Of a stretch of 64,000 nt of DNA, positions 1 to 64,000 are shown in pieces. The stretch is from assembly GCA_965116925.1 (NCBI GenBank), contig OZ220744.1, positions 4,800,001 through 4,864,000 of the forward strand. Direction: 5' to 3'. Each line of letters opens with the position of its first letter. Position 1 is the first letter of the stretch. Source of the stretch: Candidatus Poribacteria bacterium. GTDB lineage: Bacteria; Poribacteria; WGA-4E; PCPOR2b. The notes under the pieces were generated by a model. That model searched no databases. It had not been told where the DNA came from and saw only the letters and a list, made by a program, of their open reading frames with translations. The position numbers and the translations under genes were made by a program.

Positions 1-453
1 CCGTTCGATGCTGGCATCGCTGAAGACGCGCAGGGTACTTTCCCGTAATGTGAAGGGTATGGATAGACCAATTAGGAGATAGGTACATATCAAGAGTGCC
101 GTCCCGATATAAGGCATCGCTTCCTCAAAGTGTCGGAAGAAGCGGAGAATCGAAATTTTGACCAGAAGTAAAACGCCGATTGTGATGCCGAGCATCAGGT
201 GGGCGACGGTACGCGGTGGGAGCTCAACCTGATAATTCCACAGGCGAGGCACCATGTGCCACATCATGAAGATATAAAGGATCAGATACGCATAGCCGAT
301 AGCCCGGTGGACAAACATCAGCGATTTCGGTGCGGCACTGGTACGGGTTTCATGGTCGAAGGGATACCCCCACAGTTTATACATCAAAAACACGGAAGCA
401 TTCCCCAGACCGAGGAAAATCAACCCAAGTATTGTACTAGTTGCAGTTGACAT
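1..453 (-). CDS. Membrane cytochrome b-like protein, N-terminal 151 aa (continues beyond left edge; missing from ORF track)
   Basis: Manual translation from ATG at 453: MSTATSTILGLIFLGLGNASVFLMYKLWGYPFD...MFVHRAIGYAYLILYIFMMWHMVPRLW...TVAHLMLGITIGVLLLVKISILRFF; four hydrophobic helices with His in helices 2 and 3; AGGGGG RBS. Confidence 0.7.
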   Translation of the reverse strand, partial: MSTATSTILGLIFLGLGNASVFLMYKLWGYPFDHETRTSAAPKSLMFVHRAIGYAYLILYIFMMWHMVPRLWNYQVELPPRTVAHLMLGITIGVLLLVKISILRFFRHFEEAMPYIGTALLICTYLLIGLSIPFTLRESTLRVFSDASIER

Positions 454-482
454 CGTATCCCCCTATAGATAGACCTCTGGTA

Positions 483-510
483 GTAGGGAACGCAGATCTG
501 CGTTCCCTAC
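483..510. repeat. 28-bp perfect palindrome GTAGGGAACGCAGATCTGCGTTCCCTAC (GTAG-type REP), copy 1
   Basis: Same sequence at 15005, 40580, 42671. Confidence 0.95.
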
Positions 511-517
511 AATTGCG

Positions 518-1699
518 TCAGAACCAAAAATGCGACATCAGGATGAGCTGATCTGTACCCTCAAGTTGGCGGTCGGTGCTCGTTGTATCGCGCTCATCGT
601 TTGCGATGTTGAGCCAATAGAATAGCTCAAGGGAACCGTTTTCCATAAAGATATATTGCGCTGCAAGTGTCACACGTTGGCTTCCATCTCCTTTGACCGT
701 GCGATCTGGATCGAACAGTCCGTAACGTCCGGAGAGCGTAAGTTCCGGCATCACGCGATATTTCGCACCAAAATAGTAACCCTTGGAGGTGATGTCATCA
801 TCGCTGAAGCCGATACTCTCATCGTCGCCGTAACTGCCCCCAAAATTGAATTCGCCTTCAAGGGTGAGATTTTTGAGGGCGGCAGTCAAAAAAGCCCCAG
901 CAGTCATTTCACGATCTAGGTCTCTGTCTCTATCAAGGAGAAAGGAGACACCGCCTCGCAAGGGTCCAAGCGTAGTGCCGGCAGTTGCAGCCATCCCTTT
1001 ATGTTGGTTGCTATCTGCGGCCTGTCCAGCACTCCGATTTCCGTTGACCAGAGCGGCATTGTAAAATACCTTGCCGTAAGTACCACCGACCTCAACGCCG
1101 ACATCCCGTTTATGTGATCCGAGGTTATACCCTTGACGAACCAAGATATTGTGGTCTCTCTGTTTAAGGCCAAACGGAAGGCGGAATTGCCCCACTTTGA
1201 CGTAGAGGTGTTTGGGGATAGCATCAACCGTCGCAAACATGTTGAGAGTCGCACCCATATTGTTGGATAGGGTCAGTCTGAGTTTGTCCGATGCTTGTGC
1301 ATTGACGGTCAATTCGCCCTGCATCAGAAGGAAACTATCAACGGATGAATGGCATGAGGTACAGGTGGCTCTTGCGCGTCCTTCGAGATCGACATGGGTT
1401 GTTTTGATATACGCGGTACGGATGTTGACCGCTGTTGTGAGTCTTTGGCGCACCTCTTCCGCCTCTTTCATAATTGCTTCCGGATCGAAATCCTCCGGAA
1501 ATTCAAAGTAGTTATCTTCATAAACCTGCCCAATCGCATTGCGCGGTCCGCCGCCTGCCGGATCGAGATGGCAGAAGATACACTCTTTGTCTTCCATCGC
1601 TGCAAACTCCGGGCGCGCCATGCTATCAGAGACGAAAGAAAGCGTCAATAATGCGCTGAATAAAAAGACTAAAAATCCAAACTGAAACCTGTATATCAA
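518..1699 (-). CDS. Cyc2-like fused cytochrome c / outer-membrane beta-barrel with two CxxCH motifs
   Basis: Signal peptide ending SMA; ARPEFAAMEDKECIFCH (aa 28-44); second motif CTSCH (aa 113-117); porin-like KVGQFRLPFG and RDVGVEVGG; amphipathic strands; C-terminal HFWF; GAGGAGG RBS. Confidence 0.75.
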   Translation of the reverse strand: MIYRFQFGFLVFLFSALLTLSFVSDSMARPEFAAMEDKECIFCHLDPAGGGPRNAIGQVYEDNYFEFPEDFDPEAIMKEAEEVRQRLTTAVNIRTAYIKTTHVDLEGRARATCTSCHSSVDSFLLMQGELTVNAQASDKLRLTLSNNMGATLNMFATVDAIPKHLYVKVGQFRLPFGLKQRDHNILVRQGYNLGSHKRDVGVEVGGTYGKVFYNAALVNGNRSAGQAADSNQHKGMAATAGTTLGPLRGGVSFLLDRDRDLDREMTAGAFLTAALKNLTLEGEFNFGGSYGDDESIGFSDDDITSKGYYFGAKYRVMPELTLSGRYGLFDPDRTVKGDGSQRVTLAAQYIFMENGSLELFYWLNIANDERDTTSTDRQLEGTDQLILMSHFWF

Positions 1700-1764
1700 T
1701 TGATGACCTCCTCAATGTATAGCTAAAACGTAAAAAACAGAGATATTGATTTGCTTGTCGTCTA

Positions 1765-2547
1765 TTATTCGAGTGTTACGAACACAAAATCTGTAGCAGC
1801 AGCACCTGAGTGGCAACCTGTGCAGACCCCCCCTTCAAAAGCCAAGCGAAACTCTGCGTCTGGTGCGCCTCGCAAAAATTCCTCAAATCTCCAGTCTCCA
1901 AAAGCGGGATTACTTCCTGCTTCCTTCCACATCACTGCGACTAGTCCAATAAAGTCTTGATCCGGACGAGTTGCATCCTTCACGACAATCGAGCCGTCCG
2001 GATAAGGGAACTGCTGTTGACCATTCGGAGCAATTTCCGCACGTGTTTTGTTGACATAGACATTTTTCGTTCCGCGATGCGGGTCAAAGCCCGGCACCGG
2101 CGGAATCGGTTGCGCGTTTAACTTCAGCCACTGATCATACCCTGCTATATCCTCCGGCAGGCCTGGAAGGGCAGCCGGTGGTTCGGGTTCCGGTTGTGGC
2201 ATCGGTTCTACTCGCGGTGGTTCGGGTTGTGGCTGCGGCTGCTGGACAGGTGGTTCAGGCATCTGACCACCCGGCTGCGGTTGTGGTTGGGCAGGCGGTT
2301 GTGGCATCTGTTCACCCGGTTGCGGCTGTGGTTGGACAGGCGGTTGCGGCGTCTGCTCACCCGGTTGTGGCTGCTGTTGGGCGGGTGGTTGTGGAGTCTG
2401 TTCACCCGGCGACGGCTGTTGGGCGATGGGTGGCTCAGGTTTGACCACTTCCCCTTCATCTCCACAAGAAACGAAAATTATACAGGCAACAATAATAAGG
2501 TTCAAAATCAAGGGACCTAGATATTTTTGGATCATCTTTTTCTCCAT
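1765..2547 (-). CDS. Cytochrome P460-family lipoprotein with Pro/Gln-rich linker
   Basis: Lipobox FVSC; VYVN, YPDGSIVVKD, VMWK, GDWRFEEF, CTGCH, DFVF match the P460 / c'-beta fold pattern. Confidence 0.85.
   Translation of the reverse strand: MEKKMIQKYLGPLILNLIIVACIIFVSCGDEGEVVKPEPPIAQQPSPGEQTPQPPAQQQPQPGEQTPQPPVQPQPQPGEQMPQPPAQPQPQPGGQMPEPPVQQPQPQPEPPRVEPMPQPEPEPPAALPGLPEDIAGYDQWLKLNAQPIPPVPGFDPHRGTKNVYVNKTRAEIAPNGQQQFPYPDGSIVVKDATRPDQDFIGLVAVMWKEAGSNPAFGDWRFEEFLRGAPDAEFRLAFEGGVCTGCHSGAAATDFVFVTLE
2178..2440 (-). repeat. About five tandem 45-bp coding repeats (PPxQxQPQPGEQxPQ)
   Basis: Visible in both DNA and translation. Confidence 0.85.
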
Positions 2548-2565
2548 CGTTAGATTTAAGTCAAT

Positions 2566-2656
2566 GGCTCATGTTAAGAAATAGTGCAAAGAAACCGAGT
2601 TTTCAAGAAAAAACTCGGTTTCTGTTCGAATTTCCCACTTTCGTTTCATATGAACC
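2566..2656. mobile_element. MITE family A (GGCTCATGT ends) carrying AGAAACCGAGTTTT hairpin
   Basis: Ends GGCTCATGT / ATATGAACC; perfect 8-bp flanking duplication AAGTCAAT (2558-2565, 2657-2664). Confidence 0.85.
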
Positions 2657-2689
2657 AAGTCAATAAGTTTGGGCGATGTTAAAGTAAAA

Positions 2690-3871
2690 TTAGAGTTCAA
2701 CCGGCTCAAAAACAATCTGGTTGCCAACCTGAATCTGCACAGGGGTTAAATATGCGCCCATTGCGTCCGTATCAACGTGCACGCCTAGCCCAGGTTTACC
2801 CGTCAACCCCACTTTTCCGTCAGATCCAACCTCCAACCGCTCAACCGTTAGGTGTTGAGCGAGTTCAGAACCTTCAGCCGGATACTCCAACAGATCGAAC
2901 GATTCGCTGGTCGCAAACACATGCAGCGAAGCGGCAAGACTCAAATGGCTTTTGAAGGTGTGATTCACATACTGAACCCCATGTTGTTCGGCAAGTTGTC
3001 GCACACGGAAAGCTGCTGTGATACCGCCGATGCGTCCGACATCGATCTGCACAAACTGAATCCCGCCATGCAGAATCAGGTCCTCCGCCATACGATACGT
3101 CCCAGATCCCTCACCGGCAGCAATGGGCACGGGCGGATTCTGCTTTGATAGTCCCATGTACGCTTCTATTGCGTCGGGGGCGAGCGGCTCCTCCAACCAT
3201 GTGGGCGAAAACTGCGCGAACCGTTTTGCACGGGCGTAAGCCGTTTCATAGTCTTCGCCCCAGACGACGCCGGCATCAATCATGATCTGGGCATCCTCTC
3301 CCATACCCTCGCGTGCTGCACGTACTAGCGCAACATCGTTCTCCTCTCCAAATTTCCCCATCGGTCCCCACCCGAACTTTGCAGCACGATAGCCCTGCTC
3401 GCGCAACTGTGTTGCAATCTGATATGTCTCTTCAGGGGTATCGCCAAAGAGGACAGAGGCATACGGTAGCTTGGAATGGCTTTGGCTTTGAGGTTCAAGC
3501 AGACGGTAGATCGGCTCACCGAGCTTCTGCCCAACGATGTCCCATAAAGCAATGTCTGCACCGCTATAGGCGTGGTGGATCTGCTGAATGTCAAGCCCAT
3601 TACGCAACGCCTTTTGATGAAGTCGTACCACATCGTTGGGATCGTCTAACGTCTCCCCAATCAAAGATTCGCGAATATTGATGATGTTCCCGTGTGACAT
3701 TGGACAACAATACACCGTTAAGGATACAAGCGGCGAAGCATCGCACTCGCCCCACCCGGTTATCCCCTCGTCCGTCTGGATACGCACGACAAGTGTATCC
3801 TGTGTACCGTCTGCTGCATCAGTAATCTGCGGCATTTTGAGGTAAAAGGGATCGACAGCGATAATTTTCAT
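2690..3871 (-). CDS. Mandelate racemase / muconate lactonizing enzyme family protein
   Basis: TDEGITGWGE, DIALWDIVG, MIDAG, WLEEP, AAGE, QIDVGRIGGIT motifs. Confidence 0.92.
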   Translation of the reverse strand: MKIIAVDPFYLKMPQITDAADGTQDTLVVRIQTDEGITGWGECDASPLVSLTVYCCPMSHGNIINIRESLIGETLDDPNDVVRLHQKALRNGLDIQQIHHAYSGADIALWDIVGQKLGEPIYRLLEPQSQSHSKLPYASVLFGDTPEETYQIATQLREQGYRAAKFGWGPMGKFGEENDVALVRAAREGMGEDAQIMIDAGVVWGEDYETAYARAKRFAQFSPTWLEEPLAPDAIEAYMGLSKQNPPVPIAAGEGSGTYRMAEDLILHGGIQFVQIDVGRIGGITAAFRVRQLAEQHGVQYVNHTFKSHLSLAASLHVFATSESFDLLEYPAEGSELAQHLTVERLEVGSDGKVGLTGKPGLGVHVDTDAMGAYLTPVQIQVGNQIVFEPVEL

Positions 3872-4179
3872 AGATCAGATCCTTTGCCCATCACCTGAGA
3901 TTCGCACATAATACATGAGCGACAAATCAAAGTCAAGGGATTTCTATCACTGCTAGCAAAGGCAATAATGGGTGGGACCCTGCTATTATAGATGTCATTT
4001 GTAATTCACTTTGATTTTTTTCAGTCAGATGTGATAACATAATTTGATGGTTACAATTTCATCGAGGACATGTGTTTCGATTCTTCTGGTCTGATGCACA
4101 TGATCTGTAAATTTAAGTTCAGAAGCGTCATCAGTTTCTGAGAAAACTCAAAATCTGAAAGGAAAAGTTACTAGATTAA

Positions 4180-5058
4180 ATGAAATTTGGGAAAGTACGT
4201 CATCAATTCGTTACATTATCGTTAGTTGCTAGCTTATTCACCGTATCGGCATGGGGTGCCGATTTTACATTTACCGCCATTCCGGACCAGGATACAACTC
4301 GCCTACAAGAACGGTTCGGCAAGATAGCCGATTACCTTTCGGAGGAATTAGGAATCACGGTGAAGTACATACCTGTGAAATCGTACAGCGCATCGGTTCA
4401 GGCGTTCAAGAACAATGAAGTTCAGTTGGCTTGGTTTGGTGGGTTGTCAGGCGTCCAAGCCCGTATGGCAGTTCCGAATTCAGTCGCTATCGCGCAAGGG
4501 GCGGAAGATCCCGACTTTATCAGCTATTTCATCGCCAATACCAGTACGGGACTGTCGTTCTCCGAAAAATTCCCGAAAGCGATCGCTGATAAGACATTCA
4601 CTTTCGGTTCTAAGGGATCCACATCAGGACGGCTCATGCCTGAACATTTCATCCGACAGGCATTTGACGGGAAGGCACCCCGTGAGGTTTTTAAGCGCGT
4701 CGGCTTCAGCGGCGACCATTCCAAAACCCTCGCACTGGTTCAAGCCGGTAGTTATGAAGTCGGAGCGATGAATTTCAAGGTTTGGCTGAAGGAGGTCGAG
4801 GCTGGCAAAGTGGACCCAACCAAGGTGCAGGTCATCTGGCGCACTCCCGGCTACCCAGACTACAACTGGACAATCCGCGGCAGTGTGGACGAAACTTATG
4901 GCGAAGGGTTCATCAAGAAGGTTCAGAAAGCCCTTCTCGACATCAAGGATCCAGCGATACTTAACGCTTTTCCGAGGGCGAAGTTCATCCCCGCCGATAA
5001 TTCTATGTACCAACCGATCCTTGATACCGCTATTGAGGTTGGGATTATAAGGAATTGA
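4180..5058 (+). CDS. PhnD-family ABC substrate-binding protein (putative selenate-transporter type)
   Basis: Signal peptide; FTAIPDQD, LAWFGGLSGVQAR, FGSKGSTSGRLMP, FSGDH, TPGYPDYNW. Confidence 0.88.
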   Translation: MKFGKVRHQFVTLSLVASLFTVSAWGADFTFTAIPDQDTTRLQERFGKIADYLSEELGITVKYIPVKSYSASVQAFKNNEVQLAWFGGLSGVQARMAVPNSVAIAQGAEDPDFISYFIANTSTGLSFSEKFPKAIADKTFTFGSKGSTSGRLMPEHFIRQAFDGKAPREVFKRVGFSGDHSKTLALVQAGSYEVGAMNFKVWLKEVEAGKVDPTKVQVIWRTPGYPDYNWTIRGSVDETYGEGFIKKVQKALLDIKDPAILNAFPRAKFIPADNSMYQPILDTAIEVGIIRN

Positions 5059-5088
5059 GTTTCATCGAAAAAGTGCAGTGCAGCTCAG

Positions 5089-5146
5089 AGAAACCGAGTT
5101 TTTTCGGAAAAACTCGGTTTCTTTGCACGATTGCTTAACATGAGTC
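5089..5146. repeat. MITE family A partial copy (hairpin plus one end)
   Basis: AGAAACCGAGTTTTTTCGGAAAAACTCGGTTTCT followed by TTGCACGATTGCTTAACATGAGTC. Confidence 0.8.
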
Positions 5147-5432
5147 CCGTAAGATAGGGTATGTTGACATTTTGCTGTCACCAATAAAAATTAGTCTGAA
5201 TCGGGATTTTCAGGATTGAAGGATTTGCAGGATAGAAAACGGAACGGGAAACGGGAGGCGGTGTATTGGTTCATTTAGCCCCAGAGGGGCGACATGTACC
5301 CGTTGTCTGAATCACAGATTAGATGAATTTAGCGGAGGACGCGGATAAGCAAACCAAGCAACCTACGTGCCCGGCAAATCGGGCAACTATAGCAAGGCTT
5401 TAGGCTTGCAGTAGGGCGATTTATCGCTCGTC

Positions 5433-5672
5433 GTGACGCGCAATGAATTGCGCTACTACAAACTGAGGTGGGTAATCCCTAAGAGTTCTAAGGTGATGAA
5501 TGGTGCCCTCGTTTTCGCTGGCACCCGTGTTCCGGTTGAGAGTTTAATTCAGCATCTAACAGCGGGAGACTCGCTTAACAAGTTCCTTGATGACTTTCCA
5601 ACAGTATCTCGTGAGCAAGCGATCGCGTATCTAAAGATGACGCTGGAGGCTGTTGATGCGCGTGCTGCTTGA
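5433..5672 (+). CDS. DUF433-family antitoxin (5' end overlapped by a REP; may be damaged)
   Basis: VMNGALVFAGTRVPVESLIQHL.AG.S...FLDDFPTVSREQ. Confidence 0.8.
   Translation: MTRNELRYYKLRWVIPKSSKVMNGALVFAGTRVPVESLIQHLTAGDSLNKFLDDFPTVSREQAIAYLKMTLEAVDARAA
5435..5466 (-). repeat. GTAG-type REP GACGCGCAATGAATTGCGCTACTACAAACTGA
   Basis: Identical 32-mer at 22304-22335. Confidence 0.9.
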
Positions 5673-5763
5673 TGAGCATCTGCCCCGCAAAAACCCGATG
5701 GCGATTTCAAAATGGCAGATTGCGTTCACCTCGCCCCTTGCGATAATGTGGTACTTATGCTAA
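5656..5763 (+). pseudogene. Truncated DUF5615 / PIN-like toxin
   Basis: MRVLLDEHLPRK overlaps the antitoxin end, then unrelated sequence and a stop after 35 codons. Confidence 0.8.
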
Positions 5764-5787
5764 CATGCTATCTACATTGCGCTCCTC

Positions 5788-5902
5788 ATGAAGATTAATT
5801 TATTAATTGGGTAATTTCCGAGCGATGTCCGGTGCGGTTAGAAACCGCACCTACCGGGTCTGGGGAAATATAGAATTACCCGTTTAATTTCTTAAAACCC
5901 AT
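5788..5902. mobile_element. MITE family E carrying REP GGTGCGGTTAGAAACCGCACCTAC, inserted inside a CGCTCCTCTGGAGCG palindrome
   Basis: Imperfect 29-bp inverted ends ATG...GGGTAATT / AATTACCC...CAT; flanks rejoin to GCGCTCCT-CTGGAGCGC. Confidence 0.6.
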
Positions 5903-6010
5903 CTGGAGCGCGGGTATTGTAGTATCGCTATTCTATAGACATATCGCTCCGCCCCGATAAATCGGGATTCAAAACTGGAGCGAAGGTTTTTATCGGACAA
6001 AGGAGCAAAG

Positions 6011-7060
6011 ATGAAAAACTGTAGCATCTTGAGAAAATACCCCTTTTGGGTGTTAGGACTACTTTTACTCTGTAGTTGTGACTTAGTTCAGGAGCTCATC
6101 CCTTCCGAACCACCAAGCAGTGCAAAAGATCCTGCGCCGATCCGTGTCACTATGATATATCCGGACGATTGTGTGGGGGATGAGGGGTACTGTGACACCC
6201 TCCATCTTGGTGTCAAACGCGCTGAGGCGGAACTTGAGATCCACCTCAACGAGGTTATCGGTCAGCGGAGCGACCCGGTATTGATAGAAATGGTTTTCAG
6301 AGAGGCAGCTCAAAATTCCGACCTAGTTTTAACCGCCGGTTTCCAAATGGGAGAACCGTTGTCGCGCGTAGCAGCCGATTTTCCCGATGTCAAATTTGCG
6401 ATTGTTGATGTTGCCCTTGACATTCCCAATGTCGCCAGTCTCAACTATAAGGCAAACGAAGGCTCATTTCTGGTCGGGGCGATCGCCGGGTTAAAATCGG
6501 AGAGCGGTAAAATCGGCTATATCGGCGGAGTAGATGTGCCCTTACTGCGAGAATTTGAAGCCGGCTACGTCGCTGGGGTTCACGCCGTCAATCCAGATGC
6601 GGTTGTCTCCATAGCATACATCAGCGAAGATACAAGCGGCTTCAATCAGCCGGACAAAGCAAAAGAGATCGCGTTAGTCCAATATGAGAGCGGCGTCGAT
6701 GTTATTTACACCGTTGCCGGTAGATCCGGTCTGGGTGTGCTTGAAGCCGCCCAAGCGCAGGGGAAATATGTCATTTGGGTTGATTCCAACGGTAATCATC
6801 TCGCCCCGGGGACAGTTCTGACAAGTATGGTTAAACAGATCGAGAATTCTGTCTATGGAGTCATCAATGAAGCCGCTGACGGCACTTTTATGGGAGGTCT
6901 CCGATACCAAGGACTCGCAGATGGCGGCGTCGACTATGCCCTTGATGAACATAACCGATCTGAGCTTTCGGACGAAATTATAGCAACCGTCGAATCATTG
7001 AGGGCAAAAATCATCGCCGGTGAAATTATTGTTCCGAATGAGGTCTCGCTTCCACGCTAA
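6011..7060 (+). CDS. BMP-family ABC substrate-binding lipoprotein (nucleoside-binding type)
   Basis: Lipobox LCSC; FPDVKFAIVD, EGSFLVGAIAG, FEAGYVAG, IWVDSN, LTSMVK. Confidence 0.92.
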   Translation: MKNCSILRKYPFWVLGLLLLCSCDLVQELIPSEPPSSAKDPAPIRVTMIYPDDCVGDEGYCDTLHLGVKRAEAELEIHLNEVIGQRSDPVLIEMVFREAAQNSDLVLTAGFQMGEPLSRVAADFPDVKFAIVDVALDIPNVASLNYKANEGSFLVGAIAGLKSESGKIGYIGGVDVPLLREFEAGYVAGVHAVNPDAVVSIAYISEDTSGFNQPDKAKEIALVQYESGVDVIYTVAGRSGLGVLEAAQAQGKYVIWVDSNGNHLAPGTVLTSMVKQIENSVYGVINEAADGTFMGGLRYQGLADGGVDYALDEHNRSELSDEIIATVESLRAKIIAGEIIVPNEVSLPR

Positions 7061-7139
7061 CGCTTTGGTTCATTAGTGCATTGGTTCATTGAGCAACAGG
7101 ACATCAACTTTTGACAAGGACTAATTCTTTAACTTTCAT

Positions 7140-7231
7140 GGCTCATGTAAAAAGAAAGTGCAAAGCACGAATAGAAACCGAGTTTTCAAGAAAAAACTCG
7201 GTTTCTGTTGCACAATTTCTTGACATGAGCG
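7140..7231. mobile_element. MITE family A, complete copy
   Basis: Ends GGCTCATGT / ACATGAGCG; perfect 8-bp duplication ACTTTCAT (7132-7139, 7232-7239); internal hairpin as at 2590. Confidence 0.88.
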
Positions 7232-7253
7232 ACTTTCATTTTTATTTGAGGAT

Positions 7254-7940
7254 ATGAAGTCATCTCCCAGCACCGAACTATTTAACTTGGCTGCAGAAAG
7301 TGTAGCCTACGAAAACAACGTTGTTCTAAAAAATATTACTCTCCAAATTGATAGAGGCGAAAAGGTTGCATTGGTCGGTCCGAGTGGTGCCGGCAAAACG
7401 ACCTTGCTGCGTAGACTCTACAATAGCGTTGCGGATCAATCTGCATTTGTGGACCAACACTATGCCCTTGTACCGCAGCTCTCTGCTTTCCACAATATCT
7501 ATACGGGACGGCTTGATCGATATTCCACATTCCACAACCTTCTGAACCTGATTAAGCCACAGAAGAAGGTGTTGGGGGAAATTACTCCCATTTTGTACGC
7601 GCTGGGAATGGAGGAGAAAATTTTTGAAAAGGTTGCAGCGATGTCTGGCGGACAGCAGCAGCGGGTCGCTGTTGCACGTGCGATTTATCGTGGAGAGGAT
7701 ATCCTATTGGCGGATGAACCGATATCCTCGGTGGACCCCCTTCAAGCGGACACGGTGATGGAAATCATTGTTCAGAACACCGAAACCGTTGTGCTATCAC
7801 TACACGCGGTGGAATTTGCCCTAAAGTTTGCACAGCGGATAGTCGGGCTGAGTGATGGGGAGATTCAATTTGACTTGCCAACAGGAAAGGTGACGCAAAC
7901 GATGCTTACGGAACTGTATCGGAACGGGAATTCCCTTTGA
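7254..7940 (+). CDS. PhnC-like ABC transporter ATP-binding protein
   Basis: Walker A GPSGAGKT, MSGGQQQRVA, LLADEP, SLH. Confidence 0.92.
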   Translation: MKSSPSTELFNLAAESVAYENNVVLKNITLQIDRGEKVALVGPSGAGKTTLLRRLYNSVADQSAFVDQHYALVPQLSAFHNIYTGRLDRYSTFHNLLNLIKPQKKVLGEITPILYALGMEEKIFEKVAAMSGGQQQRVAVARAIYRGEDILLADEPISSVDPLQADTVMEIIVQNTETVVLSLHAVEFALKFAQRIVGLSDGEIQFDLPTGKVTQTMLTELYRNGNSL

Positions 7941-9463
7941 ATATAGGACCATTCAAGGGTGATACTATCACCATGTTAAAAACCAGTCTGTTCTTCGTTG
8001 CGATTGCCCTGATAGCCCTCCTCTTGGCGGATCTTGAAATCTCCACGCTACACCCTTGGACAGAACTGAGTCGAATGGCTTGGGGCGCAGTCGCCCCGGA
8101 TGTTCCTTCTCTCTGGAATTTGAAACTTGCGCTGCTCAACACAGTGGTTTTTGCCTTCTGTGGTATTTTTCTTGCTGTTGTATTGGGCATCGGACTGGCT
8201 TTTGCCTTCCGCTTTACCCCTGTCAGGTTGTTCTGCGCTTTTATCCGCGCCATCCATGAGATTTTCTGGGCGTTCATCTTCCTCCCTATTGTTGGACTTA
8301 ACCCAACCTGCGGTGTACTCGCCATCGCAATTCCTTATGCTGGTATCTTTGCAAAGGTATACGCAGAGATTATCCAAGAGTCGGATCGACATCCGCTGGA
8401 AGGTGTTCCCAGAGCGTCTGGGGATTTGAGCCGCTTTGTCTACGGCATCCTTCCCGTCATCTATGCTGACACCAAACACTATACCGGTTACCGTTTCGAG
8501 TGCGCCCTACGTTCCAGTGCGATTCTCGGATTCATCGGACTGCCGACGCTTGGATTCCACCTTGAGACCGCGTTTCGTGAAGGCATATACTCGGAGGCTT
8601 GGGCACTGCTCTATGCGTTCTATATCTTGATTGCCTCCCTCAAGTACTGGCTCAAGCCGCGTCTTGTTGCACTTTATGTTGTGACGTCGTTTGTGTTGCT
8701 GTCAAGGACAATCACGGTGTCGTGGGACAACATCGTTCGCTTTTTCACCTACGATCTCCTCCCGTGGCCCATGCGCCGGGAGGGCGTCCTCGACGGTACG
8801 CGCGAGATCTCGTTTGCGTGGGAACCTATCGTAAGTTGGGTAAACGAGATTTTTATCCAAGAGGCGTGGGAAGGGATATGGAACACAGTGGTGCTGACGC
8901 AGGTTGTGTTGGTCGGGACAGGTATATTTGCGCTGCTCAGTTTTCCCTTTGCCTGCCGGCACTTCTCAGGAAAGATTAGTAGCCGGATTTCGCACTATGG
9001 ATTGATTGTTATCCGCACCACACCGGAGTATATCCTCGCGTATATCCTTGTACAACTCTGGGGTCCGTCTATGCTCCCCGCTGTCTGGGCGATCCTCCTG
9101 CATAACGGAGCGATTCTTGGTTTCCTGTGCAGCAACAACGCCGACTTGGTGCAGCTGCGGATAGATGCGCCTGGGAGACGGATAGATCGGTATCTGTTTG
9201 AAATCTTGCCGCGCGTATACGGACAATTCCTCGCGTTCCTGTTTTATCGCTGGGAGGTGATGATGCGAGAGTCGGCGATCCTCGGCATCCTCGGTATCTA
9301 CACGCTGGGGTTCTACATTGACAGTGCAATTTCCGATGATCAGATCGATAAGGCAGTTTTGCTTATTCTGATCACAGTTCTACTCAATATGGGCATCGAC
9401 TCCGTATCACAGTTTGTACGGCGTCGCCTCAAAATCTCTACGAAATTGGTGACATCTGTATGA
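7937..9463 (+). CDS. PhnE/PtxC-family ABC permease, two fused domains
   Basis: YRFECALRSSAILG and YRWEVMMRESAILG; many TM helices; 4-bp overlap with ATPase. Confidence 0.9.
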   Translation: MNIGPFKGDTITMLKTSLFFVAIALIALLLADLEISTLHPWTELSRMAWGAVAPDVPSLWNLKLALLNTVVFAFCGIFLAVVLGIGLAFAFRFTPVRLFCAFIRAIHEIFWAFIFLPIVGLNPTCGVLAIAIPYAGIFAKVYAEIIQESDRHPLEGVPRASGDLSRFVYGILPVIYADTKHYTGYRFECALRSSAILGFIGLPTLGFHLETAFREGIYSEAWALLYAFYILIASLKYWLKPRLVALYVVTSFVLLSRTITVSWDNIVRFFTYDLLPWPMRREGVLDGTREISFAWEPIVSWVNEIFIQEAWEGIWNTVVLTQVVLVGTGIFALLSFPFACRHFSGKISSRISHYGLIVIRTTPEYILAYILVQLWGPSMLPAVWAILLHNGAILGFLCSNNADLVQLRIDAPGRRIDRYLFEILPRVYGQFLAFLFYRWEVMMRESAILGILGIYTLGFYIDSAISDDQIDKAVLLILITVLLNMGIDSVSQFVRRRLKISTKLVTSV

Positions 9464-9598
9464 CAAGGTAATGCTCGTTTGTGACTGTTGGTAACGTGAT
9501 GCGTGAAACGTGGAAATGATTTGTTCATTTGTTCATTAGTTCATTGATACAGTCGGGCTAGAAAGAACGTCCTGAAAAGTAAAGTGCAAAATGCAGAG

Positions 9599-9632
9599 AG
9601 AAACCGAGTTTTCAAAAAAAAACTCGGTTTCT
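9599..9632. repeat. AGAAACCGAGTTTT hairpin (family A cargo)
   Basis: Fourth copy, preceded by AAAGTGCAAA as in the others. Confidence 0.85.
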
Positions 9633-9648
9633 AATGAAAGGAAAACGG

Positions 9649-11124
9649 ATGGAAAATCGAGAATACCTCCTCAACGACGAAGAGATGCGCCGTTTCATCA
9701 TTGATGGCTATATCAAGATACAGACCGACTTCCCCACCAACTTCCACCAAACAATTTTTCAGCAGATCGAAGATATGTTCGAGAATCAGGGGAATCTGGG
9801 GAACAACCTGCTACCCCTCATCCCTGAGATTCAGCAGGTCTTTTCGCATCCGGCGGTTCACGGTGCTTTGACCAGCGCGCTTGGCGAGAATTATGTCATG
9901 CACTCGCACCGCTATTGCCACTTTAATCCGCCGGGGAGTAGCGGACAAAACTTTCATAAAGACTCCTACGAGGGGGACGAGCAGATACGGCGGCACCGAT
10001 GCCGCTGGATGATGGGGTTTTACTATCCCCAAGATACCACCGAAGAGATGGGACCGACAGCAATTCTCCCCGCAACGCAATACTATGAGACGCACGAAAG
10101 CGCACACGCTCAACCGGAATTGGCTCTCTGTGGTGAAGCCGGTACGGTGACGCTGGTGCACTATGATCTCTGGCATCGGGCAATGCCGAATCAGAGCGAC
10201 AAAAAGCGTCACATGCTGAAATTCCTCTTCACCCGATTGGACGAACCGAAGGCACCTTCTTGGAACAGCGCGGATTCAACGTGGGGTTCGTCTGACGGCG
10301 AAGCGTCGTCAGAGGGGCATGAGGTTATGTGGCAAAGCCTCTGGAATTGGTTCTATGGGAAGCAGAATGGCACAACAGAAGATATGGGGGTGGCTGAAAA
10401 TGATCTCCCCGTATTGATTGCAGCTCTAGGGGATAAGGATGAGGTTGTTCGTCTCAACGCGGCGTATGGGTTGGGGACGATAGGCGCACCGGCAGTACCG
10501 GCGTTGATTGAAACATGGCAGAAGGCATCGGAGGATCCAGAGAATGAGAGTTCCCAACACGCGGACTTTGCGCTGAGTGGGATCGGCGGGTGGTCGTCTC
10601 CACAATTATCATGGCTGCAAACTCACGCGACTTATGCGTTGAGCGCAATCGGAGGACCGGCGGTGCCTGCATTGATAAACGCACTACAGGATAAAAATGA
10701 GTCAATTCGTGCGAGTGCGGCTTATGCCCTCGGCGATATTGGGGATGCCGCTCGGGCTGCAGTCCCTGCGCTCACTCAGGCTTTGCGGGATGAATCGACG
10801 TGGGTGCGTCGTCATGCGACGGAAGCGTTGGGACTCATCGGTCAACCCGCTCAGAACACGGTTCCTGCGCTGATCGACCTGCTGTATGATGAGCATTACT
10901 GGATTCGCGATAACGCAGCGCGGGCGTTAGCTCGGCTCGGTCCCGCTGCTGAGGAGGCAGTGCCCGCGTTGATGGATACACTGAACGATGAGAACCGGTA
11001 TGTACGTTTCCATGCAACATTTGCGTTGAAACAGATCGGCACACCTGAAGCGACAAACCTTTTGTTTGATCACCTCCTGAGCTCTCGGTGGTGTCCGCTG
11101 ACAACATCACATAGCGCATTTTAG
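9649..11124 (+). CDS. PhyH-family Fe(II)/2OG dioxygenase fused to HEAT (PBS-lyase-like) repeats
   Basis: HKD...WHR triad; repeated AVPALI.AL.D....R..AA.ALG.IG. Confidence 0.9.
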   Translation: MENREYLLNDEEMRRFIIDGYIKIQTDFPTNFHQTIFQQIEDMFENQGNLGNNLLPLIPEIQQVFSHPAVHGALTSALGENYVMHSHRYCHFNPPGSSGQNFHKDSYEGDEQIRRHRCRWMMGFYYPQDTTEEMGPTAILPATQYYETHESAHAQPELALCGEAGTVTLVHYDLWHRAMPNQSDKKRHMLKFLFTRLDEPKAPSWNSADSTWGSSDGEASSEGHEVMWQSLWNWFYGKQNGTTEDMGVAENDLPVLIAALGDKDEVVRLNAAYGLGTIGAPAVPALIETWQKASEDPENESSQHADFALSGIGGWSSPQLSWLQTHATYALSAIGGPAVPALINALQDKNESIRASAAYALGDIGDAARAAVPALTQALRDESTWVRRHATEALGLIGQPAQNTVPALIDLLYDEHYWIRDNAARALARLGPAAEEAVPALMDTLNDENRYVRFHATFALKQIGTPEATNLLFDHLLSSRWCPLTTSHSAF

Positions 11125-11151
11125 CTCGATCTGCCTTACAATAGGCTTACT

Positions 11152-11976
11152 ATGACAAACCACCTACGTCCGGATCCATTCTGGACATTTGAACACACCG
11201 CTTGGGAGAGGAGCGCGAGGGCGTATCACAATTTTTGGACGCACCTCACCAGTCAAACTATTGAACCACTTTTATCCGCTGTCCAGAGCGGCGATGCAAT
11301 AAGCATCCTTGATGTCGCAACCGGCGCGGGCAACGTCGCGCAAGCAGGTATAAGAAAAGGGATGCGGGTTGTTGGGATCGATTTCTCAACGGCAATGCTC
11401 ACCCAAGCACGAAAACAGCCTCCAGAGGTTGACTTCTGTGAAGGCGATGCAGCGGCGTTGCCCTTCACTGATAACAGTTTTGATGCGGTTGTCATCAATT
11501 TCGGATTATTACACTTCGGCAACCCTGAGCAAGCGTTGAGGGAAGCGTATCGCGTCCTCCGCTCCGGTGGGCGGATCGGTTTCACGGTTTGGGCGACTCC
11601 CGAAGCCGCGATCGGATTTCAGATAATGCTTCAGGCGATCGAGACCCACGGCGACCCTAACGTTCCACTGCCTGAAGGTCCACCCTTCTTCCGTTTTAGC
11701 GATCCCGCCGAAAGTGAACGAACCCTACGGGCAATCGGCTTTACCAATCTCTCTATTACAGAGATTCAGCAGACATGGCAGCTTTCCTCGCCCGATGATC
11801 TCTTTGTCGCATTCTATGAAGGGACAGCGCGCACCGGCGGATTGCTTCGCGCCCAATCTAGGGTGGCACTAGACAACATTCGCGCAGCTGTTATTAAGGC
11901 AGCCTCCCCTTACAAAAAGGACGGGAGTGTGGAGATCCCGATGCCTGCAATTCTCACCTCAGCGCAAAAACCGTAA
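11152..11976 (+). CDS. Class I SAM-dependent methyltransferase
   Basis: ILDVATGAG, GDAAALPF.DNSFD, RVLRSGG. Confidence 0.92.
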   Translation: MTNHLRPDPFWTFEHTAWERSARAYHNFWTHLTSQTIEPLLSAVQSGDAISILDVATGAGNVAQAGIRKGMRVVGIDFSTAMLTQARKQPPEVDFCEGDAAALPFTDNSFDAVVINFGLLHFGNPEQALREAYRVLRSGGRIGFTVWATPEAAIGFQIMLQAIETHGDPNVPLPEGPPFFRFSDPAESERTLRAIGFTNLSITEIQQTWQLSSPDDLFVAFYEGTARTGGLLRAQSRVALDNIRAAVIKAASPYKKDGSVEIPMPAILTSAQKP

Positions 11977-11987
11977 TGCCGAGTGTC

Positions 11988-13070
11988 TCAATCAAACATC
12001 AAGACGCTACGCGCCACCTCTCCTCTCCCCAACGCCTCAAACGCTTCGTTGACTCCCTCCAACGGATACTGCCGCGTCACCAGCTCATCCAGATTTAACT
12101 TTCCTGCCTTGTAGAGACGAATCAGACGCGCAAAGTCCACATGGGGACGTGCAGAGCCGTAATAGGAGCCGATAACTGTCTTCTCGTGCATCAACATCCG
12201 GGCGTCCAACGCCACAGGCGTGCCTTCGGGGGCATGACCGACGAAAACAGTGATGCCGCGTCTGCGGGTGCATTGGATAGCTTGGAGGAACGGCTCACCT
12301 GTTATCCCAATCGCTTCAAACGCATAGTGGACACCAGGACCACCGCTGAGTTCCTGAATCCGAGCGACGGTGTCCTCCTGAGAAGCGTTGACGGTATGGG
12401 TCGCGCCAAAGCGCTTTGCCATCTCCAACTTGTTGTCTCGGACATCTACCGCGATAATCGGTTCGGCACCTGCTATCGCTGCGCCCTGAATACAATTGAG
12501 CCCCACGCCGCCACAACCGAAGACCGCCACAGAGCTCCCTTGTTGCACCTGAGCGGTATTGATCGCTGCGCCCACCCCCGTCATAACGCCACATCCAATC
12601 AGCGCTGCCTGCGCGAAGGGCATATCTTTATCTATGGGAACAACCGCATCTTGAGGTATCAGCGCGTGTGTGCCAAAGGTCCCCAAACCTGCCATCTTTT
12701 CCATCGTTCTCTGTTCGCCGGGAAATCGGGGGAGTGTGGAGGTATCGGGCGGGAGCTCACACAAGGTAGGAAACCCTTTCTGACACATCTCGCAATAACC
12801 ACAACTCCGCTTCCACGATAGGATAACGTGGTCGCCCTCACGAACTCCAGTGACTTGACTCCCCACCTCTTCAACAACACCCGCCCCTTCGTGACCTAGG
12901 ATAGTCGGGATTGGAATGTGGGGCCAATCGCCCTTGACGACGTGCCAATCGGAATGGCAGACACCGCTGGCGACGATTCGTACCCGCACCTGATTGGGTC
13001 CTGTATCTGGCAGATCAAATTCTTCGATTTTTAGTGGTGTATTGATTTCATATAACACAGCAGCTTTCAT
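11988..13070 (-). CDS. Zn-dependent alcohol dehydrogenase
   Basis: GVCHSD, GHEGAG, CGYCEMC, GCGGVG; start set at MKAAVL after AGGAGG. Confidence 0.93.
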   Translation of the reverse strand: MKAAVLYEINTPLKIEEFDLPDTGPNQVRVRIVASGVCHSDWHVVKGDWPHIPIPTILGHEGAGVVEEVGSQVTGVREGDHVILSWKRSCGYCEMCQKGFPTLCELPPDTSTLPRFPGEQRTMEKMAGLGTFGTHALIPQDAVVPIDKDMPFAQAALIGCGVMTGVGAAINTAQVQQGSSVAVFGCGGVGLNCIQGAAIAGAEPIIAVDVRDNKLEMAKRFGATHTVNASQEDTVARIQELSGGPGVHYAFEAIGITGEPFLQAIQCTRRRGITVFVGHAPEGTPVALDARMLMHEKTVIGSYYGSARPHVDFARLIRLYKAGKLNLDELVTRQYPLEGVNEAFEALGRGEVARSVLMFD

Positions 13071-13297
13071 GAGATTTGCCCTCCTTCGGGTCGCCTCCAA
13101 GACGGAGCATTATTGCCCAAATTTTAACGTTTAGATTTATATTATGACGAAACCGAAACAAGGTCAAGAGAGAAATGTACAGTTCCCGTGTAGACACCTT
13201 TTTTCATTGCGGAATTGTCCGAACTTTGCTATGATACCGGACAGTGTAAAACCCAACCTTGCGACAGCATAAAATCTCCGCAAAGGGGGATACTCAC

Positions 13298-14119
13298 TTG
13301 AATCAAACGCCGATTCAAAATGGAACGCCTTTCAGCAAAGAACGAACCCACGAAATTATCCGTGAATTTAAGCGGGATGGGTTTGTGTTGATTCCGAACG
13401 TACTTGAAGAAGACGAAACGAGAGCGCTTCGCGATAAAACCGACGAACTTTTCGATGACCCCAAAACAGTTGAAAACGGTTATCTGCGCGAAAACCACTT
13501 CATTGTCTGGCAGCCCAATGAATTGGACAGAATCTTCTGTGATCTGCTGATTCGTGAGCCAATTTTCAGTCTGATGGAGGCGATTTTTGGCAAGGGTTTC
13601 CAACACTGCGGCAACCAAGTGTTGCGTAATGACCACACCCAAGCGATCGACCACTGGCATGTGGATGATTCTCTATTCTACCCGTTGCCCGATGACGTTC
13701 CGCATCACGACCCGCGCATCGATATGCCGATCATGTGGTTGACGGTACAGATTGCGCTTACCGATATCGACTCGATTGAGCGTGGTCCCTCACAATACGT
13801 CCCCGGTAGCCACTATTCTGGCAGAAATCCACCAAAAACAGACACCCCAACATTTGAAGGGCGGGGTCCCGTTTCCGTGCTTTGCAAAGCGGGTGACATC
13901 TACCTACACAATCCCCAATGTTGGCACCGTGGGACTCCCAACAGGTCGGGTCAAGTTCGCTATCTGCTCCAGCAGCAATACGCTAGGCGTTGGCCCTTTC
14001 CGCGTTATAATGCTTACATCAACTACAAGATGCCGGAACATATCCTCGAAGGTGCGAATGACCGTCTGCTTCAGGTGCTCGGCGACTACCGATTCCACCC
14101 TGGAGAACGCTACCAATAG
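13298..14119 (+). CDS. PhyH-family dioxygenase
   Basis: WHVD, YVPGSH, WHRG; TTG start after AGGGGG. Confidence 0.88.
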   Translation: MNQTPIQNGTPFSKERTHEIIREFKRDGFVLIPNVLEEDETRALRDKTDELFDDPKTVENGYLRENHFIVWQPNELDRIFCDLLIREPIFSLMEAIFGKGFQHCGNQVLRNDHTQAIDHWHVDDSLFYPLPDDVPHHDPRIDMPIMWLTVQIALTDIDSIERGPSQYVPGSHYSGRNPPKTDTPTFEGRGPVSVLCKAGDIYLHNPQCWHRGTPNRSGQVRYLLQQQYARRWPFPRYNAYINYKMPEHILEGANDRLLQVLGDYRFHPGERYQ

Positions 14120-14158
14120 GATGGGCAGATAGGTATTCAAATTTGAAAGGAGATCGAT

Positions 14159-14986
14159 ATGCAAAAAGCCTCTACCGTTTCCCCACGAAGTCGATTTGAA
14201 CAAATTGAAACGCCGTCACTGAATACTGAAAAACCGACCGAAGATCAGGTTTCGCAGTGGGAGGCGCGACTGATTGACGTGGGATACGTCATCATTCCCA
14301 ACGCCTTGCCTCCAGCAGCGTTTGAGCATTTTCGGGAACGCATCGCCGGGTTTGAACCCTCCGTCGGCTACGGTTCAAACTCACTGGTGCGACTGTTTGA
14401 AAAAGGGATGGATTTTGTAGATCTGCTGCTGAACGAGCCTATCTATACCTTGATGGAACGCATCCTCGGTGAACGGATGCACATCATCGGGTTACAGGGG
14501 CACCGGATGTTCACAGGGAATGAGGTGTCGAGATTCCATTCCGACGAAATTTACTTGCAGCGTCCGGCAGATGTCAGTGACGATGTAGAATATCCACCCA
14601 TCATCAATACAATCAATTGCCACTATTACGTTGTGGATGTTCCGATGGAATTGGGGCCCACAGAGGTAGTTCCCGGCAGTCATCGTGCTTGTCGGCAGCC
14701 GGCGCCGGAAGACGGCGATCCACCGCATTGGCGGGGTAACGGACCTGTATCCCTTACCTGTCACGCCGGGGATTGTATCATGTATAGTAACCAGATGTGG
14801 CATCGTGGGGCACCGAATCGGACAGATCGTACCCGGCTATCGGTCGTTCCGAGCTACGCCCGTCGGTTTGTCGCACAGCGATTTTGGCCCTTTCTCAATT
14901 ACAGCCTGTCCCGCGATATTCTCGACCAATGCAATCCTCGCCAGCGGGAACTACTCGGCGAACATCCGCGTGGGGCGTATGGATAG
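14159..14986 (+). CDS. PhyH-family dioxygenase
   Basis: FHSD, VVPGSH, WHRGAPN. Confidence 0.9.
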   Translation: MQKASTVSPRSRFEQIETPSLNTEKPTEDQVSQWEARLIDVGYVIIPNALPPAAFEHFRERIAGFEPSVGYGSNSLVRLFEKGMDFVDLLLNEPIYTLMERILGERMHIIGLQGHRMFTGNEVSRFHSDEIYLQRPADVSDDVEYPPIINTINCHYYVVDVPMELGPTEVVPGSHRACRQPAPEDGDPPHWRGNGPVSLTCHAGDCIMYSNQMWHRGAPNRTDRTRLSVVPSYARRFVAQRFWPFLNYSLSRDILDQCNPRQRELLGEHPRGAYG

Positions 14987-15004
14987 CAAAACCTGTGATT
15001 GCTT

Positions 15005-15032
15005 GTAGGGAACGCAGATCTGCGTTCCGTAC
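15005..15032. repeat. 28-bp GTAG REP palindrome, copy 2 (one mismatch)
   Basis: GTAGGGAACGCAGATCTGCGTTCCGTAC. Confidence 0.92.
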
Positions 15033-15050
15033 GAAAGGAGTGAACGCATA

Positions 15051-16571
15051 GTGACCAACGAAATCGAAAAGACCGAACAACTCATCCAAGGGGCACAGGA
15101 GCTGAGAGAGAAGTTTCAGAAAGACCCCCATCGACCAGCGTATCATTTTACCCCGCCGTGGGCTTGGATGAACGACATCAATGGACCCCTCTTTTGGAAC
15201 GGTAGATACCATATTTTTTATCAACACAACCCGGACGGTGCCTATTGGAAATGGATTCAGTGGGGACACGCATCGAGTCCAGACCTTGTGCATTGGACAC
15301 ACCACCCGATTGCACTGACGCCGACGTTGGGCGGTCCTGACCGGGACGGCTGCTTCAGTGGCGGCGCGGTGATCAATGATGGCGTTCCCACGTTGATTTA
15401 TCACGGTGTTCCCGAAGGAACATGTATCGCCACCAGCGAGGATCCAGATTTAATCGAATGGACCAAACACCCTGCGAATCCCGTTATACCGGTCCCACAA
15501 CCGGGCGATCCAGACTACGGGAAATACCGCGTCTATGATCCGTGTGCGTGGAAGCACGGCGACTTTTGGTATGCGTTGTGTGGCAGTCGTGACCCGGCGG
15601 GAGGCGATACCGCTTATCTGTTCAAGTCTCCCGATATGGTTCATTGGGAGTATCTGCACCCATTTTACAAATCAAATCGGCGTTGGACTGAGGCGGATGA
15701 GGACTGTGCTGTTCCGAATTTCTTTCCGATAGGGGATAAACACATGTTGCTGTTTTGCAGCCATTTGCAGGGAACCCAATACTATATCGGTCGATACGAG
15801 GACGACTATCTTTATCCGGAGCAATACGCGCGCATGAGTTGGCCCGGCGGGCACCTCGGAGGTGGAATCACCGTGTTGGATGGGAATGGACGTCGTATCT
15901 TCTTCGACTGGATCCGCGAGGCAAGAACACAAGAAGCTGAACGTGCCTCCGGTTGGTCTGGCGTGATGACCGTGCCACGGATCTTGTTACTAGCCGAAGA
16001 TAGCAGCTTGGTGATTGAACCTGCTCCCGAACTAGAGGTGCTGCGGCAGAATCACCGGCATTGCGGGAGTATTCATCTGACCGCCGATTCGGAACTGGAA
16101 CTTGATGATGTCCGAGGAGATTGTCTGGAGCTGGCTGTGGAGGTTGATGTAGCAGAGGCGAGTGAGTTTGGCGTGAAGATTCGTTGCTCACCGGAGGGGG
16201 AAGAACAGACCGCCATTGTGTGTAATCCGAGCGCAAAGACATTGGGCGTAAACATTAACAAGTCGAGTCTTGATAAAAGCATAAGATACATCTTTTACCG
16301 CAATGAAAGCGCAACCCAGCGGGTGCCTGAAAACAAGAGAATCGTGATTGCCCAAGAAGCACCGTTTGAGCTGCCCCCCGGAGAATCGCTCAAGTTACGG
16401 ATTTTTCTAGACCGTTCGGTGCTGGAGGTGTTCGCCAATGGACGCCAATGCGTGACCCAACGAATCTATCCAACCCGAAGCGATAGTCTAGGTGTGACCC
16501 TATTCAGCCGTGGTGGGAGTGTAGACGTGAAATCCGTTGATGTGTGGGATATGGCTCCAGCAAACGTATAA
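15051..16571 (+). CDS. Glycoside hydrolase family 32 protein with atypical catalytic motifs
   Basis: WMNDING, YHIFYQHNP, WGHASS.DLVHW, FSG, DRSVLEVF. Confidence 0.88.
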   Translation: MTNEIEKTEQLIQGAQELREKFQKDPHRPAYHFTPPWAWMNDINGPLFWNGRYHIFYQHNPDGAYWKWIQWGHASSPDLVHWTHHPIALTPTLGGPDRDGCFSGGAVINDGVPTLIYHGVPEGTCIATSEDPDLIEWTKHPANPVIPVPQPGDPDYGKYRVYDPCAWKHGDFWYALCGSRDPAGGDTAYLFKSPDMVHWEYLHPFYKSNRRWTEADEDCAVPNFFPIGDKHMLLFCSHLQGTQYYIGRYEDDYLYPEQYARMSWPGGHLGGGITVLDGNGRRIFFDWIREARTQEAERASGWSGVMTVPRILLLAEDSSLVIEPAPELEVLRQNHRHCGSIHLTADSELELDDVRGDCLELAVEVDVAEASEFGVKIRCSPEGEEQTAIVCNPSAKTLGVNINKSSLDKSIRYIFYRNESATQRVPENKRIVIAQEAPFELPPGESLKLRIFLDRSVLEVFANGRQCVTQRIYPTRSDSLGVTLFSRGGSVDVKSVDVWDMAPANV

Positions 16572-16582
16572 GATAAAAATCA

Positions 16583-16684
16583 GGCTCATGCAAGGAGAAA
16601 GTGCAAAATACTAAGCGCGTGAAACGTGATGCGTGACACGTGAAAATCATTGGTTTATTGGCGTACAATTCCTTAACATAAGCC
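16583..16684. mobile_element. MITE family A ends enclosing heptamer-repeat cargo
   Basis: GGCTCATGCAAGGAGAAAGTGCAAA ... CCTTAACATAAGCC; imperfect duplication AAAAATCA / AGCAATCA. Confidence 0.75.
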
Positions 16685-16728
16685 AGCAATCAGACCTCTG
16701 TGAGGTAGGATGAGGAGAAGATAGAAAT

Positions 16729-17718
16729 ATGGAAAAACGAACGCTTGGTCGCACGGGACTTGAAGTCAGTGTGTTAGGAATGGGGGGGCTATACGTCTCT
16801 CGCGCGGGTGATCTTGGACGTGATGAGGGATGCCGTGCTGCCCGTCGTGCGCTTGAACTCGGCGTAAATTATGTGGATACAGCACCTAGCTATCGTGACA
16901 GCGAAGAGGTTTTGGGCATCGCACTTGAGGGGGTGCCGCAGCCGTACTTTCTCGCAACGAAACTTGGCGGACGTCCGCAGCCGTTCAATCCGCAAGATAA
17001 GGATATCTTGCGGCGATCGGTCGATGAAAGCCTCCGATTACTCAAACGCGACTATATTGATGTCCTGTTGGTGCATGAACCTGACCGTCCCGGTCAGTAC
17101 GATTGGTGGACAGACTACGACAACTTCCACGGACCCGTCTGTGATCTGCTGGAAGAACTGAAAGCGGAGAAAATTATCCGATTCACCGGACTCGGCGGCA
17201 CGACCGCTTATCAGCTTCCACTCATTATGGCAACGGGAAATTTCGATGTCGTTCTGACAGCGTTCAACTACAGCCTACTCTGGCGGGAAGCGACCATCTC
17301 GATCTTCCCTGAAGCCCAACGACGGGATATGGGGGTTGTCGTCGGTTCGCCACTGCAACAGGGTGCCCTATCCCGACGTTACCCCGAAATAGAGACAGGC
17401 GCACCGTGGTTAAGCCCGCCACGACAGAAACAGTATCAGCGGTTATACGGGTTTCTGGATGAAATTGAGATGACGCTGCCGGAGGCTGCCCTCCGCCTGA
17501 TGGTGGCAACACCTGAAATCTCGACGGTCTTGATGGGGGCACGATCGGTGGAGGAGGTTGAACAGAATGTGTGTGCGGTTGAAGCGGGCCCGCTGCCATC
17601 GGATGTCCTCGCCGAGCTGCAGGAGATTGCGGATATGGTGCCGTTCCGCCCCAATGAAGAGCCTTTTGGTCTACCGTTTGGACGACCATACAGGTGGCCA
17701 GGTCAAGCTGGCAGATAA
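16729..17718 (+). CDS. Aldo/keto reductase
   Basis: LGRTGLEVSVLG, DTAPSY, ATK, SLRLL..DYID....H. Confidence 0.92.
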   Translation: MEKRTLGRTGLEVSVLGMGGLYVSRAGDLGRDEGCRAARRALELGVNYVDTAPSYRDSEEVLGIALEGVPQPYFLATKLGGRPQPFNPQDKDILRRSVDESLRLLKRDYIDVLLVHEPDRPGQYDWWTDYDNFHGPVCDLLEELKAEKIIRFTGLGGTTAYQLPLIMATGNFDVVLTAFNYSLLWREATISIFPEAQRRDMGVVVGSPLQQGALSRRYPEIETGAPWLSPPRQKQYQRLYGFLDEIEMTLPEAALRLMVATPEISTVLMGARSVEEVEQNVCAVEAGPLPSDVLAELQEIADMVPFRPNEEPFGLPFGRPYRWPGQAGR

Positions 17719-17731
17719 AGAGGAGAGCTCA

Positions 17732-18850
17732 ATGAAAGTTACAGACATCAAAGTGCACCTCGTGCGATCAAACCGCAATACCATAATTCCTTCGCCGTGG
17801 ATCCTCGTGCAGGTATTCACCGATGAGGGCGTGGTAGGTCTAGGCGACGCAACGAATTGGCCCGGCGGAACAATCATTAAACAATCAATTGAGGAGTTGA
17901 GCCGGTTTGTTATCGGAGAGGACCCATTTAACATCGAATACATCTACCATCTGTTGTATAACGCCTTGCAACAAATCGGGCAAACCGGGGCGGTGATTGC
18001 TGCAATCAGCGGCATTGAGATCGCGCTATGGGACATCGTGGGGCAGGCAGTGGGCCAGCCGATCTACAACCTACTAGGCGGATCCTGTCGAGATAGAGTG
18101 CGTTTTTATAGCCACGCGGGTGAGCCGGAGGAGTGCGCTCGCTTGACGGAGAAAGGGTGCACCGCTATTAAGGCTTACTTCCCCGGCGGCACACCCCGAC
18201 CGGGGGAACGGATCAACATCCCTTGTTCCATCACTCTCAGCGAGGAACGGATTGCGCTAGCGCACATGCAGCGGTGTCGAGAGGCTGTAGGGGACGAAGT
18301 AGATATTGCAACCGACGTGGGTGCCCGATATACCACGAGTGCAGCGATTCGCTTAGGCAACAGGTTGGAGGAAATTGGACTGTTATTCTATGAGGAGCCG
18401 GTGGGACCAGAAAACATTGACGCACTCGCGAAGGTGACCGCAGCGGTGAACACACCTACCTGCGTTGGGGAACGACGTTACACGCGCTTCGGATTCCGTG
18501 ACCTAATCGCTGCACAGGCGGTGGATATGATCATGCCTGATGTGGTCCGTGCGGGAGGCATTGCGGAGACGAAGAAAATCGCTGCCATGGCAGAGAGCTA
18601 CTATATGCAGGTTTCACCGCACAATCCCAACAGTGCCATCTCGACGCTTGCCAGCGTCCACCTGATGGCGAATATCCCCAACGCGCTTGTCTTGGAGTAT
18701 GTCGATGACGAGCAGGATGCACCGTGGCGTAACGACCTGATGACGGATCCACCGGAGGTAGACAACGGCTATCTGCGACTTCCAACGAAACCGGGACTGG
18801 GGTCACAACTTGTGATGAAGGAAGTGGAAAAACACCGGTTCGATGGGTAG
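17732..18850 (+). CDS. Mandelate racemase family enzyme (galactonate dehydratase-like)
   Basis: TDEGVVGLG, AISGIEIALWDI.G, YEEP, GER, PHN; start at MKVTDIK after AGGAG. Confidence 0.92.
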   Translation: MKVTDIKVHLVRSNRNTIIPSPWILVQVFTDEGVVGLGDATNWPGGTIIKQSIEELSRFVIGEDPFNIEYIYHLLYNALQQIGQTGAVIAAISGIEIALWDIVGQAVGQPIYNLLGGSCRDRVRFYSHAGEPEECARLTEKGCTAIKAYFPGGTPRPGERINIPCSITLSEERIALAHMQRCREAVGDEVDIATDVGARYTTSAAIRLGNRLEEIGLLFYEEPVGPENIDALAKVTAAVNTPTCVGERRYTRFGFRDLIAAQAVDMIMPDVVRAGGIAETKKIAAMAESYYMQVSPHNPNSAISTLASVHLMANIPNALVLEYVDDEQDAPWRNDLMTDPPEVDNGYLRLPTKPGLGSQLVMKEVEKHRFDG

Positions 18851-18929
18851 AAGGGGTTCATTAGTGCATTGGTTCATTGGGGTAATTGTAGTGGGCACGC
18901 TCCACCCCCACTAAGAACGGATTTATGAG

Positions 18930-19373
18930 GTGAAATATAAGATGGAACGAGTAGAATCCTCACCTGATGATTACATCGCGAGCCAACCGTCAGATATCCG
19001 GGTGGTTTTAGAGGAACTGCACACGCTGATTAAGACCGCGCTACCAGATCGGGAGTGCTGTATGTGGGAAGGTGTTTTTTGGGGCGGCAGCGAACAGCAA
19101 ATCATCGGCTATGGTGATTATTCCTACCAGCGTTCTGATAAGATGCAGGTCGAGTGGTTTATCGTTGGGTTGACCCGGCAAAAAAATTATTTCAGTGTGT
19201 ATGTCAATGCGGTTGAAGGAAAAACCTATCTGGCTGAGCTCTATGGCCCCCGACTCGGCAAAGTCAAGATCGGAAAAAGTAGTATTGGTTTTCGGAACCG
19301 GGCGGATATTAATCTGGATGTGTTACGTGAGATGGTCGAACACGCAGGAAGAATAGTAACAACTGACGTTTAA
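18930..19373 (+). CDS. DUF1801-family protein
   Basis: IIGYGDYSY, WFIVGL..QKNYFSVYV, LGKVKIGKS. Confidence 0.85.
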   Translation: MKYKMERVESSPDDYIASQPSDIRVVLEELHTLIKTALPDRECCMWEGVFWGGSEQQIIGYGDYSYQRSDKMQVEWFIVGLTRQKNYFSVYVNAVEGKTYLAELYGPRLGKVKIGKSSIGFRNRADINLDVLREMVEHAGRIVTTDV

Positions 19374-19396
19374 CGCACTCACTCTTGACATGAGCG

Positions 19397-19433
19397 AAAA
19401 AAAATGCCAGACCGTGAGGGAGGCGGTCTGGCA
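19397..19433 (-). terminator. Intrinsic terminator
   Basis: 10-bp perfect stem TGCCAGACCG/CGGTCTGGCA followed by U8 on the minus strand. Confidence 0.85.
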
Positions 19434-19532
19434 ATACTGACGTTCAGGAAGAAAACGCCAGTTGACGTCTAGTTCAAAGATATTGAGAGCAAGACGAAAA
19501 ACTGTGAGCAATTACTATATTGCTCATCAACA
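19397..19532 (-). ncRNA. Candidate ~135-nt small RNA with four hairpins
   Basis: Own promoter, stem-loops and intrinsic terminator; no credible ORF inside. Confidence 0.65.
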
Positions 19533-19538
19533 GACTAT

Positions 19539-19567
19539 AGTATACCCTATCAGGTAACGAAAGTCAA
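19539..19567 (-). promoter_or_regulatory. Sigma70-type promoter
   Basis: TTGACT-N17-TATACT. Confidence 0.75.
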
Positions 19568-19619
19568 GGCAATTTTAACAAATGTGAAACAAATATGAGC
19601 CGATAGAAACTTTGTGCTC

Positions 19620-20831
19620 CTATGCGCCATCCGTAATCCTCTCAGTGATAGCACCGCTCTCCTTATCTCTGATAATCTGCTTCAGGCGACCGTCGGGCAT
19701 TCGCTCTTCCTTAACCAGTGTATAACCCCCGTCAACTTCAACCGCTGTAACGCCAATCTTCTCTACCCCAGTTGCTCCACGCCAATCCTCCAATTCGACT
19801 GACTCCCACTGCTTCGATTTCGCTGACCGATAACACGCATCAATGATGGCGTTTACGACGTATCCATCGTAAAAGGTTTCCATCGGTTCCGTGCCGTTAT
19901 CTAAAGCATTGAGTATATCAACGAACATATCACGGTATCCGAGTTCCCCGACCTCATCACCAACAGGGAAAAGCCATCCTGTATCGGTTTCGGCTTTTTC
20001 AGCGACGTAGCCACCCTGTCCACCCGATGTAAACATCTCCATACCTGTTCGCAACCAGTGGTTGAGCCAGATGGTGCCTTCTGTGCCTGAGACTTCATCG
20101 CGTATATCCATGCCGCCGCGAAACGCCCAACCCACCTCAAACTGTCCCATTGCGCCGTTCTCAAATTTGATCAAGGCAATCCCGTGATCTTCAGCCTCAA
20201 CGGGATGAACGAGGGTATCCGCCCAACACATGACCTCAACGGGTTTAATATCTTTGCCGATAAAGTTACGGATAATTTCGATACAGTGGCAGCCCATGTC
20301 AACGATAGCACCGCCGCCCGCCTGCTCGATATCCCAGAACCAGTCGCTGTGAGGTCCGGGGTGGGTTTCGCGGGAACGCACCCACAACACCTGACCGATC
20401 GCGCCGTTTTTAGCAGATTCAATTGATTTGAGCGTCTTCGGTGGGTAGACCAGATCCTCAAGATAGCCGTGAAAGACACCTGCTTTTTCGACTATATCAA
20501 GCATCCTTTTGGCTTCGGCTGCGTTGCGTCCTAACGGTTTCGTACACAAGATCGCTTTGCCCGCTTCGGCAGCTAGTGCAACCGCTTCCTCGTGCAGATC
20601 GTTGGGAAGACCGATGACCACCACATCGGTTTCTGGATCGTTAATCGCTTCGGCGAGGTTAGTTGTCGATTTAGGGATGTCCCATTCAGCTGCAAAATCT
20701 TTCGCTCGCTCCTCAGTGCGTGAATATACCACATGAACGCGGTCCCGGCTCCGCTGCCCGTGGAGCGTCATTGTATAGAACATACCGATGAGCCCTGTCC
20801 CTAACATTGTAACCTTATGTGTTTTGTCCAT
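19620..20831 (-). CDS. Gfo/Idh/MocA oxidoreductase
   Basis: [24 protein letters not shown]. Confidence 0.92.
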
Positions 20832-20991
20832 TAGTTCTCCTCTTTTCTGTGCGCTGGGGTTATAGTGAGATCTTGTCGCGTGGGTTTGACATTCTGTGTA
20901 AAACCTGTTAGGAATATCTTATCAGATTTCTTGAGTTGGGTCAATTTCAAAGTAAGAAGTCGGGATTCGGAAATCCCTCCTACAGGAGAAC

Positions 20992-21196
20992 TATAGTAGA
21001 TGTTAGAATTAATGAGACACTCTCAATACACAGCCAACCCCCTAAATTCCCCAACTCTCCTGACAAGGGGAGAAGATAAGAGAGGATCTTCTCCCTTGTC
21101 TTTCCCCTCTTATCAGAGGGGTTCAGGGGGACTTTGAAGATTTTGCACCGGTTGAAATTATTAGTAAATGTATCCTTATTTCTCGTGTTTACTATA
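20992..21196. mobile_element. MITE family D (TA-flanked, IS630/mariner-like ends) with CCCCCTAAA...AGGGGGACTT cargo
   Basis: Left TATAGTAGATGTTAGAATTAATGAGACA vs reverse complement of right TATAGTAAACACGAGAAATAAGGATACA. Confidence 0.65.
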
Positions 21197-21266
21197 AATG
21201 AATCGTGCGAATCTTGATAAAAATCAGGAGGTATGTTAGACTTGATTTTCAAAGGAATGGTGAATT

Positions 21267-22085
21267 ATGTGCAGCTATCTACCCAATCTGATGTCTTACG
21301 TTTCACGCCTCACGTTTCACGTTCTACTATTTGTTGGCGCAATTGGACACCCTCAAGGGTTCGCATCGTCGGAGATGGTGCGTATCCCCGCTGGCTCCTT
21401 TCAGATGGGGAGCGATAACGGTAGACCCAATGAAACACCCGTGCATCAGGTCTCAATGGAAGAATTTTATATTGACAAGTATGAAACAACCAATGCCGAC
21501 TATCGAGCATTTGTTTTGGCAAACCGTCAATGGCAAAAGTCAGCCGTCAAGGTAAGGGATTATCTCAAGCATTGGGTTGGAAACGACTTTCCTGTTGGTA
21601 TGGATCGGTATCCCGTAACGTATGTCACCCATGAAGCAGCGCAAGCGTATTGCGAATGGCATGGGAAACGGTTGCCGACGGAAGCGGAATGGGAGAAAGC
21701 AGCGCGAGGCGGGCAGCCGGGGCAGCTCTATCCGTGGGGAAATCAGGTTGACCCAGACGCAGCGAACTACGATTCAAGAGATATACGCAGCGGCGGGTTG
21801 AAAAACATGCGGCGATACCTGAAACCTGTTGACCACTTTCCACCGAATGGCTACGCCCTCTACAACATGGGAGGTAACGTGGCGGAATGGTGCACGGATA
21901 GATACCTGCCAAGTTACCGTAGAAATGACGTGAATCAACGAACATCTCCCGCCAAGGGACCGTTTGTTATTCGAGGCGGAAGTTGGTTTGATCCGATATT
22001 CGATCTGCGTTGCGCCGCGCGCGCTTATGCCCTATCAGGCGCGTATTACCATATCGGCTTTCGGTGTGTCAAAGCCAAGAATTGA
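21267..22085 (+). CDS. FGE-sulfatase domain (SUMF1/EgtB/PvdO-family) protein
   Basis: FQMGS, YETTNADY, RLPTEAEWEKAARGG, MGGNVAEW, RGGSW, IGFRC; start uncertain. Confidence 0.9.
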   Translation: MCSYLPNLMSYVSRLTFHVLLFVGAIGHPQGFASSEMVRIPAGSFQMGSDNGRPNETPVHQVSMEEFYIDKYETTNADYRAFVLANRQWQKSAVKVRDYLKHWVGNDFPVGMDRYPVTYVTHEAAQAYCEWHGKRLPTEAEWEKAARGGQPGQLYPWGNQVDPDAANYDSRDIRSGGLKNMRRYLKPVDHFPPNGYALYNMGGNVAEWCTDRYLPSYRRNDVNQRTSPAKGPFVIRGGSWFDPIFDLRCAARAYALSGAYYHIGFRCVKAKN

Positions 22086-22211
22086 GGGGGATTGTCATTG
22101 CGCTGTGATTACGGCATACGGAGTATGCCTGCTACTATCCCTTTTCGTTTGCGTGCAACTGACCTATGTGCTAAAATGCACAAAACATCGGCTTACAATC
22201 TTATAACCTAT

Positions 22212-22350
22212 TAGGACTTACGCACTTGAACGCTCAAAGCGGGCAACCACAAGGGTTGCCCCTACAGTCAGATTTTCGGTTTATAGTCGGGCGAGCCTGT
22301 CGGGACGCGCAATGAATTGCGCTACTACAAACTGAACTGCGTAACTCCTA
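22212..22350. mobile_element. MITE family B (TAGGACTTACGCA ends) carrying two GTAG REPs
   Basis: Ends TAGGACTTACGCA / TGCGTAACTCCTA; flanking duplication ACCTAT; REPs at 22241-22265 and 22304-22335. Confidence 0.82.
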
Positions 22351-22386
22351 ACCTATACTTAAAACTGTCGAGAGGAGTATCAATCA

Positions 22387-23391
22387 ATGGAATATAGTAT
22401 CCTAGGCAATTCTGGCGTCCAAGTTTCACGACTTTGTCTTGGCGCGATGATGTTTGGCAGCCCAACGAATGAGAGTGATTCAATCAAGATTATCGAACGT
22501 GCAATCGATGCCGGAATCAATTTTATTGATACGGCGAATGTCTACAACGCAGGCGAATCGGAACGAATTGTCGGCAAGGCTGTCCAAGCTTGTCGTGACG
22601 ATGTGCTTATCGCAACAAAGGTGAGCGGAGCGATGGGGGAAGGACTTAACCGATCCGGTACGAGTCGTCACCACATCATGATGGCGGTGGAGGATAGTCT
22701 CAGACGACTTGATACAGATTATATCGACCTGTATTACCTACATCGTTGGAATGCGCTGACACCGATAGAAGAGTCGGTCCGTGCGTTGGATGATTGCGTC
22801 AGGCAGGGTAAAGTTCGATATATCGGTGGCTCCAACTTCGATGCGTGGCGACTTTGCGAGGCGTGGTGGAAGAGCGATCGCATGAATTTAGAAAAATTTA
22901 TCTGTCTGCAACCACTCTACAACATTGTCAATCGGGACGTTGAAGTTGAGTTACTGCCGTTTTGCGAAGCTTATAACGTAGGTGTCGTGTCCTATAGTCC
23001 CTTAGCACGCGGTGTGCTAACTGGCAAATATCTGCCCGGGCAACCGCCTCCTCCCGGCTCACGGGCGGCCCGTCAGGACCGTCGGATACTGCAAACCGAA
23101 TTACGCGAAGAAAGCTACGAGGTCGCGCAAAAAATCCAACCGTTGGCAGCGGCACACGATAAAACGCTGGCACAATTTGCCTTGGCTTGGACCCTTGCAA
23201 ATCCAACCATTACTTCCGTTATTATTGGTCCCAAAAATTTAGAGCAACTTGAAGACAATCTCGGCTGCCTCGATTGCGCTATCAGCCCGGAGGACGAAGC
23301 AGCGGTAGACCAACTCGTTCCGCCCGGCGAGCATACTGGGAAAGGCTATAACGATCCCATGTACCCTGTCTTGGGACGCTCAAACCAGTAG
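22387..23391 (+). CDS. Aldo/keto reductase
   Basis: VSRLCLG, FIDTANVY, IATKV, SLRRLDTDYIDLYYLH, YSPLARG. Confidence 0.93.
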   Translation: MEYSILGNSGVQVSRLCLGAMMFGSPTNESDSIKIIERAIDAGINFIDTANVYNAGESERIVGKAVQACRDDVLIATKVSGAMGEGLNRSGTSRHHIMMAVEDSLRRLDTDYIDLYYLHRWNALTPIEESVRALDDCVRQGKVRYIGGSNFDAWRLCEAWWKSDRMNLEKFICLQPLYNIVNRDVEVELLPFCEAYNVGVVSYSPLARGVLTGKYLPGQPPPPGSRAARQDRRILQTELREESYEVAQKIQPLAAAHDKTLAQFALAWTLANPTITSVIIGPKNLEQLEDNLGCLDCAISPEDEAAVDQLVPPGEHTGKGYNDPMYPVLGRSNQ

Positions 23392-23468
23392 CAAACCCGA
23401 AAACCATTAGTTGATTGGTTCAGTAATGAACTAATGAACTCTTGAACCCATGAACCAAGGAGGATAAC

Positions 23469-25235
23469 CTAAAAGGCGTGCCCGATTGCGTAGGTGAAAA
23501 CCGGTATGAGCGATGGTTTTTCCGGTCCGTCCAATGGGTACGCCAAATCCGCACGATAGACTCGAGATCCACTCAGTTTGGGGAGCCCCAACCGCAGCCC
23601 AAATCCTACACTCCGCTTGGGGGTTTCTATATCAACAGCATCCCCCGTCCAGATATAACCGATATCAGCAAAGATTGCTGACCCAACCACGATCAGCGGG
23701 TGTTCCCAGAAAATTGTTCGGCTTTCAAGGTTGAGGCGAATCTTTTTGGTGCCACTGAATTGCCGGGGGTCATATCCACGCAGTCCACTGTTTCCACCGA
23801 GAAGCACTTGCTGTTCTCCCTCAAGTCCGAATTGCATCTCCGCAGAAATCCGTGCGGCAAGGGTTTGACGCAGAAAGAGATTCTTGCGTACTGCTTTGAT
23901 GCTCATCTGAAACATCGAATCCCCTTCTTCATGTGCAAGAAAACGGGTTGTAACCCCGGTGCGACCATTTACGAAAAGTAGATCTTGATATGCTTGGGAG
24001 GCGTTGAGAAACAAACTCACCCTTGTTTCTCTGCGATCTGCACCGTAAAACGGGTGAGCGCGACCGATTGACACACCGTACCCATATCCGACCCCAATAT
24101 CTTCAACACGACCCATCTTATTGAGAAAGCGTGTGCGGACAAAGTTGACTTTTCTATGACCGAGTGAAACCCCAATCAGTCTTGTGTTTCTGTCCTGAAA
24201 GTTAACGGTGGAAGATGGCAATCTCTCAATCTCATTGAAATGATTGCGCTCAGAGACCATCCAGAGCGCGATCTGCGTCTGTCGCCGACGGTCACCAAAG
24301 GAACGGATGATCTGCCCGGACTCCGATTGCCTACTTTGGGTGAAGACAGCTGTTTTCACACCCTGTTCATACCAGCGGGCTTCATCTCTAGATTCAGCGG
24401 CTGTAAACTCCGCACTCCAACGGGTCTGGAGTGAATACAACGGACGTTTTAGACTCGCATCCCATGAGATGCCTTCCCGCTTTTGGGTATACACACCGTC
24501 GAATTCCCAATGTGAATCAAACAGGCGAAAGACTCTATAGAGGCCACTGATAAGGTGGCGTGGATCTTCTCCTTCTTCACGAATCTGCTGGTAACGGAGG
24601 CGACCGCTGTCCCCGGAACCAAATACATTTGAATCGGACAGCGCGACTAAAAAACCGGTTTTATCTTTACTGAACGCGGGGACATCTAAGGCGGGGAAAA
24701 AAGTCCATAGGTCTGTGACTTCAACCTCTATTAAAATAAGATTGGTTTCTGGGTCCCGCGTCGCAAGGATTTCCGCGCTTCCTAAATACGGCTTTCGGCG
24801 CAGGATACGCTCACTTTCCAGTTCATCGTCCTGTATGTAAACATCGCCGCGTTTGAAAAGCAGCTCTTGCCTGATTACATCAGTTTTAGTACGGGTATTT
24901 CCTTTTATTGTAATTCGTCCAATCCTTCCCTCGTCGATGTAGATTCTGAGATAAACACCATCAGAGAACTTTAAGAATACAAGCTGCTCTTCATCAACTC
25001 GAGCGAACTGATATCCGTGCATTTGGTAAAAACTGGCAATCCATTCAAAGTCCTGGCGGAGCAGGTTAGGATCATAATCATCACCAGCCTGTGACTGCAT
25101 CAAGCTGAGAATTTTCTCGCTAGAGAACGCTTCATTTCCTGTGACAATAATATTGCGGATTGGAACCGAATCGGCAGGCAATGTTTGGGGAAGGAGAATT
25201 AAAATGATAAGGGTGAGGGGGCAAAGACATTTCAT
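23469..25235 (-). CDS. BamA/TamA (Omp85) family outer-membrane protein
   Basis: Two POTRA-like domains (GN..F, GNTRTK..VIRQE), LRGY, FADIG, GFGLR, terminal F. Confidence 0.88.
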   Translation of the reverse strand: MKCLCPLTLIILILLPQTLPADSVPIRNIIVTGNEAFSSEKILSLMQSQAGDDYDPNLLRQDFEWIASFYQMHGYQFARVDEEQLVFLKFSDGVYLRIYIDEGRIGRITIKGNTRTKTDVIRQELLFKRGDVYIQDDELESERILRRKPYLGSAEILATRDPETNLILIEVEVTDLWTFFPALDVPAFSKDKTGFLVALSDSNVFGSGDSGRLRYQQIREEGEDPRHLISGLYRVFRLFDSHWEFDGVYTQKREGISWDASLKRPLYSLQTRWSAEFTAAESRDEARWYEQGVKTAVFTQSRQSESGQIIRSFGDRRRQTQIALWMVSERNHFNEIERLPSSTVNFQDRNTRLIGVSLGHRKVNFVRTRFLNKMGRVEDIGVGYGYGVSIGRAHPFYGADRRETRVSLFLNASQAYQDLLFVNGRTGVTTRFLAHEEGDSMFQMSIKAVRKNLFLRQTLAARISAEMQFGLEGEQQVLLGGNSGLRGYDPRQFSGTKKIRLNLESRTIFWEHPLIVVGSAIFADIGYIWTGDAVDIETPKRSVGFGLRLGLPKLSGSRVYRADLAYPLDGPEKPSLIPVFTYAIGHAF

Positions 25236-25256
25236 TGGTAGATTGGGAGATATTAT

Positions 25257-27353
25257 TCATGTCTGACTTGGCACAGAATCATCAGCAATAGCACTTTCCC
25301 GATTGGATAGAATCCCCTCAATCAACATTAAAATGAGGGCGATAAGTAACAACTCACTCCAGATTTCCACTCCAACCCGGTATGTGTTGAGCATCTGTTC
25401 TAAAGCCTCTGATTCTGAAATGACCGCTGTCTGCGCCCCAATTCGCTCTGCAGCTTCCTGAATGGGGATGGGTTGTAGTTCCGATTCCGTTGCATCAACA
25501 TTCACGGCGAAAAAATCTTGCAGGAGTGTATCTCTACCCTGTCCCTCAACTTGATAGATGCCGGGGACATCTGTCCCACCAAACGTGAGCGAACCATCCT
25601 CGGCAAGTGAAAGTGTCTCTGACAAATGGGGTGTATCCCCCAAGCGCGTTATCTGTGTGGTTGTTGCCCCACTCCAGCGGTAGTTTGCCGTGTACGACTC
25701 ACCAACAATTAGATTTCTTTGATGCACAGATTGAGCCGCCTTTGTGTAAAGTACAGCTTGTTGCAACAAAGGGAGGAAGTTCTGATTGACCAATAGGCTC
25801 GATGCGTCGGACTGAATCGCAGACACATTAAAGAGCAGTGCTATCCCTCGGTCAATAGAGCGTTCGATAAGAAATGGTGTGCCATCGCTCAATTGCGCAA
25901 CAATCCTTGCATCTTCAGCCGGCTCCAACTCCACACCACGATAAAATTGTGGGGCGTATTGCCCTTCAAAATCTTCCCCCTTAAAGACCTCAAAGATTGG
26001 GGAATCCGCTTTGTAATTTGCCAAGGTTAATGGCGGCTGCCACGCTGTCGGTTGCCCCACAGCTGCAGGCAACCAATCAGCAAACGCATTATAACTAGCT
26101 GTATCAACGTCATCCCCCACAAAGTAGATTACACTTTTGCCTGCCCGCATGAACGCTTGCAATTGTTGCTGAACACGGGTTGAGAATGCGGGCACGTCCG
26201 CTAAAATCAGGATGTCATACTCTGTTAGCGTTAGGTCCTCTAATGCTTCCAAGGAAGCGGTTGCTGGTAAAAAAGAAGAACCGGTGTTTGGTCGCGCCTG
26301 AACTGCTGGGTTTAATGCGAGTGCCAAGTACATCGTTTGAACACCGACGCAAAGCACACGAATTTGGCCATAAGCATCAAGAACGAAGTAACGACGATTA
26401 TCAATAGGCAGCCGATCCGTAGTCAATTCCAGATAGCCGGTGTGCGTGCCGGGCGATTCAAATTGATGCGTAAAAGTCAATGTCACCGACTCGCCCGCCC
26501 CCGCTTGAGGACTGATGGATCGCCGTTTCTGTTCGTCGATAAACAGCGTCAGTGTCGTATCAGCCAGAGGTGCATCGGAATGAACCCCTATTGCTACCTC
26601 CAATTCAATGGGCAATCCCAAACCAATTAGTTGGTTAGAGGCTTGAACTTCTTCAATGCTTATATTATCGGTAACTTCATCATCAAGCGGAAGTAGAAAA
26701 ATCCTCGCCCCAGATCGGTTGGGCACACGATTCCAGTGCGTCCAGCCATTACGATTAAAATCGGAGATTAAGTAAATCTCCTTGTTCGGATCGTTGGACG
26801 TTTCAAGGATGTCGTGCGCCATTTCGAGGCTGGGTGGAACCAGCGTTGCGCGGTAAGAGATCTGGGCACGACGAATTACCTCCCTTATCTGATTCAGGTC
26901 CTTCGTCAATTTGGGAAAGAGTGAATCGGGGATATCAGACATTAAAATCACGGAGGCACTGTCGCCGCGTTGAAGGGATTGAGCAATCTCAAGTGCCATC
27001 CCTTTTGCGACTTCAAATCTTCCTCCCTGAATGCCCTGATACCCCATACTGTAAGAATTGTCCAGAATAATGACGACGCTGGTTTTTGTTCTTCCACCGG
27101 CGAAGGCGAATCGGTTTTTAAGCAGGGGACGTGCAAGTGCAAGGGCAATCAGTATGATGATCAGCACTCGCAAGAGCAAGATTAGCAGATGCTTGAGTTG
27201 AATGCGTCGAACATTTTGCCGATGGGCGGCCAAGAGAAACATCAGGCTGCTAAAATCTACCGTTTTCGCTTGATGTCGTCTCCAAAGGTGGATGATTAGC
27301 GGTACGGCGGCAGCAAGTATGCCCAACAGGAAAATCGGATTAAGGAATCCCAA
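25257..27353 (-). CDS. BatA N-terminal / VWA domain protein
   Basis: FLNP.FL.G......P.IIHL, LARP, MIDAS DNSYSM, C-terminal TM. Confidence 0.88.
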   Translation of the reverse strand: MGFLNPIFLLGILAAAVPLIIHLWRRHQAKTVDFSSLMFLLAAHRQNVRRIQLKHLLILLLRVLIIILIALALARPLLKNRFAFAGGRTKTSVVIILDNSYSMGYQGIQGGRFEVAKGMALEIAQSLQRGDSASVILMSDIPDSLFPKLTKDLNQIREVIRRAQISYRATLVPPSLEMAHDILETSNDPNKEIYLISDFNRNGWTHWNRVPNRSGARIFLLPLDDEVTDNISIEEVQASNQLIGLGLPIELEVAIGVHSDAPLADTTLTLFIDEQKRRSISPQAGAGESVTLTFTHQFESPGTHTGYLELTTDRLPIDNRRYFVLDAYGQIRVLCVGVQTMYLALALNPAVQARPNTGSSFLPATASLEALEDLTLTEYDILILADVPAFSTRVQQQLQAFMRAGKSVIYFVGDDVDTASYNAFADWLPAAVGQPTAWQPPLTLANYKADSPIFEVFKGEDFEGQYAPQFYRGVELEPAEDARIVAQLSDGTPFLIERSIDRGIALLFNVSAIQSDASSLLVNQNFLPLLQQAVLYTKAAQSVHQRNLIVGESYTANYRWSGATTTQITRLGDTPHLSETLSLAEDGSLTFGGTDVPGIYQVEGQGRDTLLQDFFAVNVDATESELQPIPIQEAAERIGAQTAVISESEALEQMLNTYRVGVEIWSELLLIALILMLIEGILSNRESAIADDSVPSQT

Positions 27354-27394
27354 TAGTTTTGTGCCTTATCTCGTTAATTAGCAACCGTAACGAC

Positions 27395-28339
27395 TTAATA
27401 CCCCTTCCGTTTATCTATGACGCTCAACAGGGGTTTATCCGCCATAAGCCTTTCGAGGTTATCACAGAACAATCCAATTGTCCGGTCAAGCCGAATGGGT
27501 GAACCACCCGCCGCATGAGGCGTGATGATAACTCTAGGCATATCCCAAAGTGGGCTATCCTGCGGCAAAGGCTCCTCTGGTGTTACATCAAGTCCTGCTC
27601 CGCCTATCCGTCCCTCATTCAATGCACGGAGGAGACTTGGTCCATCAACGATCTTGCCGCGTGTTACGTTAATGAGTAGCGCGTGCGGTTTCATCCGCTG
27701 AAATGCCGCATCATTAAACATACCGTGCGTTTCCGGCGTCAAAGGGGCGCAGATTGACACAACGTCCGATTCCTCAAGGAGGTCATAGAACCGGTCCATT
27801 TTCCAAACTTCGTGGACAAACGGGGGCGGATCCACATCTTCTGGATCAACCGCGATCACGCGCATATCAAAGCCTTGCGCGCGTTTAGCAACATCAATCC
27901 CTGTGCCACCAAGTCCAACGATGCCAAGTGTACGTCCTTCAAGTTCCCACGTCTCTCCACGAATGGACATCCGGTTTTCCCAAGTCCGTTCGCGGACAGC
28001 ACGACCAATACCTCTGAGTATACCGAGGATTAATGCCCACGTCTGATCTGCGAGATGGGGTCCGACAAATCCTTTCGCACTTGTCAGGATGACATCGCTT
28101 TCAACAAACTCAGGGAAAAGCACACCGTCAACGCCTGCGCCGAGTGTTTGTACCCATTTGAGTTGTTGAGCGTTATCAAAGAGGGCGCGGCTAAGTCCAC
28201 CGAGGATCACATCGGTGTCTACGACCTCCTTGAGCTGTGCCTCATTGTCTTGGGGTTGGACGATCTGAATATCAGCGGAAACGAGTTGAATACGTTGCAG
28301 GTGTTCCGGCTCAACTTCCGTATTTATCATGACTTTCAT
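27395..28339 (-). CDS. D-2-hydroxyacid dehydrogenase
   Basis: GLGGTG, INVTRG, GLDVT.EEP, ITPH. Confidence 0.92.
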   Translation of the reverse strand: MKVMINTEVEPEHLQRIQLVSADIQIVQPQDNEAQLKEVVDTDVILGGLSRALFDNAQQLKWVQTLGAGVDGVLFPEFVESDVILTSAKGFVGPHLADQTWALILGILRGIGRAVRERTWENRMSIRGETWELEGRTLGIVGLGGTGIDVAKRAQGFDMRVIAVDPEDVDPPPFVHEVWKMDRFYDLLEESDVVSICAPLTPETHGMFNDAAFQRMKPHALLINVTRGKIVDGPSLLRALNEGRIGGAGLDVTPEEPLPQDSPLWDMPRVIITPHAAGGSPIRLDRTIGLFCDNLERLMADKPLLSVIDKRKGY

Positions 28340-28434
28340 TTGCCAATCTCCTCATGGTTTTGGAATCGTCCTTACAGATTTCAGACGGTTTCCAGCCTAA
28401 AATTTCACATCTCAATTTGAAAGGAGCAACAACC

Positions 28435-28977
28435 GTGGAGTATTCACGCTTAAATCTGTTAGTAACTGCAATTAGTTGTTTAGCTGTTTTAGCACTGCCC
28501 CTCCTCGTCGCAGGATGTGGCGATAGTGGTGATGATGACGATGACATGAATGGCGATGTCGTTGCACCCGATCCGGAGCCTGTCTCGGAGCCGACACCAC
28601 AACTGGAACAACAGCCGCAACCGGAGCCGCTGCCTCAACAACAACCGGACCAACAACCCGAACGCCAACCCGAGCAACAACCACCACCTCAACCGGAGCC
28701 GCCACCCGGAGTTTCGTTCCAGGAAGACATTTTACCGATCCTTCAAGCGAGTTGTGCTGTCCCTGGATGCCATGCTGCCCCCAATCCACCGAAAGGGCTC
28801 AATTTGGAGACGTACGCAGGCTTTGAGAGAGGTGGCGTATTTAACCCCGGAGATAGCAAGGGAAGTGTGGTTATCCAGCGGATTGATGGCGGTGGTATGC
28901 CGCCGGGCGCACCGTTGGCTGATGACCAAATCCAACTCTTCAAAGATTGGATCGATGAGGGTGCAGAAAACAATTAA
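28435..28977 (+). CDS. Planctomycete-type cytochrome c lipoprotein with Pro/Gln linker
   Basis: GTG start after AAGGAG; lipobox VAGC; VSF..DILPIL...CAVPGCH, MPP, WIDEGA. Confidence 0.82.
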   Translation: MEYSRLNLLVTAISCLAVLALPLLVAGCGDSGDDDDDMNGDVVAPDPEPVSEPTPQLEQQPQPEPLPQQQPDQQPERQPEQQPPPQPEPPPGVSFQEDILPILQASCAVPGCHAAPNPPKGLNLETYAGFERGGVFNPGDSKGSVVIQRIDGGGMPPGAPLADDQIQLFKDWIDEGAENN

Positions 28978-29002
28978 GGAACATCAACATACACCCACTC
29001 TA

Positions 29003-29031
29003 GGTCGGGGGAGCAATCTCCCGGCCTTTTT
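29003..29031 (+). terminator. Intrinsic terminator
   Basis: GGTCGGGGGA-GCAA-TCTCCCGGCC-TTTTT. Confidence 0.8.
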
Positions 29032-29077
29032 CATATCGTAACCGATCCCCTGCCTTGAGTCAATGAGATAATCGTAT

Positions 29078-29959
29078 CTATCCCATTGCTTCAAGCCTCC
29101 GCACCAACGTCTCCCCAATCGTCGCGGGGCTTTCAGCGACAGCGATGCCAGCCGCTTCCAACACTTCAATCTTCTCCGCCGCCGTGCCGTGTCCGCCGGA
29201 GATAATCGCCCCGGCATGTCCCATCCGCTTGCCGGGTGGTGCTGTCTGTCCGGCGATAAAGCTGATGACCGGTTTGGTCATGTTTTCTTTCACAAATTGA
29301 GCCGCTGTTTCCTCCGCAGTGCCACCGATTTCACCGATCATGAGCACCGCTTCTGTATCCGTATCCGCTTCAAACAACGCTAACACATCAACAAAATTTG
29401 TACCGATGACCGGATCACCGCCGATGCCGACGCAAGTAGATTGCCCCATCCCCAGCTTGGTCACCTGATCTACGGCTTCATACGTCAATGTCCCGCTGCG
29501 GGAAACGATGCCGATTTTGCCGGGGCGATGAATGTAGCCGGGCATAATCCCAATTTTGCATTCGCCGGGCGTGATGACACCGGGGCAGTTTGGCCCAATC
29601 AACCGTGTTGACTTGTCCTCCAAATACCTTTTGGCTTTTACCATATCAAGGGCAGGGATGCCTTCCGTAATACAGATAACCAACCGGATGCCCGCATCGG
29701 CAGCTTCCATAATCGAATCTGCGGCGTCAAACCTCGCCGGCACAAAGATGACGGATACCTCCGCCCCTGCCCCCAGAACCGCTTCGGAAACGGTATCGAA
29801 AACGGGGATACCATCAACATCTGAGCCACCCCTGCCGGGGGTAACGCCTGCAACGATTTTTGTGCCGTACTCCACGCACTGCTGCGTATGGAATCGTCCG
29901 GATCGACCGGTAATCCCTTGAACAACCACTTTTGTATCTTTATTTACCAAAATGCTCAT
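29078..29959 (-). CDS. sucD: Succinyl-CoA synthetase alpha subunit
   Basis: [34 protein letters not shown]. Confidence 0.97.
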
Positions 29960-29976
29960 TTTAATTCCTTGTTTAC

Positions 29977-29999
29977 GGCACGCGGAGCGTGCCTACTAC
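29977..29999 (-). repeat. GTAG-type REP GTAGTAGGCACGCTCCGCGTGCC
   Basis: GTAG plus hairpin; related copies near 18888 and 22111-22137. Confidence 0.75.
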
Positions 30000-30005
30000 G
30001 GTTTT

Positions 30006-30713
30006 CTAAAAGAGTGTAAGCTGCTTTTCCACTTCAATCTGTTTGTTGGGCAGGGAAATCTGCCCCGCTGCTGCTTGATGTGCGTATCTCGTGGTTTCGG
30101 GCAGCCTGTACCGCTGACAACAGGCGAGCGTCAACCGAATTGCTGAATCTAGGGAGATCCGATGCCCAACCGAAATGTAAACAACGCTGACGTTGGACCG
30201 TGTACGAACTGCTGCACCGATAATTTCAGCATTGTCGTACAAATATTCAATCGATCCCGCTTCATCTTTGGGTTGTTTGTGTCTGCCCCACAGACGCGAC
30301 TTCGCACACCCCACCGTCGGTTTGTCCAGAATTAATCCCAGATGCGACGCTATTCCAAAACGCCTCGGGTGGGCGATCCCTTGGCCATCAGCGATAATGA
30401 GATCCGGTTCGGTATTAAGTTGAGTAAAGGCTTTGAGAAGGGGAGGGGTTTCGCGGAAAGATAATAGACCGGGTATATAAGGAAAGGAGACAGGACTTTC
30501 AACGAGGACGCCATCAATCAGCTGTAGGTCTGGAAAACTCAAGACAACAACTGACGCACGGGCAATGTCTTGCTTAAACCCAAGATCGACCCCGGCGACT
30601 GTTTTGATGTCACTAAATTGATCTTGGGATATTACCTGATTACGCAGTTCGTTTTGGATCTGGCGTGCTTCAGCGGGAGTTATCTCCCACGGATGGAGCT
30701 GCTGATAATTCAT
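30006..30713 (-). CDS. nfi: Endonuclease V
   Basis: AGVD, FPYIPGLLSFRE, DGQGIAHPRRFGIASHLG, GCAKS, RLPE. Confidence 0.96.
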   Translation of the reverse strand: MNYQQLHPWEITPAEARQIQNELRNQVISQDQFSDIKTVAGVDLGFKQDIARASVVVLSFPDLQLIDGVLVESPVSFPYIPGLLSFRETPPLLKAFTQLNTEPDLIIADGQGIAHPRRFGIASHLGLILDKPTVGCAKSRLWGRHKQPKDEAGSIEYLYDNAEIIGAAVRTRSNVSVVYISVGHRISLDSAIRLTLACCQRYRLPETTRYAHQAAAGQISLPNKQIEVEKQLTLF

Positions 30714-31232
30714 GGATGAACCACCGATTTATGGATAGCTTTTTCGCTTACACATCGCTGCGATAGGGTCAACCTTGCGAAGGTTTGGAACCGTCAATTC
30801 CGAGTTGGCAGAGAGGTAAGGACAAATAGCAAAACTGTATAATATGCTACCCATAAGGGGGTTCAAGTGTCAAGTTTTTTCTCCATGTTTTGGTCTAACG
30901 TGCGGTGCTTAGAGATTAATTGAATACCGGCAAAAACAGTTGAAAGCAGCAGGTATCCGCCTGCGATTCCTATGAGAGAGCAAGCAACTCCTAAGATGAT
31001 TCCAATACTATTAAGCATTATTTATTCTCCAATATCGATTTTTAGATTTTGATTTCCAATTTACTATCTGAGCATAAAGCACTGTTTGACATCCATATAC
31101 GGAAAAACTCAATTTCAGTTTCGGACTTAATCGGCAATTGTTGTGTATATGCTAATTTTACCGTTGCGAAACGCTAACGATTCTGTTATGATGTTTTTGG
31201 TTAAACAACACAACCGGTGGAACAGGAGTTCT

Positions 31233-32714
31233 ATGAACCAGAAACCTAACATCATCTTCATTATGCCCGATCAGCTGCGTACCGATTTCCTCAGTTGCTA
31301 CGGTGCTGACTTCATTGACACCCCTCACATCGATGCGCTCGGGGCGCAAGGGGTTCGCTATAATCGTGCTTACTCGGAGCATCCGGTATGCGTTCCGGCA
31401 CGCGTCGCGCTCATGACCGGCATGAACGGTCTCAAGACTGGCGTACTTGACAACGGTCAGTTCTTACGCCCTGATTACCGAGCGTGCGGATTGGCGACGT
31501 GGCCCGAACTACTTAACGCACACGATTACTACACCATCGCCGTCGGCAAGATGCACTTTTACCCTTGGGAGAAGCGTCTGGGCTTCCAGCGCAGGATCAT
31601 TGCTGAAGACAAACTTTGGGGCTATATTCAGGACGACTATGACCACCTTCTCAAAGCCCACGGCTATATCAAGAACGCTTTCTTCGATGAGCCTGACTAT
31701 CACAAGAATTTCGGTGCCTTGATTAGCCCCATCCCGTGGGAATACTCGGTTGACCACTTCGTTGGCAACGAGGCGGCAAAATGGATTGAGGGGTACAATG
31801 GCGACCAACCCTTTGCTATGATGGTCGGCTTCCCGGGACCGCACAACCCGTACGATCCTGCGCCGGAATACGCGACCTTTCGACCTGAAGATATGCCCGA
31901 ACCGCTCTCAGCTGTCCCAGAAGACACGAAATTGATGCAACCGAGGCGACCCTCCCGTTCCGAATCATCCCAGAAATCGTGGTACGCTATTCAGAACGAA
32001 AATAGTCCAACACACGAGCATTACATGCTGCAGCGTGCCTACTATGCCGGATTGGTTAAACAGATTGACTACGAAGTCGGCTGTATTGTCGAGGCGTTGA
32101 ACCAAAAAGACATCCGAGACAACACCGTGATTATTTTCGCCTCTGATCACGGAGATTACTTGGGAGACCACGGACTCAGCGGCAAAGCCTCCTATTACGA
32201 AGCTGCCTGTCATGTTCCGATGTTGGTGAGCCATCCGGAGTTCCAAGAAACTATTATCTGCGAAGACCTTGTCACGCTTACCGATGTCACTGCTACCATA
32301 CTAAGTCTAGCAGGCTGCAAGATTCCTGCCTACATGGATGCCACGCCGCTGCCCGGACTCGGAATTGCGAATGAAGTTAGTAGAGACGCTATTATGGGGC
32401 TGTTGCACAACGGTTGGATGTGGTTCGATGGCACATGGAAGCTGTGTAAATACGCTCAGGGGGTGCACCTGTTTAACCTCACAGATGACCCAGACGAGCA
32501 GCACAACTTGGCGTATGACCCCCAAGCCGCTGATGTACTCCACCGCATGGATGCCGAACTGACGGCAGAAGTGATGCGTCTGACGACTGAGGCATTCTTC
32601 CCACAACGTACCTATACCTATAGTTATTCTAGCAGCCCAGACTTTGGTCGCGTCGGTTGGGAGAGAACTTACCCTATGCCTTGGGAACAGATCTATCCTG
32701 AAACAGACGATTGA
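31233..32714 (+). CDS. Sulfatase (S1, Cys type)
   Basis: PNIIFIMPDQ, CVPAR..LMTG, GKMH, SDHG; start after AGGAG. Confidence 0.93.
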   Translation: MNQKPNIIFIMPDQLRTDFLSCYGADFIDTPHIDALGAQGVRYNRAYSEHPVCVPARVALMTGMNGLKTGVLDNGQFLRPDYRACGLATWPELLNAHDYYTIAVGKMHFYPWEKRLGFQRRIIAEDKLWGYIQDDYDHLLKAHGYIKNAFFDEPDYHKNFGALISPIPWEYSVDHFVGNEAAKWIEGYNGDQPFAMMVGFPGPHNPYDPAPEYATFRPEDMPEPLSAVPEDTKLMQPRRPSRSESSQKSWYAIQNENSPTHEHYMLQRAYYAGLVKQIDYEVGCIVEALNQKDIRDNTVIIFASDHGDYLGDHGLSGKASYYEAACHVPMLVSHPEFQETIICEDLVTLTDVTATILSLAGCKIPAYMDATPLPGLGIANEVSRDAIMGLLHNGWMWFDGTWKLCKYAQGVHLFNLTDDPDEQHNLAYDPQAADVLHRMDAELTAEVMRLTTEAFFPQRTYTYSYSSSPDFGRVGWERTYPMPWEQIYPETDD

Positions 32715-32785
32715 TTTGAAGGCACTATGCTCGGCCGATCTGCGTGCAGTTCAACGCACCAAACCATCGCAAAAGACAAAACGTA

Positions 32786-33286
32786 ATGAGTCGAGCTCCT
32801 TTTCAGGTATTAGTTCTTCCATATAGAATCACACCAAATAATGAAGTGCTTTACGCGCTTTTTAAGCGCGATCCCTCATCAGGTGGTTATTGGCAGGGAA
32901 TTGCTGGTGGCGGAAAAAACAGCGAATCTCCATTGGAAGCTGCAAAAAGGGAAACCCTTGAAGAAGCCGGTATTGATCGAAGTAATGAATATATTAAACT
33001 TGATTCCTGTGCGATGATTCCTGTTGTAAACGTATGCGGTTTTAGATGGGGTAAAGATGTTCTGGTTATTCCGGAACGTTGTTTTGGAGTAAAAATTGAA
33101 GAGGAACAATTACAGCTATCCCCTGAACATACGGAGTATAAATGGTTGGATTATAGCCATGCCATGGAAATTTTGTATTGGGATAGTAATAAGTGTGCAT
33201 TGTGGGAATTAAACCATAGAATCAACAGAAAAATGTTGGAAATTTCCGAGGAGGAAAGCACACGTGCCCAGCACAATCGGCATTGA
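32786..33286 (+). CDS. NUDIX hydrolase
   Basis: WQGIAGGG..SESPLEAAKRETLEEAG, LSPEHTEYKW; AT-rich. Confidence 0.88.
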   Translation: MSRAPFQVLVLPYRITPNNEVLYALFKRDPSSGGYWQGIAGGGKNSESPLEAAKRETLEEAGIDRSNEYIKLDSCAMIPVVNVCGFRWGKDVLVIPERCFGVKIEEEQLQLSPEHTEYKWLDYSHAMEILYWDSNKCALWELNHRINRKMLEISEEESTRAQHNRH

Positions 33287-35297
33287 TACCGGTGGCACTT
33301 TTACGGACCTAGTCGCAATTTCAGTTGATGGTGCTGTGCAAGTTGCCAAACATCCTTCCACGCCGGAAGCACCGATGCGTGCGTTCTTGGGGGTGCTAGA
33401 GAAATCAGAGATACCGTTTGAGGCAATCGAACGTATCGTGCACGGAACAACCGTTGCGACTAACGCCATTCTTCAGCGGACCGGAGCAAATGTCCTGTTT
33501 ATCACCACAGCTGGATTCGAGGATGTCCCGTTCATCCAACGGATCAATCGAAAGAAGGAGTATGATCTGCATTGGCTCAAGCCGGAGCCGCTGGTGAAGC
33601 GGCGGAACTGCCTCGGTGTGAAGGAACGGATTAACGCCCAAGGAGAGGTCGTCGTGCCTCTGACCGCTGACACGCTTGCCGCGCTAAAGACCGATATTGA
33701 GGCGCGGCTGCAAAACCGAGCGGTTGAAGCGATTGCCCTATGTCTGCTCTTTTCGTACATTAACCCCACTCACGAACTGGAGGTAGGCAGATTTCTGGAG
33801 GAAGTATTTCCGCACATCCCCATCTCCCTATCGCATCAGGTAGCCCCGATCTGGCGAGAATACGAGCGGTCTAGCACCCTCTTGGCTGATGCCTTTGTCA
33901 AACCACTGATCCAAAGTTACTGCCACAACATCGGAACCGCTTTGGAAGACAATGGGATCAAAGGTCCCTGTTCATTTCTCAAATCCGATGGCGGAACCAC
34001 ACTTCTCACCAATGCGCCTGAACGTCCTGTTGATATCTTACTATCAGGCTTGGCTGGCGGCATCGTCGGGGGGAAATACTTCGCAGAAACGGCGGGATTC
34101 CAAAACGCAATTACCCTCGATATGGGCGGCACTAGCTGCGATGTCGGTTTGGTGCTTGATGGGGAGCAGCAGTTTACCACAGCCTTCGAGATCGAATGGG
34201 GACTTCCCGTCGCAATTCCTATCATTGAAGTTCGCACGTTGGGGGCGGGAGGCGGTTCCATCGCTTGGATTGATAAAGGGGGAATGCTGAACGTTGGACC
34301 TGAGAGCGCCGGGGCGGTGCCGGGGCCCGCTTGCTACGGGACAGGTGGGACGCAAGCCACAGTGACCGACGCAAACTTGGTGTTGGGACGTCTCAACCCT
34401 AGCTTCTTCCTCGGTGGAGAGTTACCGCTCTATCCCGCGCTGGCTAAAGAAGCGATCAAAAAACTGGCGAATCGTATGGGTGTTTCTGCACAGGAGGCAG
34501 CCACAGCCATCGTCGAAATCGCCGATGAAAACATGACCAACGCTATCCGCTTACTGACCATTGAACGGGGGATCGATCCTCGCGACTTCGCGCTCGTGGC
34601 GTTTGGCGGTGCAGGTCCCCTCCATGCAGTCGCAATCGCCAAAAAATTGGGGATCCAAACCGTTGTCGTGCCACCCCATCCAGGGCTATGCTCTGCTTTT
34701 GGTGCTGCCATCTCCGAACTTCGTGTCGAAAAGGTTCACACCTTTGCTGCGCGAGACCCAGATGTTACCGACAGCGACCTCCAAGCGCGATTTGCCCCTA
34801 TGCGACTGGAAGCGAGAGAGGAGCTTGAGCGGGAGGGTGTGCGAGGGGAGCCACGGGAGACGTTGTTTATCAGTATGCGGTATTATCAGCAGAACTACGA
34901 ACAGGATATTGCGTATCGTTCGGAGGAGGGTTTACGGGGGGCGATTAGTCGTTTCCACGAGCGGCATCATCAATTTTACGGGTATCACTTCGAGGATGAG
35001 ACGATAGAACTGGTACACCTGAAGGTCTCCATCTCTGAAGCTGCACAGCATCCGAAGATTAACTTGGCAGCAACTTCCGAAGCCGCCCAGCATAATGCCC
35101 CACGTCGCGTTTACGAATCCGCAACCCACACCGTGCAGATGCCCGTTTATCGGCGGGATGGGTTACCGGTAGGTTCGCGGTTTTCCGGTCCAGCGGTTAT
35201 CGAAGAGATTGATTCGACAACGTTCATACCGTCCGGCACAGAACTGAAACTTGATGAAAACTACAATCTCATTCTTACTTTGATTCAGGATGGTTAA
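33264..35297 (+). CDS. Hydantoinase A / 5-oxoprolinase family subunit
   Basis: DTGGTFTD, HGTTVATNA, DMGGTS, GAGGGS, PGPACY, FGGAG. Confidence 0.94.
   Translation: MPSTIGIDTGGTFTDLVAISVDGAVQVAKHPSTPEAPMRAFLGVLEKSEIPFEAIERIVHGTTVATNAILQRTGANVLFITTAGFEDVPFIQRINRKKEYDLHWLKPEPLVKRRNCLGVKERINAQGEVVVPLTADTLAALKTDIEARLQNRAVEAIALCLLFSYINPTHELEVGRFLEEVFPHIPISLSHQVAPIWREYERSSTLLADAFVKPLIQSYCHNIGTALEDNGIKGPCSFLKSDGGTTLLTNAPERPVDILLSGLAGGIVGGKYFAETAGFQNAITLDMGGTSCDVGLVLDGEQQFTTAFEIEWGLPVAIPIIEVRTLGAGGGSIAWIDKGGMLNVGPESAGAVPGPACYGTGGTQATVTDANLVLGRLNPSFFLGGELPLYPALAKEAIKKLANRMGVSAQEAATAIVEIADENMTNAIRLLTIERGIDPRDFALVAFGGAGPLHAVAIAKKLGIQTVVVPPHPGLCSAFGAAISELRVEKVHTFAARDPDVTDSDLQARFAPMRLEAREELEREGVRGEPRETLFISMRYYQQNYEQDIAYRSEEGLRGAISRFHERHHQFYGYHFEDETIELVHLKVSISEAAQHPKINLAATSEAAQHNAPRRVYESATHTVQMPVYRRDGLPVGSRFSGPAVIEEIDSTTFIPSGTELKLDENYNLILTLIQDG
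35241..35290 (+). repeat. Direct repeat copy 1 (hydantoinase 3' end)
   Basis: 43/50 identical to 36001-36050. Confidence 0.93.
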
Positions 35298-35415
35298 TTG
35301 GTAGGTTTCTTAATTGAATCCGACTTCAGATCCTTTTGATTTTCTTGTTACAATCATGTTATACTAAGGGCAAACATGGAGCACCGGCGAGATAATAGAA
35401 AGAAAGGATTGAATT

Positions 35416-35652
35416 ATGCAGCAGCAAAATAGCAGAGGACAATTGTCCCACTATTCCAATCAAGGACATATCATTCGGTTTGAACCGGAACATGCGACTG
35501 AGGGATTTTATCTGATTCTGAATACAGGACAGGCAGGTTGCTTACCCAATAATACCTACATTGTTGGACAGCATCACGTCGAAGCATTAAAGAAAGCAGA
35601 TATTCCTTTTCGATTAATCAAAAAATCGGATTTGAATCCCAAAATAGGTTAG
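35416..35652 (+). CDS. Small hypothetical protein, first gene of a two-gene cassette
   Basis: 78 aa, AAGGA RBS, upstream TTGATT-N18-TATACT. Confidence 0.7.
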   Translation: MQQQNSRGQLSHYSNQGHIIRFEPEHATEGFYLILNTGQAGCLPNNTYIVGQHHVEALKKADIPFRLIKKSDLNPKIG

Positions 35653-35662
35653 CAGATTAATA

Positions 35663-35998
35663 ATGGCATTTTTATACTGTTTTGAAGTTTATCTCCCCCT
35701 AGTTTACAATGATGGGCGAATGATTGAGCCAGAGAAATTTGAACGGATTAAAGAGGAAATTCTCACCCAATTTGGCGGTATTACAATGACCTCTCTATTT
35801 GGGAATCCGATTTACGATGGTTTTTGGACAGAACCCGAAACAGGACACGTTCACCAAGATAAAAATGCTATTTTTACTGTTTTAACGCCGCAGACAGAAG
35901 AGAGCAGACATTTCTTTCTAAATAAAAAAGCAGAATGGGCATCCCAACTCGATCAGAAAGAATTATTGGTTATTGTTCAAGAAGTTCAAGCATTATAA
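35663..35998 (+). CDS. Hypothetical protein (possible ferredoxin/PII-like fold), second gene of cassette
   Basis: 111 aa; LPL.YNDG, FGG.T, G.W, FF...K......Q pattern. Confidence 0.7.
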   Translation: MAFLYCFEVYLPLVYNDGRMIEPEKFERIKEEILTQFGGITMTSLFGNPIYDGFWTEPETGHVHQDKNAIFTVLTPQTEESRHFFLNKKAEWASQLDQKELLVIVQEVQAL

Positions 35999-36000
35999 TG

Positions 36001-36057
36001 GAACTCCACCTTGATGAAAACTACAATCTCATTCTCACCCTGATTCAAGAGAACTGA
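36001..36057 (+). repeat. Direct repeat copy 2: orphan hydantoinase C-terminus ELHLDENYNLILTLIQEN*
   Basis: In-frame equivalent of ELKLDENYNLILTLIQDG*. Confidence 0.92.
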
Positions 36058-37787
36058 CTCGCAATGGAGAGTTTTCGTTCAAACTTACTTTTCATTTTCT
36101 CCCATTCTCGATTAGTACCAAGCAATGCATATATTGACCTGTTTTCAGGTGCTTCTTCTTGAAATTCAATCAAGACTTCCACGGCTTGTTTCCAAAAGTC
36201 ACGCCACATTGCATCAAACGCTTTCTTCTGGGTAAATAAACTATGCTCGTTCAGTTCAGATGTTCTAATATAGATGCTGGCTAACGACAAGGCGTGATAA
36301 CGGTATCTCCTTAGAGAACTGAACCTTTCCCCTCGCTTCGCTAGCTCTTTAGACGCCTCGTCTATTTGCAAATATAATACAATAGCTAGAAGACATTTCT
36401 CAAATTCTTCGTCCGACCATACTTCAGGAACTTGCCCATCTACCCCAAAAGATTTTTCATATGCTCCGCCATCATGACTATAAGTCCAAAGGTGACTTGG
36501 ATTTTTATTTATTAACACAGGATCGTACAAGAAAGCATAACGGATTTTTGCCAAATCTTCTAACTTAATAGATTTTCCTATAGATTTTCCTGCTTGTTGT
36601 TTCCCACCACGCCTACGTATGTAGTGAAGCTTTGTTTCTAAGGTCCCACGCACCTTAAGTCGGTTAAACTTCCTGTAAAGCCATATATGAATATCATCGT
36701 TAGCACGGAAATCGGAAGCCTTTATAATATTTTGGCTATTGTTGTAACGAATAATATCCCGATTTATTCCTTTCTCAGTTTTAACGTCTTCAGCCTTAGT
36801 AAGACGAAAAAGCACATCAATATCAGAATTGAGATCTGATCTAGCAAGCGATCCCACAGTTTGTGCTCCATTAATAATTTGAAAATCGTACGCCGTAAGT
36901 GAATTTTCTTCAAGTTCGTATTGTGTACAGATAGCAGATATACCATTATTGAAGTAGAAATATTCAGCGGGACGATTCTCAATTGTTTGCTTCATTTCTT
37001 TATTGATAGTACCACGAGCCCCTAAATACCCCCGGATATTGTACGTAAACAAAGACTCTTTATGCTCTTTAAACAAGTTGACCAACGCATTGCCCTTAAT
37101 AGCTGCAATAACCGTAGGATATGGATCTCTCTTTTCAAAAAATCTGCCTTCAGGCAGACGCAATTCTACCTTCTCCGGAATAATTTCTTGCAAAGAGAGC
37201 GCTTGTACATATAACTCTTTTAAGGCGGAAAAATCAATGACTTCACATGTAATATTCAGATCTTGATTCTCGTAGCTTTGGGTGCATGTTTGAGTAAGTT
37301 CTACCACACGGTCTGTCAAAGAGGCGGTTGATACAAAATAATAATTAACAGTATATCCATCCTTAAACTTCGCAGCGTAATCTCCCAGCAGATCAAAAGT
37401 ATGGTCGCTCCCGTGCTTACGAACCCATTTTTGCTTCATAAAGTGTTCATGTCGATGAAAAAAATTATTCACCTCATCTCCGTCAATGTTTCTTGGCTTT
37501 GAGAGTCCAGCAAACTTACACTGAATAATCCGTAATATTTTTTGAGCAGAATCCTCAAGCACCACATCTGCTGTAAGATCTCTTGAGTAAGTAATAGATT
37601 CATCTGGGTCAGAATCAACGCCTGGATAAATCTTACAAAATAACCTAGACACCCAAATTTGAAAACTATACCCACGTCTAGCATTATTCCTATAATCCCA
37701 ACCCCGGTCTTTTGCTATATCTTCTGTTCGATCGCGAATAATTTTCCTAAATTCACGAACACTTACTTTTGTCTGAGAATCTAGCAT
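36045..37787 (-). CDS. AIPR-family (abortive infection phage resistance) protein with N-terminal nuclease-like domain
   Basis: LFTYNIRGYLG, FYFNNGIS, QIINGAQT, NNSQN, DFRAND; N-terminal D..AD...IIQCK; AT-rich. Confidence 0.9.
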   Translation of the reverse strand: MLDSQTKVSVREFRKIIRDRTEDIAKDRGWDYRNNARRGYSFQIWVSRLFCKIYPGVDSDPDESITYSRDLTADVVLEDSAQKILRIIQCKFAGLSKPRNIDGDEVNNFFHRHEHFMKQKWVRKHGSDHTFDLLGDYAAKFKDGYTVNYYFVSTASLTDRVVELTQTCTQSYENQDLNITCEVIDFSALKELYVQALSLQEIIPEKVELRLPEGRFFEKRDPYPTVIAAIKGNALVNLFKEHKESLFTYNIRGYLGARGTINKEMKQTIENRPAEYFYFNNGISAICTQYELEENSLTAYDFQIINGAQTVGSLARSDLNSDIDVLFRLTKAEDVKTEKGINRDIIRYNNSQNIIKASDFRANDDIHIWLYRKFNRLKVRGTLETKLHYIRRRGGKQQAGKSIGKSIKLEDLAKIRYAFLYDPVLINKNPSHLWTYSHDGGAYEKSFGVDGQVPEVWSDEEFEKCLLAIVLYLQIDEASKELAKRGERFSSLRRYRYHALSLASIYIRTSELNEHSLFTQKKAFDAMWRDFWKQAVEVLIEFQEEAPENRSIYALLGTNREWEKMKSKFERKLSIASQFS

Positions 37788-37832
37788 ATTACACCTCGTT
37801 AAAAATCGGAATGGTCAATTCGGAAGAAAATT

Positions 37833-40541
37833 TCAATCAGCCACCAGATTTCTGATGACATAATCCAGAATCCCACCGTGTTGGTAGTACTCCACCTCAA
37901 TGGGTGCATCGATCCGGATTAACAATTCTGTTGAACGCTTCGTCCCCGATTCGTCTGTCCATTCCATCGTGGCAGTTTGACCCGGTTGCAGGTTGTCCGC
38001 AAAACCGGTGATGCTGAGGACTTCACTCCCCGTCAAGCCGAGCGACGCTGCACTCTCACCCTCCTTGAACTGCAAAGGCAAAATGCCCATACCGATCAGG
38101 TTGCTCCGGTGGATGCGTTCGTAACTTTCGGAGACAACGGCTTTGACCCCCAATAGCTTAGGTCCCTTCGCCGCCCAATCCCTCGAACTACCAGAACCGT
38201 ATTCTTTGCCGGTGAAAACGACGAGCGGTGTGTTTTCCTGAAGGTAACGTTGACCCGCCTCATATATTGTTGTCTGTTCCCCGGAAGGATAGGTGACGGT
38301 ATAACCGCCTTCGACATCGGGTAGCATTGCGTTTTTAATCCGGTTATTGGCAAATGTTCCACGGCTCATTATCCGGTCATTACCGCGCCTTGCGCCGTAG
38401 GTGTTAAAATCCCTTCTTTCAACGCCGTGTTCGATCAGATATTTTCCAGCCGGGCTGTCCGCACCAATTGCGCCGGCGGGGGAGATGTGGTCTGTTGTGA
38501 CAGAATCTCCCAGAATAGCGAGAACCCTCGCGCCTTGAATATCTGTGATTGGATCAGGTTCTAACCCGAATCCTTCAAAGAAGGGTGGTTTCTGGATATA
38601 GGTGCTTTCTTCGCTCCAGTGATACAGTTCACCTGTGGGTATATCCAATTCGTCCCATTCTGGTGCTTGGTTGGCGATTTCGGCATAGAGACGTTTGAAC
38701 GTGTTGGCGTCCAACGATTGGGCGATCAGATCGGCAATTTCATCCCGTGTGGGCCATACATCTCTCAAATAGACCGGTTCATTAGCGTCGTTATAGCCTA
38801 ACGGCTCACTCGTTAGATCGACATCGATCCGTCCGGCAAGCGCGTAGGCGACAACAAGCGGTGGTGACATCAGGAAACTGGCTTTGACATCGCGGTGTAC
38901 CCGCGCCTCAAAGTTTCGGTTGCCGCTTAGAACGCTGACCGCAACGAGATTTCCCGCCTCAATCGCGCTCTGAATATCTTCATCTAGGGGTCCACTATTC
39001 CCGATGCAGGTCGTGCAGCCGTATCCAACGACGTTAAAACCTAACTTCTCCAGATAGGGCAGCAGCCCTGTCCCTTGCAGGTACTCCGTGACAACGCGGG
39101 ATCCGGGGGCTAAACTGGTCTTGACGGAATCGGGTACGCGGATGCCGCCTTCGACCGCCTTCTTTGCGACCAATCCGGCGGCGATCATCACCGACGGATT
39201 GCTGGTATTGGTGCAGCTGGTGATGGCGGCGATTGCAACATCTCCGTGTGTGATGCTGCCTGATGCTTCTGCACCCTGACGGTGCTCCTCAATCTCCGTC
39301 TGAGAAAGTCCGTATCCGCCCTCCGTAAGCGGTGTCGTCAACAGGTGCGGGAAAGTCTCCTTGACCCTTGAGAGTTCAATCCGATCTTGAGGCCTTTTGG
39401 GACCCGCAATGCTTGGTTCAATCGCATCAAGATCAACCATCAACACCTCGGAATATTCCACCTCACCCGCTTTCGGGATACCGAACATATTCTGGTTCTT
39501 CAGGTACGCCGTGACCAACTCCAGATCTGCTTCATCACGACCCGTCGCCCGAAGGTAATCCACCGACGCTTCATCCGAGGGGAAGAAGCCGACCGTCGCA
39601 CCGTATTCGGGACACATGTTAGAAATCGTCGCCCGATCCGGGGTTGAGAGCACTTCAACCCCTTCGCCAAAGAATTCCACAAATTTACCGACGACGTTTG
39701 TTTCCCGCAACCGCTGCACAACTGTTAGCACGAGATCTGTCGCCGTTACGCCCTCTTTGAGCGTCCCTTTCATGTGAACGCCCAATACCTCCGGCGTTAG
39801 GATGTAAACCGGCTGACCGAGCATGGCGGCTTCCGCTTCGATACCCCCGACACCCCAACCAACGATTCCGAGACCGTTGATCATGGTGGTATGGGAGTCC
39901 GTCCCGACCAATGTATCGGGATATGCAATCGTCTCACCGTTAATCGCATCGGGAACAACCAACTTGGCGAGATACTCCAGATTCACTTGATGGACAATGC
40001 CAATGGAGGGCGGAATCACCCTAAACTTATCAAAAGCCTGCTGCCCCCACTTCAGGAACTCGTATCGCTCCTTATTCCGTTCAAATTCCCGTTGGGTGTT
40101 AATTTGGAGTGCATTCGCCGTTCCGTATGCATCCACCTGAACGGAGTGATCGATGACCAAATCCACAGGGACAAGCGGCTCAATAATCTGTGGATCGCCG
40201 CCGAGCTCCTCCACCGCCGAACGCATCGCCGCCAGATCGACGAGGAGGGGAACACCCGTGAAATCCTGGGCGAGCACGCGGGCTGGCTTAAACGGGATCT
40301 CGACAGATTTGGGTTGTTTCGGATCCCAGTTTGCCAAGTCCACGATGTCCTGCTCCGTAATTTGCTGATCATCGTAGTTTCTCAGCAATGATTCCAGCAA
40401 AATGCGGATACTAACAGGTAAGTTAGAAACTGTCCCAATGCCCTGCGCTTCTAGGGCAGGAAGTGAGTAGTAATGGACATCCTGTCCATCGGATTCAAAG
40501 GTTTGTAATGTGTTAAAGAGATTGTGCATCAATTCCGGCAT
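37833..40541 (-). CDS. acnA: Aconitate hydratase A
   Basis: [57 protein letters not shown]. Confidence 0.98.
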
Positions 40542-40579
40542 CTAATTTTACCTACCTAAGTTCATTGATTCAAAAGTAA

Positions 40580-40607
40580 GTAGGGAACGCAGATCTGCGT
40601 TCCCTAC
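40580..40607. repeat. 28-bp GTAG REP palindrome, copy 3
   Basis: Identical to 483-510. Confidence 0.95.
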
Positions 40608-40651
40608 AATCTGAAGTGCGTACGCCCTGTTCCTATGTGCTTATACTTTTT

Positions 40652-41296
40652 TCAGCGACTCCTCACCTGAACTCGAGCAACCTGTTCTTTAGGGAGGTAC
40701 TTTTCCAAAGCGGCATGTATGCTCACTTCGTTGAGCTTTTTCGGTGTAATCAATACGCATGTTCGTCTAGATCCAGTTGTCCACTCTTTCTCAAATTCTG
40801 AGTAACTAAGCATGCGCGCGCCCCTAGACCCCGCCCCTCTTCTCTGTGCGCCGAGCGGGTTTCCGATCTGAACCTGCTGATCGGCATCATTATATCCCAT
40901 AATCGCTGATAGGTGTCTGCTGTTTGAACGGCCCGATAGGATAACGGGAGTCCAACCTGTTGCCACGAACGCTTTCAATACTGTCAAATTGCAGCTGGAC
41001 ACAACGCTGAGGTTTTGAACTTGCCCTCTTGTCGTGCCATAGAGGTCTTCAAGCCGTCTGATATCATGATCTATTCTGAAGAACGCTTTCAGGAGCGGTT
41101 TCTTAGTAACATCAATCGCAGCAGCAGAAGGCAATGTTCCTGTTCGCATTCTCGTCGGTGCTGAAGCTGAAGCAGGTTGTGAACGGTTTGCACTTGGGAT
41201 AGGCGGCAGCTTTCCGGTTTGCGGTGGTGGTCCGCAACTCACTAAGAGTAAACATAAAGCTAAGATAGACACGATGTGGCAGAAATGAGTGTGCAT
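40652..41296 (-). CDS. Lipoprotein with degenerate peptidase C39-like region
   Basis: Lipobox LVSC; G.TPVIL...H...IMGYND....QIGNP...FEKEW. Confidence 0.6.
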   Translation of the reverse strand: MHTHFCHIVSILALCLLLVSCGPPPQTGKLPPIPSANRSQPASASAPTRMRTGTLPSAAAIDVTKKPLLKAFFRIDHDIRRLEDLYGTTRGQVQNLSVVSSCNLTVLKAFVATGWTPVILSGRSNSRHLSAIMGYNDADQQVQIGNPLGAQRRGAGSRGARMLSYSEFEKEWTTGSRRTCVLITPKKLNEVSIHAALEKYLPKEQVARVQVRSR

Positions 41297-41676
41297 GATT
41301 TTCTCCTTGATACCCTTTCGGGGTTGGAATCTGATTCAGCTTGAACACATGACTATTTCACACAATAGTTTGTGCCCCGCTGGAATCTTAGCGAAGCCAG
41401 ATAAGATTTAACACAAACCATGGCCAACCGAAATTCAATTGGCACATCAACCACACGCAATTTAGATGCCACAGTTATCTTGAATTGCACGAAGTGCGTT
41501 GTCAAACATCAAGTTTGTTGGAAAACTCCTTTTCACGCCTGACTTTGTATCTGTTTTTGACATCAGCTGTAATTTCACAGAGAATATCATGCCCACAAAG
41601 CAGCTGTCGAAACTGTGCCACACTGCCGTCGTAAAAATGCTACACCGTTACTCGGTAAGGTGTTGACATACCGCCA

Positions 41677-41865
41677 TTACCACCCGAAATTGACGAACCA
41701 GCGAACAACTTCCGACCTTGCTCGGAAAACGTCATTCCCAATCCGAATCAAATTTCGGAGTTCGATCTCTGAATAAGGTTCTTGATTAAACGCTTCGGCG
41801 GTTGCACAGTGGAAAGCGTTCCTCCCTTCGCCGGCGTCGATGCCCTGCTACGGGATCTGTATTTT
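41677..41865 (-). pseudogene. Decayed tandem paralogue of the 41748-42206 gene
   Basis: KIQIP*QGIDAGEGRNAFHCATAEAFNQEPYSEIELRNLIRIGNDVFRARSEVVRWFVNF aligns without gaps to the upstream protein; in-frame TAG at 41848-41850. Confidence 0.82.
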
Positions 41866-42206
41866 CCTTGCGGGTTACGGCTAAGCCACGAGGAGTTCGC
41901 CACCCGTGCTATGCCGCATATTGGAATCGGCTGACGTCCTTTCCGACGATAGGTTCCTCTGCCAAAGGGCTCCGAAACAAGCTCAATCGTGATTGGTTTA
42001 ACTGGCCTGCCTCTATCAAAATCCCCAAACCAGCGAACAACTTCAGCCGTCGCTTGGTAAGCGTCGTTCCCGATCACGATCATACTCGTGACGCTGATTT
42101 CGTAGGCGAATTCTTGCTTCAACCCTACAGCGATTGCACAGTTGAAGGCGTCCATCACTTTGCCAGTGTCGATGTGTTCTTGCGTGATTTCTATTGGTAT
42201 GCTCAT
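41748..42206 (-). CDS. Hypothetical protein (phage-like small protein)
   Basis: AAGGAG RBS, own promoter, paralogous copy downstream; last ~40 aa probably run-on. Confidence 0.7.
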   Translation of the reverse strand: MSIPIEITQEHIDTGKVMDAFNCAIAVGLKQEFAYEISVTSMIVIGNDAYQATAEVVRWFGDFDRGRPVKPITIELVSEPFGRGTYRRKGRQPIPICGIARVANSSWLSRNPQGKYRSRSRASTPAKGGTLSTVQPPKRLIKNLIQRSNSEI

Positions 42207-42281
42207 GGTGAAAACTCCTTGCGGGTTGTGCTGAAGCTGGACGGTGAGTGAATTATTTCAAAGAAGATGTCAACTGTTTCT

Positions 42282-42310
42282 AGTGTAGCACAGGGGAGGG
42301 TCACTGTCAA
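42282..42310 (-). promoter_or_regulatory. Sigma70-type promoter
   Basis: TTGACA-N17-TACACT with TG extension. Confidence 0.75.
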
Positions 42311-42431
42311 GGGAAGAAAGCCGATTCCGATTTCGCTACGATGCAATGAAATTAATATTGATCTCCGTCGGCATTTCTGCTACACTTTCCTAATTAGCAG
42401 TTGGCTTTATTATCCGAAAGAAAGTGAATAT

Positions 42432-42671
42432 ATGGAATCAAAGACAACCCAAAAACTTAACGAAGATGAAATGGTGGCACTCGCCCAGCAGTGTTTATCG
42501 GAACTTGGCATCGCAGAAGCATCAATTTATCCTCACAGAAAGATTGTGCGGATACAGGTATCAGAAGCCGATTTCGACAGAGCCATTCAGATACGAGAAA
42601 CAATTGTGGAACGGATGAAAACAATCGGTTACCGATTTGTCGCCTTAGATTTCGACGAAAAGGCGGATTAG
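42432..42671 (+). CDS. Stand-alone LarE C-terminal-like domain protein
   Basis: H...VRIQV......RETIVERMKTIGYRFVALD; upstream TTGATC-N17-TACACT supports the shorter start. Confidence 0.65.
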   Translation: MESKTTQKLNEDEMVALAQQCLSELGIAEASIYPHRKIVRIQVSEADFDRAIQIRETIVERMKTIGYRFVALDFDEKAD

Positions 42672-42698
42672 TAGGGAACGCAGATCTGCGTTCCCTAC
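42671..42698. repeat. 28-bp GTAG REP palindrome, copy 4
   Basis: Identical to 483-510; first base is the last base of the stop codon. Confidence 0.95.
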
Positions 42699-42750
42699 GA
42701 AATCTTATACCCAATAATATCTTATACCCAATAATAAAGGAAAATAGAGC

Positions 42751-45700
42751 ATGAGTAATTCTCAATCAGATTCAAATTTATTTCAATCACTCAAATGGCG
42801 TTGTATCGGTCCGCCACGGGGAGGGCGAGTTGTTGCTGTGGCAGGACACCCGACAGAACAGGCGGTCTTCTACTTTGGCGCGTGTGCGGGCGGTGTCTGG
42901 AAAACTAACGACGCGGGAACATACTGGGAAAACGTTTCAGACGGATTCTTCAATAGCGCTGCCGTAGGAGCTATCGCGGTGGCAGATGCCGATTCAAACG
43001 TTATCTATGCCGGCACCGGCGAAACCACCATCCGCCTCGATGTCTCCTACGGTGATGGGGTGTACAAATCCACCGATGGCGGTAAAACTTGGGCAAATGT
43101 CGGATTGAAGGAGACCCGTCATATCGGCAAAATTCGCATTCATCCACAGAACCCCGATCTGGTCTATGTAGCAGCCCTCGGTCACGCCTTCGGACCAAAC
43201 GAAGAACGCGGTGTCTTTCGTTCCAAAGATGGTGGGGCAACTTGGGAAAATATCCTGTTTCGTAGCGAAAAGGCGGGGGCAGTTGATCTGACAATGGATC
43301 CGAATAACCCTCGCATTCTCTACGCGGCGATATGGGAAACCTATCGCAACTTTTGGGAACTGTCTAGCGGTGGACCTGACAGCAGCCTTTACAAATCAAC
43401 CGACGGCGGCGACAGTTGGGAGGAGATCACGAATAAACCCGGCCTTCCCAAGGGGCTCATCGGTAAGATCGGCGTCGCTGCCTCCCCTGCCCAATCTGAT
43501 CGGGTCTGGGCAATCGTCGAAGCAGAGAAGGGTGGGCTGCACCGTTCAGACGATGGCGGTGAAACATGGGAATTGCTGACAGCAAATCGCGACCTGTGGC
43601 ATCGTCCGTTTTATTACTGCCACATCTTTGCTGACCCGCAAGATCCAGATACCGTCTATGTCCTGAACCTGAAGATGTGGAAGTCAACCGATGGGGGACG
43701 GACCTTCACGGAGATTAGCACACCGCACGGGGACAACCATGATCTGTGGATCGATCCGAACAACCCTCGGCGCATGATCGAAGGCAACGACGGTGGCGCG
43801 TGTGTTTCGTTCAACGGAGGCGATAGCTGGACAACCATCTACAACCAACTCACCTCGCAGTTCTATCGCATCGACACTGACAACCGATTTCCCTATCGTG
43901 TCTACGCCACACAACAGGATAACTCCAGTATTTGTGCCCCAAGCGCGAGCGAATATGGCGGTATCCACTGGGTTGATTGCTATCCTGTTGGCACCGGTGA
44001 GAGCGGTGACATTGTGGTTCACCCTGATAACCCCGATATCGCCTACATCGGTGCGATAGGTAGCTCACCGGGGGGCAGCGGAGTCCTCCAACGCTACGAC
44101 CATCACACCCGTCAGATTCGGTTGGTTAATGTCTGGCCCGAAGAATATATTGGCTTGGGACCGAAAGATCTTAAGTATCGCTTCTCTTGGACGTTTCCTA
44201 TTGCGTTCTCACCTCACGATCCGAATGTCCTCTATGCAGCGGGCAATATAATCTTCCGCTCGACGGATGAAGGCAGCAGTTGGGAACCGATTAGCCCGGA
44301 TTTGACCCGTAACGATGTAACGAAACTTGGACCATCGGGCGGTCCTATCACCAAAGATGCGAGCGGTGCGGAGCATTACGGGACAGTGTACGCCTTTGTT
44401 GAATCGTCACACGAATCCGGTGTCTTTTGGGCTGGCAGCGATGACGGCTTGATCCACATCTCTAGAGATGAAGGACAAAACTGGGAGAATATCACTCCGC
44501 CGGACCTGCTTGAATGGTCGTTAATCAGCAATATCGAAGCCTCCCCACACGACCCGGCGACGGCGTATGTAGCTGTCACCCGATACAAGTTAGATGATTA
44601 TCAACCGTATCTGTATAAGACAGACGATTACGGGAAGACGTGGCACCTAATCAGTGGGAGTTTCCCCGATGGTGAGATTACCCGCGTGATTCGAGAAGAT
44701 CCAGTTCGTTCGGGCCTCCTTTATGTCGGCACGGAAACCGGAATCTATGTCTCGTTGGACGATGGAGAAAGCTGGCACCGTTTACAAAACAATCTCCCGG
44801 TCGTCCCGGTCTACGACCTAAAGATCAAGGACGGAGATCTGGTCGCAGGCACTCACGGCAGATCTTTCTGGATTTTGGACGATGTAACACCACTGCGTGA
44901 ATTGGCAGCAGACGCAGCACAAGCATCTTCCCACCTGTTTGAGCCTCGATCCACCTATCGCCGTTGGTTACAATGGGGTGCGGGTATGTTCCGGAGCGAG
45001 ACGGGAAAGAACTACCTGATGGGGTTGGGGGCTGCTGCGACCTTCTATCTGGAAAAATCGCCTGAAGGGGCACGCACCCGCAGATTCCTCGACGCTGGCG
45101 AGGGGCCGCCGCAGGGTGTGATTGTTTACTACCTCTTGGAAGGCACAGCCGCTGATCCTATTGAACTCACGTTCCTTGACGCCGATGGAACAGAAATCAA
45201 AACTTTCACCACTAAACCAGAGGACACTGATGATACTAAAGATGATGAAACAAAATCGGAAGACAAGGCTGATCGCTATATCCCAGCGGAACCGGGACTG
45301 AACCGCTTTGTGTGGGATATGTGCTATTCAGATTCGGAAGCGATAACGGAACCACCAAGTGGCAAACAGGAAATGTCACCGGATAAGCCGAAGAATGGTC
45401 CTCTCGCCTCGCCGGGAACCTATCAGGCACAACTCAAGGTCGGTGAGCAGACGCAGACGCAAACCTTCGAGATTTGCAAAGACCCGCGGGTAACTGCTAG
45501 CCAAGCAGATTTCGATGCTCAGTTTGAGTTGTGGAGCCAGATCCGTGATAAGCTGTCTGAAACACATGAAGCGATTAATCAACTTCGTCGAATACAGCGA
45601 CAGGCGAATGAGTGGCAGAAACGCGCAGAGGCGGGGGAGGATACCAACACCGAAGCGATCTGCGAAGCCGCTGATGCCTTACAGGAAAAACTGAAAGCCA

Positions 45701-45966
45701 TCGAAGGGGAGTTGATACAGACCGGAGCAGATACCATCGGCGATCGACTTCGGCTGCCCACCATGTTAACCGGTAAGCTCGCTGGGTTGACTAGCGTCGT
45801 AGCAGTTGCTGACTTCGCCCCGCCGAAACAGGCGTATGAGCTCTTTGAAGAGCTGTCAAGCCAGATTGACGCCCAACTGGACCAACTCCAGTCGGTGGTT
45901 GAGGAGGATGTCGCTGCTTTTAACGATCTTATCAGCGAAGCCAGCTTGCCAGCGGTTGTAACCTAA
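42751..45966 (+). CDS. VPS10/BNR-repeat beta-propeller protein (putative glycosyl hydrolase)
   Basis: WRCIGP.RGGRV; many S.DGG.TW Asp-boxes; coiled C-terminus. Confidence 0.9.
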   Translation: MSNSQSDSNLFQSLKWRCIGPPRGGRVVAVAGHPTEQAVFYFGACAGGVWKTNDAGTYWENVSDGFFNSAAVGAIAVADADSNVIYAGTGETTIRLDVSYGDGVYKSTDGGKTWANVGLKETRHIGKIRIHPQNPDLVYVAALGHAFGPNEERGVFRSKDGGATWENILFRSEKAGAVDLTMDPNNPRILYAAIWETYRNFWELSSGGPDSSLYKSTDGGDSWEEITNKPGLPKGLIGKIGVAASPAQSDRVWAIVEAEKGGLHRSDDGGETWELLTANRDLWHRPFYYCHIFADPQDPDTVYVLNLKMWKSTDGGRTFTEISTPHGDNHDLWIDPNNPRRMIEGNDGGACVSFNGGDSWTTIYNQLTSQFYRIDTDNRFPYRVYATQQDNSSICAPSASEYGGIHWVDCYPVGTGESGDIVVHPDNPDIAYIGAIGSSPGGSGVLQRYDHHTRQIRLVNVWPEEYIGLGPKDLKYRFSWTFPIAFSPHDPNVLYAAGNIIFRSTDEGSSWEPISPDLTRNDVTKLGPSGGPITKDASGAEHYGTVYAFVESSHESGVFWAGSDDGLIHISRDEGQNWENITPPDLLEWSLISNIEASPHDPATAYVAVTRYKLDDYQPYLYKTDDYGKTWHLISGSFPDGEITRVIREDPVRSGLLYVGTETGIYVSLDDGESWHRLQNNLPVVPVYDLKIKDGDLVAGTHGRSFWILDDVTPLRELAADAAQASSHLFEPRSTYRRWLQWGAGMFRSETGKNYLMGLGAAATFYLEKSPEGARTRRFLDAGEGPPQGVIVYYLLEGTAADPIELTFLDADGTEIKTFTTKPEDTDDTKDDETKSEDKADRYIPAEPGLNRFVWDMCYSDSEAITEPPSGKQEMSPDKPKNGPLASPGTYQAQLKVGEQTQTQTFEICKDPRVTASQADFDAQFELWSQIRDKLSETHEAINQLRRIQRQANEWQKRAEAGEDTNTEAICEAADALQEKLKAIEGELIQTGADTIGDRLRLPTMLTGKLAGLTSVVAVADFAPPKQAYELFEELSSQIDAQLDQLQSVVEEDVAAFNDLISEASLPAVVT

Positions 45967-45981
45967 TTTTTATCGCTGCTG

Positions 45982-47214
45982 ATGCGCCAACTTAATTTCC
46001 ACACCCCTATCTTAGATTTGGTAATGAAGCGATCCCTTAATTTTATCGGTATCACGGGTGCTGATTTCATTGTGCGCTCGGCCTATCAGATGGGAAAGAC
46101 ACCGCTCCTGCCGATTTTCGCAATGACTTTGGGAGCGACCGATGCGTTTCTTGGGTTTATTGTCTCTGTTTCCACCCTGACCGGCATGGTTCTCAAACCA
46201 GGGATTGGTATACTTTCTGACCGCTGGGGACGGCGTTGGTGGCTGATTGCCGGAACCGTTTTTTTCGCCGGTATGCCCTTTCTGTATCGCTTTGTTCATG
46301 CTCCGGCAGAACTGTTTGGCATACGCATTATCCACGGTTTAGCCACAGCCATCTACGGTCCCGTGACCCTCGCTTTCGTGGCGGAGGGTGTAAAAGACCG
46401 GCTAGCAGAGAAATTGGGTTGGTTCGGCATGGCTCGTAGCGCGGGCTATATTGTCGGACCGGCGGCTGCGGGTTGGCTATTGGCTACAGGGGTGAGTCCT
46501 GTCAATGTTTTTACTATCATTGGATTGTTCAGCTGCCTCGCTTTTGTCCCGATTCTATTACTCTCAGAACCTGCGCCGCGTACCAAAACTGTCAGTCTCC
46601 CAATTGGTCAACAGATTGTCCATGCCCTAAAGTCCGGCACACACACGCCATCTGTCTGGCTATCGGGTGGACTAGAAGCAACCGTGTTTATTGCCCTCTA
46701 CGCCGTCAAAGCGTTTCTGCCTATCTATGCCCTTTCTACGGGGATCAGTGTTGCGTTGGTAGGGGCTTTTTTTTCGGTGCAGGAGGGGGTGCACATGGTG
46801 TTAAAGCCCGTTGGAGGTAGGATTGGCGATCGCTTGGGGTATTTTGGGGCGATATGCCTCGGCATGGCTCTCATGGGAATTGCACTTCCACTGATTACAT
46901 TGACGCATGGTGTTTTGGGCTTGATGGCACTGGCTGTGCTGATTGGTACTGCACAAGCCTTTGTGTTTCCCTCCACGGTCGCACTCGTATCCACGCAAAT
47001 AAGTCCACTGCATATCGGGGCGGGAATGGGCTTAATCGGTACACTCAAAAATGCTGGTAAGGTTGTAGGTCCTATCTTGGGGGGATTCCTGATTCAGTGG
47101 CTCGATTTCCCACCGATGTTTTGGTCGATGGGACTACTGTTACTTCTCGGCGCAGGCGTAGTCGGGTGCTGGGGACAACGCAGGCAAACGCAGATACATT
47201 CACCGCCCGCTTGA
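45982..47214 (+). CDS. MFS transporter
   Basis: GILSDRWGRR and GRIGDRLG motifs; about 12 TM. Confidence 0.92.
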   Translation: MRQLNFHTPILDLVMKRSLNFIGITGADFIVRSAYQMGKTPLLPIFAMTLGATDAFLGFIVSVSTLTGMVLKPGIGILSDRWGRRWWLIAGTVFFAGMPFLYRFVHAPAELFGIRIIHGLATAIYGPVTLAFVAEGVKDRLAEKLGWFGMARSAGYIVGPAAAGWLLATGVSPVNVFTIIGLFSCLAFVPILLLSEPAPRTKTVSLPIGQQIVHALKSGTHTPSVWLSGGLEATVFIALYAVKAFLPIYALSTGISVALVGAFFSVQEGVHMVLKPVGGRIGDRLGYFGAICLGMALMGIALPLITLTHGVLGLMALAVLIGTAQAFVFPSTVALVSTQISPLHIGAGMGLIGTLKNAGKVVGPILGGFLIQWLDFPPMFWSMGLLLLLGAGVVGCWGQRRQTQIHSPPA

Positions 47215-47233
47215 TTCAACCTACTAGACAGCT

Positions 47234-47704
47234 ATGACATTCCTACCCGCTTTGATACAATGGATTCACGTCGGATCAGTTGTACTGCTGATCGGCGGTT
47301 TTTTCTTTCTCCGCGTCATTTTGCTGCCTGCTGCCAAAGTGCTTCCTGAAAACCAGCGACCCAAACTTGTGGAGGCGGCATTTCGCCGATTTAGGGTCGT
47401 TATCTGGAGCGCGCTGTTGACAATTCTGTTTTCAGGTGTTTACAATTTTATCGCCTTCCTGCGGTCAACGGGTTCTCTGTCCCAAGATGCCCCCAAAGAA
47501 CCTGTTGAGAATCTGTCCATATATATCATTGTATTGGGAATTAAGCTCTTTATCGTCTTTATCATATTTACCTTCGGCGTGTTGCTGACGTTCCCTTATC
47601 CTGTTTTTGCACCGATTCAAAAACGTCCCGCACCGTGGCTGAACTTGACGCTTATCTTGGGACTAATCGTAATCTTCCTATCAGCACTCTTGCGGCGTTT
47701 ATAA
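47234..47704 (+). CDS. CopD-like four-helix membrane protein
   Basis: WIH......IGG, SG.YN, IKL. Confidence 0.65.
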   Translation: MTFLPALIQWIHVGSVVLLIGGFFFLRVILLPAAKVLPENQRPKLVEAAFRRFRVVIWSALLTILFSGVYNFIAFLRSTGSLSQDAPKEPVENLSIYIIVLGIKLFIVFIIFTFGVLLTFPYPVFAPIQKRPAPWLNLTLILGLIVIFLSALLRRL

Positions 47705-47751
47705 ATAACGTAAGTTCTAGATTCTGTTGACACCTCATCGTAATCTCCTCG

Positions 47752-49383
47752 CTATTTCACGATGACCATCCGTCGTGTCGCATGAAAGTTGCCTGCTCGC
47801 AGATGATAGTAGTAGATGCCGCTGGAGACCAATTCCCCATTATCACTTCGCCCATCCCAATACGCCGCCGTCTCTTTGTCAAGATATATCCCCGCAGACC
47901 GTTCACCTACTTCAATTCGGCGAACACGATGCCCTTGAATATTGTAAATGGTGATGCTCACATCCGCAGCCACCGCTAGTTGATAGGGAATCCACGTTTC
48001 AGGATTGAACGGATTGGGAAAGTTTTGGAGGAGTGCTGTCCTCTTCACATCACCCAACGTTGCCGCTTTTAGAGAAATGGATTCTACCGGGCGCGGTGTC
48101 AAAAAATCCTCTCCTGTATCATATACATACATTGCGCCCGATGGGTTGGGAAAACGGTGCAGGTTATCTCCCGGTGCCCCAACAACAGCATAGGGACCTT
48201 TTCTAGCGATAGCAACCGCACTGCCGTAGGCATCGCCGTCCCAAATCTTATGCAGTTCCCCCGGAACTACGCGTTTTGGCACGAACCTAGCTTTTTCAGT
48301 CCACGTATTACCTTCCCGCAAATAAGAGTAGACCGCCCCTGCATCTTCGCCAACGCTATGTTCAAATGGTGCCCCGACGACCACTCGGTTGATGTCGATA
48401 TCGACTGCAAATCCAAAGTGGGCACCTATTTCCTTATTGCTAGCGTTCAGCCTCAGCTCCTGCGTCCATTCATCCTCGTTGCGCCGGAAGATATACGCCG
48501 CGCCGGGGGTGTCTCCTCTAGTATTCGGCGAACCGATAATGACGCGATTCTTACTGATGGCGACAGACCAACCGAAATGTTCGGCACCAGATCCGTCCGT
48601 TGCCCAGATCCTTGCTTCTCGCTCCCAGTATTTTCCCTCGCGCACGTAGATAGCAGCTATACCGTCCTCCCTTACAAACATATCCATAAATGGTGCCCCA
48701 ACAACAATGGTATCCCTATCAATGGCAACAGACCAACCGAACCTATCTCCACCGCCATCGCTAAAGAACATTCGTTGGAGTTGAAACCCTTGCTCTCCTC
48801 GCACGTAGGCATACACCGTCCCGATGCCTGGCCCACCACCCCAAAAGGGGGCACCAACAACGAGAGTATCTTCACTCAGGTCAACTGCGAACCCGAATCG
48901 TTCCGCGTTTTTTAAATTTTTCGGGCGCAATTTCTGTTTCAGTAGAAAATTTTTACCTTCACGCTCGTAAATATAGACCACGCCCGAACCACCTGCGAAG
49001 CCGTGAGTGTGGTTAAAAACTGTCCGAGCCCCAACAACAGCGGTATCTCCATCAATGCAGACCGCTCCACCAAACCAGCCCCCTGGGTTTGGTTGTGGTG
49101 CCTTGATTTGCGCTTGCTGGATCCATGTGTCTCCTTGGCGGACAAAGATATAGGCTTGCCCATTGTCTTTGTCCGGTGCACCAACGATGAGGGTGTTACC
49201 ACTGATATCAACGGCATATCCAAAGGCATCGGGTCCCACTTTTTTCCGAAGAACAATAGTTTCCTCGGCGCGGGTTGTGTGAAGCAATCCAATGCTGAAA
49301 ATCAACCCCAACCCGACAATTAGACCCAGACTGCCCGTGTTGAACAACCTCAAAGGTAAAGTCATGACTGAATTAACCACCAC
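47752..49383 (-). CDS. Secreted FG-GAP repeat protein with C-terminal FlgD-Ig / secretion-sorting-like domain
   Basis: Seven FG.AV.I......VGAP repeats; LLQNFPNPFNPETWIPY...YWDGR. Confidence 0.88.
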   Translation of the reverse strand: MVVNSVMTLPLRLFNTGSLGLIVGLGLIFSIGLLHTTRAEETIVLRKKVGPDAFGYAVDISGNTLIVGAPDKDNGQAYIFVRQGDTWIQQAQIKAPQPNPGGWFGGAVCIDGDTAVVGARTVFNHTHGFAGGSGVVYIYEREGKNFLLKQKLRPKNLKNAERFGFAVDLSEDTLVVGAPFWGGGPGIGTVYAYVRGEQGFQLQRMFFSDGGGDRFGWSVAIDRDTIVVGAPFMDMFVREDGIAAIYVREGKYWEREARIWATDGSGAEHFGWSVAISKNRVIIGSPNTRGDTPGAAYIFRRNEDEWTQELRLNASNKEIGAHFGFAVDIDINRVVVGAPFEHSVGEDAGAVYSYLREGNTWTEKARFVPKRVVPGELHKIWDGDAYGSAVAIARKGPYAVVGAPGDNLHRFPNPSGAMYVYDTGEDFLTPRPVESISLKAATLGDVKRTALLQNFPNPFNPETWIPYQLAVAADVSITIYNIQGHRVRRIEVGERSAGIYLDKETAAYWDGRSDNGELVSSGIYYYHLRAGNFHATRRMVIVK

Positions 49384-49412
49384 CTGAGAAATAAGAAAAT
49401 TATCCCATTATC

Positions 49413-49451
49413 TGCAATTGCAGTTGCTCTTTTCAATTTGCACACCTACTT
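49413..49451 (-). promoter_or_regulatory. Duplicated promoter/operator with TGCAATTGCA palindrome, copy 1
   Basis: Matches 51194-51232; TTGAAA...GATAAT on minus strand. Confidence 0.6.
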
Positions 49452-51128
49452 CTGGATGACCATACGCCGAGTCTCTGAAAAAGCGTCCACCTCTAATGTA
49501 TAGAAATAGACACCACTAACAACCGATGCACCCGATTGGTCTCTACCATCCCAATACGCAGCAGTTTGTTTGTTGAGATACCTTCCCGCCCGCTGCTGTC
49601 CGATGTCCAATTGATACACCAGCACCCCTTGAACATCGTAGATACGAACCTTTACTTCCGCATCATTGGCGAGGGTGTAAGGTATCCACGTCTCAGGATT
49701 AAACGGATTGGGAAAGTTCTGAAGCAGGGCGGTCCGCTTAATGTCCCCCAACATAATGAGTGCAAGTTCATCAATGGGTTCAACAGACAACGGTATTTTG
49801 AAATCTTCGATATCTTTGCTTAAGGGTATGTTGAGATTGTTGACATCTTCGGTATCAAAGAGATACACAGAACCCCCATCTGGATGTTCTGGGGTAGCAT
49901 CTCCCCATACGCCGATAGCGGCGTAGTTGAATTCACGCCCGAATTGTCCGTCGAGTGCAAGGGCGTCACCCATATTATCGCCCGCTATCAGGCCTTGAGC
50001 CTCATCTGGTCTCTCTTCCGGTATAATTGTTGCCTGTAATTCCCAATCGGGACCGACCTTCAAAAAGGCGTAAACGGCACCAGAATCGTCGCCAATTTTG
50101 GTATCAGCAGAAGGTGCACCAACGAGAGCACGGTTGACATCGATTGCAACCGTCAACCCAAAGCCAGCACCTTCCTGAATCTCGCCTGCAGTCAACTTTG
50201 CTTCTCGTGTATAGGTGCCCTCGACTTCGCTAAAGATATACGCTGAACCGGAAAGGCGCCTTCCTGAATTATTGTCCCTATTTGCTCCAAGGATAACGCG
50301 ATTTTGGCTGACATCAACAGAGACACCGAGGTTATCACCGCCATCTCCGTCATGAGGAATTAACTTTGCTATCTGCCCCCAGACATTCCCTTTACGCTTA
50401 AAGACATAAGCGGTTCCGGAGAGCCTTTGGGGCGCAGCGGCAAGCGGTGCACCGACAACAATCGTATCACCACTAATCGCGCAATCCCAGCCAAATCGGT
50501 TTTTTACTCCTGCATCATCCGCTTGAAGTTTGGCTTGTTGTTTCCATTTTGTTCCTTCTAGGACGAAGACATAAACGGCACCTTTCTCCTCATCATGAAA
50601 CGGTGCACTCGCGATAAGCGTGGTCCCGCTGATATCAACAGAATATCCGAAGCGGTCACGGTCTTGGATATCATCAGCTTTGAGGGCTTTCATCAGCACA
50701 AAGTCTCCCTCGTTTCTACGACGGTAGACATAGATCTTGCCTGGCCCATTGACCAAAAGTCCGCGTTCAACGAAGAATTCTTTTCCGCCTGCTGCAGGGG
50801 CACCAATCGCAGCAAAGTTTTCCTCAAGAGCGACAGCGTGACCAAAGAAATCCATCTGACCTTGATTGGGTGCCGGAAAATGATTCAGGACCTCCCACGC
50901 TTCTCCTCTCTGTTCCATGATGTAGACGTTGCTGTTGTTATCCAAATTCACTCCAGATCCGGCGATGAGAGTTGTCCCGCTGATGTCAACGGAATTTCCC
51001 CAAAAACTGCCCTCATCGGCATCGGCGGGCGAAGGAATAACCTCTCCTTTAGGGTCAACGGCATAGCTTAACGCGATCTGCCCAATTAAGAAAATAAGAC
51101 AGGCGAGGGAAGTTTGTAAGATTTTCAT
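49446..51128 (-). CDS. Secreted FG-GAP repeat protein with C-terminal FlgD-Ig-like domain (paralogue)
   Basis: Same architecture; start MKILQ after AAGGAG. Confidence 0.88.
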   Translation of the reverse strand: MKILQTSLACLIFLIGQIALSYAVDPKGEVIPSPADADEGSFWGNSVDISGTTLIAGSGVNLDNNSNVYIMEQRGEAWEVLNHFPAPNQGQMDFFGHAVALEENFAAIGAPAAGGKEFFVERGLLVNGPGKIYVYRRRNEGDFVLMKALKADDIQDRDRFGYSVDISGTTLIASAPFHDEEKGAVYVFVLEGTKWKQQAKLQADDAGVKNRFGWDCAISGDTIVVGAPLAAAPQRLSGTAYVFKRKGNVWGQIAKLIPHDGDGGDNLGVSVDVSQNRVILGANRDNNSGRRLSGSAYIFSEVEGTYTREAKLTAGEIQEGAGFGLTVAIDVNRALVGAPSADTKIGDDSGAVYAFLKVGPDWELQATIIPEERPDEAQGLIAGDNMGDALALDGQFGREFNYAAIGVWGDATPEHPDGGSVYLFDTEDVNNLNIPLSKDIEDFKIPLSVEPIDELALIMLGDIKRTALLQNFPNPFNPETWIPYTLANDAEVKVRIYDVQGVLVYQLDIGQQRAGRYLNKQTAAYWDGRDQSGASVVSGVYFYTLEVDAFSETRRMVIQK

Positions 51129-51193
51129 TGATAACGCTCCTTTCAGAGTGCAAACCCTTTTCAATGGACGAATGAGAGAATCATTTCCTCATT

Positions 51194-51232
51194 TGCAATT
51201 GCAGTCTCTCTTGTCAATTTGTGTGCCTACTT
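51194..51232 (-). promoter_or_regulatory. Duplicated promoter/operator, copy 2
   Basis: TTGACA-AGAGAGAC-TGCAATTGCA. Confidence 0.6.
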
Positions 51233-53698
51233 GAGGATTACCAGTCGTCGTACCGCAGTATAATCCCCCGCTTGGAGTTGATAGAAATAGACGCCACTTG
51301 CGGCCAATTCTCCTCTATCGTTGCGACCGTCCCAATATGCCGCTCGCATTCGATCCGTGTAATACCCCGCCGACTGATACCCCAAATCTAATTGACGAAC
51401 TAACAAGCCTTTTATATCATAAATCGTGAGTGTGACATCTGCACTGCGGGCAAGTTGGTAGGGTATCCATGTCTCTGGATTGAATGGATTGGGGTAGTTA
51501 GGTAATAGCACTGTCTCTTTTGGGGTCAACGCTGCGAGGAGTTGTTCAAGCATGGCAACCCCACGCTGATAGGTAGGACCCGTCAGTCCCCTTTGCTGTG
51601 CCTGGATAAGCCATTGATGTATATCCGCTGCGGTTAGCGTCTTTAATGCTTGGTGATGTGCGGAAGGCGCAGCCGCCTCCGCGCTGAACGCACCGGCAAC
51701 TGTAACCAGATCTAGAATATCGACCATCCCATCCCCGTTGACATCTGCATCACTCCGCCCCACCTGTCCGAAGCTTGATCCAACGAACGCCAAATCAAAA
51801 ATGTCCACCATACCATCGTGGTTTACATCTCCGAACAAGGATGGTTGTGTTGTGGGGGTGAGTTCCCACAGCAGCACTACCTCAGCCTGACCCCAACTTG
51901 CAAGTGTTTGACCATCAGGACTGAATGATACACCACCTCCCATATCTGTAAATGTCTGTTTGTGCGTCCCCGTGACAGCATCCCATAGACGGATGGTGCC
52001 GTCCGAACTGCCACTTGCGAGAGTGGACCCATCGGGACTGAACGATACCTCCAAGACAGTATCCGTATGTTCTGTGAGTGTAGCCTTGTGAGCACCGGCG
52101 ATAGCGTCCCACAGGCGGATGGTATCATCCCCACTCCCACTCGCAAGCGTCCTCCCATCAGGACTGAATGATACACTACTGATATAAGCTGTATGTCCAG
52201 TGAGCATCTGCTTGTGTTTGCCGGTGACAGCATCCCATAGACGGATGGTCTCATCCAGACTGCCACTCGCAATGGTGGACCCATCGGGACTAAACGATAC
52301 ACTCGTGACCCGATCCGTATGCCTAGTGAGGGGCGTATCCCCAGCGAGCGTTCTTTTGAATGCGCCCGTAACAGTATCCCACAGGCGGATAACCTCCCAA
52401 CCCGCACTCGCGAGCGTCAATCCATCGGGACTGAACGATAGGCTAGAAACAGAATAGGCGGGGTTTATTGTGAGTGTTTGCTCGTGTTGACCGGTGACAG
52501 CATTCCATAGGCGGATAGTACCATCGTGGCTTCCACTCGCGAGCGTCTTCCCATCTGGACTGAACAGTACACTTCTGACATTCTCTGTATGCCCGGCGAG
52601 TATCTGCGTGAGTTTGCCGGTGTCTGTATCCCACAATCGCACCATGCCAGACCAACTTCCAGTTGCTAGTGTCCCCCTATCAGGACTAAACGATACACTA
52701 CCAATACCATGTGTATATCCAGTAAGTGTATGTCTGTGCGTACCCGTAATGGCATCCCACAAGCGAATCTCGCCCCAACTACTACTCACGAGTGTCTTCC
52801 CATCCGGACTAAACGATATGCTTCTGACCCAATTCGTACCGGTAAGTGTCTGTTTGTGCACACCCGTGATAGCGTCCCACAGACGGATGGTATCATCTTC
52901 ACTCCCACTGGCAAGCGTCTCCCCATCTGGACTAAACGACACCCTGAAAATATAATCCGTATGCCCGGTAAGTGTGTGTTTGTGTGCACCCGTGCCGACA
53001 TCCCACAGACGGACGGTCTCATCCCAACCTCCACTTGCGAGTGTACTCCCATCTGGACTGAACGACACGCTTTCGATCCTATCCGTATGTCCGGTGAGCG
53101 TAGCCCGGTGATCACCTGTGACGGTATCCCACAAGCGGATGGTTTTGTCTATACTTCCACTCGCAAGCGTACCTCCATTAGGACTGAACGATACACTCAT
53201 GATAGCCTCCGCATGTCCAGTAAGCACCCCTTTGTGTGCACCTGTGACAGCATCCCATAGGCGGATGGTATCATCCCCACTCCCACTTGCCAGCGTCTTC
53301 CCATCAGGACTGAACGATACGCTCAAGACGATACTCGTATGCTCTGTGAGCGTGTGTTTGTGTGCACCCGTAACCGTATCCCACAGGCGGATGGTGCCGT
53401 CCAGACTGCCACTCGCGAGGGTTCGCCCATCCGGACTGAATGCTACACTAATGACCCAGTCCGTATGCCCGGTGAGTAACGCCAGTTCGCGATAGGTCTC
53501 CGTGTGATAGAGCCAAACACCGATGGAGCTAGCGACTGCGAGACGAGTGCCATCCGGTGAATACTGAACGTCAGCTGCCATGCCTTTACCAATACGCACT
53601 TTGGCACCTTTGGGTAAACCCCATCGTGTGTAGTTTTGGGCGATGGCATTTTGCAAAAACAGCGTTAAAAGAATCAGTAACGTCGAGGTTACTTTCAT
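51227..53698 (-). CDS. Secreted WD40-repeat protein with dockerin-like and FlgD-Ig-like domains
   Basis: About 14 GH....SVSFSPDG.TLASGS.D.TIRLWD repeats; DVN.DG.VDI.DL twice; LLPNYPNPFNPETWIPY. Confidence 0.93.
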   Translation of the reverse strand: MKVTSTLLILLTLFLQNAIAQNYTRWGLPKGAKVRIGKGMAADVQYSPDGTRLAVASSIGVWLYHTETYRELALLTGHTDWVISVAFSPDGRTLASGSLDGTIRLWDTVTGAHKHTLTEHTSIVLSVSFSPDGKTLASGSGDDTIRLWDAVTGAHKGVLTGHAEAIMSVSFSPNGGTLASGSIDKTIRLWDTVTGDHRATLTGHTDRIESVSFSPDGSTLASGGWDETVRLWDVGTGAHKHTLTGHTDYIFRVSFSPDGETLASGSEDDTIRLWDAITGVHKQTLTGTNWVRSISFSPDGKTLVSSSWGEIRLWDAITGTHRHTLTGYTHGIGSVSFSPDRGTLATGSWSGMVRLWDTDTGKLTQILAGHTENVRSVLFSPDGKTLASGSHDGTIRLWNAVTGQHEQTLTINPAYSVSSLSFSPDGLTLASAGWEVIRLWDTVTGAFKRTLAGDTPLTRHTDRVTSVSFSPDGSTIASGSLDETIRLWDAVTGKHKQMLTGHTAYISSVSFSPDGRTLASGSGDDTIRLWDAIAGAHKATLTEHTDTVLEVSFSPDGSTLASGSSDGTIRLWDAVTGTHKQTFTDMGGGVSFSPDGQTLASWGQAEVVLLWELTPTTQPSLFGDVNHDGMVDIFDLAFVGSSFGQVGRSDADVNGDGMVDILDLVTVAGAFSAEAAAPSAHHQALKTLTAADIHQWLIQAQQRGLTGPTYQRGVAMLEQLLAALTPKETVLLPNYPNPFNPETWIPYQLARSADVTLTIYDIKGLLVRQLDLGYQSAGYYTDRMRAAYWDGRNDRGELAASGVYFYQLQAGDYTAVRRLVILK

Positions 53699-53915
53699 GA
53701 TGGGTTTTCCTTTTTCGGTGGGAAGTTTTGAGACGATGGCGTAAGTTCGTTAATACTCTTTAGGGTATAATTTCTTTGAGATTGGGCGAAGCGTGGTAAT
53801 GTAACAGTATAATAATCTAAAAGATGAGAGGTGTCAAAAAAATAAATATCACGATTGCCTTTCAAGCAGAGATGTGCTATAGTCATTGCATCTATCTGGA
53901 TAATACGAGGTGTTT

Positions 53916-55388
53916 ATGGCTAATCAAGGTGCTTCTACACAACGTCCCAATCTACTGTATATCCATTCTGATCAGCACAACCCCGCTGTGACCGGCTGTT
54001 ACGGCGATCCGTTGGTGCAGACGCCGCATCTGGATGGGCTAGCAGCAGGGGGTGTCGTATTTGATAATGTCTACTGTCCTTCCCCGATTTGCGTCCCTTC
54101 GCGGATGTCCATGCTGAACGGACGTTATCCCCACGAAAACGAGGTTTGGACGAACAGCCACATCCTTGACTCCGGGAGTCCGACCTTTGCACACGCGATG
54201 GGGGCGGCGGGTTATCGCCCGGTTCTGATTGGGCGAATGCACTCGCTGGGACCCGATCAGCTACACGGGTACGCCGAGCGATTGGTTGGAGATCACGGCT
54301 CCAATTATCTCGGCGGGAAGGGTGTTGATCACGGGACGCTTACAGGCACGGCGGGTCCTGCGCGGGTTAGTCTCGAAAAGTCGGGCCCCGGTCAAAGCGC
54401 GTATCAGGTCCATGACGAAGATGTGACCGTCGCGACGGTAGATTATTTGAATCGCCTCGGCGTCCGAAAACGGGCGGGTGTGATGGACGAACCGTTCAGT
54501 ATCTCTGTCGGGTTCATGTTACCCCATCAGCCTTTTGTAGCGCGTCGGGAGGACTATGACCTTTACGATGGGGCGATGACGATGCCAAAACATCCCGAAC
54601 CGTTCTCCGATACGTTGCACCCCTATTTTCGATGGTGGCGGGAACAGTGTGGCATCGTTGAGGTTTCCGATGCGGAGATTCTCAGAGCACGGATAGCGTA
54701 TTGGGCGTTGGTCACGCGGATGGACCGAATGATCGGCGAGATCTTGACTGCGCTCCGAGAAAATGACTTGGCGGAGAACACGATCATCCTCTATATGTCC
54801 GATCACGGCGAGCAGGTGGGAGAACATGGGCTTTGGTGGAAGCAGACCTTCTATGAGGATTCGGTGAGAGTTCCTACTATCCTTTCGTGGCCCGGGGCAC
54901 TGCCTGAAGGTGTGAGATGCAACAGAGTCGTTAGTTCCTTAGATCTGAATGCGACGATGCTAGATGCACTCGATGCACCCGCCCTGCCGAATTCTCGCGG
55001 CAGAAGTGTACTCCCGCTTTTGCGGGAAGAGAAAGCGGAATGGGAGGACATCGCTTTCTCTGAGTATTGCACTGATGAGGGTTGCTATCACCGGATGATC
55101 CGAAGTGGTGACTGGAAACTGAATTACTACCATGGACAACCGCCGCAACTCTTCAATCTAAAGGAAGATCCGGCAGAACTGCACGACCGGGCGGGTGATG
55201 CAACGTATCGAGAGGTTCTGGAGACATTGACACAACAGGTACTGAACGATTGGGATGCTGACGCTATTGCATCAAAAATGGAGGAGAAGCGCGCGGAGGC
55301 AAAAATTCTGGCGGATTGGGGACGCCAAACGCAGCCCACAGATCAGTACCGATGGAATTTGCTACCGGAGATGGATTACCTATATTAG
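53916..55388 (+). CDS. Sulfatase (choline-sulfatase-like)
   Basis: SDQH, CVPSR, GRMH, SDHGE, LWWK; upstream TTGCCT-N17-TATAGT. Confidence 0.92.
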   Translation: MANQGASTQRPNLLYIHSDQHNPAVTGCYGDPLVQTPHLDGLAAGGVVFDNVYCPSPICVPSRMSMLNGRYPHENEVWTNSHILDSGSPTFAHAMGAAGYRPVLIGRMHSLGPDQLHGYAERLVGDHGSNYLGGKGVDHGTLTGTAGPARVSLEKSGPGQSAYQVHDEDVTVATVDYLNRLGVRKRAGVMDEPFSISVGFMLPHQPFVARREDYDLYDGAMTMPKHPEPFSDTLHPYFRWWREQCGIVEVSDAEILRARIAYWALVTRMDRMIGEILTALRENDLAENTIILYMSDHGEQVGEHGLWWKQTFYEDSVRVPTILSWPGALPEGVRCNRVVSSLDLNATMLDALDAPALPNSRGRSVLPLLREEKAEWEDIAFSEYCTDEGCYHRMIRSGDWKLNYYHGQPPQLFNLKEDPAELHDRAGDATYREVLETLTQQVLNDWDADAIASKMEEKRAEAKILADWGRQTQPTDQYRWNLLPEMDYLY

Positions 55389-55438
55389 TTCATTTGTTCA
55401 TTAATGAACCAATAAATCAATGCAAGGAGACCCGCACC

Positions 55439-56188
55439 ATGAACGCCAACGAATCAACGACTGATCCATTTGAATTACTCAAACTATACAAATATCTCCG
55501 TGTCGCTGATGTCTGCGATGGGATGGACGGGGTTGGTCACTTTGACACCGGGCTGATGTCCCCTGAAGTTCAACCACTCTGGCACGGTATGAAATTCTGG
55601 GGTGTTGCCTTCACGCTTCGCTGTGTCCCTGCCAACCGTCCGATGTGGAAACTGGATACCACCGAAGAGGTTGTTCGAGCACATGGAGTCTGGTTTAACG
55701 AAGTGGGAAATGTCAGTTATCGTGATCAGATCCAGACAGGACACGTCATTGTAACGGGCACGGGCGGTGCGCGGGAGGTCGGCTTTTGGGGATCTGCCAA
55801 CAGCTTGAACATGATCGCATCGGGCGCGGTTGGAATTATCACCGATGGTTACTGTCGCGATACAGACGAGTTAATTCTCCAACAGACCCCGATATGCTCC
55901 CGTGCACGTGGGCGCACGATTATTCCCGGTCGCATTGAAGCGGTGGAGGTTCAGACCCCTATCGGCTGTGGCGGGGTACAGGTACGTCCCGGCGATATTG
56001 TCGGTTGTGATGGTGATGGTGTGGTCGTTGTGCCAATCGAACTCGCTGAACAGGTTGCGGTACATGCGCGTGCGGTGTTGCTAGCGGACATGCGTGGGCG
56101 GGCGGAACTCTATAAACGCTTGGATATGACACCTGACGAAACGGTTGACCATGAAACCGTAGCGGCTTATTTTAGCCAATTTGAATAG
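55439..56188 (+). CDS. RraA-family / HMG aldolase-like protein
   Basis: VADVCDG, WG, TDGYCRD, VRPGDIV..DGDGVVVVP. Confidence 0.9.
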   Translation: MNANESTTDPFELLKLYKYLRVADVCDGMDGVGHFDTGLMSPEVQPLWHGMKFWGVAFTLRCVPANRPMWKLDTTEEVVRAHGVWFNEVGNVSYRDQIQTGHVIVTGTGGAREVGFWGSANSLNMIASGAVGIITDGYCRDTDELILQQTPICSRARGRTIIPGRIEAVEVQTPIGCGGVQVRPGDIVGCDGDGVVVVPIELAEQVAVHARAVLLADMRGRAELYKRLDMTPDETVDHETVAAYFSQFE

Positions 56189-56221
56189 TTGGGTGTCGAG
56201 ATGTGAATCTCGATTTACGGA

Positions 56222-56340
56222 CTAGTACTCTGTCACATAAGTTTTGCATATCAACAAGGGGGTCGGGTGACCCGACCCCTACGAAGTATTATGAGTCTCA
56301 ATCAATATACACAAGCATAATTTGCCTGACAGTGTACTAG
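56222..56340. mobile_element. MITE family C (CTAG-flanked) carrying REP GTAGGGGTCGGGTCACCCGACCC
   Basis: CTAG-TACTCTGTCA ... TGACAGTGTA-CTAG (9/10 inverted match). Confidence 0.78.
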
Positions 56341-56357
56341 CTAAAACCTCTATAATT

Positions 56358-56459
56358 CAGGACTTACGCAAATTTAGTGAGCGGCGCGATATTTTTTTAT
56401 TTTTAACCCCCTAAATCCCCCTTATCAGGGGGACTTATGAACCAACTATGTAAGTCCTA
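56358..56459. mobile_element. MITE family B carrying CCCCCTAAATCCCCCTTATCAGGGGGACTT hairpin
   Basis: CAGGACTTACGCA ... TATGTAAGTCCTA; flanking TAATT duplication. Confidence 0.8.
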
Positions 56460-56479
56460 TAATTAATAAGGAAGAATCC

Positions 56480-57637
56480 ATGAAGACCACGTATCGTGCA
56501 GGAGTCATCGGCAGAACCGGCAAGGGCGACTATGGTCATGGGCTCGATGTGGCATTTCAGATTCCCCCCGATTCCACTGAAGGTTCGGACGTGCAGATCG
56601 TTTCCATCGCCGATTCAGACCCGGAGGGGCTTCGGGCCGCTGGAGAACGAATCGGGATAGAGAAACGCTACCTAGACTACCACGAAATGCTGGAAAAGGA
56701 GCACCTAGATTTGGTGAGTGTCGGTCCCCGTTGGATCGATTGCCATGCAGAGATGGTCATTGCCTGCGCCAACGCCGGCGTGAAAGGGATTCTGTGCGAG
56801 AAACCATTCGCCCGAACCCTCGCGGAAGCCGACGCTATGATGGAAGCCTGCGATCGCAACGGGGTGAAGGTCGCTGTCGCACATCGCCGGGCGTGCGCCC
56901 ACGAACAACACGCCAAGAAACTGGTCGATGAAGGCGTAATCGGAGAAATTCAGGTGCTGCGTGGTCACGGCAAAGCCGATCACCGGGCTGGAGCGATGGA
57001 TTTGATGGTGCTGGGGACGCATATGATGGATAGTATGCGGTATTTTGCCGGTGCCGATGTCGCATGGGCACATGGGCATGTGACCCAAGATGGTCAGGAG
57101 GTCACACCCGCGGACATCCGAGAGGGAGATGAGGGCGTTGGATTGCTGGCTGGCAACGGCTTGGCGGCGTATTACGTTTTCGAGAACGGAATCACTGCCC
57201 ACTATGAATCACACCGAGGGAAACCCTCCGGCAATCATTCTAGCAGCCGCTGGTTCGGCTTTGAGGTTTACGGCACCGAGGGGATTATCTCGCTGCGAAA
57301 CTCCCCCTGCGGGGAGATGTACCTTTATCCTCACGGGTTGTGGATTCCGGGGGAATTAGAATGGGAACGTATCCTTCTGGACGAGTGGGAGAAGCGACCA
57401 GACGGTACAAGCCGGTCAGATCAGGAGCAGATGCACCTCAGTAACCGGATGATTGTGAGAGAACTGATCCAAGCCATCGAGGAGGACCGTGATGTTGTTG
57501 CGGTTTCTAGTGGGGCGGATGCGCGCGCAGCACTGGAGATGATTATGGCGGTCCATGAGTCACAACGTTTGAAAACACGGGTATCCTTCCCGTTAAAGAA
57601 CCGGGAAAATCCTTATGAGGTTTGGCGCAACGGGTAG
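56480..57637 (+). CDS. Gfo/Idh/MocA oxidoreductase
   Basis: ILCEKP, LGTHMMD, YGTEG. Confidence 0.9.
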   Translation: MKTTYRAGVIGRTGKGDYGHGLDVAFQIPPDSTEGSDVQIVSIADSDPEGLRAAGERIGIEKRYLDYHEMLEKEHLDLVSVGPRWIDCHAEMVIACANAGVKGILCEKPFARTLAEADAMMEACDRNGVKVAVAHRRACAHEQHAKKLVDEGVIGEIQVLRGHGKADHRAGAMDLMVLGTHMMDSMRYFAGADVAWAHGHVTQDGQEVTPADIREGDEGVGLLAGNGLAAYYVFENGITAHYESHRGKPSGNHSSSRWFGFEVYGTEGIISLRNSPCGEMYLYPHGLWIPGELEWERILLDEWEKRPDGTSRSDQEQMHLSNRMIVRELIQAIEEDRDVVAVSSGADARAALEMIMAVHESQRLKTRVSFPLKNRENPYEVWRNG

Positions 57638-57717
57638 GAAAGTCGTTGACATAAAATTTAACGGCTGCTAAACTTTTGCCTGCTCAATAATCAGAGTTCT
57701 TTTCTTGGAGGTGTATT

Positions 57718-59313
57718 ATGCTGATTGGATATGTCAGCGACGAACGCTATGTAGCAATTCCTGACGTACTGTTAGAATTTGTAGATGAATCAGGTTCGTA
57801 TGAAGCCCGTTCACGGGCGACGGGCGCGATCTACGCGGATCTGTCACCAGGACCTTACAAGGTAACGCTCTATAAACCCGGCTTCGGTGCCAAGAGCGTT
57901 AATATGACAGTCCGAGAGGATCAACCGTATCAGTTTCGCTTGCTTTCGGACTGTTTGCTGGGGTATGCTTGGCCCAAGTGGGTGCGGTCCGGTGAGAAAT
58001 CCGAGTTCCGTGTTCACGCGGTCGAGGCGTATCAGCTATCGCTGTGGCGGTATGGGTTTGAGAAGGAATTGATCCGGGATCTCGGCTGGCATGATGAGCA
58101 TGGACCTCGCGCAACGATGCAGATCTCCCCCGATGGAGATTTCACCCAAACTGGCATTGAGTGGAATAAGTTCGGATATACGAATCCCCATCATCTCCAG
58201 TTCGTTGAAGCACCGGCTCGAAGCGGACTATACTATTTTCACGCCAAGGGGGAATCAGGCGCGTTCTTTTCCTTCCCGTGGATTGTTGCACCGGCGGAGC
58301 CGCAGGGACCCATCGCCGTATTGGCTTCCAACATCAATTGGAACGCCTACAACAATTTCGGCGGTCGGAGTAACTATATCCATCCCGATCAGTTTCCACC
58401 GACCCCCACCATTAACGCCCGACTCGATCTGAAGCGATATACCAACCGCAACCACCAGCACTTCGATGCGGACGAATACGCGCCTCTGTCCTTTGATCGC
58501 CCTGAATTGATTAACGTCATCGCTGAAGACACGGAAGTTACGGATCCAGTCGAAGGGCGTTCCGCTTGTCATGTCGCCCCCGCCGAATGGCGTCTCTTCG
58601 GTTGGCTGGAGCGCGAAGGATATGATTACGACCTCTACGCCGAGACACAGTTTCACCAAGGGGTTCTGAACTTGGAGGATTACAAGGTTCTCATAATCAG
58701 TACCCATCCCGAATACTGGTCTGCGGATATGTACTTTCGACTCAAGGCGTGGGTCTTCGAGGGCGGTGGCAAGTTGATGTATCTTGGAGGCAACGGCTTG
58801 AACTGTGAGGTCGAATTTCTCGACGAATACACGATGGTTACTCACAACGAGAACTGTGGCAGCGGCAGCTTCACCACATTGCAGGATGTTGGGTTTGAAA
58901 GTCGATTCCACCTGCGTCATGAATCCGAAGCCAACCTCTTGGGCGTCGTCTGTACCGATACCGGCATCATGACCGGCGCACCCTATCGGGTGATTGATGA
59001 TTCCCACTGGATTTTTGAAGGCACAGGACTGAAGAATGGGGATGTGTTCGGGGAAAAGAGCTTACATATGCGTTGTCCCGGTGGGGCTTCGGGGCACGAA
59101 ATGGACAAAATCTCCGCCAGCTCTCCTAAGAATACCCAGCTGCTCGCCAAGGGGCTCAATCCCGATGACGGCGGGGCTGAAATCGTTTACCACGAACCCG
59201 GTGGCGGTGGTGCCGTATTCTCCGTCGGCTCGATTACCTATCCCTGTTCTGTGATAGTGGACGATACGATTTCAAAAATTACTACCAACGTGCTGAAACG
59301 ATTTCTGGATTGA
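57718..59313 (+). CDS. N,N-dimethylformamidase large-subunit family protein with N-terminal beta-sandwich
   Basis: SGLYY, WNAYNNFGG, LSFDRP, WLEREGY, HPEYWS, LGGN, GHEMD, FSVGSI; upstream TTGACA-N17-TAAACT. Confidence 0.82.
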   Translation: MLIGYVSDERYVAIPDVLLEFVDESGSYEARSRATGAIYADLSPGPYKVTLYKPGFGAKSVNMTVREDQPYQFRLLSDCLLGYAWPKWVRSGEKSEFRVHAVEAYQLSLWRYGFEKELIRDLGWHDEHGPRATMQISPDGDFTQTGIEWNKFGYTNPHHLQFVEAPARSGLYYFHAKGESGAFFSFPWIVAPAEPQGPIAVLASNINWNAYNNFGGRSNYIHPDQFPPTPTINARLDLKRYTNRNHQHFDADEYAPLSFDRPELINVIAEDTEVTDPVEGRSACHVAPAEWRLFGWLEREGYDYDLYAETQFHQGVLNLEDYKVLIISTHPEYWSADMYFRLKAWVFEGGGKLMYLGGNGLNCEVEFLDEYTMVTHNENCGSGSFTTLQDVGFESRFHLRHESEANLLGVVCTDTGIMTGAPYRVIDDSHWIFEGTGLKNGDVFGEKSLHMRCPGGASGHEMDKISASSPKNTQLLAKGLNPDDGGAEIVYHEPGGGGAVFSVGSITYPCSVIVDDTISKITTNVLKRFLD

Positions 59314-59371
59314 AAAATTACGAGGGTGTCCTCACGAAGCGGGACATAGCAATTTTCTGGAGGAGATACAG

Positions 59372-60139
59372 ATGCACATCAACCAAAACGACTATAACCA
59401 TTACTGGGAAAAGGGCTGGGTCGCCATCGAAAACGTCTACAGTCCCGACGAAGTTGAACGTATTGCTCAAATTGCCATTGAGGTCAGTGATCGTGAGATG
59501 GGGACCCCAGAAACTACGGATCAGGGAATCGGTTACGCCGTTGATCGAGCGGAAGATGGTACGATCGCACCACGAAAAATCAATGCACCTTTCCTCAAAG
59601 AACCTGACTTCCAATCCTTCGTCCTTGACACCCGTCTCTCGCGCAGGATCAAAGACCTCATCGGCGTAGAGCCGGTGCTGGTGACCGATCAGATTTTCAT
59701 GAAGCCGCCGCACTTCGGTAGTGCGAAACCGTACCATCAAGATAACTACTATTTCAAATGTGATCCGGCTGACCATGTAATCACCGCTTGGATTGCGATG
59801 GACGATGTCGAGGAGTCGAACGGCTGCCTTCGCTATATCGAAGGTTCACATAAGGGACCGGTGTTGCCACACGAAACCCCAGACCCTGATGAGCCATACA
59901 ACCTTGTACCGCCACCTGAACTGATCGATCTATCGAAAGAGGCATTGGCGGAAGTCAACAAGGGTGGCGTCGTTTTTCACCACTGTAAGACGCTGCATAC
60001 ATCCCATCGTAACGAATCTGACCGCTGGCGGCGTGGTTACGCCACACATTGGGCGAGCGCGCAAACAACCTGTGAAATCGACACAATCAAGAACGGTTAT
60101 TTTCGGCGCGACGATTTTCCGGGAACCAAATCAAAATAA
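59372..60139 (+). CDS. PhyH-family dioxygenase
   Basis: KPP, YHQD, WIAMDD, NGCL..I.GSH, LHTS. Confidence 0.92.
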   Translation: MHINQNDYNHYWEKGWVAIENVYSPDEVERIAQIAIEVSDREMGTPETTDQGIGYAVDRAEDGTIAPRKINAPFLKEPDFQSFVLDTRLSRRIKDLIGVEPVLVTDQIFMKPPHFGSAKPYHQDNYYFKCDPADHVITAWIAMDDVEESNGCLRYIEGSHKGPVLPHETPDPDEPYNLVPPPELIDLSKEALAEVNKGGVVFHHCKTLHTSHRNESDRWRRGYATHWASAQTTCEIDTIKNGYFRRDDFPGTKSK

Positions 60140-60166
60140 AATGATACAAATATTAACCAAGGTACT

Positions 60167-61102
60167 ATGAACTATCGGCGTTTAGGGCGGACTAACCTGC
60201 AAGTATCGGAGATTTCACTGGGAACCGTAGAATTAGGAATGGACTACGGCATCCCGGTGCGGGGAGAGCATCTACAGCCATCCGAAGCAGATGCTGCCCG
60301 TACACTCAACTGTGCGCTCGACTTGGGCGTTAATTTAATTGATACCGCACAGGCTTATGGGGAGAGCGAAGCGATTATTGGACAGGCATTGAAGTCACGT
60401 CGGAACGAATATATCCTTGCGACGAAGATTGGCTCGTTGAGTTGGGAAGGTTATACCGGTAGGGAGTTGCGAGAACAGGTGGAAACGTCAATCACCGAAT
60501 CGCTGCAAACGCTACAGACGGACACCATTGATCTCCTCTATGTTCACAATGCTACTCCTGAACTCATCCAACGCGGGGAACTTGTAGAGATTATGCAGCG
60601 GGCGCAGCAAGCGGGTTACGTCCGCTTCATTGGCACGACCACCTATGGCGAAGCCGCACCGTTAGCCGTGTTAGAAGATGGTCGTTTCGACTGCGTACAG
60701 GTTGCCTACAACCTATTAGATCGTCAGTTTGAAGAACAGGTGTTGCCGCTAGCTAAGGCAAACGATATAGGGGTCGTTATTCGGTCCGTCCTCCTGAAAG
60801 GGGCATTGACCTATCGCTACGCACATCTTCCCGAAGAACTCCGTGAGTTACGGACGGTGGTTGAGGGGGTAAACTCCCTGTGCAGCGCGCAAGATAGCAG
60901 TTTGCCAGAATTGGCATACCGTTTTGTGCTCGCCCACCCTGCTGTTTCCACCGCGCTGGTGGGGACCGGTCGAGTGCATGAGTTGGAGGCGATCGTTTCA
61001 TTTGCAGGGTGCGATGCGCTTCCGTCAGAGTTAGTAAGCGACATTCGAGAGATTAGTGTGAGCCCGGATCAACTTAACCCGGGCACATGGCCTTTTCGCT
61101 AA
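60167..61102 (+). CDS. Aldo/keto reductase
   Basis: LGRTNLQVSEISLG, DTAQAYG.SE, LATK. Confidence 0.92.
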   Translation: MNYRRLGRTNLQVSEISLGTVELGMDYGIPVRGEHLQPSEADAARTLNCALDLGVNLIDTAQAYGESEAIIGQALKSRRNEYILATKIGSLSWEGYTGRELREQVETSITESLQTLQTDTIDLLYVHNATPELIQRGELVEIMQRAQQAGYVRFIGTTTYGEAAPLAVLEDGRFDCVQVAYNLLDRQFEEQVLPLAKANDIGVVIRSVLLKGALTYRYAHLPEELRELRTVVEGVNSLCSAQDSSLPELAYRFVLAHPAVSTALVGTGRVHELEAIVSFAGCDALPSELVSDIREISVSPDQLNPGTWPFR

Positions 61103-61165
61103 ATGGACAGCTTATTCCGCTTTCGTGGAAAGTGGGGCTTTGTTCAGAAATAAAGGGGTGAAGCT

Positions 61166-61993
61166 ATGTATAACTCAGTCAAGGTCGCGGCCATTTCGAT
61201 TAAACCAAAGAAGTGGGATAAAGCTGCAAACGCTGATAAGATGGAGGCATTTTTTGTTGAAGCCGCCAAGGAGCAACCACAGGTGATTTTGACGACAGAA
61301 GGCGTACTTGAGGGATACGTCGTCATGGAGGTCATCGAGAATAAGGAAACGGCGAAGCGGCTGCTTGACATCGCGGAGCCGATTGATGGTCCCTACATTC
61401 AGCGTTTTCAGCAGCTTGCCAAAAAGTTGGGGATTTGTCTCTGCTTCGGTTTTGCTGAACGCATCGCCGATGAGGCTTATAACTGTGCCGTGTTTATCGA
61501 TCACAACGGCGAAATTTGTGGCAAATACCACAAGACGCAACTCGCGGAAGGCACCCACTCCTCTTGGAACTTTAACCGGATCGGCAAGACGTTGCGCGCT
61601 TTTGATACGCCGATTGGGCGTGCCGGAGCTGTCATCTGCAACGACCGATGGAATCCAATGATCGCGCGTACACTTGTTCTCGATGGGGCACGCCTAATCT
61701 TCATCCCCTCCTATGGATCGAAGAGTAAGGGACAAAACGAGGCAGTGCTTGCGCGGGCACGGGAAAATGGGGTGCCAATCGTCGAGGCAAATGTCGGCAT
61801 GAACCTCATCATCAGCAAGGGTGAGATTGTCACCTACAAGTGGGGCAACGACCAAATCTCGACCGCGGTCATCGACATCCCGGAATCTCCATCGCAAAAG
61901 ATAGCGCGCCGTGCCGAGCAGGAATATCTGCAATTGCAGGGACCAGAGATGGAGAAACGTTATCAGAAAACAATGGAGAGGCTAACCGAGTGA
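61166..61993 (+). CDS. Carbon-nitrogen hydrolase (nitrilase superfamily)
   Basis: Glu-Lys-Cys triad in TTEG, YHK, ICND. Confidence 0.9.
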   Translation: MYNSVKVAAISIKPKKWDKAANADKMEAFFVEAAKEQPQVILTTEGVLEGYVVMEVIENKETAKRLLDIAEPIDGPYIQRFQQLAKKLGICLCFGFAERIADEAYNCAVFIDHNGEICGKYHKTQLAEGTHSSWNFNRIGKTLRAFDTPIGRAGAVICNDRWNPMIARTLVLDGARLIFIPSYGSKSKGQNEAVLARARENGVPIVEANVGMNLIISKGEIVTYKWGNDQISTAVIDIPESPSQKIARRAEQEYLQLQGPEMEKRYQKTMERLTE

Positions 61994-62065
61994 GCCTGTG
62001 AAGCAATTGAAAGGGTTAATCGATATTTCTTGATAATTTTCTGAAAAACCGAGTCAATTTTGTGT

Positions 62066-62094
62066 TTGAATTAAAAGTGGAGGTATGCTATACT
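62066..62094 (+). promoter_or_regulatory. Sigma70-type promoter
   Basis: TTGAAT-N17-TATACT with TG extension. Confidence 0.65.
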
Positions 62095-62262
62095 AGCAAA
62101 TTAATAATTCCTCGACGCCGTCGAGTTACATAGTATAAGCACCTCGACATAATTTGATGGATCTCTAGGTGCCGGGGTGAGAGCGGGAATATCGAAATAG
62201 TTATTTTCAATCAATAAAAAGCCCATCACAAATGATGGACGAACAAGGAGGTAAAATCCACC

Positions 62263-63042
62263 ATGAAAAGATTAAATAGAGACTCATGGATAGGCAGCGC
62301 TGGGCTGCTCGTGTTAATCCTATTAGTTGCTGGCTGCGCAGCGGGAACATCACTAAAAAATCTTCCAGCTGTTCAACCGGCTGAGACCTTACCAGAAGAT
62401 ATTGTCCTTGAGGAGCCTGATTCAGCCGCATTTAAAATTAGACCTCCCACGGGACGAGTACTCTCAATGACCAAAGATAACATTACGGTTCAGATTGTTT
62501 ACTGGCGTCGTGCGGATCTTGATCGTAAGTATAATCGTGGAAATGCTTTCTCTCCATTCTATGAAACGGAAGCCCTCCACCAAGGCGACAAAACAGATGT
62601 CTTTTATGTAAAAGTTACAAACAATGCCGCCACCCCTGTTGTCTATCGGATCAAGGGCACCCGACAAGTTCCCTGCGAGATGGTCGATCAAGGGGAAAAC
62701 CGTTACGGGTCATTAGATTACAACGCCCTCAAAGAACGGTTGACCTACATGTCTCGCGCTTCGGGGATATATGTCACGAACGGGCTCAGAAAGGCGAGAG
62801 AGATTTTGATAGAAACACAGCTTCTAGACACAGAAAAGGGGATCCCCTCCGGCGAGAGCATTGAGGGCTTTCTCCCATTCTATCAGATGAAGCACAACGC
62901 CGAAACACTAGTAGTTATTATTCCGCTTGAGTTAAAACCGCCGGAAGGCACTGCGACTCGTTATAAAAGAATAGTATACGAATTTCCCTTCATACACGAT
63001 AAAGGGATTCGGCTTGCACAACCGGCACCACATCGATACTAG
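62263..63042 (+). CDS. Hypothetical lipoprotein
   Basis: AAGGAGG RBS; lipobox VAGC. Confidence 0.8.
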   Translation: MKRLNRDSWIGSAGLLVLILLVAGCAAGTSLKNLPAVQPAETLPEDIVLEEPDSAAFKIRPPTGRVLSMTKDNITVQIVYWRRADLDRKYNRGNAFSPFYETEALHQGDKTDVFYVKVTNNAATPVVYRIKGTRQVPCEMVDQGENRYGSLDYNALKERLTYMSRASGIYVTNGLRKAREILIETQLLDTEKGIPSGESIEGFLPFYQMKHNAETLVVIIPLELKPPEGTATRYKRIVYEFPFIHDKGIRLAQPAPHRY

Positions 63043-63092
63043 CACTGAACGATAAGTGAGGAGTGAGGAGTGAACCCGAATGGGAGCACTTC

Positions 63093-64000
63093 TCACCTCC
63101 TATCGTGCAATGAATTGCTCTCTACGATTTTGCAAGGTGGTAACGAGTTCAAAAACTGCTTGCCGTAGAACTTGGTCTTGATACGCGCATCGAGGGCGAC
63201 GAAAATTCCTGTGTCCGTTTTTGTGCGAATTAAACGTCCAAACCCTTGCTTAAACCGAATAACCGCTTCTGGTAAACTAAACTCCATAAACGGATTTCCG
63301 CCCCGCTCCTCAATCTGCTTGACCCGCGCCTCTATCACCGGATGTGTGGGAACTTCAAAAGGTAGTTTGGTAATAATTACACTACTGAGCGATTCACCGC
63401 GCACATCAACTCCCTCCCAAAAGCTGGAAGTTCCAAACAGGACAGAATTAATATTCTCCCTAAATTCCGTCAGCATCGCGCTGCGCGAAAGTCCCTCTCC
63501 CTGTTTGAGCACGTCAATCCCAAGCTGCTCAAGGTAAGGTAGAACTTCCTCGTAAACCTCGTCCATCATCCGGTAGCTTGTAAATAGGACGAAGGCTTTG
63601 CCATGGGTCAGCCTGAGGTAATTCAGGATCTGTGTGGTAGCGGCCCGCGTGAAAGCCCGATCTCGCGGATCGGGCATCCGCGAAGGGATATGGATCTCGA
63701 CCTGCTCTCGATAGTTGAAGGGTGATCCGACAAGTAATTCACGGCAATGAGGTAGCCCAATCCGCCCCCGAAAGTAGTCGAAATTCTGGTTAGTCGCTAG
63801 TGTGGCACTGGTCATGATGATGCTGTCCAGTTTTTCAAATAGGTGGGTGTTCAATTCTTCACTAACGTTGATTGGGGTCGCATGCAACACAACTCGATCA
63901 AATCGTCCCCGCGTTGAGGTGTTGATCCAGTAAACGTAATCTGGCAATGTGTGGCTAACCATCACATCTAAGTCGTTACGCAGTTCACGGCAGCGACGCA
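63093..64000 (-). CDS. DinG/YoaA-family helicase, C-terminal part (starts beyond right edge)
   Basis: TSATL, SPF, LFTSY, FWEGVDV.G, KLPF, QGFGRLIR; frame open to the edge. Confidence 0.93.
   Translation of the reverse strand, partial: RRCRELRNDLDVMVSHTLPDYVYWINTSTRGRFDRVVLHATPINVSEELNTHLFEKLDSIIMTSATLATNQNFDYFRGRIGLPHCRELLVGSPFNYREQVEIHIPSRMPDPRDRAFTRAATTQILNYLRLTHGKAFVLFTSYRMMDEVYEEVLPYLEQLGIDVLKQGEGLSRSAMLTEFRENINSVLFGTSSFWEGVDVRGESLSSVIITKLPFEVPTHPVIEARVKQIEERGGNPFMEFSLPEAVIRFKQGFGRLIRTKTDTGIFVALDARIKTKFYGKQFLNSLPPCKIVESNSLHDRR

Follow-up and report, generated by a model that had tools for sequence, protein, structure and literature searches.

Cyc2 is the best-described cytochrome-porin fused into a single chain. 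Its definition, as given in the available part of bioRxiv 10.1101/228056, comprises a single CXXCH motif, an AXPXFAR[Q/K][T/Y] motif, a PXL about four residues past the CxxCH, and a 16-strand OprO/P-like barrel, and the accessible portions of PMC13741234 and PMC10734462 also term Cyc2 monohaem. No two-haem form of Cyc2 appears in the accessible portions of PMC10654088 and PMC5566968. In MtrAB-type complexes, a separate decahaem protein lies inside a 26-strand barrel (bioRxiv 10.1101/228056, available part). In these texts a fused cytochrome-porin has a single haem, so that the donor must enter the pore, and a longer wire calls for a multihaem protein as an extra subunit. None of the papers listed by our literature searches describes a two-haem or loop-haem cytochrome-porin.

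The window analyzed here is a 64,000-nucleotide stretch of a Candidatus Poribacteria contig. On its minus strand, positions 518-1699 encode a protein of 393 amino acids with a TTG start codon and a C-terminal Phe, which we describe as a putative two-haem cytochrome-porin on the basis of the ORF, an AlphaFold2 model, and structural searches. Residues 1-27 (1619-1699, minus strand) form a likely Sec signal peptide with a hydrophobic segment at residues 1-20 and a cleavage site near Ala28 that was placed by eye. The start of a Cyc2-like N-terminal haem domain follows (1568-1618, minus strand; sequence and profile homology), where A28-x-P-x-F-A leads to C40xxC43H44, the putative haem site 1 of what is probably a periplasmic plug. 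A second motif, C113-T-S-C116-H117 (1349-1363, minus strand), lies in loop 1 (residues 101-121), which the model and conservation lead us to predict as extracellular, and is the putative haem site 2. Residues 87-393 (521-1441, minus strand) make up a 16-strand beta-barrel of the OprO/P-like type, as judged from the model and from structural and profile matches. The protein has exactly four cysteines, all of them in CIFCH (40-44) and CTSCH (113-117). The porin matched no Pfam or NCBIfam family above cut-off, and none of 25 relatives passed the Pfam cut-off. Its protein atlas matches are unnamed porin clusters, and a PDB sequence search with the close alignment gave 0 matches, while the deep alignment reached OprP at an E value of 0.004.

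The porin has much in common with Cyc2/Cyt572 proteins such as A. ferrooxidans Cyc2, Mariprofundus Cyc2PV-1, and Ghiorsea Cyc2TAG1_1. Shared features are a signal peptide (by hydropathy in the porin) with an N-terminal CxxCH soon after it, A-x-P-x-F-A with the CxxCH 12 residues on, a helix after the haem motif that ends in G-x-x-F/Y, and a 16-strand OprO/OprP-like barrel in the porin model. The 12-residue spacing from Ala28 to Cys40, which an earlier sequence-only reading of this DNA had likened to the Cyc2 signature, is the same as in that signature. That reading was also right that RQT and PxL are missing and that DPAGGGPRN stands after the first CxxCH. The stretch directly after this motif is CHLDPAGGGPRN; in place of R[QK][TY] and PxL, the Poribacteria protein has CHxxPxGGGxRN. 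It further differs from Cyc2 in its second CxxCH in loop 1, a shorter barrel, a P460-fold partner, and a host not known as an iron oxidizer.

These differences hold across the relatives. Neither AXPXFAR[Q/K][T/Y] before the CxxCH nor PXL past it was found in any of 121 close sequences or in any of the 114 full-length profile matches among the best 150 of 844. We built a surrogate Cyc2 profile from 56 complete proteins, drawn from at least 120 Cyc2-motif stretches and representing the FARQTG variant only. Every one of these 56 motif-defined proteins has one CxxCH, whereas the porin has two. With its restriction to the FARQTG variant, the surrogate profile scored the porin at E 1.8 and its one-haem relatives at 3.5e-8 at best; in the opposite direction, the family profile matched Cyc2 proteins with a best E of 7.7e-9. 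HHalign aligned the family (A2) and Cyc2 (A5) profiles at 97.1% (E 5e-11). The 140 aligned columns take in the haem domain and the first strands and pair loop 1 of the family with a motif-free Cyc2 loop. The profile of the close set alone (A1) gave 68% (E 4.8e-5). An NCBIfam search of three motif-defined Cyc2 proteins returned no match. The Cyc2-like build and shared ancestry, together with the absence of the published motifs, make the porin a homologue of Cyc2 and, by the published test, no member of it. The description of the porin as Cyc2-like therefore stands for architecture, barrel, and homology and fails for membership, for which both defining motifs are absent.

The same comparison bears on whether the porin could oxidize Fe(II) in the manner of Cyc2, with its extra haem giving access to chelated or solid iron, which we regard as quite unlikely. 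The architecture is the same, the haem domain is homologous, and loops L5, L6, and L8 are rich in acidic residues, but both Cyc2 motifs are absent and the surrogate profile (FARQTG variant) misses the protein. A porin match in 112 of the 112 other genomes of an order known as heterotrophs also counts against an iron oxidase. High CAZyme diversity is described for Poribacteria in the available part of PMC10367259. One vent Poribacteria genome scored for cyc2 clusters 2-3 according to the accessible text of PMC12482716, which may concern another family, and the function of Cyc2 cluster 3 is itself termed uncertain in the available part of bioRxiv 10.1101/228056. Nothing found points to Fe(II), which is probably not the specific substrate, and weak cyc2 profile matches in such genomes should not be read as iron oxidation.

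The second CxxCH is the feature that sets this porin apart, and it is strongly conserved. A sequence search with the porin gave 356 matches, and those with an organism name are from Candidatus Poribacteria. Both motifs are present in all 121 sequences made up of the query and the best 120 of these matches (62-93% identity). Searching 50% cluster representatives with a profile yielded 844 matches, the best 150 of which included 114 full-length proteins with the N-terminal CxxCH. Among those 114, 6 have the loop motif at 32-53% identity to the porin, 103 have one motif, and 5 have another second motif near the N-terminus; the loop motif is also found in fragments P0137, P0142, and P0146. In the distant two-haem proteins the loop sequence differs and can be longer by as many as 13 inserted residues, but the two Cys and the His are constant. 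A strict pattern picked up the motif at 39 of 40 loci from 37 genomes, where each of the three residues is encoded by both of its synonymous codons; the fortieth locus, which falls outside the strict pattern, was found to have two CxxCH when read. About 0.001 CxxCH would be expected by chance per 393 amino acids at the composition of this genome's ORFs. This low expectation, the 121 of 121 conservation, and the use of both codons while the surrounding loop varies indicate that the second CxxCH is not a chance occurrence. The conservation of C113, C116, and H117 that was put forward as a check thus extends through the close set to relatives with 32% identity.

Conservation of this kind also bears on whether the second motif could be free of haem, its cysteines forming a disulfide or holding a metal ion to stiffen the loop. 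Extracellular barrel loops often contain disulfides, and a haem-bearing loop would need to be carried across the outer membrane while the barrel folds. His117, however, is as invariant as the cysteines and would be needless for a disulfide, and Ccm acts on exported CxxCH with little context needed. We consider a haem-free loop very unlikely.

A quick tree of 130 rows placed all 22 loop-motif rows in one 25-row branch (SH-aLRT 95) together with three long-branch one-haem rows, a pattern that fits, but does not prove, one gain and two losses of the loop motif. The 3 one-haem rows among the 25 suggest that the second site can be lost. By sequence, the porin belongs to a two-haem branch within an unnamed family of Cyc2 homologues, most of whose members have one haem motif. 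The same family contains a second two-haem type on at least 2 branches (P0145, P0152, P0218, P0252, and P0261), with an extra Cx2-3CH at the extreme N-terminus followed by CxxxCxxCH. From their N-terminal place, both motifs of this type would be periplasmic.

The AlphaFold2 model, built haem-free for residues 28-393 from 147 sequences, has a pLDDT of 92.6 and a pTM of 0.89 and consists of a small helical N-terminal domain and 16 strands. Strand 1 spans residues 87-100 and strand 2 residues 122-135, so that CTSCH lies between the first two strands as predicted from the letters. The connections after even strands are turns of 2-4 residues, and the long loops (21, 26, 16, 14, and 18 residues) are among the connections after odd strands. 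Foldseek with the model returned general porins, and in a wide structural search OprP came first (2O4V, Z 24.2, rmsd 5.4, 295 aligned), with Omp38, Omp32, and chitoporin tied within 1 Z. The proposed beta-barrel is thus supported by a 16-strand model whose best structural match is OprP. The sequence-only reading would have fallen with a second motif that is unconserved or forms only a disulfide, or with a fold other than a barrel. None of these was observed, although a disulfide in place of haem keeps a small probability. In Cyc2-type barrels both ends are periplasmic, according to the accessible text of PMC13692758. If the porin keeps to this general rule for such barrels, loop 1 would be extracellular, and the second motif is predicted to point outward on the side of the long loops. 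The model accordingly places loop 1 outward, as the earlier reading had it; the two-haem wire of that reading would further need haem at both motifs and a short enough gap between them. The block with the second motif has a pLDDT of 72, with the lowest loop confidence near the motif.

We give about an even chance to the reading that the porin has a c-haem in its periplasmic plug and another on an outward loop, and likely serves as a single-chain electron conduit across the outer membrane. It draws on the retention of both motifs in 121 of 121 close sequences and in relatives of 32-53% identity with remodelled loops, and on the 16-strand model with its long odd loops on one side and its match to OprP, the template type for Cyc2 in the available part of bioRxiv 10.1101/228056. 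Further grounds are the profile homology to Cyc2, the ccmE- and ccmF-like genes, and redox neighbours in separate lineages. The proposed role would be that of MtrAB, MtoAB, and PioAB, with haems bridging the outer membrane in or across a barrel and with periplasmic and inner-membrane partners. The Poribacteria porin differs from these in having two putative haems on the barrel chain itself, a barrel of 16 strands, and neighbour genes with one or two CxxCH. Against the conduit reading, the gap between the haems may be too wide and the pLDDT near the motif is low. Strand 1 is 14 residues long, so that the two haems could be too distant unless loop 1 folds into the pore. The losable second site also counts against the reading, as do the ligand and neighbourhood results below.

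The search for haem ligands gave no His or Met conserved solely in the two-haem branch, which leaves haem 2 with no evident sixth ligand and weighs against a conduit. Two other residues stand out. Met126 in strand 2 (1322-1324, minus strand) and His183 in the D-H motif of loop 3 (1151-1153, minus strand) are both present in 121 of 121 close sequences (the query and the best 120 of 356 matches). Across the alignment columns of 130 rows they co-vary: both are present in 102 rows and absent from 26, 2 rows have His alone, and none has Met alone. Their correlation (r 0.95) is the best of 181 columns, the next being 0.63, and rests on 4-5 independent pairs (p 0.125). Since one-haem relatives keep Met126 and His183, the pair is not specific to haem 2; judged from the alignment, it may provide a ligand to haem 1 or else make up a metal site that lies between the two haems. 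Plain strand alternation would set Met126 on the outer face of the barrel, which, like the p value, counts against a part for the pair in a conduit. His390 was rejected as an essential ligand, being Arg in 7 of 121 sequences and variable in the distant two-haem forms. In a 19-row one-haem clade around P0168, P0176, and P0254, the D-H of loop 3 becomes D-D and Met126 is lost, which suggests a different pore site in that clade.

His183 aligns with Ser124 of OprP, a residue of the central phosphate site (PMC5877670, available part). The loop 3 motif aligns between the porin and OprP/OprO, its best fold match; the latter are haem-free, and the central site is Lys/Ser/Arg in OprP versus Asp-His in the Poribacteria porin. 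The alignment with a central binding residue, and the joint retention or loss of the Met/His pair, are what one would expect if the protein were mainly a solute or metal channel with Met126 and His183 as its binding site and with haems that gate it or set the redox state of its cargo, as in copper or iron uptake. The N-terminal domain probably plugs the pore, though, and no uptake genes were recognized next to the porin in the 20 loci read, and we hold such a channel to be very improbable indeed.

Directly upstream of the porin, on the same strand, lies a gene (1765-2547, minus strand) for a likely lipoprotein. The protein combines a lipoprotein-type Cys28 and a Pro/Gln tether of about 98 residues with a cytochrome P460/c'-beta domain that has a C-terminal CxxCH (residues 242-246). 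It matches PF16694 at 47 bits, with 7EAD and 6HIH as best sequence matches and 6HIU and 7EAD as weak fold matches to a moderate model (pLDDT 72.6). Its tether is long relative to the 22-84 residues in 112 length-limited homologues. The protein shares PF16694 and a Lys at the cross-link position with cytochrome P460/c'-beta and differs from it in an Ala for the catalytic carboxylate, a His for the Phe/Arg cap, the lipid anchor, and the long tether. Relative to Methylococcus c'-beta (McCP-beta), in 65 of 65 sequences each, there is Lys at the position of Phe61 (the cross-link site, Lys190 here), Ala at that of Gly82 (the carboxylate site of Gly82/Glu96/Asp102; Ala204), and His at that of Phe32 (the cap, His157). 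In the available part of PMC11928373, the carboxylate is present in active enzymes of the P460 fold, all solved members have Phe or Arg as the cap, and potentials range from -205 to -428 mV. Hydroxylamine oxidation by the partner was ruled out, as the distal carboxylate is missing. The lack of the carboxylate and the invariant His cap fit an electron carrier, and this His could bind the iron. Two further, weaker P460-like matches are present in the window's genome.

We surveyed 121 genomes of the Poribacteria phylum, 8 of them outside the window's order. Strong porin matches are present in the window's genome and in all 112 others of the order, one of them split over two contigs; the second motif was checked in 37 of these 113 genomes. 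The weak matches in 3 of the 8 genomes outside the order are all one-haem relatives. Of the 109 genomes having both genes, 93 have the P460-fold gene immediately before the porin gene on the same strand and 16 have it elsewhere; 4 of 113 genomes gave no match. Downstream, the window begins with part of a 375-amino-acid membrane protein (1-453, minus strand; the gene extends beyond the window and is whole at C1:4799326-4800453 of the same genome), with hydrophobic segments, several His, and two CxxCH. This unannotated protein weakly matches DUF6529, has several of its His within hydrophobic segments, and has two SorB-like c-haem domains. Among the 112 genomes of the order 106 have it, and among the 8 outside the order none. 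Since only 15 of 107 genomes have this third gene next to the others, we ruled out a fixed three-gene operon. That low adjacency, and a partner gene that is non-adjacent in 16 of 109 and unmatched in 4 of 113 genomes, count against the conduit reading.

The family extends to the Latescibacterota, where 27 of 168 genomes have a match: two motifs are present in 2 of these and one motif in 24, and the ORF read in the remaining genome has none. One of the two-haem copies (P0128) lies 61 bases ahead of a Rieske gene that is followed by a cytochrome b/c gene, and the second (L070) has a five-CxxCH cytochrome and a lipoprotein cytochrome upstream. Most of the one-haem copies have no cytochrome within 1.5 kb. 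These neighbours bear on whether haem 2 might instead be a five-coordinate catalytic or ligand-binding surface site for peroxide, NO, O2, or halide chemistry, with haem 1 and the partners moving electrons slowly or never. That the two-haem branch has no dedicated distal ligand would suit such a site, as would a gene that is core in the order and not patchy, and the partner belongs to a ligand-binding fold (PMC11928373, available part). The Latescibacterota copies, however, sit beside a Rieske/cytochrome b pair or a multihaem cytochrome with no P460, so that the shared theme is electron carriage, and we judge a surface site unlikely.

If the porin is a conduit, the genome's Ccm system would attach haem at both motifs after Sec export and ahead of barrel folding. 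The window's genome has ORFs that by motif resemble CcmE, CcmF, Rieske proteins, and haem-copper oxidase. At the outer mouth of the pore, either within it or above it, haem 2 would contact a redox partner from outside the cell, and electrons would cross to haem 1, possibly via the Met126/His183 site near the constriction. The tethered P460-fold lipoprotein would then shuttle between haem 1 and the inner-membrane cytochrome or a Rieske/cytochrome b complex, from which electrons could pass on to the quinone pool. The low potentials of solved P460-fold proteins incline us slightly toward outward flow. A fuller version, a three-centre wire in one barrel chain (loop haem, Met/His constriction site, and plug haem) with a His-capped bis-His P460-fold carrier as a core trait of the Poribacteria order, is possible but doubtful.

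New here are the co-varying Met126/His183 and the invariant His cap in the partner. If the conduit reading is right, a covalent haem on an outer loop would make a minimal single-chain conduit, possibly simple to transplant, and would offer a direct test of whether the barrel-assembly machinery can bring a haem-loaded loop to the surface. It would also give the Poribacteria, uncultured marine and sponge-associated heterotrophs, an order-wide and unrecognized extracellular redox route.

Several other features of these genomes deserve mention. The window's genome has a respiratory cluster at C1:418415-446047 with a Rieske protein, split cytochrome b-like genes, haem-copper oxidase subunits, an eight-CxxCH membrane protein of 1041 amino acids, and several two-haem proteins. 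At C1:5383968-5388487, a haem-free porin with a weak family profile match (E 2e-10) is followed by a lipoprotein and then a two-CxxCH protein, an arrangement that resembles imelysin/di-haem iron-uptake clusters. In one group of loci (family f3: L022, L027-L033, and L037-L039), a gene of more than 1200 codons comes after the porin gene; in L031, the only one tested, it encodes a bacterial alpha-2-macroglobulin. Contigs of four RNA runs from two studies span the porin, partner, and downstream genes; as they also fill all 30 bins of the next 20 kb, contig cover does not demonstrate transcription. The intergenic stretches that flank the porin and partner genes (about 2565-2660 and 455-515 of the window) have many partial contig matches, which suggests short repeated elements.
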